The position numbers and the translations under genes are program-made. This document shows positions 1-64,000 of a DNA stretch of 64,000 nt, one piece after another. The notes under the pieces were generated by a model that saw only the letters and a list, made by a program, of their open reading frames with translations, did no database searches and was not told where the DNA came from. This DNA is from Lama guanicoe (taxonomy: Eukaryota): NCBI GenBank assembly GCA_013239625.1, contig MU057036.1:11252715-11316714 (forward strand), read 5' to 3'. Position 1 is the stretch's first letter. Every line of letters starts with the position of its first letter.

Positions 1-1696
1 GGAACAGTGGCGGGGATGCTGATCACAGGCAGGGAAGGTCATAACCCTGGTAGGGTGTGGGCCACCCCAGAGGCCTCTTCGGTTTCCATGGGAGCAACAC
101 AGCTTGTGAAGACAGCCTTGCCACCCAGGTCTCACCTCTCTTCTTAGTCAGAGGATCTGCGTAGAGCCATCCACCACTCCCTGTTGCCATCTCAGCATCA
201 CTGCACAATTTCTTCTCCACGCCTCCTTTTTCATGGCTCTTTACTGAGCCAAAAGGAAGATGTGCTTGCTGTCCCCTGACCCACAGCGTGGCCGTCCCCC
301 AGGGCGTTCTCAGAGTTATCCTGAAATGTGAACATTTGAGAACCCCTGCCCTGGAGCTCCCCACCCCAACCCCAGTACCCGTTCAGCAGCCACTTCCAGC
401 TCTTAGCCACTGAGATAATTTCAGAAGCTTTTGGTGGCCCACACCCATTCATTTGCCCAGGAGAGAACAAGGCCACGTGTGTGCAGGGGGTGCTCACAGC
501 AGGGTAGTTGGCTGGGAGTTTCCACAAGAATAAAGTCCAAGTGTCCCCCTCACACAGAAGGAGCCCGGTGTCAGAGGCACAGATGGTTGGAGAGCTGAGC
601 ATTTTGCGATTCAGAAAGGGCCAACGAGCATCTTCGGAAATACTGGCTTGGGGTATCACAGGTCGTTGGAAGCGGTTTGTGACAGACCGTGGGGAAAAAA
701 GCCACTCTCGGTCGTCCTTTAGTCTTGTGATGTCAGATCCATTTCTTCTCATCTCCAAAGAGCCCTGGTACCTGCACGCTTGTTAGCCTTGCAGGGCTTT
801 TCTGTTCAAATACCATAAATAACATGCTTACACAAAAACACGTTACATAATACCTGGTTCTAGGGGTGGAAAGAAATTCTGCTTAGTTGATGTCTTCATT
901 CTCAAACAGGGGCTATTTGAACTACTGTTTACTTCCTACAGTGTCATTTTGAATAGCCATCTCCCCAGTCCCTAAATTATCACCCTGCTGTTAAGTTGAT
1001 GGATTGTGACTTTCTAATGTCAAAATAACTGCCTAGGAATTGCCTGTCAGAGTGCTGTGACCCATCCAGCCAGCATCCTGTGATGTATCTGCAAACCCTG
1101 CATCGTTGGCTTAATGTTTGGCCTGGCTATATTTTAAGAAGGGTTTATTGGTCAAGTGACAACGTGACCTCAAAGAGTGATATGTTTAACTGTGTGTCTT
1201 GTGTTGGGGGTGGTGGAGGCGGGGGCAGGGGGGGCTTCCTGTGATTTGCTTGACAGACCTTTATTACAAATTCGATCAACTCACACTTAAAAAGTTAACT
1301 CTTATTTGAGGGCGCGGGAGTCAGCATCCCTGAGACTTTTTTAAATGTAAACCCGTCATTCTAAGGGCTAATCAACCTCTGTTCCTGAAGAAGCCTTTCT
1401 TTAGGCAGAAGATAAACAAAATGACTATATTTAAATTTTGCCAAAATAGACAACTCAAAGGAGACTTTTAAAAAATAAGGTTGAAAATGCTTTAAAAATG
1501 GAGTTAAAATTAGAAAAATCAGAAGTGGTAAGGACAACCTTGTGATCACAGAGTTCTTGTAATCTGAAGACACGTTTTGTAAGGAAGCTCTTGATGACTT
1601 GGACTAATTGTGGAGAAGATCAGTCTGCATTAACGAAAGATTACAGTGGGGAGACTTTTCGAGAAAACATGTCTTTGACGTCTGGACAGTGATAAA

Positions 1697-2000
1697 CAGC
1701 CTTCGTATACCGTCTACCCTATCTTCCCAATCCCTTCTGAAAATTCTGAAATCCAGCCACAATGTTTTGAGTAGGTGACTTGGTGGCAGGACCTAGTGGG
1801 AGGCTATTTATAGCCTTTATGCCAAGGGTGAAGTTCATACATTATGTTGCAGAAATATCAACGTGCTTGATTATGAAGGCCCATTGGCGTGTTATATAAA
1901 GCACATCTTATGTACCGTATTATCATCCTGAAATAAAAAACAGTATGAATCCCAAAATATATCAAGCCCCAGGGGTCTCCCATACATACTGTGGACCTAC
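1697..2000. mobile_element. Old DNA-transposon remnant (possibly Tigger-class)
   Basis: Motifs AATCCCTT...AAATTCTGAAATCC and CCCCAGGGG...CTGTGGACCT resemble ancient MITE ends; highly degenerate. Confidence 0.4.
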
Positions 2001-4517
2001 GTTTATTCCCAGACTGCTAAATGCAATGCTGGGAACAAAGAAATCTTGAAGCTCCAGTGAAAGATCTTAAGAGTCTAGGGTATAAGAGTTATGAATCCCT
2101 ATGGAAAATTTCGGGAGACCAAGTGAGCAGCAGGTTTCTGAATCGTTGGAGATGTGGCAAGAATGAGTTGCCCACTGGGGGCTGCATCGTTAATAGGCCT
2201 GAGTTTGAGAGAAAAGGAGGAGGGGTGGGACAGGCGGACCAAGTCTGGCAGACCGAGTCTAGCTTACCCGTCCGAGAGATGGGTTAGCTTTGCTATAAGC
2301 AGGTAGAATTTGGAAACAGTGGTGGCCGTGCAGGAATGGGGAAACCAGGAAGGAGACAGCTGGTTTTAGTGACTAGGCCGAATATAATTTGTTGTTAGTA
2401 TAGAAATAAAAGCCTCAGCATCCTTAGAAATCTTCTCTTGGCTAATCTAAACGTCACCATTAAAATATGATTTCTATTCTTTATTTACTTAGCAAACCTC
2501 ATCTTGCCACAGATCATGCAAAGATAAACATCAGCCTCGAGAATGATTTCAAATTCCTTATTACTGGAGACTATAATTAGTGAGGTTTAATGAGTTCCAA
2601 TCCAAGAAGTCCCTTGCAAATGCTGAAAACCCACAGCATTAGTTCAACCGTATATATTGGTATATATTTATATACCGCTCTCAATGGGATAAACGTCTCT
2701 TCCAGACACCTTTGGAGTGAGACCCAGGGGCGGGGAGGGCACCACATGAGAGTAACACATAAGGCCTGGCAGCTCCAGGCCCCAGGGATCCAGGCAGTGG
2801 GTTGTGATTGTGTGTCAGGCCCTTGGAGGACGAAGCAAGCGGTGTGGGAGAGAGCAAAGTGGGGAGAGGTGGGCGCACTACGGATCGTGGAGAAATCGAG
2901 AATAGCACAGTTAACTAGGCATTTGCCTTGGGCAGATGGTAGCTGAGACACACAGCTGCCACCATCCCGGAGGAACAGAATAAACACAGGGCTTCACGGC
3001 GTCCTGGCTCGCCTTGTGGCCACTATTTCTAGACTGACTTGCCTGTGAACCACAGAATGCTCACGAGCCAACACCTAACATTTTTATTTGCTGCGAATGT
3101 CTTCGACAGAGGTAGCACCAGGAATCCTGAATAAAACAATGAGTTGAAAGCTGCTGTCACCTTCTGCTGGAGGGGTGTGCGGACAGAGTATCCTGAAAGC
3201 CGTGAACAGATTACTGAGAGCATCCTGGGTGGTGCCGGGGTGGATGGTGATTTTACAAGAGAAATCAAAGAGCTTTCCTATGACGGGGGAGACAGAAATT
3301 ACAGACCATGTATAATTTAATGTATTTGTCTAATTTATAGCCGTCTCATTTTGTAAAAGAGTCACACTCGTAGAAGGAAGATTCTGAGGTCAGGTGTTTT
3401 TCAGGGCATGGAGGAGGGCGGCTCTGTGGGAGGAGACCCATTACCTTTGTATCTGTGGCTATTGGTGTTTTCCCATCGTCTTCCCAGAGCAAAGGCTGTT
3501 AAGAGAAGGATTTACGTCTGGGCACTGCTTTTAAAAAATGTAGCGCTTCAGTTCTGTTTTATTATGATTTTGAAGTCACAGTATGTTTGCTCTGTATTAA
3601 GCCAAAAAAACAAAAACACAACCAGAGCGGGTGTGAAGGAAAATGTGGGTCTCCGTGGAATTCTCTTGCAGTGTTTGGAGTCACCGATGCTTCCGTTTGT
3701 TATTTCAGATGGAGCTTAGAGTTAGGCGGTATTAAACATCTCAGCAATTGTGTTTGTAAATCCCTACCCCCAGTATTTGCTAACTTCCCTTGAAACAAAA
3801 AGAAACTCTTTTTGTTATTATTTGTAACCTACAAACAAGAAGTAAAGAACACGGGCAAATCGTAGTTCTTTTCAAGACTTGATATGCCAGTCAGGTTTGA
3901 TGTTAAATAAAAAGGCTGGCTTGGAATGGTCTACCTTGTCCCCAGGCCAGTTCTTGATCCATTTTCCTCTCTCTGTTCTGCCGATCAATCTAATTGAAGT
4001 CATACCAGCTCATAGACTTTTCTGAAATCTAAATAAATGGTGCCTAGCATCAGAGTACCACCTGCAACTCACCCTTGGCCTGCCATGCTGCTGGCCAGCT
4101 GCGAAGGACCTCTCTCTAGCAGTGGGTTCAGAAGATGTGCATGTCACCTTTCTTCCTGTTAAGACTTGCCAACTCACATCTCAAGAGAGGGACGTACCAA
4201 GCTTTCCTGGATTCCAGCAAAGTGTTTTTCTCAATCCTTTTTCAAACACAGCAGATTCTTTTAAAATGCAGACTAAGTCATATAAACAGTAGAACGTTGG
4301 GTGTTGCTGGTGTGTGTCATGTTGTGGCTTAGGCTCCTTTTGGATTAACCACGTTCGTTCTGGACAGAGGAGGAAGGTAATCGTTATCCAGAACCTGCCA
4401 AGTGGTCAGGCCCGGGATCTGTGTCATCACATTTAATTTTGAAAACAAACCATGGAGACACAGGAATTATGCTCAATTTACAGATGGCTAAATGGAGATT
4501 CAGAGAGATTTAATACC

Positions 4518-4812
4518 TTTTTTCTAGTTTTACTGAGACATAATTGACATACAGCATTGTATTAGTTTCAAATGTACAGCCTAATGATTTGAGACATACA
4601 TGAATATATGGAAGTGATTACCACAGTAAATCTAGTTAACATCCATCACCTCACACAGTTACAAACGTTTGTTTCTTGTGACTGAGAACCTTTAAGGTCT
4701 ACTCTCTTGGCAACTTTAAAATATGCAATACAGTTTTGTTAACTGTAGTCACCATACTGTACATTACATCCCCCAGAACTTATTTATCTCATAACTGGAA
4801 GTCTGCATCTTT
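4518..4812 (-). mobile_element. L1 3' end fragment (L1MA-like)
   Basis: Typical L1 3'-UTR complement (TTTTACTGAGACATAATTGACATAC...AACATCCATCACCTCACA). Confidence 0.8.
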
Positions 4813-4826
4813 TGTGGAGAGATTTA

Positions 4827-5119
4827 CAGGCAGNNNNNNNNNNNNNNNNNNNNNNNNNNNNNNNNNNNNNNNNNNNNNNNNNNNNNNNNNNNNNNNNNNN
4901 NNNNNNNNNNNNNNNNNNNNNNNNNNNNNNNNNNNNNNNNNNNNNNNNNNNNNNNNNNNNNNNNNNNNNNNNNNNNNNNNNNNNNNNNNNNNNNNNNNNN
5001 NNNNNNNNNNNNNNNNNNNNNNNNNNNNNNNNNNNNNACAGCACATGATTGCCACAAACCTTCGATTTGTATTTAAAAAATGCAGTATCTGCGAAGTACA
5101 ATAAGGCGAGATATGCCTG
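4827..5119 (-). mobile_element. Short Tigger1-derived element spanning gap 4834-5037
   Basis: TA-CAGGCA...ATATGCCTG-TA termini; right end is the reverse complement of the Tigger end at 45925. Confidence 0.75.
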
Positions 5120-7872
5120 TAATAATTTGTTTAAAATCATCCAGTTGGTGGGTGGCAGCCCGGGAATTCAAACGTGGAGCTGCACAGTGCATTTTAGCTC
5201 TTTCTACCCCATTACGCTGCCTCTGAAGTCGGATGATGTGTCCCCAATAGTGAGCAAAGGAGCACATCTCTCCAGTGTACCCCTCGTTGGCATTTGAAAT
5301 ACTACTGGTGGATTACCCTCGTATAGTTAGGAATAAAAAACAGTCCTCTAAATAAGGTATTTCAAAGCAGTTACAGGACAGGGGTGGACTGGTTATTACT
5401 ATAATTCTAATTGTGTCCTCTTCCAATCCTTTTCTTTCTTCCTCTCATATTTTGCTATCTGGTAAATCATAGTCACTTGGAATGTTTCTTTCAGTTGGAA
5501 AAGTTAAAGAGACAGTTAATGTTTCTTTTCAACAATTTTTAATGGATTGTCTGAGCTAGAGAAATAGTTTCACGGAACTGGGTAAAATCCTCCTGGTTAA
5601 ATAAAACATGTAACGCTGAAGTGAGAGGTCTGGTCAGCAGTGCAAAAGAAAAAGTTCTCGACTGAGACTCAGTGGAATGCAGGTTTAGTCCTAGCCCAGT
5701 TTCCAGTAGAAAGAGAACAGAGAATCTTCAGGCTTCTTCCACCTTCCCTCTTTTTCAAAAGCTCTGCTACCTGAAATGTTATTGTAATTTCAGCTCAAGT
5801 GACTATCTTCTTTGTGGAGCCAAAACTATGTGCTGGTACGGGGGGAAATCAGTCTAGCCTACTAGAAATTCTACCACCCCACTAAAAGTTGGGGAAGGCA
5901 CAAGTCTTCAAACATAATTTTTCAAGGACTCAGCATTGGGAGTGGCAGGGACTGGGGAGGGGGCACAAAAAGGGCTTCTGGGAAGCAGGGATGGTATGTT
6001 TCTTGATCTGGCTGCTGGCTGAGTTACACACATGGGTAGTTTTGTGACAGTTCATCAAGCTGTGTACTTAATGACAATGTTTCTGTATCCATTAGGGCTA
6101 ATTGGCTTATTCCCAAATGGATGGGTCCAGATGCCACGTGGCCACCTCCAGGCCATCAATACGAGTGCCCCTTCGCTTTAGAGACTATGAAAGTCATGAT
6201 GATGATGGCAGTCTTTCCATCAGACAACTTTTAATTTATAGGAACACTTCCATTTGTAGTGCAAACATACTGCCCTGAACTGAATGACATGTCGGTGGAG
6301 CTATCTGGTTCCTGTTGTGTTTCAAATTGGGAGACTCTTCTGCATGGCTTGTAGCATTTCTCTGATGAACTTGCAGTAGATGAGCTGTGTCGTCTGTCCA
6401 GCCATTTACGAGAGGGAGAAGTTTTCATTATTCTTTTCTTCCTGATCCAGATAATGTTATTTGAAGCTAAAAATGATGTGTTCTCAACTAGCCCCATTGG
6501 TCCTTCACCAGCCTCGTTTGGTCTTAGCAGGTAGGTAGCTTCCAAAGGGGAGCTGTTGACTCCATTAAAAATTCTTTGCAGGGAAAGGTCTTGCTTTAAG
6601 CCCTGCCAGCTTTGTGTCCAGACTAGTCCTTCTCAAATATATAACTGATCAGGTCTCTGCAGACCAGCGGCTGTGGGCTCACACACCAAAGTGGCAGGCA
6701 TGCTTTTTTAAATTCTCCAAAAGGAGAAATTTCTACCCAGTTTAGGTGCCTCACCTGAGCTATCTATGGAAAGCCACAAAGACGGAGGGGGAAAAAAAAC
6801 TGTAGCTGTTTGGCCAAGCCCCTTTGTCTCTGCCCAGATGGCCCCAGGGTTGAGTCACTTGGTACTGAAGATAGTCATCAACGCTTTCATGTTTGTGCTT
6901 GGCGGGAAATGATACCATCCAAAAGCCCCTTTAAAAACCCGGACTGAGGACTCGGCTTCTCAGGTGCAGGTTACCCCTCCTGGGGCCGCAGCTGCTTTGG
7001 CCCCAGCCGGGCATCTTCCTGTCGGCAGAGTGTAAAATTTTCTGCACGCCCTTTATAAGGCCTCCGCCACGCCCATGGTATTGTTTTTACTTTTGCAAAG
7101 ACTACTGAGATGCCTGGAAAATGAATAGTGCTATAAAAGTTCAAATTCTTGAGTCTGTGTCATGGGCGATGGAGAGTATTTGTTGACACATTGCCACGTG
7201 GTGACCCTGGGTTCATTCTGGGCCTGGCTAATTCCATCTACAAGGCCTTTTCTCTATATACAATGCATTCCTCCATGCCTTTGCTATCAAAAATACATAT
7301 TCTCATTTCATGCAATTTCTTCTTTGTGCTCATTCCTTTTCAGGGCAGCAGCTGCCCTCTGGTCACCAGGGTGGAAAAAAAGAAAAGACATCCTGCTTGC
7401 AAACTAGAACATCTCCCTTTCAGATCCATTCCGTATTCCCATATGTAGGCCAAATGGGGACCTCTGCGTGGCGAGAGAGACACCCCACCCCTCGTCACAC
7501 CGCGGCCCTTTTTCAATGTAGTTGTTGGAACGACAGTCAGTCAGAGGCTGTTCCCCCCCATGCAGTGTGTTTCCTTTAGCAAAGTACTTATCATTTCTGT
7601 TCTCAGCTTGCCATCCAGAAAGGACGGGCAGGCTTTGCATTTGCTTCATGAGATCCTGGGTTCCCCGCATCCTCCGCTGGAGTTCGGTTGAGATGCCCCA
7701 CACAGGGGTCTGTCCAGTTCTCTAAAGTCAACAGGTCCCAAACTAAATGTCTCATTTCCCCCACCTCCCACTGTCTCCAGACTTCTCCCCAAATAATTAA
7801 AACTGATGAGAACCCTCTTCTCTACCTTTTTTTTCCGAGCTTAGTGAATAGCGGCACCATCGTGGCACAGAC

Positions 7873-8340
7873 CGTCAGGCTGGATGCCTTTTATTTGGGT
7901 TCCTCCAGAAGTCAATCCCGAGACAAAGATTTGTGCGAGTCTTTTTTTTTTTCCTTAGGAAGTGAGATCAGGAAACACTGGGAGAGGGACGGGGAAGCGA
8001 ACTGAGGAAAGGAAGGCAGCCAATAAAGCGTTCCTTATCAAACAGGTTGCCTACTGGACAAATGGAGAGCAGTGTCACTGGGGAGCTTTGAGAAGCAATG
8101 GAGGACACACATCTCAGGGTTCTCTGCCCACCGCGGTGAGAGCACTGGAGTACTAGCTGCTCCCGGGACAGTCAATTCCCCAGCACCCTAATCTTACCAA
8201 CCAGGTGGGCAAAGCGGGCTCCTGTGGCCAAAGAGAGCCCTTGGCAAATGTGTGCAGTTGCTGGCAGTGGGAAGGCAGGCACTGAAGTCATGGAGGCAAG
8301 CTAATGGTGAAGAGGGGAGGCGGGAAGGACAGTATTGGCT
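7873..8340. mobile_element. Old ERVL-type LTR (LTR16/LTR33-like)
   Basis: GGGTTCCTCCAGAAG...GAGACAAAGATTTG...GGAAGGCAGCCAATAAAG motifs. Confidence 0.55.
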
Positions 8341-8589
8341 GCATCTTCTTTGCTGTTATTTCTTCCTCACCCTCCACTTGCACCCAGTTCCCGTGCATTC
8401 CTACACTGATTCTCCCTCTTGCATCTCTTCCAGATGCATTTTATCCTTTTCATCCCAACTGCCAATATCCTTATTCAGTCTCCATCAGTGGGCCTCTGGG
8501 TGACAACCGTGGTCTCTGGCTGGTCTTCTGTCTCCAGCGTCACCCCTGCCAGTCCCTTCTTTCTATCCTGGAACCACGTTCTTTCTAGA

Positions 8590-8920
8590 AGGCAGATCTG
8601 ATCATCTCCTTCTCTGTCCTGCCAGCTTCCTATTTTCCTCGGGATAAAGTCTCATTCTGACTGCTGGCACCTGAAGTCTTCCCAGTCGGCTTTTTTTTTT
8701 TTTTAAGTCTCTGCATTCTTTGGAAATCATTCCCTTCCACTCCCAAACTGGACTAGATGTCACTTCCTTTGATCTCCTTGGATATTTAGAATGTCCTGTT
8801 TAAGCATCCACCTTCTCCCTTAGCAGTAAGCTCCTTGGTGGGCATCAGCTGACTCTTTGACCATTGTATCTCCCCGAAGCTGGCACCAAGTGTAGCTGCT
8901 CATCAATCTTGGATGAAAGT
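8590..8920 (+). mobile_element. L2 3' fragment
   Basis: TGATCAT...GTAAGCTCCTTG...TTGTATCTCC...CTGGCAC pattern. Confidence 0.55.
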
Positions 8921-11900
8921 ATATTGTTGAAAAGCTACGTGGTTTGTCAAACCAGTGTTACATGCTCTCAAGAGAGATCTGATGAAACTTTGATTGTGAC
9001 ACAGAGCGGTTCTTGATTGTAGATTAAAATGAATCCCTTTATAAATAAAGTGTGTGAGAAAGCTTTTTTCAAAAATAGTTGTTCTGTCTAGCTGATGTGA
9101 GTGACTGCCGGGACATAACCCTCTACTTAGAATTAAATGGTTAAGCTCAACAGGAGAAAAATTGCAGGGCTATTGTGTTCTCTCTTTCCACCTTAGATAG
9201 AGATCTAACTGCCACTAAAGAAACTCTAGAGCAGCTTTTCTGAGGGCAGAGAGTGGAAGATGGAAGACCAAGAAGACTAGATGGTTTGACGAAGGCTAAC
9301 ACTTGGGTTCCCGGGAAACTCCAATAACTGATTTTTGCGTGTACCAATAAAACTTCCCAGACATGAAATTCCCTGTTACTAGTCTCATATTAAAAAGCTT
9401 GGGATTGTTTCAAATAGAATTGTTTTCCCATCCGTGAGCCAACCGCTTTATCCAGTGAGCTCCTCTTTTCATGTAAATTATTTTATTGAGAGACATTTGT
9501 TATATTTTGATCCAAATAGGGCAAAAGTTGACATCGGAATCTCTCATCAGTACTAATGGGAAACTCTGTGTGAGGCAGATTTGAATTCAGGCCTGAAGCT
9601 CTGTGGAATTTGGGCAGCCCGTGAAAGGGACATACCTTTTTCTTCTTGCAAGATACTGAACAGTGATACCTGGCTTTCTCCTCTTGCTTGGGAATCATCC
9701 CACAGATTTTCTGACACTTCCTCAATTGTTTCTTACGCCTGAGGAGAGAAACAATTTTCTACAGCTGTCAGGCTGCACACCTCCCGAGTCCCCCTCGTTT
9801 CTCCTCACCTCTGCACGGAGCAGCTGAGCTGGATGTGCCCGCTGGCGCACAGCAGTTTCCTCCCTCAGCTGCCTGCTTTCTCCAGTGTTGCTGCACTCTG
9901 TCTCACCCCCACTGTTTCCTTCTCTTTTTCTGTTGTGAGCCATCATGGGGCTTACAGGAGGCAAGACTTAAATACTCTACTAATCACATAAATAAGAAAT
10001 GAGTTCTCTAAGTTACAGAGAATTACAGCACTCCCTGTTATTTTGTGAACTTGGACCCTGATGCGCCATTCTGAGAAGTCAGTCTCCAAATAGACTTGAG
10101 CAAGTAACACTAAGGTCTAGAGGGACAAGGGTATGCTTTCAGCATAAATATCTGAAAACAAATTAAATGTCCATAAGGTAGGGAACTGGTGAAATGAACC
10201 GTAGGACATTTGATGGAAAATGCCAGAGCGGTTAAAAAAAGGTGAAGGAGATCTTTGGGGATCTGTGTGAAAAGATGTCTTAAGATACATCATTAGATTT
10301 AAACAACAAAAAACTGGCTACTGACAACATAGGTGACATGATCCCATTTATATTTTTTAAAAAAGAGGTGGTGCGTTTTCTATACACATAGTATGCTTGT
10401 GTGTGCATAGATAACTTCTCCACAGATAAACTCCACAAATAGACTCTGAACAGTGACTCCCATGAGGAGTGAAAAGGGCTGGAACTGGGAGGAGAGGGGT
10501 AGTTAAGAGAGGGGTGTTCTTTCATTCTTCAGTTCATATCCTTTGTTCTGTTTTTGTTAATTAATTTACATTACTTTTATAATTTTTTAGATACCTGTGT
10601 GTTCAAATCACCTTTTTTTGGAATCTGTCATTTACTCATATGATGATTTGGAGTGCTAATGAACAATCTCTAAACTGAGTGAACTACTGAAAGTATTGAT
10701 AAAGCAATGATGCTTAGCCATCTTCCTTTGGTGAGTCCTCCCAGCGAGATGCCAGCGTTAAATGAGTGTTTCACACAGTTCATGAGAATGTAAATCAGGT
10801 TGTAAATCCTCATGAGCGGTAAGACCCCCTGGTTTGTAAAAATGCTTGCATTACTGGGGGAAAATCAGGGAGGACTGATGTAGAAATGTTAACTCAGTGT
10901 TATTAAGATTTCAAGTGACTTTCACTTATATTTTATGGACTTCAATTTTTACAGTAAGCATGCATTACTTTTATAATCAGAAACATCATTGGAACAAAGG
11001 TAAAACTATCTCGTATGTTCTGATAATGAATGCTTGACACCAGATCTCTCTAGAAGTTTTTCTCATGAGGATATGCCTGGAGCTTTGGACAAGGAGACCA
11101 ACTTCAGCAGAACTTATGTGTGTCCATAGAAAAAATGGCAGACCTACAAAAATGAATGGAGATATTCTCAGCTGGAAGAGATGAAAATTTTGGGGAAAAA
11201 AATCTTATAAGGGATGTTTGGAAAGTGAAACCTATCTTAACATATCAAAATACTTCAGATTAAGGGATGCTGTTCTCATATCTTGCACTCATTGGCACCT
11301 GCTGCTTTCACGATTTCCTCATCTTCTGTTACATGCGCTTACGTGCACCCTTGGGTACCTTCCTTCTATCCAGGGCTTTCCAGTCAAAATGACTCATCCA
11401 TCTGCGGAATCTAGTTTCTCTGCTGTAAGTATCCAGGAATGAGTCACTCAGATCAGTTGCTTTTCTTTCAACTTGAATGGAATTAGGTTCAGGGACGTTC
11501 AATTGAAAGACTCAGAAATGGGTGGGTCCCAGAAACGGCAGTGGTGAGGTTATCAGGGAAGTCAGCTGTCTTATAGGAATGGGAAACAGGATGGAGAATC
11601 AGGTAGCCCAGAGGAGAATGACTTATTATAAAGAACAAAGTCCAAGCTCTAGCTGCCAGTCTTTGCCAGAGTGTGGAGGCAGGAATAAATTACGGATTTT
11701 AGGTAACCATTTTGTCTTAAAGACGAGATGACTCATACAAATTACTTTTTTTGCTCACTAATTTTGTATGTACTGTGTAGGTACTTGCCAAAAGCAAAGC
11801 AGGGGAAAATTTTACTCAGGGGGAAAAAAAATGCGTACTCTTGCAAATGCTTTTAACATGTAGGCATGCTTTCGGTATGTGAAAATTCTTTTTGACGCTA

Positions 11901-13006
11901 TTTTTGGCCAAATTGTTTTTCATTTTTATGAAAAATGTTAATTTTTAAAGCACTCCGGTCTATCTCCCAACTGTTACTTTTATCACTCGAAAATGTGGTA
12001 TTTTAAAAATACCATCACTGGTGTCATGCTAAGACTTGCCTTGGATTACAAGCCTTTCATAGTCATTAATTTTTTTAAGGCATTTGGACATGAAAAAGAA
12101 ATAAAATGAAAGTTCACCAAAATGTTCATAGCAGTCGTCTTTGGGTGGTGATGGGGAGTGTGGTTATGGTTCTTGGATTTTTTTTCTCACTTGTCTTTGT
12201 TCTTCTAGTTTTCTATAATGAGCATGGAACACTTATGAAGGAAAAAATCAAATTTATTAGAGGGAGTAAAGGTGTTAAGGGAGAAAGATAAGATTCGTGA
12301 TGCTTTGAGTTGCACTGTAGTAATTCTCATGGTCACACACAAGATGGGTCTTTGTCCAAGGCTCCCAAACATCTTGTGTTACAGTGAACAGATATTAGCA
12401 GAGTCGTATCCTGGAAGTTAGGTATCCTGGAAGTTATTAACAAAGAGCTGAGAAATACTCATATGAAATATACATATGCCATGGTCTTTTAAGTACGTTA
12501 TTTCAGTTTGACAACTTACTAAGCTCACTTGAGGAGCAGCTGAAGTTTAAGGATGGTTCCTTATTTTTAATCTTACAAAGGAGATTCATGAATTAAATGT
12601 ATATTGGAGCACCCGCTATTGGAGAGAAGTGCGCACCATCTTATTTAACTGTGCTGTTGAGAATAGTGTTTAATGGAACAGCGCTTTGTACTGTTGCGTT
12701 GCACTGTTGGTCTCATAAATATCATTCACCTAGGTATGATTAATAATATCATCGCTGCTGCTGAATATTTTCAGTAGCTTTATCAAGAGGTGTAATGAGC
12801 GTTCACATTTTTGTTGCATCTATTTAGTTTCCTAACAGAAGAAGTCAATGAGAAAAATGATCTTAGTGGCTACCAACAGATTCACTGACTTGCCCCTTAA
12901 ATTACCTTCATTCTTCTCCATCAGCGTCAGAGGATACTGAGATGTCGTGAAATGGGGATTAAATATAAAAGAATCTGAATAGCATTAAGTATTTGATGAG
13001 CAGTTT

Positions 13007-13647
13007 TGTTGCCGGTAGATGAAACCGGTGTTCCAGGTTCTTGCTCCGTCCCAGAAAGAATTCAGAGACAAGATGTGGAGATTAAGAAAGTAAAGTGAGG
13101 ATTTATTAAGGGAGGGATAGTACACTCTCAGGGGAGAGCGGGCAGGCTCAGGTGAGCAGCAGCCCTGAGTTTTTTTGGCAAGTTGGTTACGTAGGGTGTA
13201 AAAATGAATGGGCAGAATATTCATCGGGGCGGGAAGGGCTTGGGGTCATGTTCCCTGATTTCCATCCCAACTCCACCTTCCTGAAGGGAGGAGGGATTTT
13301 TGTCCTTATTTAGTCTGGATCCGAAGTGTCATAGTGTCACTGCATGATGGGTACTTCTAATCAGCAAGGCTAATTTTATTGTAATGAGGGCACAATGAGC
13401 AAAAGGACACTGGAGATTCCTGCCTTTTCTGACCTTTGTGGGCCTCCAGACCGCTCATCACCCATAAGGTGTGACCACTTATCAGCCCAGAGGTTCCTGT
13501 TTTCTTCCTCTGCCCAGGGGCCCTTGGTGCTCACATGATGTATGGTTTCCTGCATTTGGCCTGTGTCTCTCCTTTTTGCCCAATGTCTACCATTTGGTCT
13601 GTGTCCTCTGTTCTCTGCTCATATCTAGCTATCTGCCTGCGCTAACA
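13007..13647 (-). mobile_element. Solo LTR, ERV1-like (641 bp)
   Basis: TGTT...AACA termini; 4-bp flanks GTTT/GTAT; AATAAA on the minus strand at 13102-13107, about 95 nt from the end. Confidence 0.75.
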
Positions 13648-13699
13648 GTATGAGACACTATTATGAGGTGTAGGTACCCCTGGGTAAAAAGAAAGTCCA

Positions 13700-14320
13700 T
13701 TTCTTCATTCAGCAAATACTTAGGGAGCTGCTGTTGTATGATGAGTACTTTTTAGGTCTAGGGAAGAACAGTGAACAGAACAAAGTCCCTGACCTTATGG
13801 GGTTTACATACAAGGGAGGAAGAGGGGCAGATGATACACAAATGATTAGACAGTGTGTATGTGATATACACACATATGTAATAACATTCTAAAAGTATAT
13901 ATTTTTATACGTAACGTATAGTTTTATTTGTATATATATTTAATAACATCATGAAAAAACTAAGCCAGAAAAGGGGGTTTGGAAAGGAGCCATCCTAGTA
14001 GGATGGTCAGAGAAAGCTCTCCCTGAGAAGGTACAGTTCAGGCGGATACCTGGAGCAAGTCCTGGGAGGTCGCGTCCTGACTCTGGGGGCGAGTGCTCTC
14101 GGTGGAGGAAGCCGGTACTACAAGGCCCAGGGTGGGGATGAGCTGGCTTGGGGAGGTGATGGCAGAAGAGAGGCTGGCTGGAGGGGAGGGAAAGAGAAAA
14201 GCTGGTAGAGCCTGCTGGTGAATAAGCCAGGATTTGGGCTTCACTACAAGTATCCCAGGAACCACTGGAATGTTTTGAGCAGAGAAATAACAGAATCTCC
14301 CTTCCATTTAAAAAAGTTAA
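13700..14320 (-). mobile_element. L2 3' fragment
   Basis: CATTCAGCAAATAC...CAGTGAACAGAACAAAGTCCCTGACCTTATGG...GGTCAGAGAAAGCTCTCCCTGAG. Confidence 0.75.
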
Positions 14321-15782
14321 TCTGACTTTTTCTTGTTTAATCTTTAAAGCCCTAATAAAGTCCTCTGAAAAGCTTAATGGAAACAAAGAGTACTTGAACA
14401 AAGATAAGAGAGGCAGAGAAAGTTAATTTAATTTACTGGGTATTCTTTTTATAGTGGATGGAATCTGTACATATCCCTTTAATAATTCCAATAACAATAC
14501 ATTGAATAATGTAACAATTTATTGGTGGTGAGTGTTGCCCGATATTTATCTCATTTGATTTTTCTGACTATAAGTTATGAGAGAGGGATGATATTTTTAT
14601 GTTACTGTGTTTAGTTAAACTTTCGGTTTCTTCTCAATCAGTTGAAAATGACGATCTAGACAGTGAACTGAATATTTATGGAAAAAAGTCTACAAAAGTC
14701 ACCCTCATAATAAAAAAGCTTGAAAAGCTACAAAATTTCAAATCAGAATTTTAAAAAAATGGCAAGACAAATCCATTATTTAGAATTCATTGTCAAAAAG
14801 AGAATGCCTTTGTAAGAAAGGGGAATTTAGCTTCACACTGGAATTGCTTCATTATTATTTGTAAAGAGCTCTGTCAGGGAACTACGAATTCGCCAATAAA
14901 ACTACAAATTACTCCAACAGATGTTTACAAAGCGTGCCATTGAAGGGGTGATATACGGTCCTAAAGCCACTAATGATGGCGCTTCACAAACGTTACACCA
15001 CGTTATATCGTCTAAGACAATAACGTCTGTTATTTACAACAGAATTCTTAAATATTTGTTGCCTACATGCGTTACTGACAAGCAGAAGAACACCTATTGG
15101 GGAGCACATAATGTGAATCTTTTGAAGTCGGAGGTTTGCCTTTTCTCGTTCATGAGAACAGCACTTAATAAGGAATTTCTTAGAAACACTAGCAAGTACT
15201 AAGCCGTCAGAAACTTCCTGCTAAATATGTACCACTTCCCACCTATCTCTGACAATCCTCAGACATTGGAATCTCTTTTTAACAATATTTTATTGTCCAT
15301 AATATTTAAGGAAATGGAGATTCTTCATAGATCTTTTGAGACTTGCATTGTGTAAATACATTGTTTGTCTACATTTTTGTTTCAAGTGCTTTTTAACCAC
15401 CGGACTAGAGTAAGGTGATTCTCTAGACTAGACCTGTTAACCATTTTTCAGCCAACCCATTCAGAGGCAGGTTGCTGAGACAGGGAACGAGATAATACGA
15501 TTCGGTGATAAAACAAGCAGTCCGCTCCTTGCTGGCAAGCTGTGAGGTTGACTTCTTAATAGAGGGTTGGAGAGTGAGTCTGAATTACAGTTTCCTCCAG
15601 GATGATACAAGCTTCAAAATTCACTGGGGGAAGGGCTGATGGTGCAGACAAGAGAAACCTTTACAAGTGATCTCTTTACATCCATTTACACTCATGAGTG
15701 TGTGTGTGTTCTTTTTTTTTTTTTTTTTTTTGACGTGTGAGAACAAACTGGTCAAAATCTCTTAAACGGTTTTTGCTATTTT

Positions 15783-16151
15783 CCTTTTTTTTAACATTCT
15801 TTTTTTTAATTGAATTATAGTTGCTATACAATATCATGTAAGTTACAGGTGTACAATATAGTAATTCACAATTTGTAAAGGTTGTATTCCATTTATAGCT
15901 ATTGTAAGATACTGGCTGTTTCCCCCATGTTGTACAATGTACCCTTGTAGCTTATTTTATACTTAATAGTTTGTATCTCTTAATCCCCTCACCCCATTCA
16001 TTCCTCACTTCTCTCTCCCCACTGGTAACTACTAATTTGTTCTCTGTATCTGTGAGTCTGCTTCTTTTTTGTTATATTCACTAGTTTGTTATATTTTTTG
16101 ATTCCACGTATACGTGAGATCATACAGTATTTGTCTTTCTCCATCTGACTT
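15783..16151 (-). mobile_element. 5'-truncated L1 3' end
   Basis: Poly-T followed by L1 3'-UTR complement; encodes the KDKYCMIS tail on the minus strand; TSD TTTGCTATTTT at 15772 and 16158. Confidence 0.88.
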
Positions 16152-19010
16152 AAGGGCTTTGCTATTTTGAATAGAAACGTCCACTTAAGAGATTTCATAG
16201 TTAAAAAAAAAGTTCTTAGTTGACTCACTGTTCCCTGGCAATGGTGGCCCCTCTTCAGGGTAGCACACCATATATTAGAACAAGTTATAACAAAGAGAAA
16301 TGAATTTGAGGAAAACTGCGTCCATTTGACCTTTTGTATTTGGTATGCATAGATAACCCAACCAGGATGCTCTTGTGCACTTAGCACACTGAGGCATTTA
16401 AGTCATTTTCATTTTATTGGGGAGCTGCGGTAAAGCTGCAGTTAGACCTCTGGGAAATCATTACTGGCTCAAGCTAAGTGCTATTGCTGACTCTATTATG
16501 GTCCTGGAGTCTTGGGGAGTCATCTACACTGATTCATAAGGATTCCTTTGATCAGCTGGAAAAACTTCTCCCTGCTCGGAATGAGGGCAGAGAAGTCTCA
16601 CAGGTCAGATTGTGCTGCTGACATTCTCAAGATGATGCTAGTAACTCCTCTCAGATTATGTCCATGACACTGTCTAAATCCCTTTGCAAACAGCTGGATC
16701 CCAACATGACTGCCTTTATTTGTGCAATTGAAGAACTAGAGTGATCCTGACACACCGCTAGCGAAGAAGTAATTTTCTTACCCTCTTGAAGGTGGTAACC
16801 AGCTTGGGCTCGATTTTTTTTGTTTCAAATTGCTCAGGTTGATGGGATTAAAGATATTTAAAAGAAAGAATTTAAAATCTGCAGTAGGAAAAAGATATTT
16901 GTGTTTATTTTATGTATTGGCTTTAATAGACTTGCCCTCTGAAAATACTTTATCATAACAAAGTAGGTGGACCCATGTACTGAGTTGGTAGCTTTCAAAT
17001 TTCTGAACAAAAACTCATAGTAAATTTCCCACCTGTTTATATATGTGTATGTATATGTGTATATTAAATGACAATGCAAAATATATAGAGATAGGCTGAT
17101 TGATTGCTAAAGATAGGTAAATGAAACAATCTTCACCATGTACCATGTCTGATTTTTCTAATGTATCCTATTTTATTTCACCTTTTTGGGTTTTTTTTGA
17201 ATGCTAGTGGAGACCAGTTTATTTCATGATCTGCCAGTAGGTCACAATTAGCAGTTTGGTCATTACTGGGCTAACCAGTAAGGGTACCTAGAGTATTTTC
17301 TCTCCTTTGAGTTCCCCAATGACAAACCCAAGAACTAAAACACTTGGTGCTAGGGTTTTGACTTAACAGGTTGGTTTGTGCCAAACACTTTGAGGCTCCA
17401 AACTCCCATCTTATTGAGATGACTGAATCACTTCTGAACGAGCCCTTTGAAGCTGCCACCCACTGTACTAAAAACAAATCAAACAAAAGGGGAACCAGAC
17501 CCTTCCCAGAGTGGTCTGGTACTATTCCGCATGTATCACAGTAGGGAAGGAAAAGTAATGATGTTTTTCACATTTGAGTGAATCTCATTGAAGAACAAAT
17601 GTCTCTGATTGCTTTTCAAAAATTTAAAGTAATGGCAAAGTGAACTTAAGTGGAAGGAAAAAGATAGAAGAAAAATTCTTAATTCTGCATTTAGCCATTA
17701 ATTGAATAGATTCCTTGGTATCTGAAACTAGTCTTTGGTTTGGCACCTTCTTGGATGTAAATAGCGCTGACAGTGCCCATCCTTGATTCTTATTTGGCGT
17801 GTTAGAGAGGGGGTAAATGACCCCCAGTCCCCAGTACGTTGCCTTTAATTCCCATTTTTTAAAATAATTTCTTCCTACAAAGAGCCAATCACGCTTCCTG
17901 CCTGCTCCCCTCCACCCTCAACATGAATGGTAAAATGCTCAGGTTGAAATAATGGAGTTTTTTGGTTGCTGGAAATGATGGATTGCAGCAATCAGCTAAG
18001 CTTTTAAAAGCATATGTATTAAAAGGGAGAAGAAGGTATGTCTTGGATTCCACCCACTCCAGAAATCAACTAAGAGAGAATTCTCTCCATTTAAACAATG
18101 TAATTTCATCCTACCCTTGGGGCATTGCTGCTGCTATGTTGAGGAACATGTACATCAAATTGATTGGCTTCCTGCACCCTGACAGTCATTAATTCTGCAA
18201 AAGGTGCTGGGGACCTTCCTGGTGCATGGAGTGATCTGAAAACAATGCAGGGTGACAGCCTTTTCCTCACCTCACCCCTGAAGTCCAATCTCAGGACAGG
18301 TGACGGGCCTGACATATCTTTTTACAGTACACGTCTTCCCATTCTCTCTAATAAGAAAGAGATTTTGAAGATATTATTTGCTTTGAAGGAGCTGGTCCCA
18401 TGGTACATAGAAACGTTTCCATTGGTCAAAACAGTCGTAATGCCAGGTGTTATGGGGGCTGTCAAGGTAGGGGAGCTTGAGTGGTGGGGCTTAAAACGCT
18501 TACCTATTTGAAGAGACCTGCAAATAATTCACACTTATCACACGTATATAATATCCAAATGTCTGAAAAGATGGTGCCAGCAACATAAAAAGGCTAAAGG
18601 AAGTTTAATAAAGGCAGTGCTGTCCATTCTCAAAGGGTCAAATTTTCTCCTGTCATTATACTTTCTACAAAAGAACACTATTCAGACCTGGCGGATTTTT
18701 TTTTTTCACTTCCCATAGGCAATTATTTCCATCTTAACCTTGGATAAAGGAAGTTAGACTAATAGTTAAATGTGCTTGGAGTTATGCCTGTGACTTTTTT
18801 TTTAATTACCCTGTGAATTTTCTTATTGAAAGCTCAGTGAACTTCTTAATTTAAAAAATAAGAACAGCTCATGCTCTTTGCCGGGTAATCACCAGGGCAC
18901 CACTGTCATCAGAGGGATGTTAAGGACCTACCTGTCTGTATCCCTGCTAGGATTTAAATAGCCACAGCCCCTATTTTCTCAAAATCTGCAACCTAGGATG
19001 CATGAGATGT

Positions 19011-19215
19011 ACAATTCTCCGCTGGGGGCGATTTGCACCTCCCCCAGGGGACGTTTAACACTGTCTGGTGATATTTTTAATTGCTATGACCAGGGGGCTT
19101 CTATTAGATAGAAGCCAGGGATGCTGTTAAATATCTTACAGTGCACAGAACAGACCCAACAGCAGAGAATTATCTGGGCCAAAATGTCACTGGAGCTGAG
19201 GTGGAGAAAGCCCAC
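19011..19215. mobile_element. MER20 (hAT-Charlie)
   Basis: GGGGGCGATTTGCACCTCCCCCAGGGGAC...CCAGGGATGCTGTTAAATATCTTACAGTGCACAG...CCAAAATGTCA...GAGGTGGAGAAA. Confidence 0.85.
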
Positions 19216-19566
19216 TTTGGGTGTTGGCAGATGTATGTAAAGGTCATATTGAAGGTGAAAAGTGGTAGACCAGGTACCCAAATTCCATGTCACTGCTGCA
19301 ACTCTGTATGAACGTGCACTTCTGGAAAATTTTCAAGTTTCTAAGCTACAGGTTTGCTCTTTAATCGCTCTATTAACACTTGTGCTTGTTTCGTAAGAAA
19401 CAACTGGACACTGGAGATGCTACTTCAGTGTTAACAGTGGCCTGAAAAACAAGCCTCCAACATGACAGAAACTTGCTCATGAATTATTAACATCTCAGGA
19501 AATGGAGAGTATGCCTTGTAGAGTGGGTAGCTGAGCCTACTTTAAATGTTAAAAAAAAAAATTAGA

Positions 19567-20058
19567 TGTATTAGTTAGGGTAAATTTTTGATGGCTGTAA
19601 AAAAAAAAGTCCAAAATCACAGTAGCTTAAATAAAGTAGAAGTTTATTTCTCTCTGATGTGGCAGCCAGAGTGTGAACAGTCTGGGGCTGACATTGGGGC
19701 CCTGGAGTCCCCAGGCTTCTGTCTTGTTCTGCCAGCCTTAGCATACAGCTCTCATTTCACCATCCGGGACGGCCCCTCTACCTCCCATATCATCACGTCC
19801 ACTTCCTAAACAGCAGGAAGGCAAGAAAGAAGTCATGGTCACGGCCCTCCTTTTTAGGGCGTGACCACAAGGCTGTGAACATCACTTCTGCTCACCCCAC
19901 TGTGTAGAACTTGGTCACATGGCTACATCTAGTTGTTAGGGAGGCCAACAGAGTTTTTTGTTGGGCAGACAGGTGTCCAGCAAAACCTCAAGGGGTTCCT
20001 TTATTAAAGGAAGAAGAAAAGCATGTCTATTGGAGAACAGCTCGCAGTCTCTGCCTCA
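19567..20058. mobile_element. MaLR LTR (MLT1J/K-like)
   Basis: TGTATTAGTTAGG...AGTAGCTTAAATAAAGTAGAAGTTTATTTCTCTC...GGTCACATGGCTACATCTAG...GCCTCA. Confidence 0.75.
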
Positions 20059-20214
20059 GATATCACATCTTAGGTTAATTCAAGGTCAAGGAACGTAAAG
20101 ACTGCTTAATAATTCCAGATGGTCTTTGGTTGGGATAGAGGGCACAGACTGTGACGATGCCTACAGTGGCTTGTTATTTTCACTCTGTTACGTTAATCCT
20201 AAATCACATGTGAG

Positions 20215-20455
20215 GCAGTACCAGCTCAGGAGCTAAACCACCAGGGTTCAAATCTTGGCTCTGCCCCTTGCTAGCTGAGTCAGTTTCAGCGAGCTTCTTT
20301 CCACTCTCTGTACGTGGACTTCCTCCTTTGTAAATTGTGGCTGATAATAACACCTAACTCACAGAGTCGTGGTGAGGATGAGTGATGTCATACCTGTAAG
20401 GCATTCAGAGCAGTGCCCACCAGGCGATGCTACTAAGAGCTCTCAACATTATCAT
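20215..20455 (+). mobile_element. MIR
   Basis: GGGTTCAAATCTTGGCTCTGCC...TTCCTCCTTTGTAAA...GTGAGGATGAG core. Confidence 0.75.
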
Positions 20456-22444
20456 TGTCGGGGATGCTTGCGCCCGACTAGCTGATTTCACATCTGTTGA
20501 TTTGAACCTGAGCTTACTAAACACTTCTGTGTCTGTTCATTCCATTTGGTTTTAAAATCCCAATAAATACTCCTTTCTTTGATTTAATTTTGAATTGTAG
20601 CTCCCTCCCCCACTAAAGTTATCAAAATGTGGAATTTGATTTGGAACGAAAATAAAGCTAAATCGGGACTGATGAGCTGGAGCCCACTCATGAGCCCGTT
20701 GTCTTGCCAGCACTTCACACAGGAGTCCCGTCGGTGGACAAGCTAGAAATTCAGGGTAGACAACTGATGTTCCAGCTGCTTTGTCTCCTACCTGTTGATT
20801 TCTCTGCAGATGTCAGAGATTTCTGCTTTCTTCCAATAAATTTCATGAAACTCGAGATAATTCTTTGCTCTTCAGTAAAGGAATTTAAGAGCGCATCGTG
20901 AAAACATTTCAACCCAGAAGATCTACAAATAGCAGAAGTTGTCATGCTTTCTGCAGTATTTCAGATTTTAACCTCTTATAGCAGATATCCTTCCCTGAAA
21001 TTCTGCTTTGTCAGCTCCAATAAGCAAAGCACTAAAACTAAGGTTAGCACATTTTTAAAGCTTCGAATGTACATGCATACGTGTGTGTGTGTATTCGAGA
21101 AAATCCTGTGTGGGTGACGGTATAGTGTGACCCCTAAAACACACATGTTCTTTGTTAGGTCATTTCTTATTTTTCACCAGTGTAAGTTTTGAAAGCAGCT
21201 GAATATTTTAGCTATGAAGTGATAGAAATGCAAATCATGGACACTGTTCTCTGGAACGCGGGGCGCACTTCTGTCGGCTGTAACTTACTCTGATGCGAAT
21301 ATGGGGTTAGTGAGGCAGCCTTGTGCCAGTACATAGACCTTTGTCTTGATTTTCTTCTCAAAGTCCCTTTGGTCCTTACAGCAGAAAATGTAATGGATGA
21401 TTCCACATCCATTTAATCTTAAATTCAGTGAGGGAGAATGATGGTGACTCATGATGGTAATTCTGATTATTTTATCAACAGAGAATGATAAAGAAAACAA
21501 TCTCACACAGTCACGTGAAAATGGAAGTTATTTAGACTGGCCTGTATCAAAATATTTACTCAACTGGGTAAAACTGTCAGCTCTCAGAGGGCCTGTAGGT
21601 TTAACAACAATACAGTGAGAATTTCCAGAATAAATTATTTCCATTTCTACCATGGAAGCTTTGGTCTCTTAAAACTCAACATATTACAGTGTAATACTTA
21701 AACATTATTCAGGACTTAAGGAAACAAGCCCTAGAGTGCTGGTTCCTCTGAATAGAAGAAGGGTTTCACTCTTCAGTCTTTCTTTTCGAAATAAATGAAT
21801 CCAGGAAACAGAAAGGCATAGAAGGAGCACGTGGGAATGAGGACAGAAAGCCTTACAGTGAACAGGCTCCAGAGAGACAGGGGACAAAGTCCTGCTTCTG
21901 TGAGGCAGCATTTGGGACCAGAGGCGCTGTGAATGGTCTCTCAAAGTTCACAACCTCTCTTTGGCCAACTTGCACGAAGCATAAAACTCTTGTGAGTGAC
22001 CAGGTGAACAGCTGTAACTTGATAGGAAGATAATCCTCTGGCTATTATTATATCAGAGCAGCAGAGTGTCTGTAAAGGTCAATGTGAAGCTTTCTAAAAT
22101 AATCTTACCTAACGGCAAAGAGTTTACCTTTAGGAACGAGATCTGTACTTGGTCCTTTAAGGTCTCTGTTACCCAACCAGCACAGAGGTGGTGTGCAGCA
22201 CACTCTGGCTTGGGGCCGGTATGATTCGTTTGTGGGAGACTCTTCAAGACCTCTAAGTTTTGTTTGGGGATATCATACAAGGATTCTGTTGATTAAAAAT
22301 TATTGCAAAGGTGGTCCCAGAATTGCGTGACTCAGGGCCACTGCCCCATAAGACGAAAATTCTTTGTAAAGCATAACACAATGCCTGCCTTTGACCTTGC
22401 TTCTGACTTGGCATGACTCTGGGGAGGACACCCTCAGGGTGTGT

Positions 22445-22640
22445 GGTTCATTTCAGTATCTGTGGAAAGGGGACAGAGCCTACCAGAAAGGCTGTTAGGA
22501 GGACCAGTGACACAACTTACTTCAGGTACTTAGCAGAGCGTGAGCGTCGTTAGACGGTTCATTTCAGTATCTGTGGAAAGGGGACAGAGCCCAGTGACAC
22601 AACTTACTTCAGGTACTTAGCAGAGCGTGAGCGTCGTTAG
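22445..22640. repeat. Near-perfect tandem duplication (109 bp + 85 bp)
   Basis: 22556-22640 is identical to 22445-22553 except that it lacks 24 nt; 2-nt spacer AC. Confidence 0.95.
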
Positions 22641-22964
22641 CTCACATTAGCTCTCAGTAGAGAATTTTGTTATAGGTTATTATTTCTTACATAGGTGTTA
22701 AGAAGATAAAAGGAGACATCATATTACATGTTTAGAGTTGATTAGAAACTTGATTTGCAAGTGATGAAATAAGGTATCCCCCAACCCCTCTCCCCACCAC
22801 CAGTTCTCCACTCACTGCTCCTACCCTCCCCCCTTCTCCTCTCTTTCTCTGCCACCCAACTGGTGCTACCAGTTTCATGGGAATCCCTCCAGAGATACTG
22901 TATGCACAGGTAGGTGAAAACATATCTGTATACATCCGTATGTATTTTTGGAACATTCATTCTT

Positions 22965-23360
22965 TTTAATTAAAAATAATTTTATTGAAATATAGTTGAT
23001 TTACTGTGTTGTGTTAGTTGCAGGTGTACAGTAAAGTGATCCAATTTTATACATATTCTCCAATATTCTTTTGTAGATTCTTTTCCATTATAGGTTATCA
23101 CAAGATATTGAATGTAGTTCTCTGTGCTACACAGTAGGTCCTTGTTGTCTATTTTATACACAGTAGTGTTATATCCCACTCTTTTTTTTTAATTGAAATA
23201 TAGTCAGTTTACAATGTTGTGTTAATTTCCACCAGTGTACAGCATAGTGATTCAGTTATATATCTATATATGCAGATGACTGGACAAAGAAGTTGTGCTA
23301 ATGGAATACTAGTCAATTAAAAGAACAATAAAATAATGCCATTTGCAGCAACATGGATGA
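22965..23360 (-). mobile_element. Composite L1 insertion: two minus-strand 3' ends plus an inverted (+) L1 piece
   Basis: 22965-23180 and 23182-23271 are L1 3'-end complements; 23272-23360 is sense L1 (ATAATGCCATTTGCAGCAACATGGATG); flanked by AACATT(C/T)ATTCTT. Confidence 0.8.
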
Positions 23361-23985
23361 AACATTTATTCTTAAGCACCCTTCCACTTTAAAGAATAAA
23401 AAACCTCCTTTCAAGCTGGTATTTGAAATGAGGAAATGAAGTAAGAGTCTTGTCCCTCCATGGGTGTGAATGGCAAGTTTTCCTACCCTGTGGAATCAAA
23501 TGGTTATGTCCTTCCTGATTTAACAAGATATAGGGGACATCAGATGTAGAGGACCCTACTGATAGATAGACACTGAGGCCAAAGCAATGGCTCAGTGGAG
23601 TCACATTGGAGCTTATGACTACATTCACTGGGCCATTTCATCTTCATATAGAGACATGACCATTTAACTACATGGGCCAAATTATAGGTGCCTGGAATTA
23701 GCAACCAATTCTTTTACATATTTTTGCATACTGTATTAGATGACTGGCTCCATATTAAACTGAAGGGGATTTAGAAGCCTTAGTTGAGGAGCCACTGGTG
23801 TAAGACATCCTACTCTAGCTGAGCAGGGAGAGCACAGAACTTCAGAAAAAATGATGGCTGCTTCTACATCCCTTCTTTTAAACATTCCTGTTGCATCCCC
23901 ATTCCATACATGAACCAAATCGAACCTGATTTAACTCTTCCACATTCCATTACTTAGGGAAAAAATGACTGAAAATGACTGAATA

Positions 23986-24517
23986 ATGTTTAAATGTCCA
24001 TCAACAGATGACCAGATAAAGAAGCTGTGGTATGTTTATACAATGGAATACTACTCAGCCATAAAAAATAAAATAATGCCATTTGCAGCAGCATGGGTGA
24101 ACCTGGAGATCGTCATTCTGAGTGAAGTAAGCCAGAAAGAGAAAGAAAAATACCATATGTTATCACTTATATATGGAAATTAGAAAAAAAAGAAAAAAGG
24201 ACACTATAAACTCATGTACAAAACAGAAACAGACTTGCAGACATAGTAAACAATCTTAAGGCTACCAGGGAGAGGGGGTAGGAAAGGATAAATTTGGGAG
24301 TTTGAGATTACAAATGTTAGCCACTATATATAAAAATAGATTTTTTTAAGTTTCTTTTGTATAGCACAGAGAACTATGTTCAATATCTTGTATATTATCC
24401 TTTAATTGAAAAGAATATGAAAACGCATAAATGTATGTATATGCATGACTGGGGCATTGTGCTGTGCACCAGAAATTGACACATTGTAACTGACTGTGCT
24501 TCAATTTAAAAAAAAAG
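23986..24517 (+). mobile_element. L1 3' end (ORF2 C-terminus, 3' UTR and poly-A)
   Basis: ORF KCPSTDDQIKKLWYVYTMEYYSAIK...MPFAAAWVNLEIVILSEVSQKEKEKYHM is the L1 ORF2p tail. Confidence 0.92.
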
Positions 24518-26599
24518 GCATACATATGATTATCCTGGTGCCTCAGTAACGTGATTCTCCTATCTATAAATAATGCAGTGGAGGAAGTAGACACAATCAC
24601 TCCCCATAAGCAGCTGATGGTGATTCTGACGTCACTTGACAGGCACGGGTGGTTAGTAGGCTAAGTCTAGGTATTGTAGTTGGACGTTTTGGCTAAACCT
24701 TCACTTTGGAAGAAGAAATAGGTGTGCCATTCCATTTGAAAGCCTTGCCTTGGGAAACTCACTTTTTACTCATGGTTTCCCGCTGGACCAGTATTTGGGA
24801 TTTGGTGTTATTCGGTGCCCTGTTCTGCTGGAGATGTTACTTGTTTCTTCACAATAGAAATCGTTCTGTGACTTGGGTCTTGACAGGTGGGGAGCTCTTC
24901 CATTGGCCTTTACGGCTGTTGGGTACGTATATGCTTTTGAAATGACAAATATATATCTCTAGGAGTCTTACCTGACAGTATCTCCTGTGAGATTAGAATG
25001 TGACCACATTTCCAGCTCAGACAACACCAACAGGACCTGGAGACAAATCGTGTGCTGAAAAAACAGCTGTACTCTGTTGAAATCAGAGCATGACAGCGTT
25101 CCAACTCAAGGAGCATTTGTGAGCTCCCATATGAGTATTAAATGCAAGAATCTTTGTTCGTGGAACATTAAGGTTACAAATGTGCACATGCCAAAACTGG
25201 GAAGTAGCAGAAAATAAGATTCTGATGGTGACATCTGTTCTCCACTATAGTACATGTTCTATAGTACAGTGTACAGTTTGAAGACTGCTTAGTTATGCAA
25301 AGCCTTTGGTATGTGGTGTGGTTAAGAACCTGAGCTTCAGCATGTGGGGAGGCAGAGGATGAGGCGAAGAGGGCACTGAGCAAAGACTGGCTCACACCCA
25401 GTCTAGCTTCTACGGTACGAGTTGAGGCAAGTAATTAGCTGCCCTGCACCTCCGCAGTAGTGTGCCTTCTCCCTCGTTCTCCCTAGTATGCAGAGGGTGA
25501 GCAAAGATTCTCCTGAAGTGAAGTCTCCAAAGAATATAGAGCCTCCATCATCATCGCTGGAGGTAGTGACTTTCTGTTACGGGGTAGGAAGTGGTGCAAC
25601 AAGGGATAGGCTAGGATTTCTCAGCCTTATCTATTTGCATGTGATTTACATTAATTTACATATCGTATGCATCCGTGTTTTTCTCTCCTTTGCCTATAAT
25701 TAGTGAAATTTTAATCAAATCAACACATATTTATTGATTGTCTATTATATTTAAGATCTATGTAAAAAAAAGGAGGCCAAAAAGAGATGCTTTCAAAGAC
25801 AACCAAGCCAGAAAATAGGAGAAAAATGCGTATATACAACCTACAGTAATACAAGACACATAACTAAAATATATTGTGTTTCCACTATGCAGTTTGGTAG
25901 TGCCTGCATATTTCTAGATTTATTATTTGATTTTTCCATACTTTGATTTATAACCAAAATACTATATTGATTTTTTTTATTTATTTGATTTCCTTTCCAA
26001 TTGGAAAATTGAAATAGAAGGGAAACTTTTTTTTTTCTTTTTTTTAAATTTAGCCTTCTCTTGCTCAACTACTTTGGAGTTGTATCGCTGAGTATCAGCC
26101 TGTTTTTTAACACATCCTTAGACCATTGGATGTTTACATTTACATTCTGAGCTGAAAATCCACTTTTTGCTCTTTCAATCCTTAAATGATTAAATAGAAA
26201 TGGTTTAGATTTTTCATTTAATTATATTGATTATATTAATGCCTTAACTTTTATACACAAGTTCAGTTCTTCAACTTTGTGTCAATAGGATGTGTGTTTG
26301 GAGTAGGATTAAACGTTAAACCTTCCACGCTGTAGCTACGTTCTGTTCTTTAACAGGAACATTTGTGTTTAAGGCAACTGGTAACGTTGTATTTTCATCT
26401 GAGATCATAAAATTCAGTGACACTTGCCATCTAGGAAAAATTAGACACATGACTTTGGCCTCCTTAGGACCCAGTCCCAATCAAGGTCATCATCTATCAG
26501 GCTTTTTCTACTTTGAGAGATTGAAGACCCGTCACAAAAAGGGATGACTCCCCATGAAGACTGTTACATGTCACATGCGATATAAGGGAAGCCACAGAG

Positions 26600-26830
26600 T
26601 GCCTGCTCTTCCAGGTTGGGTATCCCAGGTTCAGATCCCACCTCCACCTCTTCCCTGCTGTGTGAGAACAGACTAATTCCTCAAGCATTCTGAGCTTTGA
26701 TTTTTCCCATCTGTACAATGAGGACAATGATGCGATCAACCTTAATGTGTTGTGAGGATTAAATATTATGAAAGTAAAGGACTTAACCACAGTGCCTGAA
26801 ACAACATAAATGCTAAGTAAATCTTAACTA
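26600..26830 (+). mobile_element. MIR
   Basis: TTTCCCATCTGTACAATGAGG...GTTGTGAGGATTAAAT...ACAGTGCCTG. Confidence 0.75.
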
Positions 26831-28429
26831 GTTGTATGTATAATTCCTCTTTCAGCTGCATCTCTATCCACAGGTTTCTCCCCCATTAAAGAAAGTAATG
26901 AATATTTGAATTATTGACAATGATATTATTGTGGAGATGGCCAGTTTTATTTATTTAAAAAATAAAATGTTTGCCAACTGTGTTACTTATTATGATTGGT
27001 AACAAATAACCACTGTTGCCAATATTATGACATACTCTCACAGGAAAATACTAACAAGGTATATTTCCCAACCCCATGTCTGTCAGCCCTACCTGGAGGA
27101 AAATGATTGAACAAACCAACAGACAGAAATCTCCATCATATAAAAACATGTAACTCTGCTTCATCAAATAGATAGCATTTCTGAGTCCAGGAGAAAAATG
27201 TGTGTGATGAGTGTTGCCTTAAGATGTTAAATCTGCCATCAACTAACACAGACTTTATAATGTGCTAAAGCTCAAGGTCAAGAGAAAGGCAAACTGGAAG
27301 AGTTACATCTTCTGTTAATACGGAATTCAAGAGATGAGGAGCAGACGGAGAAGACTGAAAATTTGAAACTGGATGTAGTCACACAAGAATATTGCCGTGT
27401 CTGGGAGCTGATAAGGGCTTTAAGAAAATTTAGAAATCTTTAAAGGAATTGGGTGATATGATCAAGTCTTGCCCATAAGAAAAGAGGACTAGAATAATTG
27501 AGAACACCAGTGGATTCCAATCTCAGTGAAGAGAACTGCAGATCCCTAGAGGCTTACTTGAATACTATTTGGAAATGACTGTGACTTGAATTTAAAAAGA
27601 GACGTGTTAAAAAAAATTTTTTAAATACTCTATAGGTGTGATGCATAGCACATCATATAATTATAGAAATAAATGAAGATTAAAATTTTAGTATTTGAGA
27701 AGTTATCTTAGTCTGAATTTTCCCATTTTAGAGTATTTTAGAAAGTTTAAATGTTTTAGTGACAGTGATTTGTTTTTAGTTTATTCATTCCCTCATTTAT
27801 TCAATAAATAAATATTGAGCAACCCAGTCCAGCAATAAACAAGAGGAAAAAGAGATAATTCTTCTGTTTGCCCAAATAATGGTTAATGCTTTCCCTCAGG
27901 GTGTTCTCCTGTGTGCCCATACTTTATAATAATGCGTAGCAGAAAACCCTTTTGGATTTAAAGATTTGCCATCACCTAATAGAGTCGTTGGGTAGCTCTG
28001 CACTTGAATGCTTGTTCTTTTTCTTCGCTGGGAAAAGGTGAAACAACAGTCATTATAGGGTCTTATTCTAGGGCAACTGAAAGCTGACCTGAAAGGATTT
28101 AATTAAAATTTACATAATTGGTGCTCAGATTTTTGATATCCAGCAGCTCATCAGCGGTAAAGACCCAGAAAGAGACCCGAGAGGGCCCAGGCAAGAGAAA
28201 TGAGGGGAAGGCTCCAAGTTCGGCCGTTTTCTCTCTGTCCAGGTCCCGGGGTGAGCATTTGGGTTGCCCTAGTAAAGCCCCCCTTGAAATTTATGCATCC
28301 ATGGATGCTGGTTTGTTATGGCTGGTGAATATAGGAAAATTTAAAGTCAAATGAACTCAGATTGTAGTAGATAGATGTGTCTCTGGTGAAAAAAATCAGA
28401 ACCCTTAGATTTTCTTCTCTGATCTTGTA

Positions 28430-28690
28430 TAATAGTATAATGTAATGAGTGGTTAAGGGTTTGGGCCTTGGAGTCAGACAGGCTTGGGTTGGAGATAGGT
28501 TGTCACTTACCAGCTGAGTGACCTCAAATTCATTGTTCAACCTCCCGGAGCCTGAGACACCTTTTTTTTAAGTGGGAACGGTAACAATAGTATCTAACCA
28601 TCATGCTGTTATATACGTCAATGTGACATGTGTACGTACATAACACAGTGCCTGGCACCATGGTAAATCCTCCATGAATGTAGGCAATTA
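28430..28690 (+). mobile_element. MIR
   Basis: GTGGTTAAG...TTGGAGTCAGACAG...CACTTACCAGCTGAGTGACC...ACAGTGCCTGGCAC. Confidence 0.75.
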
Positions 28691-28814
28691 CTGTTCTTTA
28701 ATTATGCATTATCATCTCCTTAATATACTTTTAAGCAACTCTGATACTGTTTTGCATAACAGAGATAAGTTGCCCAATAGGGGTGAAACTAGCTACACAC
28801 TTTAAGACTTTATC

Positions 28815-29266
28815 TGTTAGAAATATATTCAGCTTAATCACAGTGACTTAACCAAATGGGTGTCCGTTGTTTTCACATAATGAATTCAGAAATGGGTGCA
28901 GCTGTTTGGGGACCCGGCCTCCTTCTCTTTTTTTGCTCTATCTACCACCCTTATCATATGGCTTTTATCTTCATGGTTGAGAGGGCTTCTCTACTTCCCA
29001 GTGTCCAAGGGGGAAGAGCCAGGCTGAAAGGCCTTTTCACAAGACTGTCTTTTTTTTTCAGGGAGCAGGGGAGAGCCAGAGAATCTCTCCCCAGGAACTT
29101 CCACCTACATCTCATTGGCCAGAACTGTATTTCAGGGTTAGCCTCTAACAGCAGTCAAAGCTAGGAAGGGAAGTGAGTGCTTTTGAAGCAAGGCACATTG
29201 CTACCCTAAAGAAAAAAATTCTAGCTCTGTTGGATATTGAATAAGCAATCGGCAGTGTCTGACACA
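28815..29266. mobile_element. MaLR LTR (MLT1K/L-like)
   Basis: CAGTGACTTAACCAAAT...CATCTCATTGGCCAGAACTG...GCAGTGTCTGACACA. Confidence 0.7.
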
Positions 29267-30022
29267 AAGCCGTTAAGAATGACACAGCTCCCAGGCCTGA
29301 TGGTTCTAACAAAGATTTGTAAATGACCCCAACATTGGGACATTTTAAGGGCATTTGCTAAATAAGACTTTAATCCTACCAGCATTATTCAGAAGAGAAG
29401 TGGTCACTGGTCTAGGTAACTGACAAGATAATAAGCAAAGCCCTTTAGATGTGACTCCTGTCAGTGTGCTTCCCTGTTGCAGTGCAAAATTTAGTTGCCA
29501 TTTAGTTCAACAATCATGATCTTGGCCATGCAACTGTCTCACTTATTCCATAAGCATTTGTTGAGGGTCCACTGATCTTGAAAGTACAAGTAAAGGGAAA
29601 ACATAGAAGCAACATCCAAATTCCTGATGGATTTCTTGTTAAGGTGAAGTTATATAGAGATGACAGATATCAATTGGCTAAATTCTGCCAGGGACCCTCT
29701 CTGTTTGGATGCTTAGAGAAGTTCCCCGAGGTACTCAGGTTCTATGTGATCAGCCTCACCAGCATGATGGGGACCAGTCCTAGCCATTGTCTATCACCAA
29801 AGGAATCAAGGTCTAGTTTTCTTCTATTGATTTTAAATGACCTGCATAAAAAAAAAACAGATACAGGAAACATTTGTGGTTCTCTGCCAGATTAAAAGTC
29901 AATTAGTAAGGATTCATTGAGGCTCACTGTTGCCCAGGATTACACACAAAAAAAATGTCATCAAACTTTTCTGGGTTGACCCCAGGATGTTTACTAATAA
30001 CCAATTCCACAAACCCATGTTG

Positions 30023-32330
30023 GTTGTAGACTTTGGCATTGATGTCTTATGGTTCAGAGGAGCTTGAATGACAGTTAAGGTTCCTCCCTAAACTAAGGTT
30101 TGGGGCAGGATGAGGACTCAGTCACTTTAGAAATCTCAGTTCTGTTACTCAAGACTGTGTAAGTTGTGGGGTGCATTGGAGTGAGAGAGGTCCTAGAATT
30201 TTATGCCTCGGTTTCATCCTCATGGAAGGGAAAGAATTACATTCGAAGAAATCTGAGTCTTCTAGTTGATCTAATGTTCTGTCCAGTAGAGTTTAATAGA
30301 GTTCCCTCCCATATTCTACCAGATAGATTTATTTCATGTCAGTTTTTGGAGAAATACTTCCGGGACCTATGCATGGACTTTAATGCTTAAGTTTGCTAAG
30401 CATTGAAGTTTGAAATGAGCACAAAGAAGATTCAGGCTGTGAACTCTTTTATGCCTAAGAATCTCCACCCAGGATTTATAATTGAGCACAGATCAACTGT
30501 TGCTAAATTTTACTATTTTAGCTGTTCATTGAACTGACATCCTGACCAGCAAAAATCTCATACTTTGGGAGAGTGTCCAGAATGATCTTAAAAGGGGAAT
30601 TTGGTTACACCAAGATCTGCCAAGAGGTGGTCGTAGGGAATGTAATAGATCTGTTAGAACCTGCCAAATTACCCTAAGTTGAAGTGACCCTTAAAATGAA
30701 AAAGAATTTGTGGGGGAGAAGGGTATAGTTCAATGGTAGAGGGCATGCCTAGCATGCACAAGGTCCTGGATTCAATCCTCAGAACCTCCACTAAAAACAA
30801 ACAAACAAACAAACAGACATACCTCCCACCAAAAAAGAATTTGTAAAGAATATAGAACTGCAAACACTAGAGGAAAGATATTAACCCCCCAAGAGTCCTA
30901 AACCACAGCTGATGTCTTAATTCACAAGCAGCCCTCAGAAGGCAGCAGCTTGTCTTAAGTCCGTGAAACCAAAGGATAGAGCCAGTAGGGAGAGGACTAA
31001 CCAAAAAAATCACATGCCCTGCCTAGAAATGACCAGATAGGTTTTAACCTGTCTAAGAGTACTGAGCCTCAATGCAGATGGTTTCAGAATTTCACTGGAG
31101 ATACGCCTCGAAACTCTCCAGGCTTGATGATGAAAGAGAGAAATCATCAAAATACCATCTGTCGTCATGGAAAACCCAAGGTGCCCCACAGCCTCTTCCC
31201 CATTGAGCAGCTGATGTGGATTTAGTTGATCTGGACAGTTATTTATGTGTTGAGGTCACATTTTGGCCAATCTTTTGCTTACAGCTTTAACCAAATAAAG
31301 CCTTCTCTCTCTCTCCACATTTCTCTTGCCAAAGTCAGGTTGAGAGATGATTCTTTGAGAGGATTATTTTGGCAGGAGATGCCAGGATCTTCTCACACAA
31401 CAAAACACACCAACAAAAACCAGATGATACACCAGTCAGGAAGCTAAGTGATGTTAAAACTGAAAAGAAACACACTGAAGTCCTTTCCTTTGCCCCTCTG
31501 AGGGTTTTTTGTTGTTATTGTCATTTGTTTGTTTGCTTGTTAACAAAATGTTCCTTCAAATGTCAGTGAAAGACTCAAGGGAACTTTCTTCAATAATAAC
31601 TGGTTTACCTCAGTGGGGATTGGCTTTTAGATTTTTCCCATTTGATCTTCCTCCGGTTCCATCTTTATTCTACTTCTTGACATATTGCAGTTTCTAACTT
31701 CTCTGTGGCTGGAAATATTCTAGGCTGACACCTTCGAGAGGAGAGATGGAAAGAAATCCTAGTGTCTGTGAATTGTTGCTAAATCTGCACTTGTCCACTT
31801 ATAACCAAGAATTTAAGCTCAGAGCCAAAAAACAGGAGGAGAAAGAAAAAAACCCTTCCTTGTGTGTTGTAGACTTTGGCAGTGATTCCAGATGGCTTGG
31901 AGGAGCTTCAGTGAGACTGTGGCTCTGGTCTCTGCTCTCCCCAGAGTCACTAGCCAGGGTACCTGGGCAATCACTTCAGTCCTCTGGGCCTCGGCTTCCT
32001 TCTATGTAAGAAGAGGGCATTGAACAGGATGACCTTTAAGGTTCCTCCCTGAACTAAGCTTTAGGGCAGGATGGAGCTGTGGTTACTCCGGGAACCTTGA
32101 TTCTGTTACTCAGCCCTGGACGGGTTGTGGAGTGCACTGGTATAGGAGAGGTCCTGTAATTGAATGCTCTGTTTCATCTTCAAGGGAATAAGAGCTGGAT
32201 TCAAAGTCCTCTGCTGGACCCAACATTCTGTCATGTAGAACTCCCTCCCAAATGCTACCAGGCGGGTTTATTTCATGGAAATTTTTGGAGAAATACTTGA
32301 TGGGCTTCCTCTTCCCAGAGCCTGTGCATG
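30023..32330 (+). repeat. Diverged direct-repeat pair: ~30023-30378 and ~31866-32330
   Basis: Colinear shared blocks GTTGTAGACTTTGGCA, TTAAGGTTCCTCCCT, GGGCAGGATG, TTCTGTTACTCA, GAGAGGTCCT, GTTTCATC, TCCCTCCCA, TTTATTTCATG and TTTTTGGAGAAATACTT. Confidence 0.88.
30712..30831 (+). mobile_element. tRNA-derived SINE (camelid Vic-1-like)
   Basis: GGGTATAGTTCAATGGTAGAG (A box) and GGATTCAATCC (B box); (AAAC)n tail; 13-bp TSD AAAAAGAATTTGT at 30699-30711 and 30832-30844. Confidence 0.9.
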
Positions 32331-33289
32331 AAATGAGACTTGTCCGCTTGGGTCACTGGGTCAGAAGAGGAGGATTGACATACTGTCTCTTGGTCATTCA
32401 GCCTTACCTTTATGAATGAGTGACCTCAGTTCACCATAAAGGAAAACTGAGAGCCTTGTGTTGGGACTGCTAAGATGGGGTGACTCACCAAACACCCTGT
32501 TATTACAACTATGCTGTAAGGGATAAACATGCTCACACCCGTGCACCTGTTTACTTCACTTAAAGCAAACACAAAAATGTATTTAAGGAAGAAGGAAAGA
32601 CCCAAAAGGCATTCAAAGCAATGAGCATGGGTGAAAAAGGAGAGAGAGAAATATCTGATCAAACAGTACTGAGTAGCCAGGAATTTATGGGAACAATTTA
32701 TGGATATCTCAGGAATCAGAGTAAAAGAGGGTAAAGGGAAATCAAATGTATTATAGGAGACAAAATCCTCTGAGACACTGTATAAAAATATATATAATCA
32801 TTGAACAAATATTTTTATTTCACTATAAAAGAAATGAAGACAATCATTCACAGCTTCTTAAAATAATGAAACAGAAGGGATATGGGAACAAAGATGAAGA
32901 AGAGCAATTTTTAAAAAAATGATAATACCTGTAGTATTTCTTATATGTAAAGTATAACTTACATTAAAGTATAAATTTTTCCTGACTTTGGGCTCATTTA
33001 AAAACAATTAGTGTTATGTGAGTTTTTCTGTTACATGTTATGTTTCAGTAAAAAATTTTTAAAAAGCAAATTCCTTAATAATCTAAAAGAAAAATTTTTA
33101 AAGTTGTTTTTTAGCAGAACAAAAGATAATTAAGACGGAATTGTGCTCAGCTGTACACTTACTGCTGTTGACAATATGGAGAGTTCTTCACTAGATGCAA
33201 GAGTTTGGAATAAAGCTTGTCAAAGACCAGACCTAACACCCAAAGTCTTAAGACCAAGAGTTACCATGGGAGGGAGGAGTTTCAGTAAA

Positions 33290-33900
33290 GAATATCATAA
33301 GGGAAGACTCAGCTAACAGTAGCCAAAACAAATGGGTTTAGTTTCCTTACATAACAAGTAAGTCCAGAGTGGGTGGTTTCTGCTACTGGAAGGTGCCATC
33401 AAAGACTCAGACTTTTCCCATCTTTCCCTTTCTTCATCCTTAGCAGATTGGCTTTCATCCTCAGGCTTCATATGCACAAAATGGCTGCCATAATCCCAGG
33501 CATTTCCTCTGTCGTCAAAGCAAGAAAAAGAGAGAAAGGGCCAACATCAAATGTATCTTTCTTTCTTTTTTAATTGAAGTATAGTTGATTTACAGTGTTG
33601 TGTTAGTTTCAGGTATACAGCAAAGTGATTCAGTTACACATTTTTTTTCAGATTTTTTTCCATTATGGTTTATTACAAAATATTGAATATGGTTCCCTGT
33701 GCTATACAGTAGGTCCTTGTTGTTTATCTATTTTATAAATAATAGTGCATATCTTCCCCTTTATCAGGAAAGCAGAAGCCTTCTCACTGGCCAGAATTTT
33801 AGCACATGGCCACCCCAGCTGCTTCTACAGTGGGAATAAACAGGGAAGAGGGGAAGTTTAGGATGACTGTTGGTTTAATTGAAAAACAGTGTCTGCCAGA
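33290..33900. mobile_element. MaLR LTR (MLT1) interrupted by an L1 3' end at ~33560-33750 (-)
   Basis: AAAATGGCTGCC and ACTGGCCAGAATTTTAGCACATGGCCACCCCAGC flank a T-rich L1 tail (TAATTGAAGTATAGTTGATTTACA). Confidence 0.7.
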
Positions 33901-34179
33901 GAATTTGTTTTGAAAAGAATAATCCTGTGGCTTGTTGTTGGGAAGAAGTAGGGACATAGAATCTTTGGGGATATGGCTCAAGATCGCAAACATTTCCACT
34001 AATAAAATCATTAAATCACAGTCCTTGGGTTGAGTTAAAACACCATTCGGAAAGCAAGTAGCCTTATTTTTCACCCTGAATTCGCCATTAGCCTTGACAA
34101 AAGCTATTTCCAGGCCTCAGTCTTTCCCCCCTATAAAGTAAGAATAATCTTTATTCCCTGCCTCATTTGGGTCCTTTCA

Positions 34180-34960
34180 TTTGGTCATTCGTTTCCTCAG
34201 CAACTGTATACTACACACCTGCTGTGTATCAGGCATGTGCTAATGCTGAGGGTTCACGCGTAAATCATGCAGAACCCCCTCCCTCAATGACTCACCTTCT
34301 AATAGGGAGGGGAGGCCAGTGAACCTAGTTATTATTGAACACTGCTGCCTGTTGGACTGGCTGATGCTCTGTGTTAAAAAGGTACATAGAATATAGAAGA
34401 TATGCAAACAAAAAATGTAACCGGTAAAGTGATGCAATAGAGTGAGTATTCATGAAAGTGCTCCGAACAGAGAAGGGGGAGTGACTCGTGACCTGGGGAA
34501 CTGGGGAAGGCTTTACCGGGGAGATACGGTATGAGATAGGACTTGAAAATGAGCCAGAGTTTGTGTGTGGAAGAAGCGCTGGGGTGGGGAGTGATTTCTG
34601 TTGGAGGCATAGTAGGTTCAAAAGCATTGACAGCCCAGAAGCGACGAGCTAGTTCTGGTAAAGGTGAGTCGCTCACTCTGCTGAGCATTTGGGTGGTGGG
34701 AGGTGAGGTGTGGAGCTGAAGGTGAGAGGTGGTTGGAGCCAGATTGAAGGATCTCAGGAGCCTTGTGCGGGAGTATGGCCGTGGGAGGCCGCTGGAACAC
34801 AGGATGAGAGATGACCTGATTTGTGCCTCAGAAAGATCATTCTGGAATCTGGGAGGAAGGGTTATTGAGATGGAGAGAGGCTGGTACTGGAGAGGCCATT
34901 TAGCAGGCTTCTGTGACAATCCCAGTGAGGAACAATGACTCAGTGAAGGCAGTGGGGTTC
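34180..34960 (-). mobile_element. L2 fragment
   Basis: GGGAAGGCTT...GGACTTGAA...GGAGGCCGCTGGA...TGACCTGATTTGTG...AGAAAGATCATTCTGG. Confidence 0.7.
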
Positions 34961-37328
34961 CAGAAAGATCTCTGAGGTCTTCTTTTTTCCCCCAAAGTTA
35001 TCAAAAATTAAAGAAGAGAAAAACTTGACATGAAAATATGTCAGTTTTAGCTTTCACACTGTTGTCCACACACGCACACAAATCAAATCATGGTATCTTT
35101 AAACCTGTAGCATAGACCACAGAGGTAGCCAGGCCAGTTCACTCAGTTCCCCGTGCTGGAGACGGAGCACGGTGTCTGTGTCTATGAATAGAGCTTTAAA
35201 ATGCACATCCTGGGATACACACCGCTGTCCCCACAGTGGTTTTCTTCATGTGGGGTGACAGTCCTTACTGCTAATGCAGAGAGATTCATACAGGCCTCCA
35301 TGTCAGTTTTTATAAACATTTATCAATCGGTTTACAACTTGAATTGTTCTAAATATTTTGGGGAAATTCTGATCCTCAAAAGCTGCAGACCAAGTGTGCT
35401 GCTCACCTTTGGAATGCCTCCTGGAGAGCTGGTGGTCCAGGCTGGCCATTCTCTATGGTGAAGGGGCCAGTCCTGCTCCCAAAAGGCAGACACTGGTCTT
35501 TCTAAAGCCTGGCCTTGCTGGGAATCGATCACATTCAGGTATCACTCTAGAACCAGAGAGACAGCTCTCAGTGACTGCTTGGATGTGTTGAAAGACACAG
35601 TGAGAGAGAGGGAGGAATCAGATAGATGCCAAGGTTTCTCCTGTGGCTTTTGGGTGACACCCTTCCCAGGAAATGTGGGTGAACATGGGGTCCGCTGAGC
35701 TCCATTTCAGCTCCGTGAAAAGAGGAGCAAGCCTTTTACTTCAGTACATGTTTGGGCAAATACCTCTCTTCGCCCTGCTGGGGTGTCAAGGTCGCGTTCT
35801 GGGGTGAGGCTCCGCTGCCTGTGGTTGCCTCACTCCGGCGTGAATGCAGACAGCCAGCGGGGAGAGGAGCCGAGCCCTGGACGGACGTGGGGGCCAGGAG
35901 CCGGGCGGTGGCCGACCGGGGCTGGATGCTCTCCTGGTGTCTCTAGCCACCTCTCCGTGGCCGTAGGGTGTTCTTTCTGCTTGGCTGCAGCACAGCCTTC
36001 ATGAGCCTAATGGTTTTTTAGGCCAGTAGAGGGAATTCAACATTTCACGATGCTTCAACTTCTCAAGTGTGTGACTCATACTTGAAAGAATTATTCAGAG
36101 ACTTCTTTTCTGTTTAATTGCATCGACTTGTTTGGCACGTGACCCAGTTCATTCTTGTCGTGAATGTATCAGAAGACCCTGTATCCTCTTAATCTCTCCT
36201 CATAGCTGTTACTATTGTCCTCCTTTGAAGCACTGTTTTGGTTACGCACTTCAAAGGCACGACTGAAGTGCCCTCTCACCACCGTGAGGCGGAAGTGCCC
36301 ACGGCTTGGACTCACGGACGGTCATCTGAGGATGGTTCTTGTCCTCGGCATCTCAGAGCCCTGCACCTCCCTTTCCTCCTTCCTTCCCCCACAGTCCCGC
36401 CCCTTCCCCTTCCGAGGTCTGTGGTCACACAGTCATACACTAGTAAGTCCAGCTCTTCTCTCCGGGCCCAAAGAGCTTCGTTTAACAAACACAGATAAAT
36501 CAATACATGTGCCTTATCAGTGTTAGGACTGCTGGCAGGTGCCTCATAGCAAATATTTTTGCAATTTCACCATCAGTGCCTGCCCCTTCCCCCGCCAAAC
36601 ATACATACGTCGTATTTGTTTCTTCTTTCCTGAGATTACACTATCTGGCTTTGATATCTGAATTCAAACGAAAATTAATCCAGTCGACTCACCCAACTGC
36701 AGGTGGAAGCCTGTACTTGTATTGGGGAAGCAGTGTTAGCCCAGTCGTGTGAAATCAAGGTCTTTGTTCTGCTGTTGTCTCTGCCCAGTGGGTCTGAGTG
36801 CTTTCCTCGGCTTGGATCTTCTGAAAAGTTCTTTCTACCATCTGATTCCCGCCACATGGCATCCGGCTCTATCAGGCACTGCCGTGCTGTGAGAACGTTC
36901 ACAGCAATTTACTGAAGTAAAAGACGAGATATTAGCTCAGTGAATTATCTGTCTTGTTCTTCAGAGTGAGGCCTAAAGGCCTATCAGTGGCTCAGACAAG
37001 TGTCCTCGTAGAAGTGGCCCCTTCTCTCCTTTTGGTACTCTGTCACCTCGTCCCTTGTGTTACTGTAGAAGGAATGTTTGTATAATCCATTACAGCTCAG
37101 TGAGAAGAAATATGGGTGAGAAAATGAAAGGTAACCCAATGGATGATGATGAGAAAATAAGAACTTTTTCAGACGGCAGGAGAAGGTATTAACGTCCACT
37201 TGTTTCATTCATGGCTGCGAGTCATCCATTGATGACTTGTGGCTGTCATCATTTTCCTAAATATGATGAGACCACTGGGGAAATTCTGCTTGTGTAACTC
37301 TTGTATTAAGGAGTTTTATGTGGAGCCG

Positions 37329-37678
37329 TGTCTTAGCCTGAAAAGCTGCTATAACCACAGTGTGGGTAGCTTATAAACAACAAAATATATTGCTCACAGT
37401 TCTGGATGCTGGAAACCCTAGATCAGGATACCAGCGGGTCAGGTGAGGGCCGCCTTCTGGGACAAGACAGCCTACTCCTTGCTGTGGCCTCACATGGCCA
37501 AGGGGGGGCTAGGGAGCCCTGTGGGGCCTCTTTTTTAAGGGTTTTAATCCCATTCATGAGGGTCTACCTTCATGATCTAATCACCTCCCAGAGACCATAC
37601 CTGTAAAAACCATCACCTTGAGTCTTAGGGTTTCAACATAGGAATTTAAGGGGGGACACAAACATTCAGACCATGGCA
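37329..37678. mobile_element. MaLR solo LTR (MLT1A-like)
   Basis: TGTCTTAG...TTGCTCACAGTTCTGGA...GGGGGACACAAACATTCAGACCATGGCA; 5-bp TSD AGCCG/AGCCC. Confidence 0.88.
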
Positions 37679-38242
37679 AGCCCCGTGCTGTCGTCATCAC
37701 TGAGTCTGTGTGACGAACGTTGCTCATTAAGGATTTTTCACAACCCAGAACACAGGGCAAAACCTTTTTTCATAAAAGGCAGTGAGAGTGTATTTACTTT
37801 CAAGAGATCGAACCATTTCTTTTTGCATTGGAATCTGAGCTTCAGTCTTCTTGATTTACTGTCTGGTGGCCAGAGTCTACATTTCTGGAACTTTAATGTG
37901 CAGCTCAACCATCACTCCTTCAACATATATTTATGGAGAACCAGCTATATACTGGGCACGGGGCTGAACCACGCTATCAACCTGCTGGAGGGGTGGGTCG
38001 GCTGAGCGTTAGTGAGAAAGGAGAGAAAATACTGGAGACTTGACTAAAATGGGAATCCACAACTTTCAGGCATGGCCTTCATAGAGATGGGAAATGAGCA
38101 GGAAGCCCAGAGGTTACTTGGTCTTGTTTGCAGTCATTGTTCAGAAGGGAGCCTTTGCTGAAGTCCTAAATGTTGACTGAACTGAAATTTGTTCACGTTG
38201 CCTTATTCATTTTTCATGATGCTTTTTGTTCTTTTGGCCCAG

Positions 38243-38380
38243 AAACAGAAAAGATAGTCCTAGAGGCAGGAAATGGGTTGCCATCCTGGAAATTCAACGA
38301 CCAGCTTTTTCCCTGTGACGTGTGTGGGAAAGTGTTCGGCCGACAGCAGACGTTGTCCCGGCATCTCTCCCTGCACACAG
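38243..38380 (+). CDS. ZNF827: ZNF827 internal coding exon (138 nt, phase 1/1): (E)TEKIVLEAGNGLPSWKFNDQLFPCDVCGKVFGRQQTLSRHLSLHT, one C2H2 finger
   Basis: Polypyrimidine tract and ccAG at 38241-38242; donor G|GTGAGT at 38381; peptide recognised as ZNF827; joins in frame to the next exon (G|AG = Glu). Confidence 0.96.
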
Positions 38381-39009
38381 GTGAGTCGGGGCCTCACTGC
38401 CAGGCCTTCCCTCTCTCCATCGCCAGCCTCTCCACTACCAGCGAGCTGAGTTTCTCTAAGAGAATGATAACAGGAAGTGGTAGAAATGTTTTTCTCCTGA
38501 TCTACTTAAGCCATTTTCCTTGGCATGTTCAAATAAGGCTCTGGAAGGGGTCTTTTATTGTTATTGAAAAGACCCATTGAGTTCGAGTAGGACTGATGGG
38601 AAAAGATACACGTTTGGGTACGTTCCAGTAAAATTCCGCAACTCCAAGGAGTTTATTGCTCCCATCTTGTGGGCATCGGGGGTGGGGCTGCACCCCATCT
38701 TATTGGATTCATTTTACTGTGGTAGGGGGAGCAGAGAGGGGAAGAGCACCTTGGTGGAGAAACAGTCACTGTCTTTATGTTCGTGGAACAGTAGAGCCAC
38801 GTGGTTGGTTCTGTGTTGGGGAAGGGAAGACAGCCAAGTTAAGAAGGAGTCAAGGAAGGATAAATAGGAACTTAATCAATGCAGCAAGGATAAGCAAGAA
38901 CAAAAAGAAGTTAGGTCAAATCAGTAGTAACCAAAAAGCAAGATGGAAATAAGGAAATGAAGTGTTTCAGTTTTTACACAACAGACTTGTTAAAAATTCA
39001 AATGTGTCT

Positions 39010-39478
39010 CAGCCATCTGCAGCAACAGGGATGGACGTAGACATGATCGTACCCAGTGAAGGAAGTCAGACGGGGAAAGATGAGTATCGTATGATATCGC
39101 TTATAGGTGGAATCTAAAAAAAAATGAAACACGTGAACTTATTTATAAACCAGAAACAGACTCACAGACATAGAAAACAACCTATGGTGACCAAAGCGCA
39201 AAGGGTAGGGAGGAATAAATTAGGATTTGGGGATTAATACATATACTCTACTATATGAAAAATAAAGAGCAACTGCCCACTGTGCAGCACAGGAACTATA
39301 TTCAATATCTTCTAATAACCTATAATGGAAAAGAATCTGAAATATATATACACACACACATCCTTCTTCATATTCTTATCCATATGTGTATGTATAACTG
39401 AACCACTTTGCTGTGTACCTGAAACTAACACATCGCAAACCAACTATGTTTCCATTTAAAAAAATTTTTTGAGAAAAT
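39010..39478 (+). mobile_element. 5'-truncated L1 3' end
   Basis: GCCATCTGCAGCAACAGGGATGGAC...CTGAAACTAACAC; 16-bp TSD AAATTCAAAT(G/A)TGTCT at 38994-39009 and 39479-39494. Confidence 0.9.
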
Positions 39479-39499
39479 AAATTCAAATATGTCTTATTT

Positions 39500-41160
39500 A
39501 CAGGAAACACAAAACAAAATGGTAAAGAAAATAAAAGTTTTGTATGTCACACAAAATAACGAAGAAGGCTCAACAGGCAATATTCGTAGAAAAAGATTAA
39601 TTTTCTCTTTTTATGTATATATATATATTTTAATACTTTAATCTTAAATATTAAACCACTAAAGACAGAATTTAGTCACATACTTAGCCACAGAGGAAAC
39701 TTTCACATGTTCAAAAAAGTTGAAGCTCCTTAGGCCACATTCTCTGAGTGTAGTTAAATGAAATTTAAAATAACCAAAGATCTGATTGGAACAAGCTGAA
39801 GCTATGTTGATATTTGCAAGTGAGGGAGGCATTTGTTAATGAGATTTTTTTTCCCCCTTGGAAAGTTTCAAGGGAAAATAATATGACATGCAGAGAAAGG
39901 GAGCTGTACTGAAAATTAAAGGTGTGGATAAGTAATTTTTTTAATATGATATCTGTATATATATATATACACACACACATACATATTTTATTTGTTATAT
40001 TAAGTGCATTTCTGCTTATTAAAGCTTTCATGTAATACCAATATATCAAGTCAGTGTGCAAAATGACATAGTGGGGAGGCACTGCCAGCTGTAAGAAAAT
40101 CAACACATCAGTTCTGCAAAATATGTTAAACATCAAAAAAATTGCAGTCTACATAATAATCAGGAACACAAGAATGGTAAGCCATAACATATGATAAATT
40201 TAATAATAAAATGTTCTTAATGAAATGCAGAGTAATAATAATAAAATAAAATAACCAAGGGTCCATAAAATGTCCTATCTAATTGGATCAAAGAAAAGGA
40301 AGAAAATCAAATTGCAAATTGCAGACCTCTAGGAGGAGTGAAAGGAGAACACTTCACACCTCACCCTGGAGTAGGCAGTCACAGCTCTGTGCAAGGAGCA
40401 TTTACAGATATGAACGTTATAATTAGAAGAGAAGAAAGAAAAATAAAGGAACTTACCACCCATCTTAAAGAATTCGTGAGAGAACAAAATCTAGGAAGAA
40501 GAATATAAAATGGATAAATCCTTTTAAGTCCAAGAAGGAAAAAGGAGGCCAAAACATTCAAAATTGGCAATGAAAAAGGAAGCCTAATTCTCAATACAGA
40601 TGCCATTAAAGAACTGTTGGAGAATAGAGCAACTCTATGGCAAAAAAAATAAAAAATAAAAGCTGTAAACTTATTTTATTTTATTTTATTTTATTTTATT
40701 TTATTTTATTTTATTTTATTTTATTTTTAATTGAAGTACAATCAATTACAATGTGTCAGTTTCTGGTGTACAGCACAATGTCCCAGTCATGCATATACAT
40801 ACATATATTTGTTTTCATATATTTTGAAAGCTTTAGATGACATAGATAATTTAAGCAAAATTTCCAAAATTGGCCCAAGATGGAGTGGGGGGGAACTTAA
40901 GTAGATCAGTTACCAAAGGGTGACTTGGAAAGATGATGAAAGAAATACTACAAAAAAAAGGCATCAGGTCCAGAAATTGTCTCAGGTTAGTTCTTTTAAA
41001 AAAGCCTTTTGAGACTAGAAAATTCTGATAGTATTAAACTTTTCCAAATGACAGAAAAAGCTAGGAATCTCTACGATTCACTTTGTAAAGAAATCGTAAC
41101 CTTAATACCAAACTTAACAACCTCATTGATTAGTACAAGTGCAGAAATTCTAAAGAAAAG
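39500..41160 (+). mobile_element. Old degraded L1 (ORF2 region) remnants with a nested young L1 tail (40671-40825, -)
   Basis: A-rich strand; AGGCATCAGGTCCAGA and AACCTTAATACCAAAC ORF2 motifs; nested TTGAAGTACAATCAATTACAATGTGTCAGTTTCTGGTGTACAGC. Confidence 0.6.
40671..40727. repeat. (TTTTA)n microsatellite derived from an L1 poly-A tail
   Basis: About 11 consecutive pentamer units. Confidence 0.95.
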
Positions 41161-41915
41161 GCTCTAGTCTATCTGCACGATAGGGGATCCTCCCAGCCCT
41201 GCTGAGCCCAGGGCCACCGACACATCAGATGTTGGGGACCACCTGTTATAATAACAATGCCTTACATTTTGCTGCAGAAAATTTTTTTCTGCACTCTTCC
41301 CTGTGAAGGAGATAAGACAGGTATTTTCTTTAAGGCAAGCCCAGGATTGCAGAGTAAGAACTAAGGACAGAAACAGAAATTGTTCTTTCCTTGCTCTGTT
41401 ATCATCTGTTACCTTTATCTGGACCTGAGAGCAAAGCCTGCTCCTTTTACTTTAATTTGCTTGATGAGTCAAATGAATTCAGAATGCAACTCTGGAAGCA
41501 GTCCTGAAACATTGTCAATTTTACAAAAAAAAGGGGGGGGCTTCTATTAAGAAATCAATTGAAACTTTGCGTTTTATTTCTGTAGCATGAACATTTCCAG
41601 TTAAATCATTTCATCCAAGTCCTTTTTTCCCCCTTAGTTTCATTCTCTTTTGTTTCCTGGCCAACCCAGACTGGAGCTTAGAGAAAATGATGAGATTTCT
41701 CTTAAACACACCAATCCTGCGAACGCTGTGTCACAACCCTTCCCCCCCACCTCAGCACCCACCCTGGACCGACACACGGGGGAAGGAGGGCAGGCACACA
41801 TGATATTCTTTTAGCCCGATATTCTTTTAGCCCCCTGTGGGGCTCACCTTACCAGGGAGAGAGGGACCAGTAGGTATCCAGGGAAAAGCAGATGGTCCAG
41901 TTGCCCTGGGACTTT

Positions 41916-42045
41916 TTTTTTTTTTTTTTGGTGGGAAAGTAATTAAGATTATTCATTTATTTATTTTTATTGGAGGTACTGAGGATCGAACCCAGGACCT
42001 TGTGCATGCTAGGCATGCACTCTACCACTGAGCTATACCCTCCCC
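41916..42045 (-). mobile_element. tRNA-derived SINE (Vic-1-like)
   Basis: Minus strand reads GGGGAGGGTATAGCTCAGTGGTAGAG...GGGTTCGATCC; poly(A) tail; TSD GGGACTTT at 41908 and 42046. Confidence 0.9.
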
Positions 42046-42257
42046 GGGACTTTCTTTTATCTTTGAAAGTATTAACACAGGCGTGACCTGCCCAGTAGAG
42101 ACTTTTCGAATGTTTACAACTCCAAGGTGTTCCCTTTGTCCCCATTTGAAACGAGATTTCGAACTCTCTCCTTGATACCTTGAAGTGGTCTTTTGCAAGG
42201 TGTTGAGATTCCATTTCTGAGCATGGTTTGGGTTTTTTCCTGTTCCTTCTCCCCCAG

Positions 42258-42429
42258 AGGAAAGAAAATACAAATGCCACTTGTGCCCCTATGCTGCTAA
42301 GTGCCGTGCAAACCTGAACCAGCACTTGACCGTCCACTCGGTGAAGCTGGTGAGTACGGACACCGAGGACATCGTGAGCGCCGTCACCTCTGAAGGCAGT
42401 GACGGGAAGAAGCACCCTTATTATTACAG
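42258..42429 (+). CDS. ZNF827: ZNF827 coding exon (172 nt, phase 1/2): EERKYKCHLCPYAAKCRANLNQHLTVHSVKLVSTDTEDIVSAVTSEGSDGKKHPYYY(S)
   Basis: ttccttctcccccAG acceptor (42256-42257); AG|GTGAGC donor at 42430; C2H2 finger; translated by hand because this frame is absent from the ORF track. Confidence 0.96.
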
Positions 42430-43503
42430 GTGAGCCGCCAGCGGAGCCCACCCGGGCTGCCCAGACCTTCCCGAACACTCCCTGCCCCTCTGCTGGGGCA
42501 CACATGTCAAGGCATCTCTTCTCTGACACAGTGCTGACCTTCCTTTTCATATTTGGCTTTGCTTGGATTGAACCCTGTGTTGCACTGACTCCTCTCCCGG
42601 CTGGGTGGCCCTGAGAGAGTTAAGTAAAAGGGAGATGGTCTGCGGGGCGGAGCCCCGGAGAGTGGCAGGGCTGCTCCCGGGTGATTAGCTGTGAGGTCTG
42701 TGCGGCTGGGAAGCTCCCAGCTTCCTAACTGAGAACCTCGCTGCTTCCTGAGAATTATCTGAAGGAAAAATCAACCTGAGAACTCTGAGGAAATAGCCCT
42801 GGAAGTATTGCCTGCTTTCCCTTGGCTGTGTTATCCTTTAGTACCTGGAATTTTGTGTTTCTCTTCCATAGTCAACCATGAATCTATATTTGGTTTGGTT
42901 GCTGTAAAATCCCAAGTTTCAGACTTGCTGTTGAATCTTGCCCGAGAGACGGGCTATCCAGATGGGAGGAAACTTGCTAGCTGTGTTTGCACGGAATGTC
43001 TCCAAGGAGGGCAACTTCTACCAGGATGGTCACAGACAGGGCTTGCTCCTGCTCCGAGTGCCACCTGGATGTGCGTCCATTCCTGCATGGAAGGTTTGCA
43101 GAGCCAGAGAGGGGCTCACCAGGTGTGCGGGGCGCTCAAGTTTATCAGTGCACCAGCACCGCTAATATCTTGGCAAGGCTGCCCCGCATCTCTTTGCCCA
43201 AAGGAATCAGTTAGGTGTTGGGCAGCATCTGGAATCTGTAATTTTTCATTAGCTTTATGACTATTAGCATCATTAGAGCATGTATGGGATTGTTACATTG
43301 TGCTCCAACTTAGTCCATTTGGCACGGTGACCACATCAGAGGCGTCCCAGAAAGCGGAAGAATTTCCTAACGCAAAGGCTTTTGGTGGGAGGAAAACCTG
43401 GGTCAAGGCCTGGATTTCAGAGGGTCCCGAGTCCAACTGGATAGCTTCTATTAGGAAGATCACTCTTCTCTCTCTGCTTCTCTTCATTGCCCCTCTGGTA
43501 CAG

Positions 43504-43670
43504 CTGTCACGTGTGTGGATTTGAGACCGAGCTCAATGTCCAGTTTGTCAGTCACATGTCGCTCCACGTGGACAAGGAGCAGTGGATGTTCTCCATCTGC
43601 TGCACGGCCTGCGACTTCGTCACCATGGAGGAAGCAGAGATAAAGGCTCACATCGGCACCAAGCACACAG
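43504..43670 (+). CDS. ZNF827: ZNF827 coding exon (167 nt, phase 2/1): SCHVCGFETELNVQFVSHMSLHVDKEQWMFSICCTACDFVTMEEAEIKAHIGTKHT, two C2H2 fingers
   Basis: Long pyrimidine tract and cAG at 43502-43503; donor CAG|GTGACC at 43671; matches part of ORF 43487..43867; phases agree with neighbours. Confidence 0.96.
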
Positions 43671-45348
43671 GTGACCCTCCCTGTCTGTCCTTCGCACCCA
43701 TCTCTCTTTCAACCCCAGTCGCCCTCCCCACCCCGCCCCCCATTCCCCGGCAGGGGCATCCTCTTCACCAGGCGACACTGACATTTCCTTCCAGAAGGAG
43801 GGGCTTTCTCCGGGTGGTAGGGCCACTTCTCCCATTGTCTGGCCTGGCTTGTGCCGCGCTGATCTGACAGCCACACAAGCAGTTGAAGGGTGCGGGCTGT
43901 TGGCTTGTTCCTCATCCTGATCATCATCATTGTAGCCAGCAGTCATCCAGCTTTTACAATGTCCCAGGCTTGCGCCTTTGCGCTCTAGATCTCATTTAAG
44001 CTTAAAACAACCCTCTGCAGTCAGTACCATTGTCAGCATACTAGCCAGGGGGAGAAACTGAGGCTTCAGGTGTCCACCAGGATGTGACTCCAGAAACTCA
44101 GACCAGCACAGTTTCATGCTGGAGCCCACTCTCTGTATCACTGCTGTCCTGGCAGCCCCGTGCAGCCCTTGGCAGAGTTCTGCGCCTTTCTGTTTTATGG
44201 TGCCAGAGTACCGCAAACATCATTCTGCGGGCTGTGCTCCTCTTCCCTTGAACTGCAGCCCAGACACCCTCCAGAATGATGCCCTAGCAGTTCTGTCCAG
44301 AGATAAAGAAAACCGGCTTCTCCCGAAACAACCCAATGTCTCTCTTGGCTGCAGCCAAGACTTTGCCAGGGCTGTCCTTTCCTGTAAGGCTCTTGCCATG
44401 CTGGTTAACTTCTTCCATTTAATGATGTTAACATTTTGACTTCACCGTGCAATTGTTCTCTCCCAAGTGATGGTTACAAATGACACCAGCGCGGAGTCAT
44501 TAAATTAGGAGGAGGAGGAGATCCCGCTGTATTTCCCAGGGCTTCCAAGTTACACTGCTGACCACCAGCCCCAGGCGTTGGGTCAGCCCCCCGCATCCTC
44601 AGCACTTGAAGGATTCAGGAAGGGGAATCTCCCTGACGATGTGCACGGCCGTGAAGTCTCTGTGCTTTCCTGGCCGCTTTGGCTCCATGGTGCCAACAGC
44701 AATAAAAGCTTGTTTTTGTCAGTAAGTTGAGCAGCTATGACTCGGAGGTCTGCAGAGAGCCGTTAGGCTGAGTGAGAAGGTGCCGTTTTTACAGTCAGTT
44801 GTCTGACCGTAACCACATTAGCACCGTGGGCAGCAGGTGAGCTGGGAAACTCACATCGAAGACAAATTAAATTTAGCATTTCTGGAGTGGCCAGCCTCTG
44901 TTCCATTTCCACTGGCTTTTCAGGTATTCTTTTTTCTCTCTCTTTTCTATTACACGTCCTTTCTTCTCGCCCTCCCCACCCCAAAGCATGCCCACACCTA
45001 GCCGAGAACCTTCCCTTCCCCCTCCCCCCTCCGCAGCCCCCTCCACCACCACCTCCAGGAAACCATAGAAACCATAATGGCTGGAAGGAAGTTGGACTTA
45101 GAATCACTTGACTGTCATCACTGGAAACTTCACATTCACAAGTAACCGATGCAAACATACTTCTCAGTTGCCACGGGGAACACAGCGACGATCTGTTCCC
45201 TCTGAGGTGGTGGGGCTCCTGGTGTAGCGGTGTGTTAGCACAGAGAGCCGAGAGTGAGATGCACTGAAGGACTGTCTTTTCTAACACAGTAGAAGCCTTA
45301 AATGCTGCGGCTATTAGGGAATAAGGTTATATCCTATTTTATAAGCCA

Positions 45349-45570
45349 AGGGTGCTAGCAAGGGTTTTTCTTTTAAGGGCCAGATAGTAGCTATCTTAGA
45401 CTTTCAGGCTGTGCAGTTTCTGTCCCTGCTGTTCAGCTGTGCTGTTGGAATTGGAATGGAGCCCTGGACAGTATGCAAATGAATGGGTGTGGCAGCATTC
45501 CATGGGAGCTTTATTTACAAAGGCACAGAGGCTAGATTTGGCCCGAGGGTTCTAGTTGGCTGACCCCCAT
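45349..45570. mobile_element. MER58-like hAT-Charlie element
   Basis: AAGGGCCAGATAGTA...GCAAATGAATGGGTGTGGC...GATTTGGCCC...GCTGACCCC motifs. Confidence 0.8.
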
Positions 45571-45924
45571 TATAAGCTAAAAGGCCTCACAGTGAGGGTT
45601 TCTTGTCTTTTGCTGCTGCTTTGAGGTGGTTTTGACCCAAAATATATACATCTAAATTGTAATTAATAAGCTGTGCAGTTGCAAAGTTATGATATAAAAG
45701 CACTATGTATGCTATGTAATACAGACAATGTATATTCCTAAGAATAAGGAGTTTATCCAAGGCACGGCTGCGTCTCCAGCACCTGGACCCGTGGCTGCTT
45801 GGTGTGGGTGGAGAGAAACTTTCATCCAGTGAATGAATGGATGTGTGCAAATGCATCCACACACACGTGTGCATGCAAGTAAGAAAATTACTCAGCCATG
45901 GCCCTTGCCTAACCTTAGTATGTA

Positions 45925-46422
45925 CAGGCATACCTTGTTTTATTGCATTTTGCCTTGTTTCTTTTCGCAGATTTTTTTTTTTTAAGCAAATTGAAGATTT
46001 GTGGCAACCCTGCATCGGGCTAGTCTGTTAGCACCATTTTTCAACGTTTGCCGACTTTATGTCTCTGTGTCATATTTTGGTAATTCTTGTGATATTTTAA
46101 ACTTTTTGTTATCATTATATTTGTTATGGTGGTCTGTGGTCAGTGATCATTGATATTGCTGTTGCAAAGAAATTGTGCCTCGCTGAAAAAGGCTCAGATG
46201 ACAGCATTTTTTAGCAATAAAGTGCCTTTTAATTAAGGTATGTACATTTTTTTAGACATAATTCTGTTGCCCACTTAATAGACTACAGTGTAGTGTAAAC
46301 ATAACTTTTATATACACCAGGACACCAAAAAATTCATGTGTAAATTCATGTGACTTTATTGCGGTATTTGCTTTCTTGCTGTGGTCTGGAACCGACCCTG
46401 CAGCGTCTCTGAGGTCGGCCTG
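45925..46422 (+). mobile_element. Non-autonomous Tigger1 derivative (Tigger1a-like)
   Basis: TA-CAGGCATACCTTGTTTTATTGC...TTGAAGATTTGTGGCAACCCTG start; degenerate inverted end GAGGTCGGCCTG. Confidence 0.85.
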
Positions 46423-47939
46423 TGTGGAAGAAGTTACTGGGATGGAGGAGAGCACACACTGAATTCCAGATCCCGGTTCTAGACCCCATGTTACCGCAAG
46501 GCACTGCGAATGCAGGCACTCATGTTAACTTCTCTGGGCCTCCATCCGTTCCCTGAGGTTTTAAATGCGCAGGAGCTGCCGGACAGGCCTGAGATTCCCT
46601 GTGAGCCTCGTTCTCTCATCCAATTTACCTGTCGTAGGAACAGGCATCCTTCATTTCAGCGCCTTGGGAGATCTGAAATGCTTTCTTGGTACCTAATGAA
46701 GTTGTAATCTACAGCTTTGATCAATAGCAGGTTTTGGCTTCGATAAGTGGCCTATCTTGTGATTCTCCCACAGAATCCACGTGCTTTCTCATACCTCCTT
46801 ACTGGCAACTCTTACCCACGACACACTTGTGAGTCTGAAGAACTGTTCTCTGTTTGGTGTTTCTTCCTTCACACCTCCTTGCCCTCTGTCTGCCCTGGTC
46901 CTTGCGGAGGACATCAGCGAGGGAAAAGCAGTCCCTCTGGTGCTGTTGACTTCTCAATGCAGATTTTGCTGCAGTTTTTAAATGTTGCGATAATGGCAGT
47001 TGAGGATTTTGAATAGCTCTTTGGAAAAAACAACCATCAATAATTCACGTCACATAGATGCCAAAATAAGTGCCAGATGACTGACACAATCCCTGTTAAC
47101 CAAGCAGCCCCAGAAAGGCTTGAAGAAAATAGAATATTTATCACACTTACAGAGTGAGAAGGATCTGTAAAAGCTTAAGTGACGCAAGACATCTCAGAGG
47201 AAGAGGATCAAGGGATTCGACACAGGAACATTTCCTCTCTTTGCGAAAGAGAAGAAAAAGGGAAAACAAAAAACCACAGTCTGAAAAATGTGTTTGTAAA
47301 AATGACAAAAGGCCAATATATTCACAACATAGAAAATTTATGTAAACTGATAAACACTTTAGGTCATGAACAGTCAGTTCATCATAAAAGAAAGAAAAGC
47401 TAATCACTCAACGTCAGGGTAAGTGTTCAGCCTCGCTAGCAGTCAGCCTGAAACTCAGGAGTGGCTTATCTTTCACTATTAAGTTAGGAGCACGTCGCCC
47501 AGGTACCCACTGTTGCCAAAAGCGGCTGATTCTCTTGTGACGATGGCCCTGCAAAGTGGTAGGACTTTTGAAAACTAATGAATATTTACCGAGAGGCTGG
47601 AAAATGTAAGGCTCTGTGACCCAGTAATCCCACTTCTGAGAATTTATCTGTAGGGGAAAAAAAAAAACCGAAACAGTGGAATATTCATTTTAACTGAAAA
47701 TGTAATTTTAAGGCAATATTTAAATAAAGTAGGATCGGTCCACTCCATGGATATAATACTGTCATTTAAAACTATTAATTGGTAATTCTTCTTTTAAGTC
47801 TTGTGAGAGCCAACTCTGCTCCACGTATATCAAACAGCAAGGGAAAATGCAAAGTGTTCGTGGTTACTATCCTTATTGTATTTTGTAAATACTATATGTT
47901 ATATTTTATAATATAATAATAATGACATATTCTTCAATA

Positions 47940-48170
47940 ATCCTTACCACGAGCCAGGCATTGCTCTTAGTGCTTTGCATGTAAAAGCCCATTTAATCCT
48001 CACAACAAACATATGAGGCAGGTGCTGGAATTAGCCCCTTTTTTTAGATGAATGAGATAATTGAGGCACAAAGTTAAATCGTTGTCCCAGGTCATACAGC
48101 TACTAAGGGGTATAGGTGGCATTCAAAGTCAAATATTCTGAATCTGAAGTCCTTATTCTGAACCACTATG
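47940..48170 (-). mobile_element. MIR
   Basis: GCCAGGCATTG...CATTTAATCCTCACAACAA...TTAGATGA...TGAGGCACA...AGGTCATACAGCTA. Confidence 0.8.
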
Positions 48171-48189
48171 CAATTAATGGCAATACCTT

Positions 48190-48410
48190 TATTTATTTAC
48201 TTTGAATTTTCTTTTTCATTGAAGTGTAGTTGATTTACAATGTGAGTTACAGGTGTACAGCAAAATATTCAGTTGTACATATAGATACATAGATACTTCC
48301 TTTTCAGATTCTTTTCCCTTATATGTTATTACAAGAAACTGAATATAGTTCCCTGTGCTATACAGTAGGTCCTTGTGGTCTATCTATTTTGTATATCGTA
48401 ATGTGTATCA
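48190..48410 (-). mobile_element. L1 3' end fragment
   Basis: ATTGAAGTGTAGTTGATTTACAAT...CCCTGTGCTATACAGTAGGTCCTTG; same family as the copies at 22965 and 33560. Confidence 0.85.
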
Positions 48411-49983
48411 ACAGTTTTAAAATAGATGCTTACCTTGAGGGGGGGTAGCTTAAAACCACAGAAATTTATTATCTTACAGTTCTCCAGGTCAGAGTCTCAG
48501 ACTAGTCTTACGGGAATAAAATCAAGATGTTGGTGAGGCTGTGTTCATTCTGAGACCTGAGGAGAGATCAGTTTCCTTGAGGTGCTTCCTTTTTAAAAAA
48601 TAAAAAGAAGAACACCAGAAATATAATGGTGCTTGTACTGAGACAGCAAATTGGTTGGTACTCTTTTATAAAGTCTCAGTTTCTCAACGTGTGTCATTTT
48701 CAATTAGAAAATCTTCAGATTTTTAAAGTTCTCTTTAGTTGGCCGTCCTAGTGTTTGAGGTTGCATTACCCGTGCATGGGTGTCGTTCACCAGAAATCTC
48801 TGTGATGCTGAAGATCAGTGACCCCTGGGATCACAATGACAGCCTTGGGTTGGGTTGATAAGGATACCCTGGCTCACTCCTTAAGAGAGACTGGAAGGAG
48901 ATGGGGACCGAGAGGAGAGGATGCCAGATAGACCTGCAATTACAAATCGAGCAGGCTGGGCTGTTTCCCAAAGTGCCTTCTGTGGCACCTGGATATTTGT
49001 AAATTTATTCATTTAGGTAGCTCTCCTTGGTGCCATAAGCCTGAGGGTACTTGGAGCTGTTCTCCAAGGTGGTCATTAAAATTATCTATTTTAACTTGAA
49101 AAACAAGATTAAAATAACCATCCGCAATATTCTGCTGGTCAGGCCAGTCTTAGAGAATGGATTTGGCAAACAGCGTCAGGGACTCAGGACTCCCACTGAA
49201 AATATTCTCTTTGTCTACAAAATGTGACTGAGCTGGTTACATATTTAGATAAGAGACTGGCAGTAATGGTGCTGGCTTTCCTTGTACCAAAAGAAGAGTA
49301 TATGGTAAAGGTATATACTCCCTAAGGGAGGTCACGTACTCAACCAAGTTCATTTCCGCTAGGGAACAAGATTTTAAAAACTATAAACTGAAGTAAGAGT
49401 TGTCCGCTCTGGGCATATGGGCAGGTCTGACTGGAACAGGACTTAAAATCTTATAAGCAGGTAAATAGTTCTCCTTCCTCTTTTTAAAAACTTTTTTTTT
49501 GGTTGGAAAAGTAACGTGTGGTCACTCTAGAAAATTTTGAAAACCAAATCAAAGAAAACAAGTCTAATGCTGATCATTTCTCACACTAGCTGTGACCACC
49601 GTTACATGTTTGTTTACTTCTGGACTTTTTATGCCCATATAAAAAATGTGACTTGTTTTTTTATCCCCTAATAAAGGAAGTTTGTTTCTAGAGTTTACAA
49701 TCACTTGATGACTTAATTGACCGATGTGAAGGGAACTGAAGCACGGTCTTACATTTTCTACCGTAACCTGAAATTATGGGGTTGCATTGAATTGGCTTGG
49801 GGAGAATTGATGTCTTAACTATATGGAGTCTCCTGAACATGAAGAGTGTATATAGCCCTCCAGTTATTTGGGGTTTATGGTGTACATTTTTTATTTATTA
49901 CTGTATATGTCAAGTGATATTATAACACTTCATAGATAGTATGAGAACTGCACAATGATTTCTCCTCTCTCAGCCTTTATGTT

Positions 49984-50270
49984 TTTTTTTTACATTTTTA
50001 TTGATTCATAATCATTTTACAGTGTTGTGTCAAATTCCAGTGTTCAGTACAATTTTTCAGTTATACATGGGCATATACACACTCATTGTCACATTTTTTT
50101 CTCTGTGATTTATCATAACATTTTGTGTATATTTCCCTGTGCTATACAGTGTAATCTTGTTTATCTGTTCTACAATTTTGAAATCCCAGTCTATCCCTTC
50201 CCACCCTCTACCCCGCCCCCCCCCCGGTAACCACAAGTCTGTATTCTCTGTCCATGAGTCCATTTCTGGA
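49984..50270 (-). mobile_element. Young L1 3' end
   Basis: Poly-T, L1 3'-UTR complement and G-rich tract on the minus strand; TSD CTTTATGTT at 49975 and 50271. Confidence 0.88.
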
Positions 50271-50339
50271 CTTTATGTTATTGTTGTCATAAACCTATTA
50301 TACCTGTTTTAAGAAGAAAAACTCATCTATCCATGTGGT

Positions 50340-51860
50340 CATCATGTCTAGTGTTCTTCATTCTTTTGTGTAAATCCATTTTTCACAGGTGGTGTCTTTT
50401 TCCTTCTGCCTGAAGAATTTCTTTTAACATTTCTGGTAATTTGAGTCTGCTGGTGATGAATTCTTTCAGCTTCTTTTTTTTTTTTTTCTTTGCTTTTGTA
50501 TTTGAAATATATTTTCACTGGATGTAAAGTTTCAGGTTGACAGTCATTTCTTTCATTGCTTAACATCCAGGGAGAAATCTGCTGTATGCTTATTTTTGTT
50601 CCTCTGCACATAACGTATCCTTTCTCCTCTGGCTGCTTTTAGGATCTTTTTCTTTATCACTGGCTTTGAGCAGTTTGATTACGATGTGCCTTGGTATAGA
50701 TTTCATCATCTTCCTGGTGCTTGGGGTTTGTTGTGTTTCTTGGATCTCTGGGTTTGTGGTTTTCCTCAAATTGGGAAAAATTTTGGCGTTTTCAAATATT
50801 TTTCCTGCCCTCCCCACCCCATAAGGGACTTCAGTAAAACCTATATTAATCTACCCGAACAGGTAGCTCACTGATTCTCTTTTCATTTTTCGTGGTTCTT
50901 TTTTCTGTGTTTCATTTCAGATCATTTCTGTTGCTAGTATCTTCAAGTTCACTTATCTTTCTTCTGCCATGTCTAAATTGCTGGCAGTCCCATCCAGTGT
51001 ATTCTTCATCTCTGACACTGTAATTTTCAACTCTAGAAATTTAGATTGGGTCTTTTTAATCTCTTTTATATCTCTGCTTAACTTTTTGAGCATACGGAGT
51101 ACAGTTACCAAACCTGTGCTTACATCCTTGTCTGCAGATTCTAGCAACTTTGTCAGTTCCGAGTCAGTTTTGATTGGTTGCTTATTCTTCCCATTTGGGG
51201 TTGTGCTTTCTCGTTTGGCATGCCTGGTAATCTTTGTTTATATGTCAGACATTGTGGTTTTTCCCTTCCTGGGTGCTGGATATTTTATATTCCTAGAAAT
51301 ATTCTTGATCTTTGTCTTAGGATGCAGTTAATTACTTGGAAACTTTGATCCTTTTGGGGGTTTCTGGCTTTAATGATTTGTCAGGCGGGTCTGAAGCAGT
51401 GACCCCTCTAGGGCTAATCAGTACCCAGTGTTAAAAGATCTTTCTTGATTTTCTGCCCAATGCCTCAGGAATTATGAGGTTTTCTAATCTGGCCATTGGA
51501 AATGGACCCTGTTCACTAAGCCTTTCATATGGCTTTTTTTTCCCTCCAACTTTGGGCAATTTCCTCACACACATGCTCTGATCCCTACACTGCTGAATGC
51601 CCTCGGGGGAACCCTCTGCAGGTGTCTGAGTTCCTCTCCTGTGCTGCTCTGTCCTGCAAAGCCCTGTCATGTTGATGTCCTCAAATCCTCAGCTCTCTCT
51701 TCTCATCTCAGTGAGTCTGCTGGGCAGGTCCCCATCCCGGCACTGCAGCCTGGGAAGAAACGTCTCTCAAGGCAGGAAGCAGGACAGTCGGAGGGCCCAC
51801 CTCTTTTCTTTCCTCTCTCTCAGGGGTCCCTCTTCTTCACTGCCTTGTATCCAATGCTGT
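50340..51860 (-). mobile_element. Old L1M 5' region with frameshifted ORF1
   Basis: Minus-strand ORFs give L1 ORF1p-like peptides (FLELKITVSEMKNTLDG; NPEIQETQQTP...PRHIVIKLLK; CQPETLHPVKIYFK). Confidence 0.88.
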
Positions 51861-51879
51861 GACAACCACTGATGAAGAA

Positions 51880-52100
51880 GACGGACCCTAGAGCCTGACC
51901 AACTGAAATCTCTGCTCTGCCACTTCCTAGCCATGTGACTGAGGCCAAGTTAACCTGACTGCCTCCTTCCCCTCGTCTGCAAGATGGGGGTGACAACAGT
52001 CATGCCTCTTTGGGTTTTGGAGAGGATAAAATGAGATAATGCATTGCAAGCATGACACAGTTCCTCACACTCAGTAACATGTCCATCTTAGCTATTATTG
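51880..52100 (+). mobile_element. MIR
   Basis: CTCTGCCACTTCCTAGCCATGTGAC...AAATGAGATAATGCAT...TTAGCTATTATTG. Confidence 0.8.
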
Positions 52101-52354
52101 TCATTTTTATCTTAATTATTAAAAGATCCCAATAAACACTTGTCAAATAAATGAATATCTACTCCTGGCCCATGAACCACAAGTACCCTCACCACAGGTC
52201 CAGCACTGGGACAGCTGGAAACCTCAGCCTGTGCTCCCTGAGTGATGATGTGGCCATGAGGCCCCAGCTCCCTGCCCCCATCACTGCTGTTATTCTAGGG
52301 TTTTCATCTCCTAAATAACAGACCTGGGGTTTCTTTGTTTGTTTTAATTTTCAG

Positions 52355-52546
52355 GGGAAGACAGGAAGACCCCCAGTGAATCAAACAGCCCCTCTTCATC
52401 CTCCCTCTCCGCTCTGAGTGATTCAGCCAACAGCAAGGACGATTCCGACAGCTCCCAGAAAAACAAGAGCGGAAACAACCTGCTGGTCATCTCGGTCGTG
52501 CCCGGGAGCCAGCCCTCACTGAACAGCGAGGAAAAGCCAGAGAAGG
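52355..52546 (+). CDS. ZNF827: ZNF827 coding exon (192 nt, phase 1/1): GEDRKTPSESNSPSSSSLSALSDSANSKDDSDSSQKNKSGNNLLVISVVPGSQPSLNSEEKPEK, Ser-rich linker
   Basis: tttgttttaattttcAG acceptor (52353-52354); donor G|GTAAGG at 52547; open in the required phase. Confidence 0.95.
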
Positions 52547-52903
52547 GTAAGGGAGGAGGTAGGCTGGCCAGCTCAGCCCTACACGGTGTCGGGGGATGTG
52601 CAGTCTTAAGAATAAGCCCTTGAGAGAAGCGATGTTGGAAAATAAATACGAAGCCTGAGAACAACCTAATATGTATCATCTACAATTTGGGTGTGTTTTT
52701 TTGGCTTCATTTACATCCCAGTGCAGGGTGGAAGGATGGGGAGTGTGGTATTAATTCCGCTAACTCCTTTTAGCATGGAGATGCAGGGCACAGTACCTGG
52801 AAGGGTCTAGCTAGAGGGGAGCAGGAGCGGGGAGGGCTGCCCGACTCCCGGCCTCCTGTTCCTCTGCCCCACGCACCTGTACACCCAGTCTTGGTCCTTT
52901 CAG

Positions 52904-53081
52904 GGTTCGAATGTGTTTTTTGCAACTTTGTCTGCAAGACGAAGAACATGTTTGAGCGCCATCTGCAGATACACCTCATCACCCGGATGTTTGAGTGTGA
53001 CGTGTGCCACAAGTTCATGAAGACCCCTGAACAGCTGCTGGAGCATAAGAAATGCCACACTGTCCCCACCGGTGGGCTCAA
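52904..53081 (+). CDS. ZNF827: ZNF827 coding exon (178 nt, phase 1/2): GFECVFCNFVCKTKNMFERHLQIHLITRMFECDVCHKFMKTPEQLLEHKKCHTVPTGGL, two C2H2 fingers
   Basis: cctttcAG acceptor (52902-52903); donor AA|GTAAGG at 53082; matches ORF 52891..53085. Confidence 0.96.
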
Positions 53082-56000
53082 GTAAGGAAAGCAAGTACAG
53101 AACCTTTTACTGTGTTGTTATTAAATACCCTTTCCCCAGCCCTGCCCCATCCCCCACCTGAAGGTTTTGGGGGTCATGGGGAGGGGGTTTGGCATGGGGG
53201 GAGTTAGGCACCTCGGCTGCCTTTAGCTGGAGAGGAATAGACCTGTCTCCCAGGGGTCAGCAGATGTCAGTAGGAAAGTGCATTCCACAAATATGCCGGG
53301 ATTCCCGGCAAGCAAGACAACTCGTTGAAGCAACTCGGCATGAGCACGCAAGGGTAGACTCATCCTCCGCTGTTTGAGTTTTGTCCAGACTTGATTTTAA
53401 GGGACTTGGGGTTAGGGTCCTCACGTGTAAATTATTACGCTGTCACTGCACTTCACCATCTCTGTTTTTTCAGATGATTTGCCACAAGTCTTCTAAATAA
53501 GCATTACAACCGCTCCATCCACACCCACCCACAAATACTGGATCTTTTGTCAGTTTGAACAGACAGGAGGCAACTTTTTTTTTTTTATGCAAAGATCATC
53601 TGCCTCCTGTCTTCCTGCCTTCCCAGGAACTGGAATTGGGATGTCCCTGGTGTAGCCTTCATGAGATCTGATATTTCCGGACACATGTTAGTCACAGATC
53701 CCCAAAGACCTAGACACCAAGCATCATCATTAACCAATATTTGCAAGGAGCCCTCTGGTCTGAAGTGAGACCCATCAGTTATTAACGAATGCACTGTGTG
53801 TCTGGCTTGATAATAGGTGCTAAAGGGCAAACAAAGAATAAAACATAATTTCCACCCTTGGGAAACGTTCGTCCGAACGCTACCAGAATTTAATCCCAGT
53901 GCTTCTAAAATCAGAGTCCCAGTCTCAAGGTGCTCACAGGCTAGTAAAGAGAGAGAAGCATGTGTCACTGGGGACAAAAACACACATCAACTTCCAGGCC
54001 TAATTATTCATGTTTAGCTAAGATGATCATGTAATTAAAAGAATGAAACATGATGTTTTACTTAAGAAAAAAATTTATTTTTAAACATTTTTATCTTTGA
54101 AACTCACAACTTGCCAGAGAGGTGGCGTGACTTTTCTGAATGGCCAAGGCCTGGAGAAATCCACTTGCCCAAGGAGCAGCACCTGCTGTTGGATCCCACT
54201 TTATTTCACTCTGGGGAGAGGGGCGATTAGGTGGGAGGGGTGGGGAAGAGAAGAAGAATGGGGGGAGGGGTGGTTAATGCCTAGCAAGAGCTTATTTGGG
54301 AATTTGATTTGTTTTGTTCCCACTGTCCCTTTCTAAACATTTGTGTACTTTTACCCTAAAAAAAAAAAAAAGAGCCATGTATTTATGTGGTTGGACTAGC
54401 ACCCATCCCTGTTCCCAGTAGCCCAGTCACACCCATTAACTGCGGCCCCGGCCAGTTGTGGCTTCGCCAGTTAGGTCCCCTTTTCTTTGGGGACCTCAGG
54501 AGTCCGGAGCCTCTGGCCCACTGGGGAGAATGCACAGTGAACGCTGATGCTTTTGCGGATACAGACACTTCCCGTTCGGTGCTAATNNNNNNNNNNNNNN
54601 NNNNNNNNNNNNNNNNNNNNNNNNNNNNNNNNNNNNNNNNNNNNNNNNNNNNNNNNNNNNNNNNNNNNNNNNNNNNNNNNNNNNNNNNNNNNNNNNNNNN
54701 NNNNNNNNNNNNNNNNNNNNNNNNNNNNNNNNNNNNNNNNNNNNNNNNNNNNNNNNNNNNNAGCACGGAAAAACCCTTAGCACTTTGCCTGAGCCGCGAA
54801 AGAAAGANNNNNNNNNNNNNNNNNNNNNNNNNNNNNNNNNNNNNNNNNNNNNNNNNNNNNNNNNNNNNNNNNNNNNNNNNNNNNNNNNNNNNNNNNNNNN
54901 NNNNNNNNNNNNNNNNNNNNNNNNNNNNNNNNNNNNNNNNNNNNNNNNNNNNNNNNNNNNNNNNNNNNNNNNNNNNNNNNNNNNNNNNNNNNNNNNNNNN
55001 NNNNNNNNNNNNNNNNNNNNNNNNNNNNNNNNNNNNNNNNNNNNNNNNNNNNNNNNNNNNNNNNNNNNNNNNNNNNNNNNNNNNNNNNNNNCGGCGGGCT
55101 TGGCGCTGAGGAGCAGTGCACGGTGCACTTGGTGTGTTGGGCTCTGCTGGACACCTCTCCAAACCCTCCGAGGACAGTTCACTCGTGGGCCCTGCCCTGC
55201 AGGTGCCGAGCGAGAGCCGAGGCAGCCACTTTTGCACTTGCCTTCTTTTTGTAAAGAGAGCACACACGCCACAGCTATCATATCAGCCACCGACTCGAGC
55301 CTGGCAGCTTCTGCGAGCGCAGCTCAGCAGAACTTGCAGAAACATGCCCTCCCTGCCTGCCTCGCCCCTTTGGACAGCCAGCGGGGCTGGGGGCAGCGCA
55401 GCCTCACTGCGTAGAACGGAGAGGCCCAGGCTCGGTCCCAGCGCACAGCCAGCTAGAGCCCGACAAGGTGACAGAGCTGGGACCAAAATCAGCCCTTATG
55501 GAATCTGCCTAAATTACGTGTACAGACCAGTCCAGTAGTGAATCAGTACCCACCATGTGCTGAGTCCTCTACCGAGCACTGCAGAGAATGCAGAAGAAAT
55601 GGGAGATATGGTCCTGCCCGATGAGAATTTACGATCCCCTTGGATTATTATTTCCATGATGTAATAAGGCACTCATAATGTCTTCAAGCTCCAGATAGCA
55701 GCTGTCCCCCTTCCTCCTGAGTCCCTCATTCGTAGGTAGGCTGGTGGGTGGGCCTCCTTCTCCTGAGCCCAGGTTCTGGTCCTCACCTCCCTTCCCTATG
55801 GAGACCCAGTGCTGTAGGAGCCAGGTTTGACCAGTACAGATCTCTGTGTACACACGCACTCCCACACACAGTGACACACACAGGCCTTCTCATCCTAACC
55901 ACCCTTTAATAAGCACGACTCTGACCCCTACGACTTTCTGTTTGCTGGAGGTAGCTCTCCCCACTATAAGCTGTTCTTTAAAACTCTTAGCCTTTCTGCG

Positions 56001-56199
56001 TGTGCTTGGTGTGGTGCATGAAAAGTCGATTCTTTGTGTTGCTCCCATCTCGAGGGGAGGTCGTGAGGTTTAGACCTCGGCTGTGTCCAGTGGGGAGCGG
56101 GGAGGGCTCTGAGGGGCGGGGCGGGGAGGATGGGGGGGAGCAACAGCTTATCTGGTCCTGGCACTGTCTCTGCTCCCCTTCCTGAGGGCTGGCGTCCGC

Positions 56200-57270
56200 T
56201 CTTGCAGCCAGGAGACCCCCGAGCAGGCCCGAGGGAAGGCTCTGTCGGCAACCAGAGCCTAAGAGGGTCCTCTTCATCCCTCCGGAGGCGGCAGGGCTGG
56301 GCTGGACAGGGGGCAGGCCAGGCCTCAGGCTGGGGAGGGCGTCCAGAGGGAAGGCTGGTGAGGCGGGTAGCAACCGGGGGACCGCAGAGCCCGCGCGGCT
56401 GACCCTCCCTGTCCNNNNNNNNNNNNNNNNNNNNNNNNNNNNNNNNNNNNNNNNNNNNNNNNNNNNNNNNNNNNNNNNNNNNNNNNNNNNNNNNNNNNNN
56501 NNNNNNNNNNNNNNNNNNNNNNNNNNNNNNNNNNNNNNNNNNNNNNNNNNNNNNNNNNNNNNNNNNNNNNNNNNNNNNNNNNNNNNNNNNNNNNNNNNNN
56601 NNNNNNNNNNNNNNNNNNNNNNNNNNNNNNNNNNNNNNNNNNNNNNNNNNNNNNNNNNNNNNNNNNNNNNNNNNNNNNNNNNNNNNNNNNNNNNNNNNNN
56701 NNNNNNNNNNNNNNNNNNNNNNNNNNNNNNNNNNNNNNNNNNNNNNNNNNNNNNNNNNNNNNNNNNNNNNNNNNNNNNNNNNNNNNNNNNNNNNNNNNNN
56801 NNNNNNNNNNGTCTTCAGCCGCCATGTCAAGAAGCACCAGAGCGCGGACTGCCCCGAGGAGGACAAGAAGGGTCCGTGCCCGGCCCCCGCCAAGGACGCC
56901 GCCGGCCCTGGGGCCCCGCTCCTCGTCGTCGGGAGCTCCCGCCACCTCCTGTCTCCCCTGTCGGTCATGTCCGCCTCCCAGGCTCTGCAGACCGTGGCCC
57001 TGTCGGCCGTCGGCGGGGGCGGGGGCGGGGGCGGCTCCGAGCCCAGCCTGGCACTCAAGGCCTTGCCCTTGAACGGCTCCCCTTTGCGCTTCGACAAGTA
57101 CCGGAACTCGGATTTTGCCCATCTCATTCCCTTGACCATGTTGTACCCCAAGAACCAGCTGGATCTCACATTCCACCCTCCCCGACCTCAGACTGCGCCG
57201 CCCAGCATCCCCTCCCCGAAACACTCCTTCCTCGCCTATCTCGGACTAAGAGAAAGAGCGGAGACTGTCT
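56200..57270. other. GC/CpG-rich island over the last splice acceptor and terminal coding exon
   Basis: Visibly dense CpG and high GC compared with the AT-rich introns; partly hidden by the gap. Confidence 0.65.
56415..56810. other. Assembly gap hiding the start of the terminal exon (other gaps: 4834-5037, 54587-54761, 54808-55091, 58206-58333, 58571-58725, 60263-60424)
   Basis: Runs of N. Confidence 0.99.
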
Positions 57271-57272
57271 GA
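56811..57272 (+). CDS. ZNF827: ZNF827 terminal exon coding part (long isoform), 5'-partial because of gap 56415-56810: VFSRHVKKHQSADCPEEDKKGPCPAPAKDAAGPGAPLLVVGSSRHLLSPLSVMSASQAL...HSFLAYLGLRERAETV*
   Basis: 153 uninterrupted codons from the gap edge to TGA at 57270-57272; strong G/C third-position bias; starts with the HxxxH end of a C2H2 finger; branch-point-like CTGAC (56399-56403) and a pyrimidine tract run into the gap. Confidence 0.85.
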   Translation, partial: VFSRHVKKHQSADCPEEDKKGPCPAPAKDAAGPGAPLLVVGSSRHLLSPLSVMSASQALQTVALSAVGGGGGGGGSEPSLALKALPLNGSPLRFDKYRNSDFAHLIPLTMLYPKNQLDLTFHPPRPQTAPPSIPSPKHSFLAYLGLRERAETV

Positions 57273-60262
57273 GGGCAGCCAGGCTCTGTACCAAAAACCA
57301 AGAGACAGACAAAAACAAACAAAAACAAAACCCACAAAACTTAAACACAACCCCAGCAGGTGTATGTTGCTGCAAAACCTACAGACTCCCATGGGTCTGA
57401 ACCACGTGTACTGTATATCTTTAGTAAGGAATAGAGAATTGGCTCTGTGTGTATACCTATTGCATTGACCTGAAAGCTGCTTTATCCAGTCTTCAGAGAG
57501 GTGACCTACTGCGCCCGTCTACCTTCAGAGGCATGCCTCCCCAGCCACCCACTCCCACTCAGCCCTCCTCGGTCCTTTTATCTGAAAGGAAATTTGTCTC
57601 GTTAAACCCTGAAGGGAGTGTCCTTACTAGCAATCAGCCCTTGTAAGCTTCTACACCGGTGCATTTTATTTTCCGTTGGGTGAATGTAGTGAGTGGGCGT
57701 TTGTGGATTTGGAAAGAGACCTCCGTGTGTCCTGTGCCGGGACATTTGCACATTCTTTGTACTGGCTTCTTTCACAGCGATGAACATTCTCTCCCCTCCC
57801 CACCCCACCCCCCAGGACTTTCATCCACGCCAGTCACTTCCCTGAGCTCCCTCAGTACCTTCCTCTATTTTATGGCTACAGAGTGGTAGGGCCTGGTGCT
57901 TAGTCGATGAAGGAACGGTGGACATCCTCAGTGCTGCCTGAGATTTCCCACAAGAGTCCTGGAGACCATGTGCTCCGATCTCTGGTCATGAAGACACTAG
58001 TCATCAAGAGCCCTCGTGTGGAAGAAATACCTCGCAGCACTGCAGCCCACATCACAAAACTCCAGTGTTTTGTGTGTGTGTCCATACGTATGCAGTGTGT
58101 ATGCTACACACACACAGTGCATCATTTTTTAAGGGCAGATTATATATATATATGATGTATTAAGTCATGGTTACCATTTGTTTGCAGGAAAAGAAAAATT
58201 GTATGNNNNNNNNNNNNNNNNNNNNNNNNNNNNNNNNNNNNNNNNNNNNNNNNNNNNNNNNNNNNNNNNNNNNNNNNNNNNNNNNNNNNNNNNNNNNNNN
58301 NNNNNNNNNNNNNNNNNNNNNNNNNNNNNNNNNNGTGCTTTGGTCTTGCACTAGTTTTTGTTTCTCATCTGCAAAAAAGAAAAAAGTAAAATAAAAGGAA
58401 GAAAATGTACCTTTTTTATGGAATGAGTAGACTGTATGTTTGAAACTTTTGTCACAACCTCTTTGACATATAACGACCCAACAAAAAGGTGCTGTTTAGT
58501 CCTACGGTTCAGTTTATACCCCTGAGACGTTTCCATTGTGTTTGCGGATTGTCTGGCTATGGCGGTATTCNNNNNNNNNNNNNNNNNNNNNNNNNNNNNN
58601 NNNNNNNNNNNNNNNNNNNNNNNNNNNNNNNNNNNNNNNNNNNNNNNNNNNNNNNNNNNNNNNNNNNNNNNNNNNNNNNNNNNNNNNNNNNNNNNNNNNN
58701 NNNNNNNNNNNNNNNNNNNNNNNNNGGTGGGTTGCATAGCCCCTTTGCTGTTCTTAAAAAGCAATGGGTATGTAAGAAGAAGAAAAGGAACAGAATCTTT
58801 GGCTAAATATGTTAATGGCTTGTATTTTTAAGACAACAGGATTTCCAGGATGAAACAGGCTGAAAGAGCAGGGAAAAAAAATGTGCTTTGTATAACAATG
58901 GGAAGTTTGGAATATAAAAGTTGTATCTATTATTTATCTATCGAAGAACTGGTGTATGGAAGGAATGCTTTCTTACTGCGTTGCTGTTTTCCATCATGTG
59001 TTATCCTAGAGTTGGGATTTTTTTTTTCCGTCTGTTTCACCAGGGGAAAATAAAAGCGTCCCTAATTTTCTTCCTCTAGTCAGTTTGCTTCACTGAAAGC
59101 TCCCCCTTGAAACTGGTACCGTTGTACAGGAAGCCAGAAGTCTGTAACTTCTGTCCACACCATGGTCCTCCCCCGTACCCACCCTTCTTCCCCCAGACTT
59201 AGCAGGTGTGCTAACACTTCCCTTGGCCAGTCATCCAGCCCTGGCAAAGCTGTTTACACTAAGGAGATGTCCCCAGGGGCAGGGAGGCTGAGCCAGCTAG
59301 GGCGGGAAGCTCCCGCACCCTCGGTCATCTTCCAGCAGAGACATTTGTTCTTGGCCACGTTTGACACGTCATTCAACGTCGCCCTCGTGATGTCTCGGTA
59401 AAAGACACTATAGACAGTTATAGACAATACACTCCAAGAATACTGGGCTTCTGGGTTTGTTGGTGTTTTTTTTTTAAAGTCATGTCTTTATCCCCATTTA
59501 ATGGAGAATGTGCCACTTGGCTAATCTTGTGCTTTCAAAATTACAAGTTCAGTGATAACAGGAAAGGAGGCCACGGTGATCCCACAGGGGCTGGCAGAGA
59601 GGCGTGAGCACCAGCAGGTTAAAAACCTGAAGGGTGGCCCTGGCAATTAGGACTGCAGACTTTACAGTGTGCCACTTGTGCAATACAAGGTCCTAGGGTG
59701 AAAGCTGCAAGATCAAGAGGGGCGTTGGAAGGAGATGGTTACCGCTCAAATGCTTGCCACTGAACTTGTATTTGAATGACTTAGTTATGCTTAATGTAAT
59801 TGGGCAACGTTTTTTAGCACTTTGGAAAGAGTCATCAGTCTTTCTGGTAAATTATAAAAGTTTTCTGAGTGAGAAAAGGTGTGTTTGGAGTTTGTTTGAC
59901 TTTTTATATTATTATTGTTATTAATAAAGAAAAATCTACAGCATTTTTCAGATTCCACCCAGGTAATATGTACCCCTGAATTTGGTTTGCAGTTTGATAC
60001 TCAGGGAAGGATGTATTCCATAGATATCCTTTCCGTGTAAAACACTAACATCTTTGAGATATTCACCTGCCAACTAACTTCAATTCTGTTTTCACTATGC
60101 ATTCTTCAATGAAAGCTAGCTTATTTTTCCATATAGTAATGCAGTTAGAATTCTCAGAACTTTCTTCTATCCTTTTTTTTAACTCCTCATATTATGTTCA
60201 GATGATCATACTGTCAAGGTTTGTGTACATTACTGAAAATTTGTATTGTATAAAGCTTTTTT
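57273..60262 (+). other. ZNF827: ZNF827 3' UTR (end probably in or near gap 60263-60424)
   Basis: Follows the stop codon; no recognisable interspersed repeats; AATAAA at 58390, 59049 and 59923; UGUA-rich stretch at 60220-60257 before the gap and a GU/U-rich stretch after it. Confidence 0.7.
59923..59928 (+). promoter_or_regulatory. Candidate polyadenylation signal AATAAA
   Basis: Canonical hexamer with a U-rich upstream context; actual use is unknown. Confidence 0.4.
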
Positions 60263-60946
60263 NNNNNNNNNNNNNNNNNNNNNNNNNNNNNNNNNNNNNN
60301 NNNNNNNNNNNNNNNNNNNNNNNNNNNNNNNNNNNNNNNNNNNNNNNNNNNNNNNNNNNNNNNNNNNNNNNNNNNNNNNNNNNNNNNNNNNNNNNNNNNN
60401 NNNNNNNNNNNNNNNNNNNNNNNNNGCTATCCTTGGCTACGTGTTAGTCTCAGGGTTCTGTTTGTCTTGCTTTGTTCTAATTTTCGCTTTTTCAGTGTAT
60501 TTTTAAAAAGTTTAGGAAATGTCCACTACTAATTATATACTATTGCAAAATGCAAGTTTTGAAGAGCCATGGTCATAATGCAAACCATTACTATGTAAAT
60601 CATTCCTGGCCATGAAGGTTGAGAGCATATCCATCAGTCAGTCCAGCTGCAGGCTGGCTCCTTCCTTAAAATACTTCATGACTTTTTCAAAGTGCTCACC
60701 AGCCTTATGCTCTCCTGCTTAATATCATTTTATTCACTCCATCACCATAGAAGGGGAGCAGGGAATAGATGAGTAATTCCATTTGTCTTAATGAAGTTTG
60801 GCAACTGTGCGATTTTAATGAGGGGGGAAATGGTATGTTTTACAAGCTAAGTAATCATCTATCCAAATGCAGTAAGAGTTCACCATTCAGAGGAAGGTGC
60901 CAGAGAAAGAAACTGAGGCAGAGAGAGAGAAATCAATTAAAAAAAC

Positions 60947-60994
60947 TTTTTTGTGTTTTTTTGCGGGGGGAGGGAAGTAATTAGGTTTGTTTGT

Positions 60995-61054
<60 letters not shown>

Positions 61055-61124
61055 TAAAGGTACTGGGTGGGGATTGAACCCAGGACCTCATGCATGCTAA
61101 GTACCTCTGAGTTATACCCTCCCC
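60947..61124 (-). mobile_element. tRNA-derived SINE (Vic-1-like) with expanded (TTTA)n internal tract
   Basis: Same body as the other copies (GAACCCAGGACCTCATGCATGCT...TATACCCTCCCC on +) with a small internal deletion. Confidence 0.85.
60994..61052. repeat. (TTTA)n microsatellite within a SINE
   Basis: About 15 consecutive tetramer units. Confidence 0.95.
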
Positions 61125-63600
61125 ACTAAATCAGTTTTAAAGTTCTGTCCATCAGAGAACTTCCCCAGGAATTCTTGATTTGGTGAAAAATAGAAAGCAG
61201 CAAAAGAGAATGTTTTGGTTCACATCTTGCATTATATGTATTCACGTTATTATTCACATTCACATTATACGTAGAACGTCCTTGGCACGTTGCAAGAAAT
61301 TATGAACCGCTTCACTCTAACATTTAAAAAGATCAACTTGACTTTTTATAAAATGACGTTGACATAGGAGCAGCCCCTTTGAAAGTGGACGGTGACTATT
61401 CAGACACCATTCTCCCCTTTGTGTTTTCATCCAATAACTATCTTCAGGTGATTGACTCGAGTTCTCCCACCTGATTCAAATACTCAGGTTGTTTGCGGGT
61501 GGCTAGTATTTATTGAAAACATTAAAACAAGTCAGGCTTCTTTATTTTTTGCATAGCTTCTCATTTGGTATAGAGTTTTCTCCTTCAATTCCATACCCAC
61601 CTCACATTTTCCTTTTGGTTGAGAAAAGCCAGAAATAGAAATTAATCATCAGATTGGTACTTGTTTCCCCTGTTAATGGGCCTCCAGTGACTTTGAGGAG
61701 TGGCTGGGACGGGAGCCGTCCATGACAGAGCAGACCCCATCCTCCTCCATCTTCACTACCTAGAGGGCACTGCAGTGTGGACCTGGCCATCTCCAAGCCA
61801 GCCATGGGGCCCCTGTTTGAATTCAATCCAAGATCATGCATACTTTTCCTACTGTTGTGTTAAATAAACAGATTGTAAGCTTAAGACTCGAGGCCATGTT
61901 TTCTATAATGTGTCTACAGCTGATTGGCCCATTTGGTGTACATTAGAAACCGCCCCTGACCATTTCCTAGAGTTGCAGTGCTGGTCACAGGAGAGCAAGG
62001 AGAAATATCAAGATTTGATGAGCATTGGTATCTCCTTACCCACAGCCAGAAGCATCACATTAGATCTCTTGCTTGGCCAAGGTCATGTGGGGGCTCACGA
62101 AGGCTTTGAAGGGCATGACTCTTTCTTTGCCAAAACACAGAATCAAGTCACCTCGATGCTTTCAGACCTTGGGGAGGAGCTCATACAAAAGGGGAGGGAG
62201 GGACAGAAGGGGATGACTGCTGAGTGATTTCGTCTGTTTGAAGTGGGACATAAGGGATCGGGGGCTCATACAAAATAAACAAACTTTCATCGGAGAATGT
62301 AAAACTAGACTTCTCCCCAACAGTGCCTTAGAACCTGTGAGCAAAATCACACGATCGAAGAATGCTCTTGGGATTCAGATCCCAATTCAAGGAGCCATCA
62401 ACCACAGATAGTCCGGAGACCCCAGCCAACACTCTTCCTTATGCGTCTGTCTCAAAACAGAAGACTCACACAAAACGAGGTTCATTTTGCAAGTAACTCC
62501 AACTCACTAAGAAAGCAAATGCCCATAAAGCTGGCCCTGGGGTAAGTAAGTGTGGTGACTCTGGGACCGAGGGGCCCGTCCTTCCCTTGACCGCAGTCTG
62601 CACGGTCTCGGGTTAGTGACCAGGACAGCTTCTGTACGGGATAGCAGTTCTCCTATGCAGCATCCTTTCTTGATAGCTGGATCTGTAAAATAGACAAATG
62701 CAAGTCCCGCTCATGTTGGTAGGAGTGGCAAAGGAGAAAAGGAAAAGCCATTGTTGTATCTCCTGGGGATTCCTTTTTGATAGAGTTAAGGAATGTATTA
62801 GCTAATTCGTTCTTAGTTTTCAACAGACTTACAGAACTGAAACAGAGAATCCATCTCAATTAACAATTATAAATTATTGTCCCCCATGGCAGTCCCTACA
62901 GGTGGGTTTCTACTCTATTTAGTAAGAATATCTGGGTGACAGATAACATTTTTCCACCACAAAAGACATTACCATGGAGTCAGATCACCTGAGCTTAAAG
63001 TCTGACTCAGAAGCATCTTATGAGAAGAAGGATTGAACTATACAATCTCAAAGACCCCTTCCCACCCTAGCAGATAACATGTAATACACGACGACTCCAT
63101 GACTCTTTCCAAACAAGCAAGTCAGCTTTTTGAAACAAGAGTGGTCCCAAAGCAGAATCCTGGCAAGGCAGTTATAGCAAAAATGGCACCTCAAAATTTT
63201 CAAGTCACAACAGACCTAAGAGAGAAAAAAAAAAAATGGCTGAAAATATTTGTTTGCCCACTTCAGAGTTTGGGAGGTCTAAAATTTGTCTCTTTTGATT
63301 AAACACTAAGTCACCATGCTTGGATTGCCTGCAGTCATCTTAAGAGTGGCTTAAATGTATTTTACCAAACCGTGGGTACTTAATCTGGTTAGATGAGTTA
63401 GGAGGTAGCCAGGTGGGGCAGGAAAGGTTTTGCCTTTTCCATCTTCATCTCTCTGACTGTGCCCCCTCCTTTTCCCACCACCTGACTGCTTCCAGCCTTC
63501 TCCAGGTGACTGGTGCAATTGTGACTGCTAAGCTCTCTGCCCACCATGTTTCAAATGTTTTCTGGAGAAAAGCAAAAGGTTTCTTTTAACAGGTAATGAA

Positions 63601-63723
63601 GGGGAGGCTATAGCTCAGTGGTAGAGCATATGCTTCGCGTGCACACGGTGCTGGGTTCAATCCCCAGTACCTCCATTAAAACACACACACACACACACAT
63701 AAATAAATAAGTCCTTAAAAAGA
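63601..63723 (+). mobile_element. tRNA-derived SINE (Vic-1-like) with (CA)n in tail
   Basis: GGGGAGGCTATAGCTCAGTGGTAGAG...GGGTTCAATCCC; perfect 13-bp TSD AACAGGTAATGAA at 63588-63600 and 63724-63736. Confidence 0.92.
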
Positions 63724-64000
63724 AACAGGTAATGAAAGACACTTTAGTTTTAATACAGTACAAGAATATACTAAATATTGTTATTTTGCCGCTTGTTTAG
63801 AAAGACTCTCAGCCCGTGAACTCTGAGCACATTAGGAAAGCTCTCAGGCACTTCCATTGGATGGAAGGGCTCCTCGTGTTTTACAGAAACACAGGGAAAT
63901 AACTGATCTATCTCCATCATCAGACAAATGGGGCCAAAAGAGCAAACACTGGGCTGGGACCAGGGTAATTTATCTAGCCATCCTCCAGCCTGAATTCCAG

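Follow-up and report, generated by a model that had tools for sequence, protein, structure and literature searches.

Does ZNF827 end after nine zinc fingers, or does a further exon encode additional fingers and a C-terminal tail? This question is raised by a stretch of 64,000 nt from Lama guanicoe (contig MU057036.1, positions 11,252,715 to 11,316,714 of the forward strand; hereafter, the window). A sequence-only reading of the window had proposed that an open frame near its 3′ end, in a region that short isoforms would treat as 3′ UTR, is the end of an extended ZNF827. Translation of positions 56811-57272 gave 153 amino acids and a TGA. The peptide begins with VFSRHVKKH, the end of a C2H2 finger, and terminates with AETV; 144 amino acids follow the last His pair, exactly as had been claimed. 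The GC content at third codon positions (GC3) of this frame is 0.83 (0.64 and 0.52 in the other two frames), a value attained by 0 of 60,000 shuffled frames. Thus, the coding-type GC3 bias described earlier is real. We dropped the length of the open frame as coding evidence because 2,683 of the 60,000 shuffled frames (4.5%) were equally free of stop codons; a second forward frame across 56811-57272 is likewise open. The ratio dN/dS, for which a neutral value near 1 would have spoken against the proposal, was 0.154 between the window and a bird (144 codons; dN 0.161, dS 1.04), and 27, 16 and 65 differences fell on codon positions 1, 2 and 3, respectively. We regard 56811-57272 as almost certainly the conserved coding end of the last ZNF827 exon, which belongs to the long isoform. 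Peptides predicted from the long isoform include NSDFAHLIPLTMLYPK and HSFLAYLGLR, and the expected masses are about 148 kDa for the long form and 119 kDa for the short. A 289-aa open frame returned by the own-genome search was set aside, since it may come from reading through N.

The layout of the gene in the window was determined by tblastn with a whale long isoform. Fingers 4-9 were located at 38236-53082 and the tail at 56811-57269, on the same (+) strand and in order. The window does not reach back to fingers 1-3 and the N-terminus, which are encoded further upstream. Three upstream exons with fingers 4-7 occupy 38236-43711 (approximate bounds, from tblastn and C2H2 patterns), and are followed by a Ser-rich linker exon at 52355-52546, which has 78% DNA identity to the bird locus. 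The next exon (52904-53081) contains fingers 8 and 9 and encodes the same residue as the bird in 58 of 58 codons, with a dS of 1.1. It ends with PTGGL plus AA at a phase-2 donor (CTCAA/GTAAGG at 53081), and the junction residue is K (AA/G). Beyond the last intron, the visible part of the last exon comprises the end of finger 14 (VFSRHVKKH, 56811-56837), the tail (56838-57269) and the stop codon TGA (57270-57272), which is placed identically in bird and human. Fingers 4-14 extend over 19 kb of the window. The 3′ UTR, taken provisionally as 57273-59945, has AATAAA at 58390, 59049 and 59923, and its similarity to the bird reaches about 57670. Two intronic stretches gave additional matches. Positions 47089-47163 are 68% similar over 25 residues to a segment of a tamarin gene model and contain a stop in the window; the tamarin counterpart is probably a mispredicted exon. 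Positions 56018-56410 share similarity with the beginning of P0004, an ab initio protein (43% across 157 columns), and with a portion of a tamarin model. Because of these similarities, 56018-56410 is taken as conserved among mammals; it is probably non-coding. The projection of a weak human PhyloCSF region falls at the start of 56018-56410.

The beginning of the last exon reads N in this assembly. The N run is 396 nt long (56415-56810), so that fingers 10-13 and most of finger 14 would lie under N in this genome, and only the final 9 residues of finger 14 are visible. As described earlier, a CTGAC (56399-56403), which is a candidate branch point, and an 11-nt pyrimidine-rich run adjoin the N run (56399-56414 together). 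Because the TGA within CTGAC is an in-frame stop, the frame cannot begin upstream of the N run. To place the acceptor, we used the spacing in orthologues: counted from the first Cys as far as the F of FVFSRH, 116 of 118 orthologues have 123 residues (120 were counted, 2 were dropped for want of the anchor, and 2 of the 118 did not match). Since this corresponds to 124 hidden codons, the exon start was set at 56438. A bird genomic contig (L001, one of 65 candidate stretches) possesses the same donor and an AG/G acceptor, with the V codon 373 nt further on. In the bird intron, a TGAC is followed by CTGTCC 25 nt ahead of the acceptor; the predicted distance in the window is 23 nt. The N run can therefore be divided into 23 nt of intron and 373 nt of exon (bird, 25 + 373), a division that shows consistency, not proof. 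We infer that the acceptor of this genome is at 56437/56438, with the rest of the pyrimidine tract and the AG at 56415-56437 and the first 373 nt of the last exon, encoding fingers 10-13 and most of finger 14, at 56438-56810. In human, a PhyloCSF parent region of 282 codons is arranged likewise, as 1 + 124 + 148 + 9 (PMC6886504, as far as its available tables go). The sequence-only reading had anticipated an acceptor just inside the gap, 120-130 hidden codons, 4-5 more fingers and about 270-280 added residues; orthology and the bird locus now predict that acceptor, and the orthologues give 124 codons and five fingers, with 277 residues of the protein of this window beyond the junction lysine.

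A search with the 153-residue peptide returned 175 protein matches among 2,293 candidates. Among the 120 matches listed, query coverage was 99-100% and identity 55-88%; they range from mammals (primates on) to sharks and nearly all are named ZNF827. The closest orthologues compared are those of whales, which agree with the window at 145 of 153 residues. Across 93 unique peptides of the last exon, the invariant columns number 103 of 134 in fingers 10-14 and 28 of 138 in the tail. Intact orthologues with the 124 codons come from primates, rodents, bats, whales and marsupials. Two elephant records finish in a shifted frame, while further records from elephants have the frame complete. In one sheep model, fingers 10-11 carry several differences.

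Of 319 proteins compared, 294 contain the PTGGL anchor. PTGGLK continues directly into CPFC in 215 of these 294; the others have an NSGQW insert first (8), other inserts (6), a sheep long form binned separately (1) or short ends (64). Because this protein set was gathered with the tail as bait, the ratio of long to short forms is uninformative on abundance. The mouse long ORF (1346 aa) is complete on 15 contigs, none longer than 4,742 nt, and that of vervet (1349 aa) on 5 contigs, none longer than 6,458 nt. Because fingers 4-14 span 19 kb in the window, we infer that these contigs are spliced transcripts. In the guanaco, 56811-58200 is partly present in 21 of the 24 RNA runs listed for this species; this listing, from which six rows were left out (three with a small share and three with no words), records presence only, and shows neither junction nor frame.

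These results bear on whether the exon might belong to another, small zinc-finger gene or might be an artefact of alignment. Database entries with this exon alone do exist under other names: the last-exon-only or partial models P0040, P0038, P0308 and P0310 are named REST factor, ZNF891-like, ZNF64-like and ZNF22-like, and the 'REST factor' cluster has 217 members. However, 215 of the 294 anchored proteins run straight from PTGGLK into CPFC, the tail has a single match in its own genome, and a search of 1.84 billion representatives gave ZNF827-like proteins alone. The spliced full-length contigs of mouse and vervet contradict a separate gene as well, and we give this idea practically no credence. 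The exon is an ancient and real coding exon of ZNF827. It is not a new system, because the long form is already predicted: as the earlier reading had guessed, more than 100 database records (RefSeq models and TrEMBL) hold it. The predicted long proteins of mouse (A0A571BE87, 1346 aa), vervet (XP_037848563, 1349 aa), chicken (XP_040556205) and Xenopus tropicalis (XP_002938981) have the same exon, junction and stop. The window shares 123-145 of 153 residues with mammalian predicted long ZNF827 proteins that contain the whole tail. The sole difference is a Gly-rich insertion common to whales and deer. This GC-rich poly-Gly insertion (57014-57036) in the tail varies in length in whales and deer and is absent in primates, rodents and birds. 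No curated NP_ record was present among the cluster members listed, and no human record in the protein listings. The earlier reading had called the long form an extension. The spliced coding exon that this implied is found in orthologues; the long form itself seems to be the main, conserved product and not an addition to a shorter one.

A published classification disagrees with this conclusion. The human orthologue of the window tail, peptide for peptide, is a PhyloCSF candidate at chr4:145760752-145761126, which ranks 266 of 73,812 with a score of 8.7 per codon (PMC6886504, Supplementary Data S1 and S6). In the available part of that 2019 GENCODE study, the region is filed as a 'pseudo-exon', a class defined there by lost coding sequence. 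According to this classification, an ancestral coding sequence would no longer be translated in mammals and would now be the 3′ UTR of a nine-finger gene. The curators' call itself favours this, the human region overlaps three annotated transcripts (PMC6886504), and nine fingers were counted for ZNF827 in a biochemical study (PMC10933417). In contrast, the human tail peptide in the table of PMC6886504 is itself intact and ends with AETV-stop; the 125 human codons displayed there carry no such loss, although the definition calls for one. In the window the visible frame is intact, with a dN/dS of 0.15. The mammalian orthologues with their 124 codons and the spliced long ORFs of mouse and vervet also stand against loss of the coding sequence. 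We therefore consider a pseudo-exon very improbable and read chr4:145760752-145761126 as live coding sequence. Because the table gives the row type 'Extension', the finger part of the parent region overlapped the GENCODE v23 annotation (PMC6886504).

How, then, do the short proteins arise? Among the 64 short ends in the 294 anchored proteins, 27 are K-stop, 20 NSGQW-stop, 6 NLCSRxTK-stop and 2 KxVVSFRLL-stop, and the rest are others; these ends agree with the earlier statement that short isoforms stop a few residues past PTGGL. Reading through the donor at 53081 gives AAG TAA, that is, K-stop, which is widespread. Other lineages have their own short ends, such as KQRLV... in a bird and NTSYRPW... 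in lizards. A 1074-aa ORF ending in NSGQW-stop was found on 2 contigs, each of at most 4,863 nt, and NSGQW-stop is kept from platypus to whales. Short proteins would arise by two routes, inclusion of a small exon with a stop codon or read-through of the donor, and either would cut the array after finger 9; in such transcripts the last exon would serve as 3′ UTR.

The first 35 nt of the last intron (53082-53116) are identical to the bird at 33 of 35 positions, in contrast to 13 of 35 after the previous donor. This difference suggests a regulated splice choice, and we consider 53082-53116 a candidate splicing control element. A second GT (CAA/GTAC) is located 13 nt downstream of 53081 within the conserved 35 nt (L001 3168-3202), and its use would also give K-stop. 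ATTAAA or AATAAA hexamers are present in the last intron at 53120, 53837 and 54034 and could end K-stop transcripts early; that at 53120 has no exact bird counterpart. In the bird intron, from L001 4138 onward, an AG is followed by a KQRLVSSSVVP-stop frame, which matches the start of a cuckoo short isoform; this is a bird-specific stop cassette. The mammalian cassette (NSGQW, NLCSR or VVSFRLL) was not found in the readable last intron with one mismatch allowed, and may be missing or lie under N. Assuming that no net indels intervene, projection of three weak human PhyloCSF regions puts them at about 54927-55090 and 55979-56065.

These short ends may have another meaning, which is compatible with our best explanation: they may be a regulated off-switch, in which stop cassettes direct transcripts to nonsense-mediated decay and the nine-finger protein is scarce. 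The short ends of mammals, birds and lizards differ, so they are not like a conserved functional end; the 33/35 identity past the donor and the bird's own stop cassette also fit. However, complete short ORFs assemble in transcript-sized contigs, NSGQW-stop is preserved from platypus to whales, and none of the papers searched pairs ZNF827 with 'poison exon'. On balance, we judge the off-switch rather unlikely.

The explanation that we prefer, and hold to be highly probable, is that the 153-codon frame is the conserved coding end of the last exon and that its predicted splicing to the donor at 53081 likely adds five fingers and the 144-residue tail. The splice would create the linker TVPTGGLK between fingers 9 and 10, so that fingers 8-14 would form one seven-finger array. 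The five additional fingers and the tail probably help to aim ZNF827, which recruits NuRD, at DNA. In 206 proteins longer than 1,150 aa, the C2H2 pattern occurred 14 times in 163, 13 times in 33 and 10-12 times in 10. The linkers within fingers 8-14 are 6-8 residues long in the seven proteins printed. In the orthologues, fingers 10-14 each show the pattern C-x2-C-x12-H-x3/4-H, five patterns in all, and the bird last-exon peptide matched Pfam PF00096 and PF13465 above the cut-off. Fingers 12 and 13 are joined by TGERPF, the only canonical TGERP linker of the protein. The finger 13 helix, RKDNLNL, and the finger 14 helix, HPFVFSR, are each present in 163 of 163 fourteen-finger proteins, and RKDNL is shared with finger 2. 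An R/D/N helix like that of finger 13 is typical of base-reading fingers in the C2H2 code. Under this code, the R (-1), D (2) and N (3) of the helix would favour an nAG triplet, which we offer as a lead only.

No Pfam family was found for the tail, which is mostly predicted to be disordered. Of the 1.84 billion representatives searched, 5 matched the tail, all ZNF827-like, and an Atlas search with a bat tail homologue gave no usable match. The AlphaFold prediction for the bird last-exon peptide had a pTM of 0.21 and a mean pLDDT of 52, with values above 60 only at about residues 51-140. Three blocks of the tail (LLSPLS..SASQALQ, AHLIPLT and KHSFLAYLGL) are conserved and resemble short motifs for docking. 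We also considered a PDZ motif at the C-terminus of the tail, and a 14-3-3 site at its RPQTAP, and rejected both because key positions vary among orthologues. Among 60 of 70 structure matches shown, there was no solved structure of fingers 10-14 or the tail; CTCF, ZNF568, ZBTB7A, Ikaros/Helios and BCL11A showed generic tandem C2H2 similarity (best E 3.5e-32), and their binding specificities are not transferable to fingers 10-14.

What the additional fingers bind is a separate issue. By the sequence of their helices and linkers, we lean slightly towards fingers 12-14 binding double-stranded DNA by sequence while the tail motifs dock partners, taken jointly. The exon may instead be coding while its fingers act on RNA, single-stranded DNA or proteins, a possibility that we rate as appreciable without favouring it. 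It draws on the binding of nine-finger ZNF827 to single-stranded and not to double-stranded DNA (PMC10933417, in the available text), on the reported co-precipitation of nine-finger ZNF827 with circular RNA, and on the helices of finger 10 (RPAAMEC), finger 11 (NQLELE(M/T/V)) and finger 14, which are unlike typical base readers. However, the TGERPF linker between fingers 12 and 13 and the base-reader-type helix of finger 13 point to double-stranded DNA, and the binding assays used a clone described with nine fingers (PMC10933417).

That 2024 biochemical study, in its available text, gives ZNF827 nine fingers; its work, with OriGene clones, detected no binding to double-stranded DNA. Fingers 1-3 form the principal cluster for nucleic acids and account for most binding to single-stranded DNA (PMC10933417). 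This nine-finger protein is the product of the same gene, with fingers 4-9 encoded in the window, and has neither fingers 10-14 nor the tail. The 'second cluster, ZnF4-9' described for it stops two fingers into the seven-finger array of the long form. Published studies of ZNF827 deal with telomere lengthening, with the ATR response and with EMT splicing, and the gene also lies at a locus for vascular disease. Among the openly available papers that we searched, no title or abstract listed dealt with a 14-finger ZNF827 and nothing paired ZNF827 with PhyloCSF; the 'long isoform' match listed concerns an isoform of hnRNP L. The accessible portions of PMC13161183, PMC7657652, PMC11306022, PMC10368422, PMC11679916, PMC8352204 and bioRxiv 2026.02.17.706266 do not mention a longer ZNF827 protein.

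We put forward a broader proposal tentatively, at somewhat short of even weight. The principal ZNF827 of jawed vertebrates, human included, may have 14 fingers and bind DNA in a sequence-specific manner. The nine-finger form, on which telomere, ATR and NuRD work has relied, would then be a truncation that severs the seven-finger array, which would explain the absent double-stranded DNA binding. How much of each form is made would depend on a conserved splice switch at the last intron, and the 'dead exon' would be 272 live human codons. The interest of the locus lies in the conflict with the published pseudo-exon call and the nine-finger biochemistry; the sequence itself is not new. Finger 13 is as invariant as fingers 1-3. 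If the 14-finger form predominates, add-back and binding assays with nine-finger clones omit a fifth of the protein, including finger 13. If the proposal is true, human variants in the 272 codons could be misread as 3′ UTR variants, and those in the last exon would be missed when called on the short transcript.
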